Part shown: positions 1-31,255 of the stretch, piece by piece
Layout of the letters: every line of letters begins with the position of its first letter
How positions within the stretch are numbered: position 1 is the first letter of the stretch
Position numbers and translations under genes: made by a program
Source of the DNA: a virus
Taxonomy: Duplodnaviria; Caudoviricetes
IMG/VR virus record: IMGVR_UViG_3300045947_000099
Coordinates: 1 to 31,255 of that record
DNA length: 31,255 nt
Strand: one strand, 5' to 3'
Notes under the pieces: model-generated
Told to the model about the DNA's origin: nothing
The model's input: the letters and a program-made list of their open reading frames with translations, nothing else
Databases searched by the model: none

Positions 1-5
1 CGGCA

Positions 6-428
6 TCAGTCAACCTTGCACTCCTTGTGCCGGCTCAGGTTCTTCGGATCCTGCCAGTAGTTCGGATCCTTCGTCTCCTTGATCTTGCCGTGGTAAAGAT
101 GCGCGGGAACCGCATGCGTCTGCTTGAACGTGCCACGCTGGCCTCCAGCATCGCGGATCTCCGTTCTTCGTTGATCGATATGCTGCTTGAACTGATGCTC
201 GATCTGCTCGGGGCTGCCTCGATCGAATCCGCTCGCAACCCTGCTCCCTTCGGAGATGTCGTTGTGGTCGCGGCACGCTGAGGTGTCGAGCATGGGCGCG
301 TCCTGCTGCCAGTCGCGTTCCATCTTGGAGCGACACACCTTGCAGCGGACTGTCTTCGGCGGCCCCTTGGCCATGGAGATCTGGATCTCCGCGCGCAGGC
401 CACACTCGCACTTGAAGCTGTAGATCAT
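6..428 (-). CDS. FmdB-like zinc-ribbon phage protein (140 aa)
   Basis: Start re-called at ATG 428: MIYSFKCECG...VRCKVC...MER fits the FmdB-type MxYxFxC..C...C..C zinc ribbon; lies downstream of the capsid gene. Confidence 0.65.
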   Translation of the reverse strand: MIYSFKCECGLRAEIQISMAKGPPKTVRCKVCRSKMERDWQQDAPMLDTSACRDHNDISEGSRVASGFDRGSPEQIEHQFKQHIDQRRTEIRDAGGQRGTFKQTHAVPAHLYHGKIKETKDPNYWQDPKNLSRHKECKVD

Positions 429-481
429 CGTCGTCCTCGAACCACCAGACGCTTGCGACCGCAAGGTCTCTTTCGTCCGCC

Positions 482-619
482 TCAGCCAAAGCCCTTGGGC
501 ACGATGTTCTTGACCACCGTGTAGCCGCAGTTCTGATTCGTGCAGCGGAGCGTTAGGCGAATCGCCGAACGCTCCGCTCTCACGGGACTCAGGCACTTGA
601 TGCAGGTCCGTTCAGCCAT
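482..619 (-). CDS. Small zinc-ribbon hypothetical protein (45 aa)
   Basis: MAERTCIKC...LRCTNQNCGY gives a CxxC/CxxxxC pair; same strand as the structural operon; ATG at 619. Confidence 0.45.
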   Translation of the reverse strand: MAERTCIKCLSPVRAERSAIRLTLRCTNQNCGYTVVKNIVPKGFG

Positions 620-638
620 GATAAGATCCTCGATCATC

Positions 639-1121
639 ATGGCAGCCGCTAGATACGCACCCAACGGTCTCTGCCGCAGAGGCCACCTCATGTCTGGAGA
701 TAACCTCCGCCGATCCGATGACCGTTGGCGTTGCAGAAAATGCCTCTCCATCAACCGAAACAAGAGACGTGAGAACCACCTCCGATGGGAGAAGCGGAAT
801 CCAGAGCAAGCCAAGCATTCCCAGAAGAAGGCTCTGCTGAAGCGACACTACGGAATCACCGTCGAGCTGTTCAACGAAGCCTTTACTCGACAAGCCGGTC
901 TGTGCCCGATCTGCCGAAAGGCCCTCGGCGGTCCGGTCCGTGGCCCGCTGCATCCTGTCGTGGATCACTGTCATAACACTGGTGTCTTTCGAGGCATTCT
1001 CTGCAACAAGTGCAACAGAGGCATCGGACTGCTAGAGGACGACCCGGCTCGATGCCGGGCCGCCGCTAGCTACTTGCTTCAGGGACAACCGGAAACTCCG
1101 ACGCACAAGCCGTCGATGTAG
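639..1121 (+). CDS. Endonuclease VII-family (His-Me finger) homing-type endonuclease
   Basis: LKRHYGIT...QAGLCPIC...VVDHCHNTGVFRGILCNKCNRGIGLLEDD is the EndoVII signature; N-terminal CRRGH...GDNL...RCRKC zinc motif; start re-called at ATG 639. Confidence 0.9.
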   Translation: MAAARYAPNGLCRRGHLMSGDNLRRSDDRWRCRKCLSINRNKRRENHLRWEKRNPEQAKHSQKKALLKRHYGITVELFNEAFTRQAGLCPICRKALGGPVRGPLHPVVDHCHNTGVFRGILCNKCNRGIGLLEDDPARCRAAASYLLQGQPETPTHKPSM

Positions 1122-2107
1122 CCGATGGCGTTGGGCGCGAGCACTTCGAGCGTGCCCTCCCACTCCACCATGCCCTTCGTCGAGCTGCCGATCTTCGCGA
1201 GCTCCACGGCCAGCACAGGACGCAGCACGGCGATGCGGAGCTTGTTCTGCTCCGCGAAGCTGATGCGATCGTTGCGCTGGTAGCGGTGCAGGTAGATCCG
1301 CTGCGTGCCGAAGTCGGACTGGTAGAAGTCCACCGTGTTGATGACGGTCCGGTCGGCGACCGGGATGTTGTAGCGGACCTGCGAGTTCGGGTTGAGCGTG
1401 AGGTTGCTCAACGACCGCTTCTGCGCAGAGTTCGCCCACATCGTGTCCGTCATGGCTCCCTTCTCCCACATGGCTTCCAGGTGGGAATTGAGGATGCACT
1501 CCGTGATGCAGTCCTCCGGCGAGCTGCCGGTGACCGTGGTCACGGTGCCCATCTCGTCAGGGCCGAGACCGAGCGTCGTCGCGCACGTCGGATCGCTCGC
1601 TGCCGCGAAGGCATAGAAGCCATCCATCTTGCGCGGCAGCACGCCGCCGCTGTTGCCCTGAGCCGTCTGGCTCTGTCGCTCGCTGTGCACGAGCGCGAAC
1701 TCGATGAAGCGTGCGAGCTCCATCGTGGCCTTGCGAAGCTGGTAGACGTATTCGTCCCTGATCCCAGCCGTGTTGATGTCACGCTGCGTATCCGACACGT
1801 CGAACGTGCGACGGATGATGTGCGTGAGGTTGCACAGACGCTTGCGCGGCACGAGAGGATCGAACGTCGCGTCCGAGCCTTCCGGCGTTGCCTGCACGTC
1901 TGCATTGCCAACGTCGGGGTCACCGAAGCTGGCGAGGATGTCCACCAGCCACTCGTGGCTGATGTTGTTGGCGGGCACCTTCTCGAATCCCGAAAGGAAC
2001 AGAGTGTCCATCGGGCTGATGTTGGTGATGATGTCGAGCAAGTCTTCCCGGTTACCCGTTCCGACATCGAACGAGTTCAGGACTGCGGTGTTCGCTACGA
2101 ACGGCAT
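1079..2107 (-). CDS. Major capsid protein, DUF5309/SU10-MCP-like (HK97 fold)
   Basis: GNREDLLDIITNISPMDTLF...HEWLVD-L, NLTHIIRRTFDVSDTQ, YQSDFG, LAKIGSSTKGMVEWEGTLEV; 342 aa; directly downstream of scaffold and portal. Confidence 0.9.
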   Translation of the reverse strand: MPFVANTAVLNSFDVGTGNREDLLDIITNISPMDTLFLSGFEKVPANNISHEWLVDILASFGDPDVGNADVQATPEGSDATFDPLVPRKRLCNLTHIIRRTFDVSDTQRDINTAGIRDEYVYQLRKATMELARFIEFALVHSERQSQTAQGNSGGVLPRKMDGFYAFAAASDPTCATTLGLGPDEMGTVTTVTGSSPEDCITECILNSHLEAMWEKGAMTDTMWANSAQKRSLSNLTLNPNSQVRYNIPVADRTVINTVDFYQSDFGTQRIYLHRYQRNDRISFAEQNKLRIAVLRPVLAVELAKIGSSTKGMVEWEGTLEVLAPNAIGYIDGLCVGVSGCP

Positions 2108-2149
2108 CTGGCTGTCTTGGGTTTGGGGTTCCCAACAGCCCGCCGCGAA

Positions 2150-3154
2150 CTACGCGCCGCCGAGTCGCTTCTTCAAGTGCTCGTCGATCAGCTTCAGTCC
2201 TTCCTTTTGCTTGGCGGGGTCCGTGTCGCGTCGCAGTGCTGCGATGCGTCGGGACTCCTCCACGAGCTCATCTTCGGACCTTGGCTGGACGGGCCTCGCG
2301 GGAGCGAAGCGGGCAGTGCCTAGCTCACCACCCCCAGGGGGGAGGGTTGGCGGAACTGCTGGCGCGCGAGACGCCGTTCGCACTCCCAACTCTTCAGGCT
2401 CGGCGATTGCTCGGAATGCTTGTTCGATCGAACAGCGAGGGTTGCTCGCTCTGAATTGCTCGATCAGTGGGGCGTGAGTGTGGTAGTCGAAAGCCGGATA
2501 CTTTCGCGCGATCACAGCCATCTCTGACTGAATCGCCGATTGTGACAGGCTCGCGAGGGTTGGCTGGATCCTGCCCAAGATCCGCTGCTCCATCGCATCC
2601 ATGCGCTCGGCTATCCGAGCGTCCGCAAGGACTTCAGCTCTCGTCGTCGGATCGAGATGATCGATGTTCGCTTGCAGCATCTCTTGATGCTGCTTCTCCA
2701 GGGCTGTCAACCGCTGCTGAAACTGCGTTGCAGTCTCGGTAGCGGTCTTGCCCATGGCGAGTGCTTCCGCGAGATCTCGTTCCTTCTGACGAAGCTGATC
2801 TACCAGCTCCTTGATCCGCTGCTCTGCTCTGGAAGAAGTTGGTTCTGCTGCTGGTGGCGGGGTCGTGTCCGGCGGCGGCTCATCGGCCTGGATATCCTCG
2901 GCGCGTTGGCCAGCTCGACCGACAGGCGGGGGCTGGACAGCCGCCTCGCGGCGACGCTGTTCGAGCTCCAAGGCTTGTCGTGCATAGCTGCCCTGCGGAG
3001 GAAGAGGTGCAGGCGGCCTACCGTTCGAATCGACTACAACAGGTGCCCTGTCGGGCAACTCTCGTCCCTTGCCCTTGAGGCTCTGCCTCAGAGCAAGAGC
3101 CGCACTGTCGGCTCGCGCATCGAAATCTGAAGATTGTTCTCCAGGTTTGGTCAT
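2150..3154 (-). CDS. Putative capsid scaffolding protein
   Basis: Immediately upstream of the capsid gene; Pro/acidic low-complexity N-terminus followed by coiled coil (SRAEQRIKELVDQLRQKERDL). Confidence 0.7.
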   Translation of the reverse strand: MTKPGEQSSDFDARADSAALALRQSLKGKGRELPDRAPVVVDSNGRPPAPLPPQGSYARQALELEQRRREAAVQPPPVGRAGQRAEDIQADEPPPDTTPPPAAEPTSSRAEQRIKELVDQLRQKERDLAEALAMGKTATETATQFQQRLTALEKQHQEMLQANIDHLDPTTRAEVLADARIAERMDAMEQRILGRIQPTLASLSQSAIQSEMAVIARKYPAFDYHTHAPLIEQFRASNPRCSIEQAFRAIAEPEELGVRTASRAPAVPPTLPPGGGELGTARFAPARPVQPRSEDELVEESRRIAALRRDTDPAKQKEGLKLIDEHLKKRLGGA

Positions 3155-3164
3155 TTGATCTCTC

Positions 3165-3614
3165 TCAGGCCACGACCCCTGAACTCAGTGGACGCTGCTC
3201 GCGAGGCAGCAATACAGCGGTCCGGTTTGATGTCTGGATCCGATGGCAGTTAGCACATCGAACCTCACATTTTCGGATTTCGATCTTCAAGTCCTTCATC
3301 GACCGACTCACGGAGTTGGCGATTTTGAACTTCTTGGTGCCACGAACATGATCGAAGTCCAAGGCAGCCGGATGAGCCTTGTAACCGCAATCAACGCATC
3401 CAAGTTTCATCTTCACACGAGCGAGGAATCGTCTTCCTCTTGAGTTTCTAGCTGCACACGCTCTCAAGACCTTCTCTTGGTTGTTCCGGTAGGACTTCAA
3501 CCTAGTGAGGTTCGTGCACTTCCTGCACTGCGAAGCTAGCCCATCAGAGTGCCATCGATTCTTTCCGAAGCACTCTGACGGCTGCTCCATTCGACACTTC
3601 GAGCAGACCTTCAC
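3165..3614 (-). CDS. Free-standing HNH endonuclease
   Basis: KVCSKC...DGLASQCRKC zinc finger and GCVDCG...ALDFDHV...EIRKCEVRCANCHR HNH-type core; lower GC than flanking genes. Confidence 0.88.
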   Translation of the reverse strand: MKVCSKCRMEQPSECFGKNRWHSDGLASQCRKCTNLTRLKSYRNNQEKVLRACAARNSRGRRFLARVKMKLGCVDCGYKAHPAALDFDHVRGTKKFKIANSVSRSMKDLKIEIRKCEVRCANCHRIQTSNRTAVLLPREQRPLSSGVVA

Positions 3615-3620
3615 TCGTGC

Positions 3621-3836
3621 TCAGGTCTTGATGTTGTCGTCGCCGTAGCCGAGCGACGGATCCTTCCACAAGTTGTTCATCTGCGTAGCGGGGTGACCGC
3701 TGCGCGTCTTCGAACCCATCGCGTCGATGGTCTTCGACATCCCTGCCCCGCGATCGAGCGGAGTTCGCTGTTCGCCGGTCTTCGCTTGCGCGCCGCCGGC
3801 ACCTTCGCAGTTGTGACACGTTGCTGAATCGCTCAT
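3621..3836 (-). CDS. Hypothetical protein (71 aa)
   Basis: ATGA overlap with the upstream gene; lies inside the head operon. Confidence 0.55.
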   Translation of the reverse strand: MSDSATCHNCEGAGGAQAKTGEQRTPLDRGAGMSKTIDAMGSKTRSGHPATQMNNLWKDPSLGYGDDNIKT

Positions 3837-4246
3837 GGCTTGCTCTCTGGTTCAGGTTGCTTGGGCCTACGACGTTGTGTCTCGGCCAGTGCAGTCTTGC
3901 AGTCCTGGAGCTCCTTTGCAAGAGCCTCAGTCACGGTCGGCTTCGTCAGCAGGGCTAGGACGCTCTCCAGGCCGCGCACCCGACCCCTGCATTCTCGAAG
4001 ACCGATGTCCGTAAGTGTGTCGTCGCCAACGAGTTTCTCCCTGGCCAGCGCATGCATCGCCTTGAGTGCGTTCAACACCTCTGTGAAGCCTGGGGCATGG
4101 CGGATCGATTCGGTTCTCGTCGCCACATCCACCTGAGCCTGGAGCTCAAGGCAACGTCGCTGGAGCTTCTCAACCTCGATCCTCTCACGTTCACGGACGT
4201 TCCAGAACTGGTCCTCGCCCATGATGTCTTCGGCACGCATCTGCAT
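3833..4246 (-). CDS. Hypothetical head-module protein (137 aa)
   Basis: Coupled to the portal stop (TGATG); helical; occupies the post-portal slot typical of podovirus-like head operons. Confidence 0.7.
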   Translation of the reverse strand: MQMRAEDIMGEDQFWNVRERERIEVEKLQRRCLELQAQVDVATRTESIRHAPGFTEVLNALKAMHALAREKLVGDDTLTDIGLRECRGRVRGLESVLALLTKPTVTEALAKELQDCKTALAETQRRRPKQPEPESKP

Positions 4247-6669
4247 CAGGCTGCTCCTGGGTTCGGAGCTTGGCTCATGCCGTTGCTCTTCGCCTCACCA
4301 CCTGGGCCTCCCTCGCCACGCTCGGTCTCATTGTTCCTGACCTTCGGAGACTCAGGGCCTTGGCCGGGTCCCCCGGCTCCTCCGACCGGCGAAGGCTGTC
4401 CGCCGCCGCCTCCACCACCACCCTTGAGCAAGCCCATCTGCGTGCCCACCTGGGCCACCTGCATGAGCATGTTCTCCTGCTGCATCTGTCGCTGTTCGAG
4501 CTTGAAGTAGTGATCGGCAACGTGCGCGCGAGCTCGCGCGGCCGTTCCAGGAGATCGTTGTTCGAGCATCTTGAACCGCTCGGACGCGACTTCCTCCATG
4601 TGGCTGATGATGTGCCGCATGTCGTTGTCGTCCTTCTTACGCGGCGGCACGTTGCCGTGATACCACAGCTCGTGCTCCTGGCTCGGGGTCAGCACGTTGA
4701 TCTCGTCGGGGATCGTGATGATCTCATCGACGTTGCGAAGATCGAAGCCGTGCTCTAGGATCATCGCGAGCAGTCGCGGCGCGTTGACCGCTTGCGGTCC
4801 ATACATCTGGTTGATGATCGGAACTCGATCAAGGATGTTCACGAGCTGCTGAACCTGGGTCATCTTCGTGGTCAGCTTGTGGCTCGCTATCGGCAGAACA
4901 AGGAATCGTCCAACAACATCCTGCGGCCTGATGTTGTAGCGGTCCTGGTAGCGAAGGCCGACCGGACCCAGTTCACGGACAACCTTGTCGTAGGACATGA
5001 ACTGCTGGTTGTTCCATGCCATCTGATCGAGCATTGGAACTTCGATCTCCTGCTCATACGACTCGATCATCGGCACGAGACGGAGGTTCGCCTCGTCGAT
5101 CTCGCTCATGTGCTGTGTCGCAGTCTTGCTGTCGCCGAATGGGTCCTTGCCACCCATCGACGGCGACGTGGCCCCCGACGTTTCGCGAATGTCCACCGTC
5201 AGGACGTTCTCGGCCTTGAGCGCAGCATCGCTGACCTGGGGCACGTGGAGAGGAGCGATCGACTTCTCGATGTCGGGAACTCGGATGCCGTGGCCGGGCT
5301 CGATAATCATCTGGCCGCCGGGGATGTTGGCGTCGTCAGAGATCATCCACATCGGATTCGCTTCGAGCTGCGTCGCAGTCATCAGCAGGTTGCGCTTCAT
5401 GTCCTTTTCCATGGACAGGCGCGCGATCATTTCCAGACCGCCGATGCCGTAGAACTCATCTTCAAGACTGATCGGACGCCACGCTTGGTAGGGCTTCTGC
5501 TGATGCCAGAACGGACACTGCGTCACGCGCACGACTAGCTGAAGGCTCTTCGGCTCGACCATGACCACGTTGCACAGGCGGGTCGTGTAGCTGCCGTTGT
5601 CGTTCTTGATGACCAGCGGACCCCACCAGTCGATCACCTCGTAGTGCGGGACGTGAGGAGCCCACGACGCTTCGCGAGGATCGAAGACCCCGTAGCTGTA
5701 GCTCTTCCTTTCCTTGAACTCGTCACCGAACGACGTGTCCTTGCCGCCTGGGAAGTCCTTGAGCTTCTGGAGATTGATCCAGTGCCGGAGCTCTCCCATC
5801 ATCTTGACCTTGTAGTCCGGCCAGCCAGAACGGTCGGCCGCCCACTCGGCGTCCTCGATCGAGCTCGCGTTGGGGCTCGTGAGGAAATCGAAGATCGAGA
5901 CGTTGTTCACCTCGTTACCGTCGAAGATCAACTCCTCTCTCGTGATCTTGTCGAGCTCCAACGTCGTGGCTCCAGGCCAGCTCGGATCTGGTATCCGCTT
6001 GGCTGTCCGGTAGGTCATCTCCCCGAGCTCTTGCCGCCAGTAGGTCTTCTGGATCCCTGTTCCGTAGATCAGCCCATCGCGGATCAGTCGCGTGGCCTTT
6101 GGCTTGAACCTCGTCTTACGAAGCTGGTCTCGGCAGAGGATCTCCTGCATCAAGGCCGAGTCGTCGTGCTCCTCTTGCTCCCCGTAGAACTTGAACCATC
6201 GATCTGTCGCGAACAGGGTTCGCAAGATCTTCGGTAATAGAGTTTCAACGATCTTGAAGGGCTCGGGGCTGTGCAGCTTCGCGCGCCCGTAGGTGTAGGT
6301 GTCGAGTGACTCTCCTCGGTAGAGCCGGTAGAGGATCAGCCACTTGTTGCGCAGGAACTCCATGACGTTGAACACGTCCTTGAGCCCCGAGAGCACCGCG
6401 TCCTTGGCCTGCTCGACGACGAACTCGTTGTCCGCCAAGTTCGGGTAACCAACGCTCTCCGCGTAGAGCCGAGCTTGCTGTTCGATGTTCGTGTCCTGCT
6501 CGAACGCATCCTCGGTCAGCGTGTAGGGGCCTTCTATCGGCTCGGTCCCCTTACGCGGCTTGTAGGTCCCCATGCCTCGCTGCGCCTGCCCGCCGATACC
6601 CGTGCGAGGGTTCGGCGGCGACGCAGGGGCCATGTTCGTGGAGTTACCGAGTTCGAGTCGGTCGCCCAC
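4246..6669 (-). CDS. Portal protein (P22/SU10-like podovirus type, 807 aa)
   Basis: Size and position between terminase and scaffold; DGLIYGTGIQK, NVSIFDF, EFYGIG, SKTAT motifs; Gln/Gly-rich C-terminus; AAGGAAGAG upstream of the GTG start. Confidence 0.88.
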   Translation of the reverse strand: MGDRLELGNSTNMAPASPPNPRTGIGGQAQRGMGTYKPRKGTEPIEGPYTLTEDAFEQDTNIEQQARLYAESVGYPNLADNEFVVEQAKDAVLSGLKDVFNVMEFLRNKWLILYRLYRGESLDTYTYGRAKLHSPEPFKIVETLLPKILRTLFATDRWFKFYGEQEEHDDSALMQEILCRDQLRKTRFKPKATRLIRDGLIYGTGIQKTYWRQELGEMTYRTAKRIPDPSWPGATTLELDKITREELIFDGNEVNNVSIFDFLTSPNASSIEDAEWAADRSGWPDYKVKMMGELRHWINLQKLKDFPGGKDTSFGDEFKERKSYSYGVFDPREASWAPHVPHYEVIDWWGPLVIKNDNGSYTTRLCNVVMVEPKSLQLVVRVTQCPFWHQQKPYQAWRPISLEDEFYGIGGLEMIARLSMEKDMKRNLLMTATQLEANPMWMISDDANIPGGQMIIEPGHGIRVPDIEKSIAPLHVPQVSDAALKAENVLTVDIRETSGATSPSMGGKDPFGDSKTATQHMSEIDEANLRLVPMIESYEQEIEVPMLDQMAWNNQQFMSYDKVVRELGPVGLRYQDRYNIRPQDVVGRFLVLPIASHKLTTKMTQVQQLVNILDRVPIINQMYGPQAVNAPRLLAMILEHGFDLRNVDEIITIPDEINVLTPSQEHELWYHGNVPPRKKDDNDMRHIISHMEEVASERFKMLEQRSPGTAARARAHVADHYFKLEQRQMQQENMLMQVAQVGTQMGLLKGGGGGGGGQPSPVGGAGGPGQGPESPKVRNNETERGEGGPGGEAKSNGMSQAPNPGAA

Positions 6670-7618
6670 CGATCACTCTTCCTTTCGGTTGGACTTTGAC
6701 TTTGACCCGCACGGGTTGCTTTCCATCTGCGTGAACGGGTTGATCTTGTCGAAGTGATCGAAGTCCGATGACTTGAGGATCATGTCGCTTTTGCGGGTCT
6801 GGTTCGTGTCCGCTTCGGACGGATACCACTGGTCCTTTACCACGACACCTTTCGTCGATTTCTCGTGCATCGGCAGTCTCCAGGACTTCGTAGACCGGAC
6901 CGGTCCAGCCGGGCCAGAGCCGAGCTCGGCCCGGCCAACGAGACTCATACCACTTCAGCCAGTCGATGGCACGGGCCGGGTCGTTGTAGAAGCTGCGTTT
7001 GCCTGTTGCCGGGTTCTCCAGCCCGAAGAAGTAGCCGGTGCCGTTCACCAGCGTGAAGCCCAGGCAGTAGATCGGCGAGCATCCCATCAGGTGCGCCGTC
7101 TGGATCATGTAGCACAACGAGTTACCACCCGGATGGTAGGGCTGCCGCATCGAGCTCGGCATGAATGGCGGCGTATGCTGGCGTTGGATCCTGCCCTTCC
7201 CGTCGCGCGTGACTGCCTTCGGTTGCTGAATGAAGATCTCACTCACTGGCCACTTCCGCCTCCCCACCACGCGCAGCATGTGCGATCCGGCAACCGAGTA
7301 GGGGCCGCCGCCGAAGAGTCGTTTGCTCGCTACGACAACCAGGGAGTCGGGACATCGAGCGAGTCGCTCTCGCTCGGACTTCCAGACGTTGATGTCAACG
7401 ACATGCCATACGCTGGGGACCAACGCTCGGAGCGTCCAGTTGCTTCCGATGACGATCTCGCCAGCAGCAGCGACAAGTCCTGTGGACTCAAGTAGGCCGC
7501 CGGCTCCCCCAAGAAGGAATGCTGGCTTGCCCGTTCCAATCCCATCAAGCCAACCCGGATCAGCACTTCCGCCGCGCGGTGCGCATAGCTGTGCCGCCTT
7601 GAAATCAGGTAGGAGCAT
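6644..7618 (-). CDS. DUF115/Maf/MptE-like (GT-A-like) putative glycosyltransferase
   Basis: GKPAFLLGGAGGL (GxGPSL-like), VIGSN, HVVD, GGNSLCYMIQTAHLMGCSPIYCLGF match the Maf/DUF115 and CstII-like motif order. Confidence 0.65.
   Translation of the reverse strand: MLLPDFKAAQLCAPRGGSADPGWLDGIGTGKPAFLLGGAGGLLESTGLVAAAGEIVIGSNWTLRALVPSVWHVVDINVWKSERERLARCPDSLVVVASKRLFGGGPYSVAGSHMLRVVGRRKWPVSEIFIQQPKAVTRDGKGRIQRQHTPPFMPSSMRQPYHPGGNSLCYMIQTAHLMGCSPIYCLGFTLVNGTGYFFGLENPATGKRSFYNDPARAIDWLKWYESRWPGRARLWPGWTGPVYEVLETADAREIDERCRGKGPVVSVRSGHEPDPQKRHDPQVIGLRSLRQDQPVHADGKQPVRVKVKVQPKGRVIGGRPTRTR
6673..6870 (-). CDS. Small hypothetical protein (65 aa) nested in the 3' extension of the upstream gene
   Basis: MHEKSTKGVVVKDQWYP... 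with GGAG shortly upstream of ATG 6870; ends 3 nt before the portal start. Confidence 0.5.
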   Translation of the reverse strand: MHEKSTKGVVVKDQWYPSEADTNQTRKSDMILKSSDFDHFDKINPFTQMESNPCGSKSKSNRKEE

Positions 7619-8679
7619 GCATCACCGATCTTCTCGGCTTCGTCGGGGTGCTTCAAGTAGTAGAGCACGAGCTCTACGAAGTGATCGGGGTCCTGCGCGC
7701 GAGGAGCCATCGGGAACAAGCGTGCGAGCTCGCTTCGGTGGTCATCGCTGACCACGCATGTTCCGCAAGCTGCCATCTCCAGGAATCGAGGGTTGACGTG
7801 CGCCGCAGGCAGGTTCGCATCGTTCCAGAACCCGGTTCCTTCTCTCTTCGGCATCTGCCGGCAGAGTTCGATTCCTTCTGGAACGTGCATCGCTCTCGGC
7901 CTGCCCATCACCCGCTTCTTGTAGCACTCGTTGGTGATCTCAGGAGCTCGATGCACGTTGAGCCCCACAATGCAGCTCGCGTAGTGCTTCGGGTGGTCTT
8001 GCAGGGCTACCCACTTCGGATCGTTCTTCCCCACGGTCTTGAAGAACCTGATGTCCGCGCCATCCACGAGCCGCTCAATCGGCTTGAGCCAGTCGAGTCG
8101 TGGAATCAGCGTAGCGTTACCCAAGAAGAACGCAGGCACCTGCCGCCCGGCGTAGGGTCGTCGCGCAAAGTGAACCACATCGACGCCGGGCGGCAAGTAG
8201 AAGACGTTGTTGCGGTCCTTCCTCGATCTTCGATGAACCTCAACCGTGCACGGGTCCATCGTGAAGACGTAGCCGAACCTCGGGCTATAGCGAGCCGTCT
8301 CACCTGACTCGTAGGGCTCGTCGCAGAGATAGACCGCAGTCTTGATCCCATCCTTGCGGAGACGGACCTGGAAGTCCTCGTTGCTCGCCGCGCGGCCGTG
8401 GTGGCACCACACGAGGTGAGGCTTCCACCGGGCAATGTGGTCGGCGATCTGCTTCGCCGTGCCCGGCATGCGCGTGCTCCGGTAAGGCGAGCTACCAACC
8501 GAGACGATCTGCCGCAGCACGCTGATGTCGAAGATCTGAACTTCGCAGCCGATCGCCTCAAAGCCACGCTTCCAGCCAGTCCGGTAGTCATCGCTGTAGA
8601 TCAGCCGGCTGTCATCGGCGATGGCTACGCGGAACTTCTCGGTTGGCCCTACTCCGATCTTCCTAGCTACTGGCTGCAA
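7330..8679 (-). CDS. CgeB/DUF3880-like GT-B glycosyltransferase
   Basis: WKPHLVW, YLCDEPYE, YVFTMD, FYLPPGVD, IVGLNVHR, NPRFLEMAACGTCVVSD, YYLKHPDEAEKI...HSYAHRA. Confidence 0.85.
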   Translation of the reverse strand: MQPVARKIGVGPTEKFRVAIADDSRLIYSDDYRTGWKRGFEAIGCEVQIFDISVLRQIVSVGSSPYRSTRMPGTAKQIADHIARWKPHLVWCHHGRAASNEDFQVRLRKDGIKTAVYLCDEPYESGETARYSPRFGYVFTMDPCTVEVHRRSRKDRNNVFYLPPGVDVVHFARRPYAGRQVPAFFLGNATLIPRLDWLKPIERLVDGADIRFFKTVGKNDPKWVALQDHPKHYASCIVGLNVHRAPEITNECYKKRVMGRPRAMHVPEGIELCRQMPKREGTGFWNDANLPAAHVNPRFLEMAACGTCVVSDDHRSELARLFPMAPRAQDPDHFVELVLYYLKHPDEAEKIGDACSYLISRRHSYAHRAAEVLIRVGLMGLERASQHSFLGEPAAYLSPQDLSLLLARSSSEATGRSERWSPAYGMSLTSTSGSPSESDSLDVPTPWLS

Positions 8680-9283
8680 CCTTCGGCCTCCAGAGCTCGT
8701 GGTCGTGATGTTCGATCTCCGTGTAGCTCACAGCCGGCACATGCCATGCCGAACCACCCTGGGCATGCACAGCCTTCGACCAGAAGACGATCGGATCCAC
8801 CGACCCGAATGGAGTCATCTTGCGCGCGTAGCTGGTCTGCACCACAGCGAACCGGCATCCCTCCAGCGGAGCTCGATTGTGAGGCCGCTTCACCGGGTAG
8901 TGCGTGGTGCTCTTCGTATCGGGGTAGAAATCCACGATGCCAGTGATCGGGTCACGGTCGAAGATCTGCTTGACCTTGCCGAACCACTGCCGGTCCAGCA
9001 GTCGGGTCTCCGGGCCGACGATCGCAGTGAGCTTCTCCACGCAGTCCAGAAGCCCTTCCGCCAAGATCGGGTTGAGCCCCTTGGCCACCCGCTCGTTGGT
9101 CAGCCTCCAGGCTGGCTCGAACTCCTGGAGGTAAGCCTGCAATGATCGAAGATCTTCCTCTGCGGCCCCATCCACCAGGACCAAGGCGCGGAACGGAACG
9201 TCCGTGCAGGCCCGCAGCGCATCGAGGCAGTCAGGGACGAGCTGGAGGTTCTGATGGGGCACCGGCACTAGCACGTCGAGCAA
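8663..9283 (-). CDS. GT2-like (GT-A fold) protein, apparently degenerate
   Basis: LDVLVPV...CLDALRACTDVPFRALVLVDG...KGLN follows the GT2 N-terminal pattern, but the DxD position reads VGPET. Confidence 0.6.
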   Translation of the reverse strand: MLDVLVPVPHQNLQLVPDCLDALRACTDVPFRALVLVDGAAEEDLRSLQAYLQEFEPAWRLTNERVAKGLNPILAEGLLDCVEKLTAIVGPETRLLDRQWFGKVKQIFDRDPITGIVDFYPDTKSTTHYPVKRPHNRAPLEGCRFAVVQTSYARKMTPFGSVDPIVFWSKAVHAQGGSAWHVPAVSYTEIEHHDHELWRPKVAASS

Positions 9284-9470
9284 GGTTCACGTCCTGTTGT
9301 TTGGCACCCTCGCGGCCGATGGTGCGTTTCTGGCATCGGATCGAACAGAAGACCACTATCCGGCGGCCCGCGCGCATGCTGGCTCGCACAGGCCCGGAAG
9401 GCAAGATCACATCACGCTGGCAGCCCCGGCAGGGCACCACGACTGTATCGCCTCCAGCTTCGACGCTCAC
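9231..9470 (-). CDS. Small zinc-finger hypothetical protein
   Basis: CRGC...FCSIRC; GTG 9470 overlaps the TGA of the upstream gene (GTGA). Confidence 0.5.
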   Translation of the reverse strand: MSVEAGGDTVVVPCRGCQRDVILPSGPVRASMRAGRRIVVFCSIRCQKRTIGREGAKQQDVNLARRASAGAPSEPPARP

Positions 9471-9916
9471 AGCAGCCACCCTTTGGCCTTCGGAGGAAGG
9501 GGCGGGAGCTCGCTCGCCGGCACGATGATCTTCGTCTGCTCTTCGTCGGACCACTCTGGAGCCCCGAGCTCGGTCTTGGCTGGATCGAGCACCTTGCGCC
9601 CAGCTCGGACGCCACCTTGGTTGGCCACGAGCTCCTTGGACTGGAGTAGCTGCTCCTTCGTTCGCGCGTTGAATCTGTATTCGTCTTCCGGGGCCGAATT
9701 GTAGGAGATCGAAGTCTTCGAGAGCTGCTCGATTCCGTTCTGGACGGCGTTCTGGACTGCGAACATCACCTGCTCGATCCAGTCTGTCTGTCCGAACTTC
9801 GCGATCAGGATTTCCCCGGTAGCCGCTGCTGCTGCGGTGGCCTCCGGAAGAAATTGCCTTCTTGGCTTTGCTGTGTTCCGGGTGACCGCTGGTCGCTCGC
9901 CGATTTGCTTCGCCAT
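9467..9916 (-). CDS. Hypothetical protein (149 aa)
   Basis: ATG start, codon usage like neighbours, coupled to the downstream gene; overlaps the terminase 3' end by 112 nt. Confidence 0.6.
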   Translation of the reverse strand: MAKQIGERPAVTRNTAKPRRQFLPEATAAAAATGEILIAKFGQTDWIEQVMFAVQNAVQNGIEQLSKTSISYNSAPEDEYRFNARTKEQLLQSKELVANQGGVRAGRKVLDPAKTELGAPEWSDEEQTKIIVPASELPPLPPKAKGWLL

Positions 9917-11535
9917 AGTTCGTTGGTCCCTAACTGGTCCCGCCGGACGTGATCGCGTGCCGGGTAACCATACTCAGGATTGAGCTTGCCGTCGATGATC
10001 GTTGGTTGATGTTTGATGACCGTGGCCATTCGCCAGCCGGGCGGGGGTGCTGGAGCGATCCATTTGCCTTCCTTGTCCTTCTTATCGAGATCGGAGATCG
10101 CATCGGGGATGTCGTCGTGGTCGCTGAACGGCCACTCGGTCATCTCCGCGAACATGGGAGCCCACTTGCGGTGCTGCTCCTTGAGGCTCCTGGCAAACCA
10201 GATCGTGCCACCACGGAAGCGTGGCTCGGCTGCCTCGATGCGCATGTCCTTGATCTCCTGGTTGCGGCCCGCCACCTTGATGATCTTCGGGTGGATGAAC
10301 GTCTGCCGGCGGATCTCCTCGAAGAGCGAAGACAGGAGTTCCGCGTGCGCGGTGTCCTCCAGCACCATGCCCTTCAGGTTGAGGGGCTGGTAACGATTCC
10401 ACAGGTCGCAGGCGATGCGCACAGAATCACTCGGCTTCCATCTCCCAACGTAAAAGTCACGCACGTATGCCGCTCGGTTGCAGTCGAGCGAGACGATCCA
10501 GAACGCTGTGCGGTCCGCCTTGCCCTTCTTCTTCTCTTCCGCGATGAATGCCCAGTCCGTGAAGATGTAGGTCCACACGTGGCTCGGGATGTCGCGATCT
10601 TCGATGACCCTGAAGTAGCTCGGCTTGAAGATCTTCTCATCGTCGGTAGTAGGCTTGTTCTCGTAGTAGCAGGCGAACTGGCGCGGGGGCATGATCGCCT
10701 TCTGCGCCGCGATGAATGCCTCCGTGAGACGACCGGGGAAGAACAGCGTGTTGTCCGGGTTCCTCCACGAGTGGATCGACACCTCGAACAAGTCGCGCAT
10801 GCTCTTGTTCTTGAGCAGCGTGCAGTAAAGATCCGCGTAGTGGTGCAGCGTGCCGATCATCAAGATGCGGCAGCCTGGATCGAGCTGCGCCATCATCTCA
10901 CCGAACCAGTGCCACGTGGTCTGGATGCCTTCGACGGTCTTGGTGTTCTCCTGGGACACCACGTCGTCCATCACGATCAGATCCCAGTGCGAGCCCGTCC
11001 AGACTTCACCGCAGCCAGCCGCGAGCAGCGTCGGCTCCTTCGCGTGCGTGATCGTGCGCAAGGCCGACGTGAACTCGCCGCTGCCTTCCTTCCAGTCCTT
11101 GCCCTTGTGCACCCCGAAGCGTTCTCTGAACCACTCCGAGTTGATGATCTTCATCGCCTGCCGCACGAACTTCTTCGCCTGCTTGCCCGTCTCGGAGGCG
11201 ACACAGATGCGGATGTTCGGGTTGCGCGCGATCTCCCAGCACACCAATCCAACATCGAAGACCGCAGACTTGAACGAGCCACGCGGCCACAGCACGAGCT
11301 TGTAGGTGAAGATCCCTCGATCGCTCTGCGGGTCAGCCTTCCACTTCCACGTCAGGATCTCGTGCGCGCCCTTCCCGTGCGGATACTGCTGCGCGTCTGG
11401 AGCTGCGCCACAGTCGCGCACGAAGTCCAGGAAGCCCTCTTCGGTCTTGTAGTAGGCCGCTTCCTCTTGAAGCCGGTAGCTGCGGAGCTCCTCCGGCGAC
11501 AGGTTGGCTAGACTGTCGGGTAGAGCTGCTTCCAT
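9805..11535 (-). CDS. terL: Terminase large subunit
   Basis: Walker A LVLWPRGSFKS, Walker B DLIVMDDVV, coupling motif IGTLHHYADLY, RNase H-like nuclease IFTDWA...HDDIPDAIS; start re-called at ATG 11535. Confidence 0.93.
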   Translation of the reverse strand: MEAALPDSLANLSPEELRSYRLQEEAAYYKTEEGFLDFVRDCGAAPDAQQYPHGKGAHEILTWKWKADPQSDRGIFTYKLVLWPRGSFKSAVFDVGLVCWEIARNPNIRICVASETGKQAKKFVRQAMKIINSEWFRERFGVHKGKDWKEGSGEFTSALRTITHAKEPTLLAAGCGEVWTGSHWDLIVMDDVVSQENTKTVEGIQTTWHWFGEMMAQLDPGCRILMIGTLHHYADLYCTLLKNKSMRDLFEVSIHSWRNPDNTLFFPGRLTEAFIAAQKAIMPPRQFACYYENKPTTDDEKIFKPSYFRVIEDRDIPSHVWTYIFTDWAFIAEEKKKGKADRTAFWIVSLDCNRAAYVRDFYVGRWKPSDSVRIACDLWNRYQPLNLKGMVLEDTAHAELLSSLFEEIRRQTFIHPKIIKVAGRNQEIKDMRIEAAEPRFRGGTIWFARSLKEQHRKWAPMFAEMTEWPFSDHDDIPDAISDLDKKDKEGKWIAPAPPPGWRMATVIKHQPTIIDGKLNPEYGYPARDHVRRDQLGTNELWRSKSASDQRSPGTQQSQEGNFFRRPPQQQRLPGKS

Positions 11536-12260
11536 GGGAACCGGAGGTTGGGTCCCTTGTGCTTCTGGACCCACTTGCGCCAGCCCCCGCAAGCCTTCGC
11601 CTGCGCCACCTTCTTCAACCGGATCTTCCGGTTGTGCTTGTTGCTGCGATCGAGGCTGGTGACCATCGCGTCGGGGATGCTAGCAACCCCGTGGAAATGC
11701 GCAAACAGGTCCGGTCGATCCTCGATCTTGTAGTGGGCTCGCAGCACGTCAAGCATCTGCACGTCTGACCAGCCCTTGTGGCCCGCAAAGTCTTCGTCGT
11801 AACCACCTACGGCGAAGAAGTCGTCACGGTGGATCAGGTAGGTGTTGGGGCTGGTCATGTCGAGCTTGCCGCTGCTGACGTGCTTCAGCCCATACTTCAG
11901 CACATGGCCGCGCCGCAGCTTCGCTGCTGCCAGCAGCATGCGTCCCATCGTCGGTCCGTCGAACACCATGTCCGGGTCGATCATCAAGCAGTGCCCCGAG
12001 CTCACGTGCATCCCGAGGTTCCGCGCTCCCATCTGGTTCCACGGAATGTCCTGCTCGACGCGCAGCAGCTTGCAGCCCTTCAGGCCAACCGTCATCGCTT
12101 CGATCTCGCGCGGATCCACTGGAGGCTTCCCGCAGTCGTCCACTACCACGAGGTTCAAGCGTTCCTGCGTGTCCACCGAGTAGCAGCGAATGCGGTCCAG
12201 TTGGTAGGCCAGCATCGCCGGCTGGCCATACACAGCCATGATGATCGTTAAATCGATCAT
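11508..12260 (-). CDS. GT2-family glycosyltransferase with a Glyco_transf_7C-like C-terminal motif
   Basis: LTIIMAVY, VVVDDCG, WNQMGARNLG, IDPD (DxD), FFAVGGYDEDFAGHKGWSD; ATG 12260 coupled to the upstream stop. Confidence 0.85.
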   Translation of the reverse strand: MIDLTIIMAVYGQPAMLAYQLDRIRCYSVDTQERLNLVVVDDCGKPPVDPREIEAMTVGLKGCKLLRVEQDIPWNQMGARNLGMHVSSGHCLMIDPDMVFDGPTMGRMLLAAAKLRRGHVLKYGLKHVSSGKLDMTSPNTYLIHRDDFFAVGGYDEDFAGHKGWSDVQMLDVLRAHYKIEDRPDLFAHFHGVASIPDAMVTSLDRSNKHNRKIRLKKVAQAKACGGWRKWVQKHKGPNLRFPWKQLYPTV

Positions 12261-12790
12261 CGAGGAACCTTCTTGAAGATCATCAACCACCTCGCGTGGC
12301 GGCACGACGACTTCAGCAGCTCCCAGCCCTTGAACTTGTCGATCACTGCGCTGACGACGTTCTGACGCACTGCGTGCGCGTCGTGACGATCAGGGACGGC
12401 CACGACCACGAACGACCGGGCCACCTTCTGCGCCTTCTCGATCGTCGCATCGAAGTCGGCGACGTGTTCGAGCACGTCACAGAGCAAGACCGCTTCGTAA
12501 GCGTCATCGAGCTCGCTGTCGATCGTGCCGTGGCGGATCTGGTTGCCCTTCTTCTGTCCGATCTGGACCGCGATCTGGTCGATGTCCAAGCCAAAGCAGT
12601 GGTAGTTGACCGCTTCGAGCTGCGACATGATGAGCCCCTCGCCACAGCCAACATCGAGGATCCCACTGAATGGGGCCACGAACCGCTCGATTTCATGCAC
12701 GAGATCGGTCACGTGATGATGGTAAGGCGATGATCGATCAGCGAAATCCTGGTAGTGGTAGTCACCAGCCATGGCGTATTTCGAAGTCAT
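12257..12790 (-). CDS. Class I SAM-dependent methyltransferase
   Basis: ILDVGCGEG, GLDID, YEAVLLCDVLEHV, VVAVP; no DPPY/PC DNA-methylase motif; ATG 12790 coupled to the upstream stop. Confidence 0.88.
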   Translation of the reverse strand: MTSKYAMAGDYHYQDFADRSSPYHHHVTDLVHEIERFVAPFSGILDVGCGEGLIMSQLEAVNYHCFGLDIDQIAVQIGQKKGNQIRHGTIDSELDDAYEAVLLCDVLEHVADFDATIEKAQKVARSFVVVAVPDRHDAHAVRQNVVSAVIDKFKGWELLKSSCRHARWLMIFKKVPR

Positions 12791-13419
12791 GTTCCATGTC
12801 TCCTGAAGCTCAACAGCTTGTTGTTGTAGATGTCCTTGTCGATCGTGTGAACTCGCTTGAGGCTGTGCCGCATCTTCCAGATCACGAAGGGGAACCAGAT
12901 TTGGTCTCGGGGCACCTCTCGGCACATGGTCCAGACCATGACCATCGCGAACTTCTGGATCGCGTTCGCGTGCGTCCGGCGCGCAACCATGCCCAAAGCC
13001 CACAGTCCGAAGTCGCGCGGGAAGCCTGCCAGCATCAGATGGGAGCGAGCCTTCTGCCCTTCGTCGGCTGTGATCTTCCCACGCTTCACGCACTCATCGA
13101 TCTCCGCATAGGCACAGGTGCGCCAGGGGTGCTTGAACAGGGCGATATCGGCCTGATCCAGCCACTTCTCGACCGACTCGCGCCATTGCATCTTCGGCGT
13201 GAACGACCCGTCCAGGTAGACGCTGGCCATTCCGTTGCGCGGCGGCCACACGAGCTTCTGTTCACGGTTCCAGAGCGTTGCCTCACGCCCCTTGATCCCC
13301 ACCGGAGGGATTCTCGTCTCCGCGTGCACGTCGTCCTCGGGCACGAGCTTCAGCTTGCCGTTGTCGTAGCCGTCAGTGACAGCCGTATAGACGATTATCG
13401 ATGATGCCTGAGAGATCAT
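12787..13419 (-). CDS. DUF616 (TOD1/MUCI70-like) glycosyltransferase-domain protein
   Basis: IVYTAVTDGYD, SVYLDGS, FKHPWRTCAYAE, RDQIWFPFVIWK; ATG 13419 overlaps the HNH gene stop. Confidence 0.82.
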   Translation of the reverse strand: MISQASSIIVYTAVTDGYDNGKLKLVPEDDVHAETRIPPVGIKGREATLWNREQKLVWPPRNGMASVYLDGSFTPKMQWRESVEKWLDQADIALFKHPWRTCAYAEIDECVKRGKITADEGQKARSHLMLAGFPRDFGLWALGMVARRTHANAIQKFAMVMVWTMCREVPRDQIWFPFVIWKMRHSLKRVHTIDKDIYNNKLLSFRRHGT

Positions 13420-13811
13420 CTTCGCCAAGTTTTGCCATGCCTAATCTCGCTAATCGAAGCCTTGCTGAGACCGTAGAGCTTGGCCAGCTCAACTCCTCTC
13501 TTACGACTTCTCCTGATTCGATCAGCTACAGCAAAAGAGATCTTGGCCCTCCCCCTATTGATAACCCGTCTACCTCTCGCAATGCAATCCTGAACGTTCT
13601 TCTTCTGGTCCCCCAGCTCTAGATGATCGATGTTCACGCATGAAGGATTATCGCACTTATGAAGAACGAACATCCCATTTGGAATGTCTCCGAAGTGCAG
13701 TTCGTAGACAGCTCTGTGCGCTAGCATGTTCTTTCTCTTGCCATGCTTCCACACGTGGCATTGCCCATAACCATTCGGCCTGAACGAGCCTCTCCAAGTG
13801 ATACAGTTCAC
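13416..13811 (-). CDS. HNH homing endonuclease (HNH_3 type) with C-terminal HTH
   Basis: CITWRG...GYG...AHRAVYE...VLHKCDNPSCVNIDHLELG...N; ELAKLYGLSKASISEI; lower GC than neighbours. Confidence 0.92.
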   Translation of the reverse strand: MNCITWRGSFRPNGYGQCHVWKHGKRKNMLAHRAVYELHFGDIPNGMFVLHKCDNPSCVNIDHLELGDQKKNVQDCIARGRRVINRGRAKISFAVADRIRRSRKRGVELAKLYGLSKASISEIRHGKTWRR

Positions 13812-14545
13812 GTGAGTCGGTGCGCTCTGAAGAAGTTTCGGATGCGTTGAAGCACTTCAGGCTGCCCAGGCTTGACACCAAGTTCGTTTGCGGTCTGTGC
13901 TTTGAGGTGCCTGACGAAGCTGCGAGGCACTACCTTGAATGGCTTGCGCGAAACAAGGCTACGTAGGATGCCGCCGCTCACGTCATCAGAACCGTAGTTC
14001 GAGAAGTCCGGATGAAAGAGCGGAAACCCGAACTTCTTCCGGATCTTCTTGATGGTCGCAACCGGCACGAGCCAACAGAACGCACTTACCTGCGAGCTAC
14101 GTATCGGAGCCTCTTCCACTGGCCCTTCTGCGCGAGCGTCAGGGGACGCTGTGATGTCGGTCGTGGGCGACAGCACGAGATTCCCCTCAACTTCGTTGAG
14201 GAGATGCAACAGCCACTTGTGGTCGGGGAACTGAAGATCGTTGTTCAAGACCAGAACGTGCGTGACCGGAGGCTTCACCTTGTCCTTGATCGGGTCGAAG
14301 ATCTCACGCTGGATCGCTAGGTTGATCGCGCGGCCGAAGCCTTCGTTGGTGTCGTTGAACGCATGCCAGTCCACGAGTCCCCGCTTGATCGCTACGTCGG
14401 CTTTGTTGTTGATCGCGATCGTGGTCACATCATCGATGATCTCATGCTTGCACGCATCGAAGGTTTGCAGCATCTCCTCGGTCATCTTCACGAGTTTCTT
14501 GCTGCCCGCGTATGCCGTGATCGCAAGGATGTGGAGATCGCTCAT
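13808..14545 (-). CDS. GT2-family glycosyltransferase
   Basis: NEGFGRAINLAI, VLVLNNDL, SAFCWLV, FHPDFSNYGSDD; ATG 14545 in an ATGA overlap. Confidence 0.82.
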   Translation of the reverse strand: MSDLHILAITAYAGSKKLVKMTEEMLQTFDACKHEIIDDVTTIAINNKADVAIKRGLVDWHAFNDTNEGFGRAINLAIQREIFDPIKDKVKPPVTHVLVLNNDLQFPDHKWLLHLLNEVEGNLVLSPTTDITASPDARAEGPVEEAPIRSSQVSAFCWLVPVATIKKIRKKFGFPLFHPDFSNYGSDDVSGGILRSLVSRKPFKVVPRSFVRHLKAQTANELGVKPGQPEVLQRIRNFFRAHRLT

Positions 14546-14967
14546 GCCATCCACTCCGTGTGCCCGCAGAACGGACACGCTTTGCCACGCTTGTGCTCGG
14601 CCTGCTCGGGGAACATCGGGTCCCAGGGCTCGGCAGCGGTGAACTCATCGATCACCTTCTGCTCTTGCCCAGGTGCTACGTAGTTGAGTGGTGCAGGAGC
14701 CGACGTTCCCGCCGGCCTCGTGTTGATCGGGATCTCCGCGCGCAGCAGTTGGCCGCGCCACAGCGTCTTCACACGAGCTCGGTGCGCACCATGCCGGACT
14801 TCGATCTCGACGGGAACGCTGTAGAGCAGCTTGAAGCCAAGCCACTTCCGCAGCCTAGTCGTCGTCGTCGTAATCCTTGTCGCCAAGCCCTTCAGGAAGT
14901 GCCTCACCCTTGTCCTCCAGTTGGGCGAGCTCCTGAACTTCGATCTTCCGTCGTTGTTGTTTGTCAC
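14542..14967 (-). CDS. Hypothetical protein with C-terminal CPFCG; start uncertain
   Basis: Fills the gap in the operon and its stop is coupled to the next gene; the 5' part overlaps the upstream gene. Confidence 0.45.
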   Translation of the reverse strand: MTNNNDGRSKFRSSPNWRTRVRHFLKGLATRITTTTTRLRKWLGFKLLYSVPVEIEVRHGAHRARVKTLWRGQLLRAEIPINTRPAGTSAPAPLNYVAPGQEQKVIDEFTAAEPWDPMFPEQAEHKRGKACPFCGHTEWMA

Positions 14968-15589
14968 GGAGCTTGTAGAGCCTCTCGATCTCGGCTTTCT
15001 GTTCGTCGTCGATCTTGTGGACCACCTCGGTCTTGTTGATCGCCTTGTCCACTATACCGATCGACTGAAGAACTTCGATCTTCTCACGTTCGATTTGCCA
15101 GTATGATCGATGATCTCCCGCTGCCACTGCCATCTCCTGCGCGTGTTCGCTCGCAAGCTGGAGCTGGCCTGCGATCGTGTCTAGGCGGATGCCTACGACC
15201 TGTTCGCCCAGGCGGCCGGCGTAGATGTTCCAGGTGCGCATCACCTGATCGACGCCGATGCCCAGGTCTCGCGCGATCACCTCGCTCCGGAACCCGTGGT
15301 CCCGCAGCGCAGCGATGATCGCGATCTGCTGCACAGGCACCAGCGCAGCGAACCATGCAGCCCGCTCGTCGCGCGGGGTCACCTGCAACGTGCCCCACAA
15401 ACGCTCCCCGAGATCCTTCAGCGAGTAGCGCGTGGTCACGCCGTCCGGGGCCTTCGGAGGAGTGACCCCAGCCTCGAACACGAGATCCGCGAGCTGCTGC
15501 ACGTTGAGGCCGGCGGCCGACGCGGCAGCTTCGAGCTGCGCCCGAGCTGCCGGGTTCGCGATCGTGGGAGGTTGCTTCTGCTTCGGCAT
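14855..15589 (-). CDS. HTH protein, candidate terminase small subunit
   Basis: HTH-like GFRSEVIARDLGIGVDQVMRTW followed by helical/coiled segments and an acidic tail; upstream of terL on the same strand. Confidence 0.5.
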   Translation of the reverse strand: MPKQKQPPTIANPAARAQLEAAASAAGLNVQQLADLVFEAGVTPPKAPDGVTTRYSLKDLGERLWGTLQVTPRDERAAWFAALVPVQQIAIIAALRDHGFRSEVIARDLGIGVDQVMRTWNIYAGRLGEQVVGIRLDTIAGQLQLASEHAQEMAVAAGDHRSYWQIEREKIEVLQSIGIVDKAINKTEVVHKIDDEQKAEIERLYKLRDKQQRRKIEVQELAQLEDKGEALPEGLGDKDYDDDD

Positions 15590-16146
15590 CAGAACGGAAT
15601 GTCCTCGTGTCGGTCTGGACCGTTGTAGCTCGGGCCGAGCTCGCAGTCATCCTCCCACCGCATCCTGCGCTCGATCGCTTCCTCGCTCCAGTTGGACGCA
15701 ACGTTCTCGGAGTGCGTCTGCCACGCGAGGTTCGAAGCTCGATTGTCGAGCGAGTTGTGGTTCAGGTGCGCGCAGTCAGTCTGCTCGGGTCCCGGCACTC
15801 CGTGAAATGCCAGACACACGAGCCGATGCACGAAGTGCTTCTCTCGCGCCCCGTTGTGCGTGAGGCAGACGCGCGCAGCCTTGCGTCCATGCCGCTCCTC
15901 AATCCAGGGAGCGAGCAGAGCTCCTCGCTTCTCGACGCGCGCACCGACGAGCTCGGCCAGCCAGAGCTCTATCGGCGCGACTTGGTAGCGCGGCGAGACC
16001 GAGCGGATCCGGCCTTGGTCGGACGCTTCGTAGCCTTCGTAGCCGGGGATCGCTTTCCAGGCTTCATCACGTTGACCTGAACCTGCTGGATCGTGCCCCT
16101 CACGTCGTGACCGACCCACTTCGGCATCGTGCGCTTGATGGTCCAT
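15589..16146 (-). CDS. NUMOD4-HNH homing endonuclease (start uncertain, 16119-16242)
   Basis: EAWKAIPGYEGYEASDQGRIRS (NUMOD4) and VHRLVCLAFHG...AHLNHNSLDNRASNLAWQTHSEN (HNH). Confidence 0.85.
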   Translation of the reverse strand: MDHQAHDAEVGRSRREGHDPAGSGQRDEAWKAIPGYEGYEASDQGRIRSVSPRYQVAPIELWLAELVGARVEKRGALLAPWIEERHGRKAARVCLTHNGAREKHFVHRLVCLAFHGVPGPEQTDCAHLNHNSLDNRASNLAWQTHSENVASNWSEEAIERRMRWEDDCELGPSYNGPDRHEDIPF

Positions 16147-16310
16147 CGGGCAGCTCGATCGTTCATGTCCTTCCGGCGGATCTGACCGAACACGAGAGAG
16201 CGGAGCTCCAGGAGCTCGCTGTGGGTAAGAACGGTGTCGCACTCGACAGACAAGATCACGCGGCGGGTCTTCATGTCTTCGATCTTCGAGTCGCGATCAG
16301 CGATTGTCAA
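15969..16310 (-). CDS. Hypothetical protein
   Basis: Directly follows the 16312-16566 gene; its basic tail overlaps the NUMOD4 frame. Confidence 0.5.
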   Translation of the reverse strand: MTIADRDSKIEDMKTRRVILSVECDTVLTHSELLELRSLVFGQIRRKDMNDRAARWTIKRTMPKWVGHDVRGTIQQVQVNVMKPGKRSPATKATKRPTKAGSARSRRATKSRR

Positions 16311-16311
16311 G

Positions 16312-16566
16312 CTACCGAATGCGAATCAAGGGCATGGCCACCCTGGTCAGCTCTTCCCAGTCGATCGGCGTCTTGGCCACGACCTTCCTGAGCTGCTTCC
16401 AGATCGGGTCGCAGCGGTCGTTCTTGAGCCCCCACAGCACGGCCGCTCGCACGCGAGCATCCTTGGTGGCAATGCCACGCGCCAGCATGCTGAACGCATG
16501 GCAGAGGCACTCTCCGCGCTCCTCGCGCGTGCCTGCTCGCCTCGGTGTGGTGTCGTCGAAGATCAT
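16312..16566 (-). CDS. Hypothetical protein (84 aa)
   Basis: ATGA overlap with the upstream gene. Confidence 0.6.
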   Translation of the reverse strand: MIFDDTTPRRAGTREERGECLCHAFSMLARGIATKDARVRAAVLWGLKNDRCDPIWKQLRKVVAKTPIDWEELTRVAMPLIRIR

Positions 16567-16847
16567 GGCCGTGGATCATCGCACGCGATGCTCGCGTTCG
16601 CCCTCATACGCACCTCTTCGAGAGCGGTCAAGGCCAGGGAGAGCTGACGGCCTGGGTAGCAGAGCTGGCAGAGCTCATGTGCCAAGGAGTAGCAGAGTGT
16701 GCTCACTTCCTCGTGACGGCGGACAGCTTCGGAGTCGCGCGGTGGACGATAGAAGAACCTGCTGTGCAGTTCTTGATCGGTGGGGACCCCGTGCGGATTG
16801 CGCGGGGCTGGTGTGCCTTCCTCGGTGCCTTCGGTTCCGTTACCCAT
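16563..16847 (-). CDS. Acb2/Tad1-hairpin-like protein, candidate immune-signal sponge
   Basis: FFYRPP...RHEEV...LAHELCQLCYPGRQLSLALTALEEVRMRANASIA resembles the family pattern FxYHxP...PxxRExSLAxTxLEExxMWANAxIA. Confidence 0.65.
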   Translation of the reverse strand: MGNGTEGTEEGTPAPRNPHGVPTDQELHSRFFYRPPRDSEAVRRHEEVSTLCYSLAHELCQLCYPGRQLSLALTALEEVRMRANASIACDDPRP

Positions 16848-17073
16848 TCTTCAGCTCCTCTTCGATCTTCAGTTCATCGATGATCTTGGCGGCCTTGATG
16901 CACTGGACGTAGGTGGGCTTCACCTGCTCGATGGTCGCCTTGCCCTTGGCGAGCGCATCCTTCCAGCACTCCATGAACAACATGAGCCCGAGCTTCTTCT
17001 GACCTTCGGTCAGCTTCGCATCGGGCGTCCAGATCTCAGTCGGCGTCGCCGGCTGCTTAGGTTGCTTTGGCAT
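16840..17073 (-). CDS. Hypothetical protein (77 aa)
   Basis: ATG start, overlapping both neighbours in the operon. Confidence 0.6.
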   Translation of the reverse strand: MPKQPKQPATPTEIWTPDAKLTEGQKKLGLMLFMECWKDALAKGKATIEQVKPTYVQCIKAAKIIDELKIEEELKNG

Positions 17074-17437
17074 CGATCGTCTTCTTCGGCTTCGCCGCGA
17101 TGACCACGGTCGGCTTCTGGACCACCGTGAGCGACAGGATCTCGCACGCGCGGAAGATCATCACCTGCTTGCCAGCGAGCGTGTCTCCCGATTCGTTGCG
17201 GATCCACTTCAAGGCATCGGTGGTGTCTTTGAAGGTCGGGATCGTGGGGATGGGCACCAAAGCTCCCTGTGGGAGCTTTTGCCCAGCCCCAATGATCTCG
17301 TAGATGCAGTAGTCGCCGCCCGCAGCTTCGAGCACACGTTTCCGTTGCCCGCGCGCCGGCACTTTCTTCTTTCCTTCGGAGGGGACGGGGATGGACTCGC
17401 CGGTCGGCGCGTCCAACGGTTCGGCTTGCTTGCTCAT
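17057..17437 (-). CDS. Hypothetical protein (126 aa)
   Basis: ATG 17437 in an ATGA overlap with the upstream gene. Confidence 0.65.
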   Translation of the reverse strand: MSKQAEPLDAPTGESIPVPSEGKKKVPARGQRKRVLEAAGGDYCIYEIIGAGQKLPQGALVPIPTIPTFKDTTDALKWIRNESGDTLAGKQVMIFRACEILSLTVVQKPTVVIAAKPKKTIDAKAT

Positions 17438-17931
17438 TCGGCCGCCCACTGTATCTCCGATTCATCGAACTTCAATGCACGAAGTTCGCTCTTCGTCCAG
17501 GTCTTCGGATGCTCCTGGCTCCATGGCGCAGAGACCGGGCAGGGCTGTTGCGGCCGTTCCGGGTAGAGCTCTGTGTCCCATTGCAGTGTGCACCTCTTGC
17601 AGAACACGTAGCGTCTCGGCCTTCCAGGCCGCATGTGATTGAAGAGATCATGTCCCTTCGTTGTGTGCGAGCGGAGAGCCACGCGCGGCTCCAGGTCCAC
17701 CTCGCAGCTCTTCCGTGGTCGCCCCCTCTTGGGATACTGCTCCAGACGTTCCTTGACCCACTGCTTGTCAGGGGTGCTCTCTGCCCACCAGTCCGCGAGA
17801 AGAGCGATCATCACCTGGAAGCCGATCGCGTTCGGCTTGTAGAGGTGCATCGCTCCGATCTGTTCCTTCAGCTTCACGATGCGTTCATGAAGTTGGCTGT
17901 TGAAGTGGACCCCTGTGGTGGAGACAGCCAT
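17434..17931 (-). CDS. Putative DNA-binding protein: RHH-like N-terminus, AT-hook-like KRGRPRK, His/Cys C-terminal domain
   Basis: MAVSTTGVHFNSQLHERI...; PKRGRPRK; GHDL...CKRC...CP; ATG 17931 preceded by GAGGTG. Confidence 0.55.
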   Translation of the reverse strand: MAVSTTGVHFNSQLHERIVKLKEQIGAMHLYKPNAIGFQVMIALLADWWAESTPDKQWVKERLEQYPKRGRPRKSCEVDLEPRVALRSHTTKGHDLFNHMRPGRPRRYVFCKRCTLQWDTELYPERPQQPCPVSAPWSQEHPKTWTKSELRALKFDESEIQWAAE

Positions 17932-17933
17932 GG

Positions 17934-18176
17934 TCACCTCGTCCACGACGGTCGGCCTTTCCCTGGGTGTAGGCCGAACAGGTCTCGGAGCTCGCTGCCA
18001 CCCGGCGGCTTCTGCAACCAGTGGTTGAACAGCACGACCAGGAACACCTCTGGCGAGCTCCATCCCTTCAGGAAGACTCCCAACTCGTCCAGCCGCTCCA
18101 TCTCGTAGGTCATCTCCTTCCACAAGCTGTCGCTGACCTGGATCGTCCGGAGACCTTCGCGTCGGGGAGGAAGCAT
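17934..18176 (-). CDS. Putative RHH-like DNA-binding protein (80 aa), first gene of the leftward arm
   Basis: LRTIQVSDSLWKEM strand-helix pattern; similar to the N-terminal half of the downstream gene. Confidence 0.55.
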   Translation of the reverse strand: MLPPRREGLRTIQVSDSLWKEMTYEMERLDELGVFLKGWSSPEVFLVVLFNHWLQKPPGGSELRDLFGLHPGKGRPSWTR

Positions 18177-18182
18177 GCCCGA

Positions 18183-18211
18183 GATCTACCACAATCGGTA
18201 GCACAGTGCAA
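18183..18211 (-). promoter_or_regulatory. Candidate sigma70-type leftward promoter giving a leaderless transcript
   Basis: Minus strand TTGCAC-N17-TAGATC with an extended TGn before the -10; the -10 ends 6 nt before ATG 18176. Confidence 0.5.
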
Positions 18212-18290
18212 TGTTTAGTCCCATTAGCTTACAGCGCCTTCGCGTGCGTGGGTGAGTGCGTGCCGCGTTTGCGCGCCCCCACTCCCCCTA

Positions 18291-18310
18291 CACACACACA
18301 CACACACACA
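18291..18310. repeat. (CA)10 dinucleotide microsatellite
   Basis: cacacacacacacacacaca read directly in the divergent intergenic region. Confidence 0.95.
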
Positions 18311-18753
18311 ATAGCACTGAATACAGACATATAGAATGATTGGACTATGGGATTGATTGCGTTGAGGGGTATCAGGTTTTCGGGGAAAAGTTGGGAAATC
18401 CTCCAGAGGTGAGAGGGTGCCTCATTCACCCCGGCAACGCCGAGGGACCCGCCCCGTCCGGGTCTCGCACCCGCCGCAACACCCGATGTCATCGACACTT
18501 GCGCGCGCGATCGCGCGGAGAGAACGGACGCACGCAGCTCGGGGAGACGAGCTCGCAGCATCGCCTTGCTTCAGCATGCCAGGGGACACGGCACGCCGTA
18601 TCCCTTCCGAACTGCCGTCCGTCACTTCCGACAACCAGCTCTCCGGCCACTCCACTCTCGCCCCTCACCTATGCGTTCTCTCTCTGATCCGATCACCATG
18701 CCACCACTAGATCCACTGCACCTATCTTGTCCCGCCCGTCACTTAGCCTGAGC

Positions 18754-18765
18754 TTGTGGTATCAT
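18754..18765 (+). promoter_or_regulatory. Candidate extended -10 rightward promoter
   Basis: TTGTGGTATCAT (TGn-TATCAT) about 65 nt upstream of ATG 18829; shares TTGTGGTA with the leftward candidate promoter. Confidence 0.45.
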
Positions 18766-18828
18766 CCTAGTCTAGTTCTGTTCGTTCTTTCACTGACACT
18801 CACCCTCAACACTCACGAGGCTTCACTT

Positions 18829-19371
18829 ATGGCACGCTCGATAGTTCTCCGCTTCGATGCAACTTGCTTCGACTGTGGCCGATCACTCTCCGCTGGCACC
18901 ACGGCCCGATGGTTCGGCCGCGGTCGCGTCTCATGCTGCGGGCAAGCTCCCGCCGCTTCACCCGCCCCGAGCCCGAGCTCGGAGCTCAGTCTCCCGCCCG
19001 GCTTGCGGAACCCGCGGCACTCGCCGGGCGGTATCCCGCTCTCGTCTCTGATCCCGCCCGGTGCACCCGCGCGCTACGTCGATGCCGCGACTGGCAAGCC
19101 AGTCGCGCCGAGCTCCAACGGCACGGCGTCCGAGCCAGCACCCGACAGCGAGCTCGGTCGCGCCCTTTCCATTGGCCTGAGCTCGCAGCAAGCCGGCCAG
19201 CTTGGCATCGCGTTCCCGATGGTTCGCCTTGTCGTGCGGCTCCACAGTGGCGCACGCTTCATCGTGCGTGCCGAGCACGTGGTGCACTTGTGCGCGTGCA
19301 TCTCCGAGAGCATGCGTGACAAGGTGCGCGACGTGATGCGTGCCGCCCCGAGCTCAGGTGCCACGGACTAA
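18829..19371 (+). CDS. Early hypothetical protein with N-terminal Cys motif
   Basis: MARSIVLRFDATCFDCGRSLSAG...W...CC, Pro-rich linker, C-terminal domain; first gene of the rightward arm. Confidence 0.6.
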   Translation: MARSIVLRFDATCFDCGRSLSAGTTARWFGRGRVSCCGQAPAASPAPSPSSELSLPPGLRNPRHSPGGIPLSSLIPPGAPARYVDAATGKPVAPSSNGTASEPAPDSELGRALSIGLSSQQAGQLGIAFPMVRLVVRLHSGARFIVRAEHVVHLCACISESMRDKVRDVMRAAPSSGATD

Positions 19372-19376
19372 CGACC

Positions 19377-19441
19377 GTGGTCCGGGCCTCGTGCACTTCG
19401 CACACAAGCCCGCTGACGATGGCCCAGGGGGCCGAAACCAC
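19377..19441 (+). ncRNA. Type III hammerhead ribozyme
   Basis: Stem III GUGGU(19377-81)/ACCAC(19437-41); cleavage triplet GUC (C19382); stem I CGGGC(19383-87)/GCCCG(19408-12) with distal GUGC/GCAC; core CUGACGA(19413-19); extra U; stem II GGCCC/GGGCC; GAAA(19434-37). Entirely intergenic. Confidence 0.9.
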
Positions 19442-19462
19442 AAAGACACGGACACTCACCCG

Positions 19463-20548
19463 ATGGCACACTTTTGGGAAAGCGGTTTCGTAGTGCGCGA
19501 GCAAGCATGGCACGGCCTCGCCACTGTTCTCGACAAGGCCCCGACGACTGCGGAAGCTCTCCGACAGTCGCAACTAGACTGGCACGTCAACTTGACGCCA
19601 GTGTTCGCGATGCCGGGCATGGCCCCCGAGCTCGCGGAAAAGAACGGCATCGCAGCCGCTCCGCTCTCCGATGCGCTCTACTGCGATGAAGCTCGCGCGA
19701 TGGTCCGCGAGATCCACCAAAAGGACGGAACCCTGCGTTCCGACGTGTTGGGCATGGTCGGCACGCGATACTGCCCGCTTCAGAACACCGACGCTTTCCG
19801 TTGGTTCGATCCCTTGTGCGCCGATGGCTCAGTGGAGCTCGAAAGCGCGGGCTCAGTGAAGGGCGGTCGCCACGTTTGGATCCTGGCACGCATCGCCACG
19901 AAGCCGCTACAGGTCGGACGCAAGCCGGAAGACGTGGCAACGCCCTACTTGCTGCTGTCGAACTCGCACGATGGCTCGCGCGCAGTGACGGTCGCGTTCA
20001 CCCCCATTCGCGTTGTGTGTTGGAACACACTGTCCGCAGCCAACCGACAAGCGGACAAGCGTGGAGCCAGCTCGCGCAAGGTGCGGCACACTTCGGCCGC
20101 AGCCAACACGCTCGCGGGTGTCCGCGAGACGATTAGCCTAGAGGCCCGGAACTTCGAAGCTAAGGCCCTACTGTGGCGCGAGCTCGCAAAGACAGATCTG
20201 GCTCGCCCCTACAGCCAAGAGCTCGCGCGGCAAGTCGCGCGTTACGCTCGCATCGTGTTCGGCTCGCCGGCCACGGTCGCGAAACACAAGGCAGAAGGCA
20301 CGCTTGCGGAGCTTCCGGAAGTGCGCGCAGAGTCGCACCTATGGGAGCTCGTGCACAAGGGGCCAGGGGCCGATTCCGCGGGTGTCTCGCCGTTCGGCCT
20401 CTACATGGCTGCGACGCACTACAGCGACCACTTCAACGGACACACTGCCGAGACGCGACTGGCTTCGACGTGGTTCGGTGCAGGTGCGCAAGTGCGCGAG
20501 CGTGCCGAAGCTGAAGCCCTTGAGCTCGCGGGCATGGGGGCGGCATGA
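19463..20548 (+). CDS. DUF932 (TIGR03299-like) phage/plasmid protein
   Basis: REQAWHGLA, LDWHV, LGMVGTRYCPLQNTDAF, ESAGSVKGGRHVW, YLLLSNSHDGS, TPIRVVCWNTL, VRHT; start re-called at ATG 19463. Confidence 0.9.
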   Translation: MAHFWESGFVVREQAWHGLATVLDKAPTTAEALRQSQLDWHVNLTPVFAMPGMAPELAEKNGIAAAPLSDALYCDEARAMVREIHQKDGTLRSDVLGMVGTRYCPLQNTDAFRWFDPLCADGSVELESAGSVKGGRHVWILARIATKPLQVGRKPEDVATPYLLLSNSHDGSRAVTVAFTPIRVVCWNTLSAANRQADKRGASSRKVRHTSAAANTLAGVRETISLEARNFEAKALLWRELAKTDLARPYSQELARQVARYARIVFGSPATVAKHKAEGTLAELPEVRAESHLWELVHKGPGADSAGVSPFGLYMAATHYSDHFNGHTAETRLASTWFGAGAQVRERAEAEALELAGMGAA

Positions 20549-20883
20549 GCCGCCCCGACACGCTTGCGGCTCGCGTGCGTGAGATCATCGATCACCTAGA
20601 CGCTCGCATCGAAGCCGCTACCTTCCAGGAAGGTGCGGACCGGCAACACTGCGTTGCCGTGGTCGGGTGTTACCACACTCTGGCCGGACGGTTGGAGCGT
20701 GACCTAGACGGCACGCTTTCCTTGTTCAACGAAGTTCGCGAGCTCGCGCGCCGCGTGCGTCAGCTCAAGCGCATCGTGCGTGACCACGCGATGATGGTAG
20801 AACGCGCGGGTGCACTCCTGCGGGCAGCCCGCAGGAGCGAAGTCGCTCGCGTCATCAAACAAGCGCAAAGGGGGACCCGGTGA
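20545..20883 (+). CDS. Hypothetical protein (112 aa)
   Basis: ATGA overlap with DUF932; helical. Confidence 0.6.
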   Translation: MSRPDTLAARVREIIDHLDARIEAATFQEGADRQHCVAVVGCYHTLAGRLERDLDGTLSLFNEVRELARRVRQLKRIVRDHAMMVERAGALLRAARRSEVARVIKQAQRGTR

Positions 20884-21140
20884 GCCGGGTTCTCCCCTTG
20901 CCGTTCCACGTGTTCGACCAGCTCAACACGTTGCGAGCTCGCACGAGCTCCGCGGAGAACGCGCTACACGTGGTCGCGCTCTTCGATGATGGGGCGCACG
21001 TGCGAGCCTATCCGCAGGGCATGCCCGCGGTAACGCTCTGGACGAAGGGAGCCGAGCTCCCGTGTTCGCTCGCACAAGCGTGCGCGACTGTGGTCCGCCG
21101 GCTCGCGGAGCACAAGCTCAGGGAGAAGCGCGGCGGGTGA
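20880..21140 (+). CDS. Hypothetical protein (86 aa)
   Basis: GTGA overlap with the upstream gene. Confidence 0.55.
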   Translation: MSRVLPLPFHVFDQLNTLRARTSSAENALHVVALFDDGAHVRAYPQGMPAVTLWTKGAELPCSLAQACATVVRRLAEHKLREKRGG

Positions 21141-21281
21141 CCCCCGCCGGCTGTCCCGCCGCCGGGGACGCCCATGTTCCACGGGGACCGCGAGAGATCG
21201 CGTCGCGAGAGATCCGCTTCCCTTTCGCGGAAACGGTGCTACCCTGCATGCGCACGTATCCGCGTGTCATAGGTGTGCTGC

Positions 21282-21320
21282 GCCCCGGCTTGTCGTGAGT
21301 GTCAAGCCGGGGCTTTTTCT
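21282..21320 (+). terminator. Intrinsic terminator
   Basis: 11-bp stem GCCCCGGCTTG/CAAGCCGGGGC, 10-nt loop TCGTGAGTGT, followed by TTTTTCTT. Confidence 0.85.
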
Positions 21321-21331
21321 TGTCACGAGGC

Positions 21332-21360
21332 TTGCCGGTCTTCGATCATCTCGGTATGCT
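21332..21360 (+). promoter_or_regulatory. Candidate sigma70-type promoter for the replication operon
   Basis: TTGCCG-N17-TATGCT immediately after the terminator and about 30 nt before ATG 21392. Confidence 0.65.
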
Positions 21361-21391
21361 GATCGATGTTCAAGCAGGGGACACACTCACC

Positions 21392-21562
21392 ATGAACGCC
21401 GTTGCCCGTTACTGCGATCTCTTCAAGAAGAGCGGGAAGACTCCAGCCGCCTTCGCGCGCTTTGCACTGGCTCACTACTACGAGCTGTGCCACGACGTGC
21501 TCAACCTCATCGGCTGCTGGCCCAGTTCCGAGCCCGAGCTCGCTGCACTGCAACGCGCATGA
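21392..21562 (+). CDS. Hypothetical protein (56 aa)
   Basis: ATG downstream of the candidate promoter; stop coupled (ATGA) to the next gene. Confidence 0.5.
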   Translation: MNAVARYCDLFKKSGKTPAAFARFALAHYYELCHDVLNLIGCWPSSEPELAALQRA

Positions 21563-21867
21563 ATGCTCTCCCCGATCTGTCGCGCACTGAGGCTGCGATT
21601 GCAGCCTACGACGCGCATGACATCACCTACATGGCGGCCTTGGCTGCCGACACTGGCCGACGTTCCTGCACGATCCTCGATGAATGGTATAAGAAGAGCG
21701 ATCTTCTCGCGTTCAAGGTTGGAGAAGCCTACGGCCTGGACACGAAGGATCGCAACAACCCGAAGGACTGTGCTGATCTCATCAGGCCAGGGCCAGCAAC
21801 ACCAACCGATGGTAGTGAGCTGAGCTTTGTGCGTCGCATGGTTGCACTGTGGAAGGCACAGCGATGA
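21559..21867 (+). CDS. Hypothetical protein (102 aa)
   Basis: ATGA overlaps at both ends. Confidence 0.6.
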   Translation: MNALPDLSRTEAAIAAYDAHDITYMAALAADTGRRSCTILDEWYKKSDLLAFKVGEAYGLDTKDRNNPKDCADLIRPGPATPTDGSELSFVRRMVALWKAQR

Positions 21868-22043
21868 AGCGCATTCCGGCTTGGGTCAAAGCTGCCGAGT
21901 GGATCTTCCAGCAGTGGAATCTCCAGGAGACTGAGCGCAGGCAGAACGGGCAGGGTGCCGTGGAAATAGGAGTGGAAGCCTTGCGCGATCTTCGCAAAGC
22001 CTACCTGAGCTGGTATAGGAAGTGGCTGAAGGATAATCGATGA
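21864..22043 (+). CDS. Hypothetical protein (59 aa)
   Basis: ATGA overlaps at both ends. Confidence 0.55.
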   Translation: MKRIPAWVKAAEWIFQQWNLQETERRQNGQGAVEIGVEALRDLRKAYLSWYRKWLKDNR

Positions 22044-23863
22044 TCCTCGAAGTTGACTACGACCCCGACTCAACGCGCTTTCTGATCCGCGTCCCTGGCA
22101 AGATGATCGTTCCTGCGATCAACGAATGGCCAGGGTGGAAGCGCAATCCTAGCGGCACCTACTACGCTCCAGCCTGGGCTAGCTGCGTCCTGCTGCCAAG
22201 CAAGGAACGGGCAACAGAGGTGCGATGGACTGCGAGCGCGAGTCGCAAGCGCGATCTCCTCTTGGCCAACATGGGCTTCGCGAGAGACTCGCTGACGAAG
22301 GGAGCTCAATCGATGAAGCCAACCGGCTGCCCTACGGAGAGGAAGCCACGCCCCTACCAGCTAGCCGGCGTCGAAGCGATGCGAGCGATGGACTGGCGCG
22401 TGCTGCTCGAAGATGAGATGGGCCTTGGGAAGACCAGCACTGCGCTGTGGGCCTTGCACGACAGCCACGTGGCTCGTTGCATCGTGCTTTGTCCTGTCAG
22501 TGCGAAATACAACTGGGAGAACGAGTTCAAGGAGACGCTTGGAGCTCAGTGGCCCAGTGTGTTCGTGATCGACGGCACGCCGAAGCAACGCGCCAACCAG
22601 TTCGCTGAAGTGAAGGAAGCGTGCAACGACAGCAAGGACCCTGCACACGTTGCGATCATCATCAACTACGACCTGCTGCGTTACTTGACCACAGAGCAGT
22701 GGATCTACCTGAAGAACTTCGTGGGAGCAGGGATGCTGCTGTGTGACGAGTCCCACTACGTGAAGGATCGCAACGCAGAACGAACCAAGCTCACTCTGGA
22801 GCTCAGTTGGGCCGCTCGCTTCGCCACGTGCATCTCAGGGACGCCGATCCGCAACATGGCTGACGACCTGTTCACTCAGGTCGAGATCATCAGACCGGGC
22901 ACGTGGAGCTCCTACTGGGATTTCGCCAAGCGGCACCTGACGATCCAGCTCGTGAAGTTCGGCAAGCGTGAGGTGAGGAAGATCGTGGGGTCGAAGAACA
23001 TCGATCAACTCAACGCGATCGTCAACACCTTCGCGATCAAGCGACTCAAGAAGGATGTCGGGGATCTCCCTCCGAAGGTCCACACTTACCCCGAGCTGGA
23101 GCTCGAAGGCGACATGCTCTCCTTCTACAAGAAGATGAAGGAGTTCGCGAAGATCGAGCTCGCGAAGCTCATCGATGATGCTGCATGGCCCACGCACGCA
23201 GCGCAGATTACCATTTGGGACCCGCGAGCCAAGACCGCAGTGGAGGCTGCGCTGCGCTGCGAGCAGATCGCGCAGGGCTTTGTCGGTGGGATCCCTGAGC
23301 CCTTGATGGAGAAGCTCGGCGACTCGCTGAAGCTAGCGGAGAAGATCAAGGGGCGGCCCAATGAGCTCATGCTGCCTAGCTCCCCGAAGATCGTGTGGCT
23401 CATCGAGACCATCGCTCAGGTGCTCAAGCAAGGCGGGGCTCCGATCATCCTGTCCCGCTTCAACGCGCCGATGTTCTGGCTGGAGATGAAGTTCGCAAGC
23501 CTGGGCGTGAAGAGCCGCGTGCTGCACGGCGACCTGAGCGCAGCAGAGAAGCACCTGTTTGTCACCGACTTCCAAGGCGGCCAGTTCGACGTGCTTCTGT
23601 GTCAGGTGAAGATCGCGGAGAGCTGGAACGCGACGCGATGCCAGGATGTGATCTTCCTCACGCGCGACTGGTCCCCTGCGATGAACTCGCAAGGCGAAGA
23701 TCGAGCGCATCGCTTCGGGCAGAAGGGCACGGTCAACGTGCAGATCCCGATCGTGCGCAACACGATCGAGCGACTGATTCACAAGAAGCTGTTGGCGAAG
23801 GGCGTGGACGCAGAGCAGGCTCTTCGAACAGTGACGATCGCTGAACTCATGGAGAACCTCTAA
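22040..23863 (+). CDS. SNF2-family (SF2) helicase/ATPase
   Basis: RPYQ, LEDEMGLGKT, VLCPVS, LCDESH, SGTPIRN, DWSP...QGEDRAHRFGQ. Confidence 0.92.
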   Translation: MILEVDYDPDSTRFLIRVPGKMIVPAINEWPGWKRNPSGTYYAPAWASCVLLPSKERATEVRWTASASRKRDLLLANMGFARDSLTKGAQSMKPTGCPTERKPRPYQLAGVEAMRAMDWRVLLEDEMGLGKTSTALWALHDSHVARCIVLCPVSAKYNWENEFKETLGAQWPSVFVIDGTPKQRANQFAEVKEACNDSKDPAHVAIIINYDLLRYLTTEQWIYLKNFVGAGMLLCDESHYVKDRNAERTKLTLELSWAARFATCISGTPIRNMADDLFTQVEIIRPGTWSSYWDFAKRHLTIQLVKFGKREVRKIVGSKNIDQLNAIVNTFAIKRLKKDVGDLPPKVHTYPELELEGDMLSFYKKMKEFAKIELAKLIDDAAWPTHAAQITIWDPRAKTAVEAALRCEQIAQGFVGGIPEPLMEKLGDSLKLAEKIKGRPNELMLPSSPKIVWLIETIAQVLKQGGAPIILSRFNAPMFWLEMKFASLGVKSRVLHGDLSAAEKHLFVTDFQGGQFDVLLCQVKIAESWNATRCQDVIFLTRDWSPAMNSQGEDRAHRFGQKGTVNVQIPIVRNTIERLIHKKLLAKGVDAEQALRTVTIAELMENL

Positions 23864-24174
23864 TGGGCTGGAACTACGCACGTGCCATCCGTCTCGTTCG
23901 AGCATCGCTGAACATCACGCAGGCCGAGCTCGGCCGCAGGTGTGGTGTGCACGATAGCGCGGTGAGTCGCTACGAGTCGCACTCCCGCAACCCGACGATC
24001 GAGAAGCTCCCGTTGATCTTCGAAGCCTTGGGCTGCACCCCCCAGGAGATGATCGCACTGGCGGAAGACTGGGAAGCCACCAGCCCTACCGCTGACGAGC
24101 GAGCTCGGCTAATCTGCCGGGTCTTGCTGCGGCCCGACGCTGCTACCCCTGTGAACAACGAAGATGGATCTTAG
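23863..24174 (+). CDS. XRE-family HTH transcriptional regulator
   Basis: IRLVRASLNITQAELGRRCGVHDSAVSRYESHSRNPTIEKL. Confidence 0.85.
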   Translation: MGWNYARAIRLVRASLNITQAELGRRCGVHDSAVSRYESHSRNPTIEKLPLIFEALGCTPQEMIALAEDWEATSPTADERARLICRVLLRPDAATPVNNEDGS

Positions 24175-24502
24175 AGCACGCATCAAGAAGTGGTTCGCGC
24201 ACGAATACGAGCGTGACCGATTCCGCTGGAGCATGGGAGAGATCAAGGATCACAACGCTTCGATGATCGCGACGATCCAGTTCTTCGCGCAGGGCGTGAT
24301 CGAGCGAGGGGTCACGGATCACGGTTATCTGTTTCAGATGATCGAGCTCCACGAGAAGCTCAAGAAGATGATGACCGTGGCGCAATCGTTCCCGAACTAC
24401 GAGAACGACTGGCCCTACAAGTGGGCTCTCATAATGGGCACTCTCGCAGAGGTAGCTCTGGTCGCCGTGCGGGACATCACTGGGGAGATGGCGAAGGAAT
24501 GA
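24164..24502 (+). CDS. Hypothetical protein (112 aa)
   Basis: Packed in the operon; typical codon usage. Confidence 0.6.
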   Translation: MDLRARIKKWFAHEYERDRFRWSMGEIKDHNASMIATIQFFAQGVIERGVTDHGYLFQMIELHEKLKKMMTVAQSFPNYENDWPYKWALIMGTLAEVALVAVRDITGEMAKE

Positions 24503-24798
24503 GCCTCAAGAAGAAGCTCACCGATGCGGCGACCGCAGCAGCGATCGAGGCCACGACCAACGAGCGAGCTCGTTGTCTCTGGTGCATCGATCAAGTAGTC
24601 AAGGAACTGGAGTCGAAGCTGCGCACCAAGCTGATGAGTGAGCAGCAGCTCCACATCGCTCGCACCAAGTTTCAGATCGCTCAGAGCATGGCAACACACA
24701 TGCGCCGAGTGATCGCCAGCGGTGTCCGACCGCAGGGCGGTCCTGGAGGGACCAAGGACACCGCTGGCCTTTTACCTACGGACACAGGCGATGGCTAG
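24499..24798 (+). CDS. Hypothetical protein (99 aa)
   Basis: ATG 24499 in an ATGA overlap. Confidence 0.6.
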   Translation: MSLKKKLTDAATAAAIEATTNERARCLWCIDQVVKELESKLRTKLMSEQQLHIARTKFQIAQSMATHMRRVIASGVRPQGGPGGTKDTAGLLPTDTGDG

Positions 24799-25075
24799 CT
24801 TCGACGGGGAGACGTTCGACGACTCACGCGATAGCGATCGGCTGCACCGGCAGCTAGCCAGGGTCTTCGAGCTGATGAGCGACAACAAGTGGCGCACGCT
24901 TGGAGACATCGAGGAAGCTCTGAGCATCCCGCAGGCGAGCATCAGCGCACGCTTGCGTGACTTCCGCAAATCGAAGTTCGGCGGCCACACAGTGGAGCGG
25001 CAACACATGGTGCGTGGCCTGTGGCGTTATCGGCTCACGCTACGCGCGAAGAGCGAAGTAAACTGGACACTCTGA
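24791..25075 (+). CDS. Winged-helix DNA-binding phage protein
   Basis: FDGETF...DRL...WRTLGDI...PQASISARLRDFRKSKFGGHTVER...GLWRYRL helix-turn-helix plus wing. Confidence 0.7.
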   Translation: MASFDGETFDDSRDSDRLHRQLARVFELMSDNKWRTLGDIEEALSIPQASISARLRDFRKSKFGGHTVERQHMVRGLWRYRLTLRAKSEVNWTL

Positions 25076-25329
25076 TGCCTGAAGCACCTTGGACGGACAC
25101 GACCAGAATCGGCTGGGGCAAGCACAAGGGCAAGCAGCTCAAGGAGATCCCTGCGTCCTACCTGCTCTGGCTGTTCGAGCAGGCTTGGATCAAGGACTAC
25201 CCTGGGCTCCATGCCTACCTCAAGAAGAACGAAGATCTCTTGATGCAGGAGAAGAGCGAAGATACAACCTTCACGTCGGAGGATGGCTTCGAGTCCTACG
25301 ATGACTACAAGAACTACCGAGGAAACTGA
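25075..25329 (+). CDS. DUF3820-like small protein
   Basis: IGWGKHKGKQLKEIPASYLLWL matches the MPFGKYKG...P..YL.W motif. Confidence 0.75.
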   Translation: MPEAPWTDTTRIGWGKHKGKQLKEIPASYLLWLFEQAWIKDYPGLHAYLKKNEDLLMQEKSEDTTFTSEDGFESYDDYKNYRGN

Positions 25330-25334
25330 ACACC

Positions 25335-25505
25335 GCGGTGCAGTCACCAGCCATCAAGACCAGGATGGCCAAGTATCCCCCTCCCTAGAACCGCAGGGTG
25401 GCTGCATCGCATTTCGCACACGCGCAGGGCCGTTGTCCGCAATGGACGTAAAGAGCTTGACTCTCCTTCTTCCCCTTTTCCCGAAGCTCGCCGGCCCTGC
25501 TTTTT
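25335..25505 (+). ncRNA. Candidate structured RNA: two tandem multi-stem units ending in a U-tract
   Basis: Unit 1 has a 14-bp stem (25335-48/25397-410, two G-U pairs) enclosing a GCCAUC/GAUGGC hairpin. Unit 2 has a 9-bp stem (25424-32/25492-500) enclosing GUCC/GGAC and GAGCUU/AAGCUC hairpins, then UUUUU. Confidence 0.6.
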
Positions 25506-25512
25506 ATCTTCG

Positions 25513-25761
25513 ATGATCGGTTCTCGTTACTGCTGGTGCTGCGGCATGCCATACCCGTTGTGCTGCTGTCCTGGCGGGAGTTATCACGTGAACGAAGTCC
25601 AGAAGTTCATGCACTGGTGGCACGACGACAAGGAACGCGCCAAGTGCACCCTAGAACAAGCGATCGGGGCTTACGTCTCCAGCTTCCCCGGCCGCACTTA
25701 CACTCTCCTGCTGGAGCTCTTGGAACCAAAATGCGAGTCAACATCTACGCCGAAGAAATGA
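25513..25761 (+). CDS. Cys-rich hypothetical protein (82 aa)
   Basis: CWCCGMPYPLCCC N-terminus; fills the gap in the operon. Confidence 0.45.
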   Translation: MIGSRYCWCCGMPYPLCCCPGGSYHVNEVQKFMHWWHDDKERAKCTLEQAIGAYVSSFPGRTYTLLLELLEPKCESTSTPKK

Positions 25762-26000
25762 CCGATCGAGTCGAGATCATCTCGAAGACCACGCCAGAAG
25801 GCACGTTCACCGGGGTCCGCTTCTACCTGGAGCTGCCAGTCAGCGTTGACCAACCAGAGCTCCCGAAGGAGATTCGTGGCCCATTCATTCACCGTCCCGG
25901 CGACGACGACAGTGCAGCCGTCACGTTTTGGGGCAAGGCCGAGCTGAAGGTGGCTCTGCGCAAGGCACTCGATCTTCTCGAAGCCCACGAACAACGATGA
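25731..26000 (+). CDS. Hypothetical phage protein (89 aa)
   Basis: MRVNIYAEEMTDRVEII...DDDSAAVTFW; ATG 25731; stop coupled to the next gene. Confidence 0.7.
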   Translation: MRVNIYAEEMTDRVEIISKTTPEGTFTGVRFYLELPVSVDQPELPKEIRGPFIHRPGDDDSAAVTFWGKAELKVALRKALDLLEAHEQR

Positions 26001-26422
26001 ACGAAGCCCTAGCAGTCAAGATCAAGACCTACTACGAGGCTCGTGCAGCCTACGACGCAGCAAAGAAGATCAGCGACGAGCACGATGCAGTTCGCCGAGC
26101 CAAGGAACAGGAGCTGGTGGACTACATGCTCGAACAGAAGATCAAGAGCGTGAAGCTCGAAGACGGCACGACGCCAACCCTGGTCAACACGGTCTCGATC
26201 CGCGTAGTGCAGGAGAACTTCGAAGAAATCAGGCAGTGGCTCAGGAACACGGTCGGCGACGATGCCGACTTCCTGGTCACGATCCCGCACAAGCCTGCAA
26301 TCGTCGAATACGTGAAGCGGCAGATCGAGCAGGAGAAGCTCGATGACGACGACTTCCCTGCCTTCTTGCAGTGCAGCACCCGGCCGGCGATGCGAGTTAC
26401 AGGGTGGAAGGGGCGCGAGTGA
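25997..26422 (+). CDS. Hypothetical replication-region coiled-coil protein
   Basis: Coiled coil then M...IKSVKLEDG..T...WLR..G; typical position just upstream of SSB-like genes. Confidence 0.7.
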   Translation: MNEALAVKIKTYYEARAAYDAAKKISDEHDAVRRAKEQELVDYMLEQKIKSVKLEDGTTPTLVNTVSIRVVQENFEEIRQWLRNTVGDDADFLVTIPHKPAIVEYVKRQIEQEKLDDDDFPAFLQCSTRPAMRVTGWKGRE

Positions 26423-26616
26423 CCACGCGGCACCTGACGGTCTGCATCGACTTTGAGTCCGGGATTCAACTCGCCACGTATCCCGACAAGATGATCCAAG
26501 TCCAAGTAGAGGCCGACTTCTACGTTGGCCAGCGTCGCTATCGAGTGGTGGACAAGCTCGACGGCAACGACGAAGAACCGCTTGTCCTCGTTCTCAAGAA
26601 ACACGAAGAACCATGA
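26419..26616 (+). CDS. Hypothetical protein (65 aa)
   Basis: GTGA and ATGA overlaps with neighbours. Confidence 0.55.
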   Translation: MTTRHLTVCIDFESGIQLATYPDKMIQVQVEADFYVGQRRYRVVDKLDGNDEEPLVLVLKKHEEP

Positions 26617-27380
26617 GCGAAGAACAAAAACAAGAACTAGTGATCTGGAAACCCAGCGACTTCAACGGCAGCGACCTGCTTCCTGTGACCTACGGGAGCA
26701 AGAAGGTGGACAACAGCGGGCGCGAGAACATCGACGCCGCAGACTTGATCTTCCCCACGCTCAAGATGCTCCAGGGCAGTAGCGACGAGGTGAAGAAGGG
26801 CGTCGAAGGAGCTCGGGCCGGGCTCTTCTGGCTGACCGGCGCGGAAGAACCGTTCAAGCCCCCTCTCCGTGTGCTTCCCGTGGCTCACACGAAGAGCCGC
26901 ACCCTGTTCCCCAAGGAGAACCGGCCCGAGCACGCGGGCCTCGAAGAGTGTCGCTCCAAGGATGCAGTGACGGGCACAAGGTATGGCTCCTGCGCGGAGT
27001 GCCCCTACAAGGACTGGGACAACGAACACGACCGTCCGCCGGCCTGCTCGGAGTCCAACAACTTCACGGTCCTGACCCCCTTCGGACCGGCAGTTCTGCG
27101 CTTCCAGCGCACCAACTACAAGGCGGGCAAGAAGCTCATCTCGGCCTGGGGAATGAGCCCTGACCCGCTGTTTGCTCACCCGCTGGTCTTGTGGGCCAGC
27201 AGCCGAACCGACAAGGTGAACGGCCAAGACTCCATCACGCACCTTGTTGAAGTGAAGTGGGTTCAGCGGGAGACTGTGCCCCCCCAGGTGCAGGAAGCTG
27301 CACGGGCTCTCGCAATGCAAGTGGCAGCCGCCCATGAAGCAGGTAAGTTCGGATCGAGTGACGACAGCCGCGACGAATAG
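26613..27380 (+). CDS. Putative single-stranded DNA-binding protein with a 4-Cys insert
   Basis: GRENIDAADLIFPTLKMLQGSSDEV...AGLF; ECRS...CAECP...C; acidic C-terminus SSDDSRDE; directly upstream of the primase-helicase. Confidence 0.6.
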   Translation: MSEEQKQELVIWKPSDFNGSDLLPVTYGSKKVDNSGRENIDAADLIFPTLKMLQGSSDEVKKGVEGARAGLFWLTGAEEPFKPPLRVLPVAHTKSRTLFPKENRPEHAGLEECRSKDAVTGTRYGSCAECPYKDWDNEHDRPPACSESNNFTVLTPFGPAVLRFQRTNYKAGKKLISAWGMSPDPLFAHPLVLWASSRTDKVNGQDSITHLVEVKWVQRETVPPQVQEAARALAMQVAAAHEAGKFGSSDDSRDE

Positions 27381-27402
27381 CGAAGAGCGATCATCACAAA
27401 AC

Positions 27403-27440
27403 AACGGGCTGCGCCACTGGCTAGGTGGGCAGCCCGTTTG
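27403..27440 (+). terminator. Strong hairpin, possible weak terminator or attenuator between SSB-like and primase-helicase genes
   Basis: AACGGGCTGC/GCAGCCCGTT plus CCAC/GTGG; only a short T-run follows. Confidence 0.45.
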
Positions 27441-27460
27441 CCATTCCGGAGGCTCAGTCC

Positions 27461-30400
27461 GTGGCAGACAACGCATTCACTTTGGTCAAGGAAGCGATAC
27501 CTGCTCAGGCAGACGCGATCTTGGCCGAGTTCGGTGTTCGACACAACAGGGAAGGGACAAGACTCAAAGGAGACTGGACCACCGGCTTCCTCTGCCCGCT
27601 CTGCGGCGACAAGTCTGGATCAGCGAGCTTCACTCATCAGCTCTACCTGAAGTGCCACCAGTGTTCGACCAAGGCCGACGTGTTCGACTGGTTGAGCAAG
27701 CACACCGGCAAGAAGCCCTGGGATCTCTGCAAGCAGCTCGCCGAACGTCTGAAGGTCACGCTGCCCGACGCCAAACGGCCGCCGAAGACCCAGCGAGGCA
27801 TGCCTCCCAGGATGACGGAGAGCATCCTCCAGGCCGCGATCAGGGACCTGTGGGACCACAAGGACGCCGAGCCTTCGCGAGCTCTGCTGGCTGAAAGGAA
27901 GCTCGACGACCCGGTTCTCCTCGCCCAGTTAGAGATCGGGTGGATCCGTGGCTGGATCGTGTTCGCGAGCCGTGACGAGAAGGGCAACCTGCTCGATCGC
28001 TACCGGGGCTGGAACCCAGGCAACCCGAAGCTGAAGTGGATGTGGCATGGGACCCCAGGCGGGAGCGGCGGGCCAGGGATCTGGCCTAGCCCCACTCGCA
28101 ACCCAGGCGCGAGCTCGGACAAGGTGATGCTGTTGGAGGGGGAGTCCGACGTGCTGACTGCACTTGTGAGGCTCAAGCTCCACGAGCAAGGCTGGCACGT
28201 ATGCACGTGGACAGCAGGGGCCACGAGCTGCCCGCAGCCCAAGGACATTCCGCGCGTGATCCACGGCAAGCCGGTCTACATCGGCTACGACAACGATGTC
28301 TTCCAGGGGCCGGACTACGCGGGCTACTACGTCGAGACGAAGCCCGGCAAGAACCCGGACCACGCGCGCCAGTCGTTAGAGCAACGACTGCGCAACCTTC
28401 TTCAGAAGGTCTCCCCACTGTTCGCGAGTCTCGGCTGTCGGGTCACAGTGATGAAGTGCCCGGTAGATCCCCGTGAGAAGTTCGGCGGTGACTTTCGCGA
28501 TTGGGTCGATGCCGGCGGGCGGAACCTCTCGGATTGGGAGACCTTTCCGTTCGATGATCTGCCGGACTACGGGAAGCTGATTATCGATCTTCCCTTCGGC
28601 GAAGTGTTCGGAGTAGTCCACAAGCCCGTCCGGACGCGCGTGCAGGTTGAAGCAATAGCTAGAGACGATGTGACGCTCAGTAGCGTCTTCGAGATGAAGT
28701 GTGAGATGGGCCAGCATCCTGCGTGCTCCTTGTGTCCTGGAGCTCGGCAGTTTCCTGATCGACTGATCGACGTGCAATCGTTTCAGCGAGAACTGGCCGT
28801 GGGCCTGGAGCAACAAAACGTCTCCGAGAAGATCATCAGGGACGTGATCCAACGGCCGAAGGGCTGTCCACGGATCGAGGTGGTCCCCGTCGATGTGAAC
28901 AACGGCTCGGAGTGGCGCGGGATGTTGCCGGGCAAGGTCGAAGACAGCACGCAGCGCAGCCTCCACATCTTCAGCCCTGACCCTCCGAGCCTGAGCGGAG
29001 AGATGGAGATCGAAGGAGTGGCGTATCCCAACGCCAGAGGCAACGGAGTCGTGTTCCTCGCTGATCGAGTGCGCCAGCTCGACAAGGCCGAAGTGGACCT
29101 AGCCCCGGTAATGCAGGAGCTCCTACAAACCTGCCCCGCCTTCACCGATGACGTGTCAGCGATCGATGAGTTCTTCGCTCTTCGAGCTCGGGACCTGAGC
29201 TACCACGTCACGAAGATCTACGGCCGCCAAGACATCCACATCGCGCACGACCTGTTGATGCACTCAGTCCTGCGCGCGAAGCTGTTCGGCGCAGTGCAGC
29301 GAGCATGGCTCGACATCTGCGTGTTCGGCGACACGCGCACCGGCAAGTCGTTGACCTTCCGCCGGCTGCTGGAGTTCCATGCGCTCGGGATCCACCACAC
29401 GGCCGTGTCCAACATGAGCCGTGCTGGCCTGCTGATGGGAGCTGGGAAGGACGGCTTGCTAAAGCCCGGTGTGCTGCCTCGCTGCAACGGCAAGATGGTG
29501 ATGCTCGACGAGTTCCACTTCCTCGTGCAGAACAGCCCGCACGAGCACCCGATGAGCTGGATGCAGTCAGCTCGGGATGATGGCGTTGCGAGCGGCGTGA
29601 AGATCTACGGCAACCGCGACCTTCCTGCGGCCGTGCGTCTGGTCACGATCGCGAACTGGATGCGCAACAAGCGGCGCAACTTCCAATTCGACTGCGAGCA
29701 CCTTGGAGCTCTGTATGGCGCACCAGAGACCCTTGCTCGGCTCGATTTCGGGCTCGCGATCAACTGCCAGCCGAGCCAGTTCACGCTCGACTCGTGCGAG
29801 CAGTTCTGGACGAAGGAGCGCACGCGCGCCCTGATCCTTCGGGCATGGTCGCAGGACGCCACGCAGGTGTTCATCGATCCAGACGCCGAAGACTACTCCA
29901 AGCAGTGCTGCATCGACTGGAAAGACCGTTTCGACGCCGAGCAGCTCCCGCTCTTCACTCCGGAGGAGAAGAGCTACAGCCTGCTGCGCATCGCGGTAGC
30001 CGTGGCTAACTGCGTCTTCAGCCACCCGAAGCACGACCCCTACAGCGTGCACGTGCGCAAGGTTCACGTGGAGTGGGCTGCCAACTGGCTGCTGCACACG
30101 TGGAACGTCTCCGGCTACGACATCTACAGCTACAAGCGGCGCGAGTCGCAGGAAGTGGTCAAGATCTTCGAGGCCGAGCGCATGATTACCGTGGAGCTCG
30201 GGCTCGAAGATCCAGCCATCGCGATCAGCCGGCTGCAATCGCTGCTGACTCCCTTCGGGCAATCGGAGGTGGTGAGCCTGACCGGGCGCGAGATCAACCA
30301 CGCGCACAACTGGCTCTCGCGCATGCTCGCACTGCACGTGTTCGAGCGGGTCAAGGAAGCGAATGCCTACACGGTGCGCTACACGCTGACGCGCGGCGGC

Positions 30401-30595
30401 ATGCAACTGCTCGGGAACCTCATCAAGCTGGCCGAAGGGGACGTGGCCGCCTGGGTTGACCGCTGGAAGCAGATGAAGGCTTGGAGCGAGGCACTGACCG
30501 GCGGCCAGAAGCTCGCCGAGCCCGCAGTAGTCCCGATGAACCAGGAAGGATGGGATCAACTTGGCAACGCTGACCGATCAGAAGTGCCGTTCTAA
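27461..30595 (+). CDS. Zn-finger/TOPRIM primase fused to an MCM-family AAA+ helicase
   Basis: CPLCGD...CHQC; TOPRIM LLEGESD, IGYDND, GGDFRDW; MCM-like DICVFGDTRTGKS, SRAGL, PGVLPRCNGKMVMLDEF, K..GNRDLPAAVRLVTIAN, LARLDF; GGAGG 8 nt before GTG 27461. Confidence 0.85.
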   Translation: MADNAFTLVKEAIPAQADAILAEFGVRHNREGTRLKGDWTTGFLCPLCGDKSGSASFTHQLYLKCHQCSTKADVFDWLSKHTGKKPWDLCKQLAERLKVTLPDAKRPPKTQRGMPPRMTESILQAAIRDLWDHKDAEPSRALLAERKLDDPVLLAQLEIGWIRGWIVFASRDEKGNLLDRYRGWNPGNPKLKWMWHGTPGGSGGPGIWPSPTRNPGASSDKVMLLEGESDVLTALVRLKLHEQGWHVCTWTAGATSCPQPKDIPRVIHGKPVYIGYDNDVFQGPDYAGYYVETKPGKNPDHARQSLEQRLRNLLQKVSPLFASLGCRVTVMKCPVDPREKFGGDFRDWVDAGGRNLSDWETFPFDDLPDYGKLIIDLPFGEVFGVVHKPVRTRVQVEAIARDDVTLSSVFEMKCEMGQHPACSLCPGARQFPDRLIDVQSFQRELAVGLEQQNVSEKIIRDVIQRPKGCPRIEVVPVDVNNGSEWRGMLPGKVEDSTQRSLHIFSPDPPSLSGEMEIEGVAYPNARGNGVVFLADRVRQLDKAEVDLAPVMQELLQTCPAFTDDVSAIDEFFALRARDLSYHVTKIYGRQDIHIAHDLLMHSVLRAKLFGAVQRAWLDICVFGDTRTGKSLTFRRLLEFHALGIHHTAVSNMSRAGLLMGAGKDGLLKPGVLPRCNGKMVMLDEFHFLVQNSPHEHPMSWMQSARDDGVASGVKIYGNRDLPAAVRLVTIANWMRNKRRNFQFDCEHLGALYGAPETLARLDFGLAINCQPSQFTLDSCEQFWTKERTRALILRAWSQDATQVFIDPDAEDYSKQCCIDWKDRFDAEQLPLFTPEEKSYSLLRIAVAVANCVFSHPKHDPYSVHVRKVHVEWAANWLLHTWNVSGYDIYSYKRRESQEVVKIFEAERMITVELGLEDPAIAISRLQSLLTPFGQSEVVSLTGREINHAHNWLSRMLALHVFERVKEANAYTVRYTLTRGGMQLLGNLIKLAEGDVAAWVDRWKQMKAWSEALTGGQKLAEPAVVPMNQEGWDQLGNADRSEVPF

Positions 30596-30839
30596 GGTCA
30601 AGGCTCTCTCGGCCAAGATGGAAGAGCTCTACGAGCGAGAGTTCCTTGAACACTCGCCGAGCGATGCGTTCTGGCAACGCTACCTCGAAATCGACAAGGA
30701 GCTCGGGAAGAAGCTGGCCGTGCGACCGATCGGCAACCTGGAGATCGATGCTGCTTGCAACGCTGCCCTGAAAGCGTTCAGCTCTGCGATCAACGATGAC
30801 CAACGCGCTAGAGCTGCTGCTGCGAAAGGCCGGACGTGA
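30561..30839 (+). CDS. Hypothetical protein (up to 92 aa)
   Basis: Fills the gap between primase-helicase and resolvase; start may be TTG 30561 or a downstream ATG. Confidence 0.55.
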   Translation: MATLTDQKCRSKVKALSAKMEELYEREFLEHSPSDAFWQRYLEIDKELGKKLAVRPIGNLEIDAACNAALKAFSSAINDDQRARAAAAKGRT

Positions 30840-31236
30840 GCTCGCGGACCATCAGGTCTGCCGGTTCTTCAAGGTGCCAGAGGAGATGCAGCAGACGCCG
30901 TGCGACTTCTTCGGCTACACGAAGATCGGCCGCGCGATCCTGATCGAAGCGAAGTGGGTCCACCGGACCAACCTGCCGATCAACTGCTCGCCTGGACTCC
31001 TGCCGCACCAGTGGAACGAGCTCGAAGCAGCCAACAAGGCTGGAGCTCTGTCCCTCATCTGTTGGGCTCGGGACACCGAATGCGCGGCGTTGAGTTTCGA
31101 CGTTGCTGCGAAACTCGCGCAAGGTCGTCGTTCAATCGCCTGGGATTCCATCGACAAAAAGTTTCTTCGCTCGCTGTTCGGCCCTTCAGCGCATTTGGAG
31201 CTGCTCGATCACTGGCTCCCGCTCAACGGGTCTTGA
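30796..31236 (+). CDS. RecU-like PD-(D/E)xK Holliday junction resolvase
   Basis: TPCDFFG...GRAILIEAK...LLPHQWNEL...AGALSLI follows the RecU motif order. Confidence 0.72.
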   Translation: MTNALELLLRKAGRELADHQVCRFFKVPEEMQQTPCDFFGYTKIGRAILIEAKWVHRTNLPINCSPGLLPHQWNELEAANKAGALSLICWARDTECAALSFDVAAKLAQGRRSIAWDSIDKKFLRSLFGPSAHLELLDHWLPLNGS

Positions 31237-31255
31237 CAGGTCGGATAAAATAGGA

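Follow-up and report, generated by a model that had tools for sequence, protein, structure and literature searches.

The window (the whole stretch of 31,255 nt analysed here, a portion of the ~48-kb genome of an uncultured soil phage) probably encodes, at positions 21252-21321, a two-hairpin small RNA (sRNA) of about 70 nt, which would pair in trans with the starts of early genes and, by prediction, keep them from being translated. The elements involved are the following:

17937-18176, leftward: small gene with an 80-aa product and no Pfam family
18757..18765, + strand: extended -10-like promoter of the early operon (TG-n-TATCAT, kept in the relative L002)
18796..18837, + strand: main predicted target, comprising the leader of gene 18829 (two ACACTCAC copies, at 18796 and 18809, and GAGG at 18817-18820) and the gene start with the ATG at 18829
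18829..19371, + strand: first early gene (180 aa), with an N-terminal CxxC...CC motif and conserved cysteines
19377..19441, + strand: hammerhead-like RNA (stem III open, cut predicted after 19382) in the gap that separates gene 18829 from the DUF932 gene
19452..19459, + strand: leader copy before the DUF932 gene (ATG 19463), a secondary target predicted from the sequence
19463..20548, + strand: DUF932 gene (PF06067, E 1.2e-39)
21189..21213, + strand: two CGCGAGAGAT copies upstream of the sRNA promoter, kept in L002; possible protein-binding site
21237..21245, + strand: extended -10-like promoter (TGn-TACCCT) of the candidate sRNA, read from the sequence, with no good -35 box in this lineage
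21252..21321, + strand: candidate ~70-nt sRNA, a weak 5' hairpin followed by the terminator hairpin; 5' end predicted
21262..21275, + strand: 5' pairing block, complementary to 18824-18837 (12 Watson-Crick and 2 G-U pairs)
21282..21321, + strand: intrinsic-terminator-like hairpin, a perfect 11-bp stem (21282-21292/21303-21313) and a T tail
21293..21302, + strand: 10-nt loop of the terminator, fully complementary to 18809-18818 and, over 8 nt, to three further leader copies
21332..21360, + strand: promoter-like site TTGCCG-17-TATGCT directly 3' of the terminator (TTGACG-17-TAAGAT at the equivalent place in L002)
21383..21390, + strand: leader copy ahead of ATG 21392, by prediction a secondary target, on a transcript of its own

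The candidate unit shows, by prediction, two features of trans-encoded sRNAs: it lies between a promoter and an intrinsic terminator, and its complementarity to distant start regions exceeds the background. Both strands of the window together contain only seven TGnTAnnnT sites, the promoter site at 21237 among them; the equivalent position holds TGCTACACT in L002, GCTACACT in a contig of RNA run X2, and TTGCAW-17-TACWST boxes in L020/L021 and L181. A motif related to CGCGAGAGAT is also found at the equivalent place in L020, L021, L181 and L192. The fold of 21252-21321 has an energy of -32.8 kcal/mol (z -4.25), and none of 200 shuffles was equally stable. The hairpin at 21282-21321 has the G+C-rich stem, the following T run and the conserved pairs of an intrinsic terminator. 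The complete twin genome contains two perfect stems of at least 8 bp followed by a T tail, of which this is one; a simple terminator scan missed it because the loop limit of the scan was 8, the loop being 10 nt long. A minus-strand TTGACA within the hairpin was considered as a -35 box and discarded, as there is no -10 at the proper spacing. Contigs of six RNA runs (13 listed) show low depth with 28-30 of 30 bins covered across 20 kb, a distribution with which DNA carry-over is possible and from which start, end and strand are unreadable.

All nine sequence stretches and three ATGs quoted in the initial annotation were located at their positions, and the terminator loop is, as it had claimed, the exact reverse complement of 18809-18818. 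The loop can thereby pair with positions -20 to -11 of gene 18829, and 8 nt of it are complementary to the leaders at 19452 and 21383. A second pairing block had been overlooked: 21262-21275 can form 14 bp with positions -5 to +9 of the same gene, including the start codon. As a partner of this 5' block, CACCTAT at 18667/18718 was rejected, since the start of gene 18829 pairs over a longer stretch. Of 1216 ATG-anchored windows of the complete twin genome, that of gene 18829 alone matches perfectly over at least 10 nt. Dinucleotide shuffling did not reach significance for the window itself (304/3000), probably because few distinct shuffles of a 10-nt loop exist, which makes this test weak.

The leader motif is more frequent than expected by chance. 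ACACTCAC occurs six times on both strands against 1.14 expected, a number reached in 1 of 100 shuffles, and five of the six copies lie within 18796-21390. All four plus-strand copies start 9-33 nt upstream of an ATG, and it is start codons that the copies stay close to, rather than promoters. The 7-mer CACTCAC by itself is not enriched (8 vs 6.5 expected). The module is rich in ACAC, and GAGCTC was dismissed as a module-specific motif, being common across the whole window. The leader and start at 18796-18837 are identical in L002, where all four leader copies are kept, the one at 21383 there preceding a different gene. Two further matches cited earlier, the minus-strand copy at 18250 and the second TCACGAGGCTT (21323, overlapping the -35 box of the downstream promoter), are absent from L002 and look incidental. 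Of the early genes proposed as targets, the first stands as the main predicted one, and these two motif copies are not conserved. The statement that no start codon concerned has a strong Shine-Dalgarno (SD) sequence was overstated as well: ATG 18829 is preceded by GAGG at a distance of 8 nt and ATG 21392 by AGGGGA at 10 nt, in a genome in which SD-like signals are weak in most genes.

The comparison with related phages supplies further evidence. L002 is about 82% identical to the window over the module; three of the 11 pairs of its terminator stem are changed on both sides and none is broken (a covariation based on two sequences, equalled in 56 of 500 shuffles), and the loop is identical in 10 of 10 positions. 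The 7-nt core of the loop is also kept in a third strain (one contig). A promoter-like box and a terminator-like hairpin are predicted in all seven units examined, with lengths of 63-111 nt. The longest match between each unit and its own first gene is 10, 10, 10, 11, 10, 9 and 8 nt in the window, L002, L020, L021, L181, L192 and L190, respectively. Five of these seven units thus reach at least 10 nt, against none of 93 control hairpins (one at 9 nt, three at 8), with the qualification that units and leaders were initially chosen by eye and that genuine terminators are lacking among many of the control hairpins. Three more distant lineages have a differently sequenced unit that matches the start region of its own first gene over 9-11 nt. 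The longer match is located 5' of the terminator, not in the loop, in three lineages. The L192 loop has no match and pairing relies on the 5' arm alone; the L020 loop matches leaders poorly (the other L020 hairpin with this loop scores 5); and L021 shares the leader motif ahead of its first gene and has a different loop, an 11-nt 5' block pairing with the leader instead. Matches in L020, L021, L181 and L190 often span the AUG itself. Other leaders are matched too: DUF932 and helicase in L181 (9 nt each), helicase in L192 (9), DUF932 in L021 (9) and primase in L190 (10).

By lineage, complementarity to the own first gene is strong in four of six, intermediate in L190 and negative in L024, the most distant relative examined, with only 7 nt at the equivalent hairpin; where the sequence of the unit differs, most of the relatives thus retain the match. 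Interaction prediction, a check suggested in the initial annotation, gave the own-lineage target the best energy in four of five lineages; the exception is L190, whose first gene is weak (-1.2) and not the best in its row. The 8-nt match in L190 may in part be a palindrome repeated in that region. Ranked among all scored sites on both strands, the own first-gene site came 2/1144 in the window and 1/334, 2/488, 24/605, 1/156, 2/120 and 33/584 in the other genomes. Extension with G-U pairs as compared with A-C pairs gave a mixed result: G-U helped the first gene in three of seven genomes, and helices at several leaders other than that of the first gene were longer with A-C. Taken together, the compensatory stem changes around a fixed loop and the own-gene complementarity in four of six lineages lend comparative support to the candidate sRNA. 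The RNA of roughly 70 nt that the initial annotation drew from TGCTACCCT to the terminator, pairing with early starts, is retained on this basis, with the loop as one of two pairing blocks.

In the mechanism envisaged, the sRNA would be transcribed independently from the extended -10 at 21237, the terminator loop would make the first contact with the leader and the 5' block would then cover the AUG. Pairing would repress early-gene translation, and accumulation of the sRNA would shut down the early module.

The same pairing could also be provided by the 3' end of the early message, as a cis fold-back or a processed fragment that needs no promoter of its own. The operon starting from 18757, whose first gene is the best target, has its natural end at the hairpin; the absence of a -35 box at the internal promoter of the window agrees with this, and the RNA-run contigs fit a tail and a separate RNA equally. 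It is nevertheless judged unlikely, since the target at 21392 lies downstream on another promoter unit, the internal promoter-like boxes are near consensus in L020, L021 and L181, and the unit follows an opposite-strand insertion in L020 and L021 and a separate upstream terminator-like hairpin in L181; moreover, the hammerhead-like element, if active, would cut gene 18829 off the tail. Another proposal, already named in the initial annotation as a set of protein operator sites, takes ACACTCAC as the DNA operator of a phage repressor (e.g. the product of 17937-18176) and the loop copy as an inverted operator. Operator and protein drifting together would mimic covariation, two of the copies follow closely after the early promoter, and the outcome of the G-U test was mixed. 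Weak neighbours of the 80-aa leftward protein are ribbon-helix-helix-like (scores 0.87-0.89), which serves as a lead only; the protein has no Pfam family. However, the ACACTCAC copies show neither the promoter placement nor the free orientation of such a set: the four leader copies share one orientation and the loop copy has the opposite one, the copies track start codons, and no promoter-like site was found near that at 19452. Furthermore, the matches of L020, L021, L181 and L190 reach over the AUG, and the 14-bp block requires G-U pairs, which leaves this proposal quite improbable.

A comparably low probability is given to the view that the leader motif is a C/A-rich unstructured spacer of strongly expressed genes and the loop match a coincidence. 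The ACAC richness of the module, the negative result in L024 and the persistence of the leader motif in L021 despite its different loop would suit such a spacer, but the L021 unit pairs with that very leader through its 5' block, the loop stays fixed while the stem changes, and neither the excess of long matches over the control hairpins nor the singular match of gene 18829 among the ATG windows is in line with chance. Finally, the RNA might pair and yet activate or stabilise its targets, or have as its main target a host RNA resembling the leaders. The L190 unit, complementary to one arm of a hairpin before the primase start, could open that hairpin; in the window, in contrast, most of the leader of gene 18829 is unpaired by prediction, and both the AUG and part of the SD-like GAGG fall within the pairing. 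Pairing over AUG and SD usually blocks ribosome loading, and this last option is held to be very improbable.

The best reading is that the candidate sRNA would work like OxyS on fhlA or like P1 c4. In E. coli, the terminator loop of OxyS pairs with the initiation region of fhlA and a second loop with a site deeper in the message (PMC11979758). The candidate sRNA shows this two-loop layout too; in contrast, it is phage-encoded and directed at early genes of the phage itself, has no Rfam match and varies in sequence by lineage. The c4 RNA of P1 and P7 is encoded apart from its target site and blocks translation by loop-borne complementarity around the ribosome-binding site, and the heteroimmunity of both phages rests on c4 sequence differences (PMC12197685). 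The candidate is likewise predicted to be a phage RNA apart from its target with a loop complementary to a start region, but gene 18829 is not an antirepressor by Pfam or PHROG, and no integrase or resolvase (PF00589, PF00239) was matched in four records, each at least 90% complete. Moreover, c4 is processed from a precursor, whereas the candidate ends in its own terminator. The P4 CI RNA, likewise short and phage-borne, pairs with short complementary elements of an early leader. It acts by terminating transcription prematurely and arises by processing of the very transcript under its control, whereas no terminator was found within the target leader of the candidate. Membership in the P1 C4 or P4 CI families, in whose spirit the RNA had been proposed, is not upheld by Rfam: searches of 17500-22500 (E<=5) gave no relevant match and seven related loci none at the gathering score. 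GcvB pairs with C/A-rich, ACA-containing translation enhancers just upstream of the starts of multiple targets (PMC3879156), and the window similarly combines a G/U-rich loop with C/A-rich leaders; GcvB, however, is chromosomal and conserved, its seed included, and the pairing sequence of the candidate changes between lineages. Lambda OOP and P22 sar are small phage RNAs down-regulating phage genes by pairing (PMC12197685); they are transcribed opposite their targets, unlike the candidate, which lies on the same strand, 2.4 kb downstream, with short partial complementarity.

As regards the early genes, the product of gene 18829 belongs to no Pfam or PHROG family; it has 60 relatives at E<=0.001, no solved relative and nothing above 0.87 in the Atlas. 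The hammerhead-like element contains the core (CUGANGA, GAAA) and the stems, and its stems I and III are changed on both sides in L002, L020 and L021. An extra U separates the core from stem II in the window, L002 and L020, a variant not named in section 8 of PMC3088659; L021 has the plain core. The hammerhead-like fold is not the minimum-energy one, Rfam gave no match and the hammerhead descriptor was found only in L021.

The clade has a genome size of ~47 kb, and no phage Hfq was found in five records. No close relatives were found among GenBank phages or in 300 genomes of the class of G003, and a metagenome scan gave, among the matches listed, distant DUF932 genes only. The loop-pattern search yielded only the twin genome and L002 as clade members (two of the 11 loci of one search examined), L007 being rejected as a chance pattern match with no hairpin. 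Of 78 helicase loci, only those of the twin and L024 exceed 35% identity. L197 (leader side only) and L101 (DUF932 only) were not scored. A literature search, mostly outside subscription papers, found nothing on this phage clade or the candidate RNA.

A broader and doubtful reading, offered tentatively, is that in this clade without detectable integrase the sRNA would be the master off-switch of the early module. RNA and targeted leaders or start codons would be rewritten in each lineage, with pairing shifting between loop and 5' arm; this would provide a lineage-specific superinfection lock against close kin, the hammerhead-like cut yielding separately controlled messages.

Phage sRNAs with known targets come mostly from temperate phages of model bacteria, according to the available part of a review. 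The candidate is likely, as judged from sequence, a trans-acting antisense sRNA with no Rfam match, and it offers named targets together with natural sequence swaps across lineages; each RNA should act solely on its own leader, which provides a simple test of orthogonality, although a degree of cross-talk is predicted between the window and L021. If the reading is true, early genes would be shut off at the RNA level in phages without detectable integrase, and such RNAs would escape family searches because RNA and target change together, leaving no conserved sequence.

The stretch is part of the genome of a tailed phage. Its minus strand carries genes for the portal, the terminase large subunit and a head protein, and its plus strand carries those for an SNF2 helicase, a primase-like protein and a resolvase. 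A twin, record L001/G001, matches it at 99.98% identity across 16.7 kb and is a complete genome of 47.9 kb, and soil libraries contain near-identical pieces of the phage. The module holding the candidate RNA occupies about 18400-21320 on the plus strand and begins where two gene blocks switch. GATC is depleted in it relative to the rest of the genome in all seven genomes checked (4.8 versus 12.3 per kb in the window), a scarcity that would fit module DNA entering the cell first and avoiding restriction; the label "early" is likewise an inferred one. The features concerned are:

18757, plus strand: extended -10 of the operon, heading gene 18829, a hammerhead-like element, DUF932 and two small genes
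21237, plus strand: second extended -10, ahead of the candidate RNA (such sites total only 7 in the window, both strands)
21332-21360, plus strand: promoter-like site, predicted to drive the genes from 21392
17937-18176 and 17437-17931, minus strand: two leftward genes, N-termini ribbon-helix-helix-like by eye, with a promoter-like site starting at 18211

The first leftward gene is probably leaderless, since it starts 6 nt past its -10-like box. Where the gene blocks meet, a C run and (AC)n repeat (18276-18311) has similar tracts in L002, a relative about 82% identical over the module, and in the distant relatives L020, L021 and L181; it yields chance miRNA-family matches only and possibly lies near a physical genome end. 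In most relatives the module is also flanked by conserved motifs inverted relative to each other, CTCGCA-type on the left (18460-18469) and CGCGAG-type on the right (21189-21213), possible protein-binding or genome-end signals.

The initial annotation described ACACTCAC as a leader motif complementary to a terminator loop, and all the stretches it quoted lie where it placed them. The observation is real: ACACTCAC occurs six times in the window against 1.14 expected, and an ATG follows the start of each of the four plus-strand copies at a distance of 9-33 nt. Taken alone, the 7-mer shows no enrichment. The absence of strong Shine-Dalgarno sequences was overstated, as ATG 18829 has a GAGG 8 nt upstream and ATG 21392 has an AGGGGA 10 nt upstream. 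L002 retains all four leader copies, one now ahead of a different gene, and has lost two elements to which significance had been attached, the 18250 copy and TCACGAGGCTT at position 21323.

Ahead of the DUF932 leader lies the hammerhead-like element (19377-19441), which Rfam misses. Its stems show two-sided changes in L002, L020 and L021, and in three of these four sequences, the window included, stem II is preceded by an additional U. PMC3088659 describes ardA, within a phage-like region, as flanked by hammerheads.

From about 21252 the candidate RNA is predicted to fold into a weak 5' hairpin followed by the terminator. Two colinear blocks of it are complementary to gene 18829. The terminator loop can pair with positions -20..-11, and the 5' block, 21262-21275, with positions -5..+9 through 12 Watson-Crick and 2 G-U pairs. 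Of the 1144 sites scored across the window, the loop pairing ranks 10 and that of the 5' block ranks 2, and among 1216 ATG-anchored windows of the complete twin only gene 18829 has a perfect match of 10 nt. RNA runs matching the phage give contigs with thin cover everywhere, which does not bear on expression. In L002, 3 of 11 stem pairs are changed on both sides, none is broken and the loop is identical, a covariation that rests on two sequences and is reached by 56 of 500 shuffles; its 5' arm has diverged, and could still form 11 bp with positions +3..+13 of this first gene. A third strain, represented by one contig from RNA run X2, has four differences within the end of the loop and the 3' arm of the stem, as well as one inserted base, and retains the 7-nt core, -10 box and leader.

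Six distant relatives were found (L020, L021, L181, L190, L192 and L024; helicase identity 40-55%). In L020/L021, L181, L192 and L190, a unit running from promoter to terminator, 63-111 nt long and differing in sequence, lies between module and helicase. Units and leaders were first picked by eye; the longest perfect match of the loop and the 60 nt upstream of the stem to the genome's own first-gene start region was then scored, giving 11 nt in L021, 10 in the window, L002, L020 and L181, 9 in L192 and 8 in L190, which is weak. By the same rule, 93 other hairpins from 8 genomes reached at most 6 nt in 83 cases, 7 in six, 8 in three and 9 in one. L020 and L181 had two chances, since each has a second hairpin (both score 5); L024 shows a match of 7 nt at its equivalent hairpin, and the L192 loop has no partner. 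The best pairing energy falls within the own lineage in 4 of 5 lineages; the only strong cross-lineage match arises because L021 has retained the leader motif of the window, which its own unit would pair with through a 5' block over the AUG. Other leaders also match (DUF932 in L181 and L021 and helicase in L181 and L192, 9 nt each; primase in L190, 10 nt), each length being reached by at most 1.4% of background windows. Out of 3000 unit shuffles, the observed sum was reached by 1 (L021), 6 (L181), 6 (L192), 33 (L020), 182 (L190), 304 (window) and 328 (L002). As window/L002 and L020/L021 are not independent, the lineages number six: four strong, one intermediate and one negative.

Several further elements were observed in these genomes. 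In L190, a hairpin before the primase start (3288-3345, plus strand) shows 16 bp of complementarity with the 3' arm of the candidate RNA's stem, and the loop match covers the primase AUG; in the window, the primase GTG lies inside a strong hairpin (around 27400-27440), with no match to the window RNA noted. L020 has two terminators whose stems differ around an identical 8-nt loop (7750-7790 and 8338-8375) and, just before the helicase (8650-9100), a tandem pair of small ORFs consisting almost entirely of 6-nt repeats, of Arg-Ser or Gly-Pro type depending on frame. An HNH-like gene is inserted upstream on the opposite strand in L020 and L021. L197, whose record stops before any small-RNA unit, has a tandem 19-nt pyrimidine-rich repeat in its first-gene leader.

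The complementarity, the fixed loop within a changing stem and the lineage-specific matches are present in the sequences, and the natural sequence swaps make a small-RNA reading well motivated, while leaving it unproven. For the first gene, a G-U versus A-C test comes out in favour of RNA in 3 of 7 genomes; elsewhere its outcome is mixed. Instead of a separate transcript, the early message itself might act through its 3' tail, in cis or after processing, which we consider unlikely. Sites bound by a protein operator-fashion are a still poorer prospect: a candidate protein has a weak ribbon-helix-helix likeness, but the sites track start codons, face one way and often span the AUG. Equally improbable is a generic C/A-rich spacer that the loop matches by chance, and activation, or a host target, seems the most doubtful of all.

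Rfam gives no match for the candidate RNA, which is not a member of the OxyS, c4 or GcvB families, since its predicted target also is not an antirepressor by Pfam or PHROG and neither integrase nor resolvase was found in four near-complete records. According to PMC11979758, OxyS contacts the fhlA initiation region by its terminator loop and a site deeper in the message by a second loop; the candidate would act through the same two-loop pairing. It would also work similarly to P1/P7 c4 (PMC12197685), and its G/U-rich pairing with C/A-rich leaders would resemble that of GcvB (PMC3879156). Antisense RNAs can change along with their targets, as PMC5737381 notes; no literature on this clade was found, and the 224 motifs in that paper's supplements might include a related one.

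Under the small-RNA reading, the unit would be transcribed separately, its exposed loop would make the first contact with the leader, and pairing would extend over the AUG, so that translation would be lost for gene 18829 and, more weakly, for DUF932 and the 21392 gene. Its purpose would then, rather probably, be to shut off the early genes once enough of the stable candidate RNA has built up.

Follow-up and report, generated by a model that had tools for sequence, protein, structure and literature searches.

Two questions are raised by a 65-nt segment that lies between two genes of an uncultured tailed phage and can be folded into a hammerhead ribozyme: whether the motif is a genuine self-cleaving RNA, and what a cut at this position would mean for the messages of the neighboring genes, one of which encodes a DUF932 protein.

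Genomic context of the locus

The window, i.e., the whole stretch of DNA analyzed here, comprises 31,255 nt of a caudoviricete record (IMG/VR IMGVR_UViG_3300045947_000099). It is identical at the hammerhead locus to G001, a complete genome of 47.9 kb. SU10-type capsid and portal genes occupy the minus arm of the window, and helicase and HTH genes (the HTH protein at 23863-24174) the plus arm. All 515 matching phage records (515/515) show less than 60% identity, and no close cultured relative or host was found among them. The two genes adjacent to the motif, gene 1 and the DUF932 gene (Table 1), are presumably early genes, judging from their position divergent from the structural arm and upstream of the helicase and HTH genes.

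Homologs of gene 1 are encoded in the contigs L003, L004, and L220 and, as read by eye, in L177; its use as a query for further family members returned the same four viral contigs only. The DUF932 protein matches PF06067 (E 1.2e-39). A sequence search for solved relatives gave none (best E 0.49). Its AlphaFold model has a pLDDT of 85.3, and look-alikes in the ESM Atlas are DUF3871 (0.92) and the PhiKZ vertex-binding protein (0.89, a lead only). In the accessible text of a preprint (10.1101/2025.06.20.660599), mutations in a plasmid copy of DUF932 are linked to phage selection.

Elsewhere in the window, a minus-strand frame at 16563-16847 encodes an Acb2/Tad1 hairpin-domain protein (PF24729, E 6.5e-14), likely a sponge against host defense signals. 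A cluster of glycosyltransferase-like and methyltransferase genes (7330-13428, minus strand) adjoins the portal arm. The gap separating the divergent arms contains a (CA)n run at 18291-18310; shorter GT/CA runs occupy the equivalent position in L004, L220, and L177.

Table 1. Features of the hammerhead locus and the surrounding operon (window coordinates)
Feature	Coordinates	Strand	Details
Gene 1 (5' neighbor of the hammerhead)	18829..19371	+	180 aa; without Pfam or PHROG family
Type III hammerhead ribozyme motif	19377..19441	+	Sequence, descriptor, shuffles, covariance model, compensatory changes in L003
Stem III strands	19377-19381 / 19437-19441	+	GTGGT (5') / ACCAC
Predicted cleavage site	19382..19383	+	After C17 (19382) of GUC; hammerhead chemistry
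Stem I strands	19383-19387 / 19408-19412	+	CGGGC / GCCCG
Stem I domain	19383..19412	+	3x4 internal loop; hairpin GUGC-ACUUC-GCAC at the distal end; position 7 after the cut retains U
Core and stem II region	19413..19436	+	CUGACGA, additional U, stem II closed by a short loop without penultimate A, GAA
CACGG	19447..19451	+	Forms, by prediction, an inactive alternative fold through pairing with CCGUG 19375-19379
DUF932 gene	19463..20548	+	PF06067, phrog_1221; 361 aa
Two motif copies before gene 1	18794..18818	+	Either copy is complementary over 10 nt to part of the terminator hairpin
Leader motif GACACTCAC	19451..19459	+	9-nt complement of the terminator loop region
Extended -10-like site	21237..21245	+	Read by eye; could start an RNA of about 70 nt ending at the terminator
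Terminator-like hairpin closing the operon	21282..21321	+	11-bp stem, 10-nt loop (21293-21302), U tract
ACACTCAC, fourth copy in sense orientation	21383..21390	+	Lies 1 nt ahead of the ATG of the gene that first follows the terminator

Sequence evidence for a type III hammerhead

The motif consists of three helices of 5 bp each, of which I and II are closed and III is open. The core is complete: C3-U4-G5-A6-N7-G8-A9 (CTGACGA, 19413-19419) is followed by an extra T (19420, after A9), and G12-A13-A14 corresponds to GAA at 19434-19436; the core residues are invariant across relatives. Stem II is formed by GGCCC (19421-19425) and GGGCC (19429-19433) around an AGG loop, with the G10.1-C11.1 pair present. 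The cut triplet GUC (19380-19382) is of the NUH type, and A19437 contributes to the A15.1-U16.1 pair, which is U-A in all 24 alignment rows with letters (24/24). The initial annotation, made from the letters alone, had listed all core elements in order with paired stems, 5 nt after the gene 1 stop (ending at 19371) and 21 nt before the DUF932 ATG (19463), and had proposed type III identity with a cut between 19382 and 19383. Each element and both spacings were found exactly where it had placed them, and the type and the predicted cut are supported by the sequence, a descriptor, and a covariance model.

On both strands of the window, the type III descriptor has its sole match at 19377-19441; among 1200 dinucleotide-shuffled strands, a loose match arose in three and stems of 5/4/5 bp in none. 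The covariance search suggested by the initial annotation gave a divided answer. The Rfam hammerhead models (clan CL00010, with RF00008 as the type III family) returned no match in the whole window (E<=1) or in 19300-19520 (E<=10), whereas the site scored 49.8 bits, with an E value of about 1e-12, under a covariance model trained on 18 type III hammerheads of other phages, the runner-up reaching 13.5 bits; this test is partly circular since 9 of the 18 training sequences were fetched by a pattern derived from the core and stem II of the window. In 20 related loci, Rfam run at its gathering threshold found eight descriptor matches of type II but none of those of types I and III, so its miss at 19377-19441 reflects the Rfam models; it limits the Rfam label only, not membership in the hammerhead class. 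Class and topology are shared with the Rfam hammerhead families (clan CL00010), none of whose models reaches the phage type I/III copies. Two other Rfam matches, radC (weak, E 5.1) and mir-466 (on a GT repeat), were judged to be due to chance, and no other ribozyme was detected by Rfam in the window. Searches of the genome for a second hammerhead by descriptor (types I-III), covariance model, and Rfam found none, G001 containing one strong covariance-model match followed by one of 10.2 bits.

The hammerhead is probably active. The nucleotide inserted after A9, which the initial annotation had regarded as tolerated, is no hindrance: U occupies this position in 14 of the 19 type III hammerhead family members examined, and an extra U after A9 raises the trans-cleavage rate 3-4-fold according to the accessible portion of a review (PMC3705267). 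An extra base between A9 and G10.1 is shared with the plus-strand hammerhead of CChMVd, which, as described in the available text of PMC3705267 and PMC1636495, belongs to a viroid and naturally contains A instead of the U found here. Tertiary contacts between domains I and II govern hammerhead speed at low Mg2+, as stated in the text available from PMC6155905. The U at position 7 after the cut is kept (16 of the 19 members have it). On the other hand, loop II lacks the penultimate A usual in relatives and loop I/loop II complementarity is limited to 2 bp, so the cleavage rate may be low; significant loop I/loop II complementarity is found in the other 17 members (57 vs 48.6, P 0.0025). The phage type III family of L162-L176, which has the extra U after A9 and is not seen by Rfam, displays covarying loop I/loop II pairing of 2-6 bp, and one member, L167, carries four hammerheads.

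Conservation among related phages

Four of the five phage family members have a hammerhead before DUF932 (the window, L003, L004, and L220). L003 shares 96% protein identity and, over 2738 nt of the operon, 82% DNA identity with the window. Within the motif, 6 of 65 nt differ, representing two compensatory pairs in domain I and two internal-loop changes, with no change in the core, stem II, or stem III; both helices of the stem I domain covary. L004 (71% protein identity) and L220 (70%) contain type III hammerheads with different stems, located 34 and 15 nt before DUF932, respectively. These two contigs encode an additional gene between gene 1 and the ribozyme, and as the upstream gene differs there, it is with DUF932 and not with its upstream neighbor that the ribozyme stays. 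L177 (55% identity) encodes both gene 1 and DUF932, and no hammerhead was found in it; sister phages with and without the ribozyme provide a natural comparison.

In an alignment of 26 model-aligned matches, 96.4% of the cells pair, 11 of the 15 pairs change on both sides, and the covariation reaches 0.613 vs 0.117 in shuffled data, values to be read with the fact that the alignment was fitted to the model, that most rows are training sequences, and that two rows are weak matches. By these comparisons of related sequences, the hammerhead motif is real and conserved.

Hammerheads at the ends of DUF932 genes

With DUF932 queries, 272 loci were fetched, of which 271 matched and were grouped into 172 clusters at 90% identity. 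A canonical hammerhead is present in 14 of the 172 clusters, and all 30 motifs (30/30) lie on the strand of the gene. In 10 clusters a hammerhead abuts DUF932, i.e., lies within 60 nt of its start or stop. The survey of DUF932 leaders that the initial annotation had recommended thus places a hammerhead at the start in 7 of 172 clusters and at the stop in 4 of 172, one cluster having both. Abutting hammerheads occur in 10 of the 14 hammerhead-bearing clusters vs 3.9 expected (P 2e-4, based on rough gene-junction counts) and, when one locus per clade is retained, in 7 of 11 vs 3.3 expected (P 0.009). A looser descriptor yields 0.2 matches per shuffled set of 195 loci. Hammerheads prefer the ends of DUF932 genes, and types I, II, and III are all found near them. 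About 94% of the DUF932 clusters are without an abutting canonical hammerhead, a figure obtained with a descriptor that misses variant cores; with 10 of 172 clusters abutting and none in L177, DUF932 does not need a hammerhead.

Several of these loci have arrangements of their own. Type II arrays of 12, 4, and 2 hammerheads lie between small genes in L270 (154-6844, = L080), L296, and L271, respectively, and in L270 and L296 one type II hammerhead lies 20-21 nt before DUF932. In L084, type III hammerheads are situated on both sides of DUF932 (850-909 and 1946-2003) and would cut out a single-gene RNA. The type III hammerhead of L017 (2563-2657), whose stem II domain is long, is separated from the downstream DUF932 by 1.3 kb.

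Phage hammerheads of this sort were described in 2011, and the present locus adds a conserved example missed by Rfam as well as a measurable hammerhead preference for DUF932. No literature joining DUF932 to hammerheads or other ribozymes was found in our search, although the gene tables for twister (2014) and for twister-sister, pistol, and hatchet (2015) may list it; the terms DUF932, TIGR03299, and pfam06067 are absent from the accessible text of 11 supplementary files of Perreault et al. 2011. In the available text of that study (PMC3088659), hammerheads of all three types flank phage genes, in vitro activity was shown for 14 of the 18 consensus hammerheads tested, and the ardA cluster was active in E. 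coli. The hammerhead described here resembles those phage examples in its canonical core, its location on the coding strand, and its position between phage genes. It differs from the clustered prophage hammerheads of the same text in being a single copy in G001; among the loci collected here, clusters occur in L084, L270, and L296. Its closeness to the start of a putative early gene recalls HHphage of the haloviruses HF1/HF2, which according to the same text is located 13 nt upstream of an early gene whose mRNA 5' end maps within 3 nt of the cut. The two differ in the site of the additional core sequence (near C3 in HHphage, a U following A9 here) and in the gene downstream, which encodes a helicase in the haloviruses and a DUF932 protein in the window.

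Probable processing of the transcript

The most plausible reading, and a fairly likely one, is that the hammerhead cleaves a nascent, probably early transcript after C19382, splitting the gene 1 and DUF932 messages. The two genes would be co-transcribed, as the 5-nt and 21-nt gaps suggest and as no terminator is seen between them. Cleavage would take place during transcription, before the downstream CACGG could trap the RNA in an inactive fold, and the two pieces would part once the 5-bp stem III comes apart. The gene 1 piece would then end in a cyclic phosphate, while the DUF932 piece would begin with an 80-nt 5'-OH leader and extend to the terminator-like hairpin, allowing separate decay or translation of the two RNAs. 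5'-OH ends resist 5'-monophosphate-dependent decay. By analogy with other phage hammerheads, the role of the ribozyme is likely mRNA punctuation; the accessible text of PMC3088659 proposes the cutting of long transcripts into operon- or gene-length messages, and the role of bacterial and phage self-cleaving ribozymes is described as open in the available text of PMC6155905 and PMC6765202.

Self-processing of an early message, as put forward in the initial annotation, may accordingly be retained as the best reading, unlike the purpose assigned to it there, namely a structured 5'-OH end. The occurrence of hammerheads after the DUF932 stop, the presence of types I and II, and the absence of a hammerhead from L177 suggest that cleavage itself counts for more than whatever structure remains on the RNA. 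Over its first 140 nt, the 3' product is predicted to fold without retaining stems I and II.

Ten soil metatranscriptome runs contain part of the window, and seven of them were examined as contigs, which cannot show RNA ends; neither joints nor piled ends are listed for the contigs of these seven. A contig of run X1 (19291-20330) bridges the cut site; Since every bin (30/30) is covered in X1, intergenic ones included, this library may contain DNA. The bin 19332-19492 is uncovered in X2, X3, and X4, and 19279-19433 in X2, X5, X6, and X7, but with many other holes in these patchy runs the gaps carry no weight.

The folding predictions bear on a conditional version of the ribozyme, in which pairing of CCGUG with CACGG keeps it inactive and cleavage depends on ribosome traffic and reports translation: a ribosome terminating on gene 1, five bases upstream, would sit over the cut, whereas one that loads at DUF932 would free stem III. 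Neither the competing fold nor the altered loop II had been noticed in the initial annotation. With 3 nt of downstream sequence only, the hammerhead is the predicted minimum fold; once the leader is made, the competing fold is predicted to be more stable by 1.1-5.8 kcal/mol in both the window and L003 (energies that leave out tertiary contacts), and the predicted probability of stem III falls from 0.75 to 0.01-0.16 as leader is added. The bases forming the trap are conserved in these two phages, and the hammerhead starts 5-8 nt after a stop codon in all four family carriers (4/4). The same predictions show no trap in L004, where stem III is extended and stabilized, or in L084; two strains this close cannot show covariation of the trap, and co-transcriptional folding favors the hammerhead according to the accessible text of PMC1636495. 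Such a switch is considered improbable. We give about the same low credence to a slow or decaying ribozyme, inherited with DUF932, cleaving little here, and kept mainly as a structured spacer. The altered loop II, the extended loop I, the competing fold, the bridging contig of X1, and the loss in L177 could be explained in this way, but a core and stems II and III that are identical in L003 despite flanks of 82% identity, compensatory changes in stem I, and the retained U7 would be hard to reconcile with decay.

Much less probable is preparation of the DUF932 RNA for ligation or circularization through its 5'-OH and cyclic-phosphate ends, rather than simple separation. The hammerheads on both sides of DUF932 in L084 and the 12 in a row in L080/L270 would suit it; against it stand the single strong match in the complete genome, the lack of another Rfam ribozyme in the window, the lack of joints in the seven runs examined as contigs, and the accessible text of Perreault et al. 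2011 (PMC3088659), according to which spliced or circular products were not found. The least credible explanation, to which we attach almost no weight, is a chance match inside a longer DUF932 frame. A frame is indeed open from GTG 19340 through the motif in the window, but this extension is interrupted by stops in L003 and L220, so conservation of the motif is not due to coding, and GTG 19340 was rejected as the DUF932 start. DUF932 homologs begin at the methionine at 19463 (M1 is invariant in 48 sequences), and the absence of an equally good match in 1200 shuffles, together with the conservation and covariation of the motif, contradicts a chance origin.

A candidate antisense RNA that may act on the same leader

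Cleavage of the transcript by the hammerhead would leave a DUF932 leader with a further element. The window contains six copies of ACACTCAC vs 1.14 expected, and 1 of 100 shuffles reaches six. The copy that the initial annotation had noticed between the ribozyme and the ATG is present at 19452-19459. Its suggestion of a layered RNA-based control stands to the extent that ACACTCAC is complementary to the loop of the operon terminator; the motif is not part of the ribozyme, an option ruled out by its absence before DUF932 in L004 and L220. No Shine-Dalgarno sequence was seen in the DUF932 leader. In the complete genome, ACACTCA occurs six times: four copies are in sense orientation, 2-26 nt before three starts, one is a complement in the terminator-like hairpin loop, and one lies elsewhere. 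This hairpin is the only terminator-like one found by a filter in the complete genome; a simple scanner with a loop limit of 8 nt listed neither the hairpin nor the -10-like site upstream of it.

In L003, the stem of the terminator changes compensatorily while its loop and all four leader copies are kept, the fourth even before a different downstream gene. L004 and L220 have an equivalent hairpin with a different loop, and the DUF932 leader of L220 contains a 9-nt complement of the L220 loop. In all four hammerhead carriers (4/4), the DUF932 leader is matched best by the loop of the same genome (9, 9, 6, and 9 nt; reached in 3, 6, 267, and 3 of 5000 shuffles, respectively); the DUF932 leader of L177, which has no hammerhead, is without a loop match (3 nt). 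For gene 1, a good match between leader and loop of the same genome exists only in the window and L003, and two of the gene 1 leaders match the loop of another clade better. When duplexes of the loop seed were ranked over 9564 windows of G001, the leaders were not among the best 14. By eye, a -10-like site can be recognized at a distance of 70-115 nt on the 5' side of the hairpin in five of five genomes (the window, L003, L004, L220, and L177), the matching promoter-hairpin units being at the same place with differing loops.

A loop that is the exact complement of ACACTCAC, and that changes together with it between clades, suggests an antisense RNA, in a comparison comprising three lineages. 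Tentatively, an RNA of 70-115 nt (or the 3' end of the operon) could use its GUGA-centered loop seed to pair with UCAC in the start regions of gene 1 and DUF932 and shut off early translation, with the hammerhead making the 5' end of the DUF932 message; we consider this rather doubtful. If true, two mechanisms, cleavage by a ribozyme and repression by an antisense RNA, would be connected at a single leader. Alternatively, the motif may be a DNA operator, which, read in both orientations, would covary too. The 10-11-nt match between the candidate RNA of L004/L220 and the start of gene 1 could be a remnant of a minus-strand gene start (a 12-codon frame, read by eye). The candidate RNA is akin to the CI RNA of P4 and the c4 RNA of P1, both hairpin-loop antisense RNAs. 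Its loop could contact translation starts as in these two and in the terminator-loop sRNAs of E. coli (PMC11979758); the latter, in the accessible text of that article, act 'likely without base-pairing', whereas pairing is predicted here from sequence alone.

The surroundings of the candidate promoter show additional repeats. A direct repeat of CGCGAGAGAT (21189-21214, plus strand) lies just upstream of it and is kept in L003 while its flanks diverge, making it a possible protein-binding site. Repeated terminator-promoter modules occur in L004 (5805-5830 and 6375-6415) and L220 (7050-7075 and 7600-7640), with the near-palindromic TGAGCGCT, a likely operator, in the promoter spacer. L004 also contains two tandem small frames of GGTCC[AGT]-type hexamer repeats at 6670-7100.
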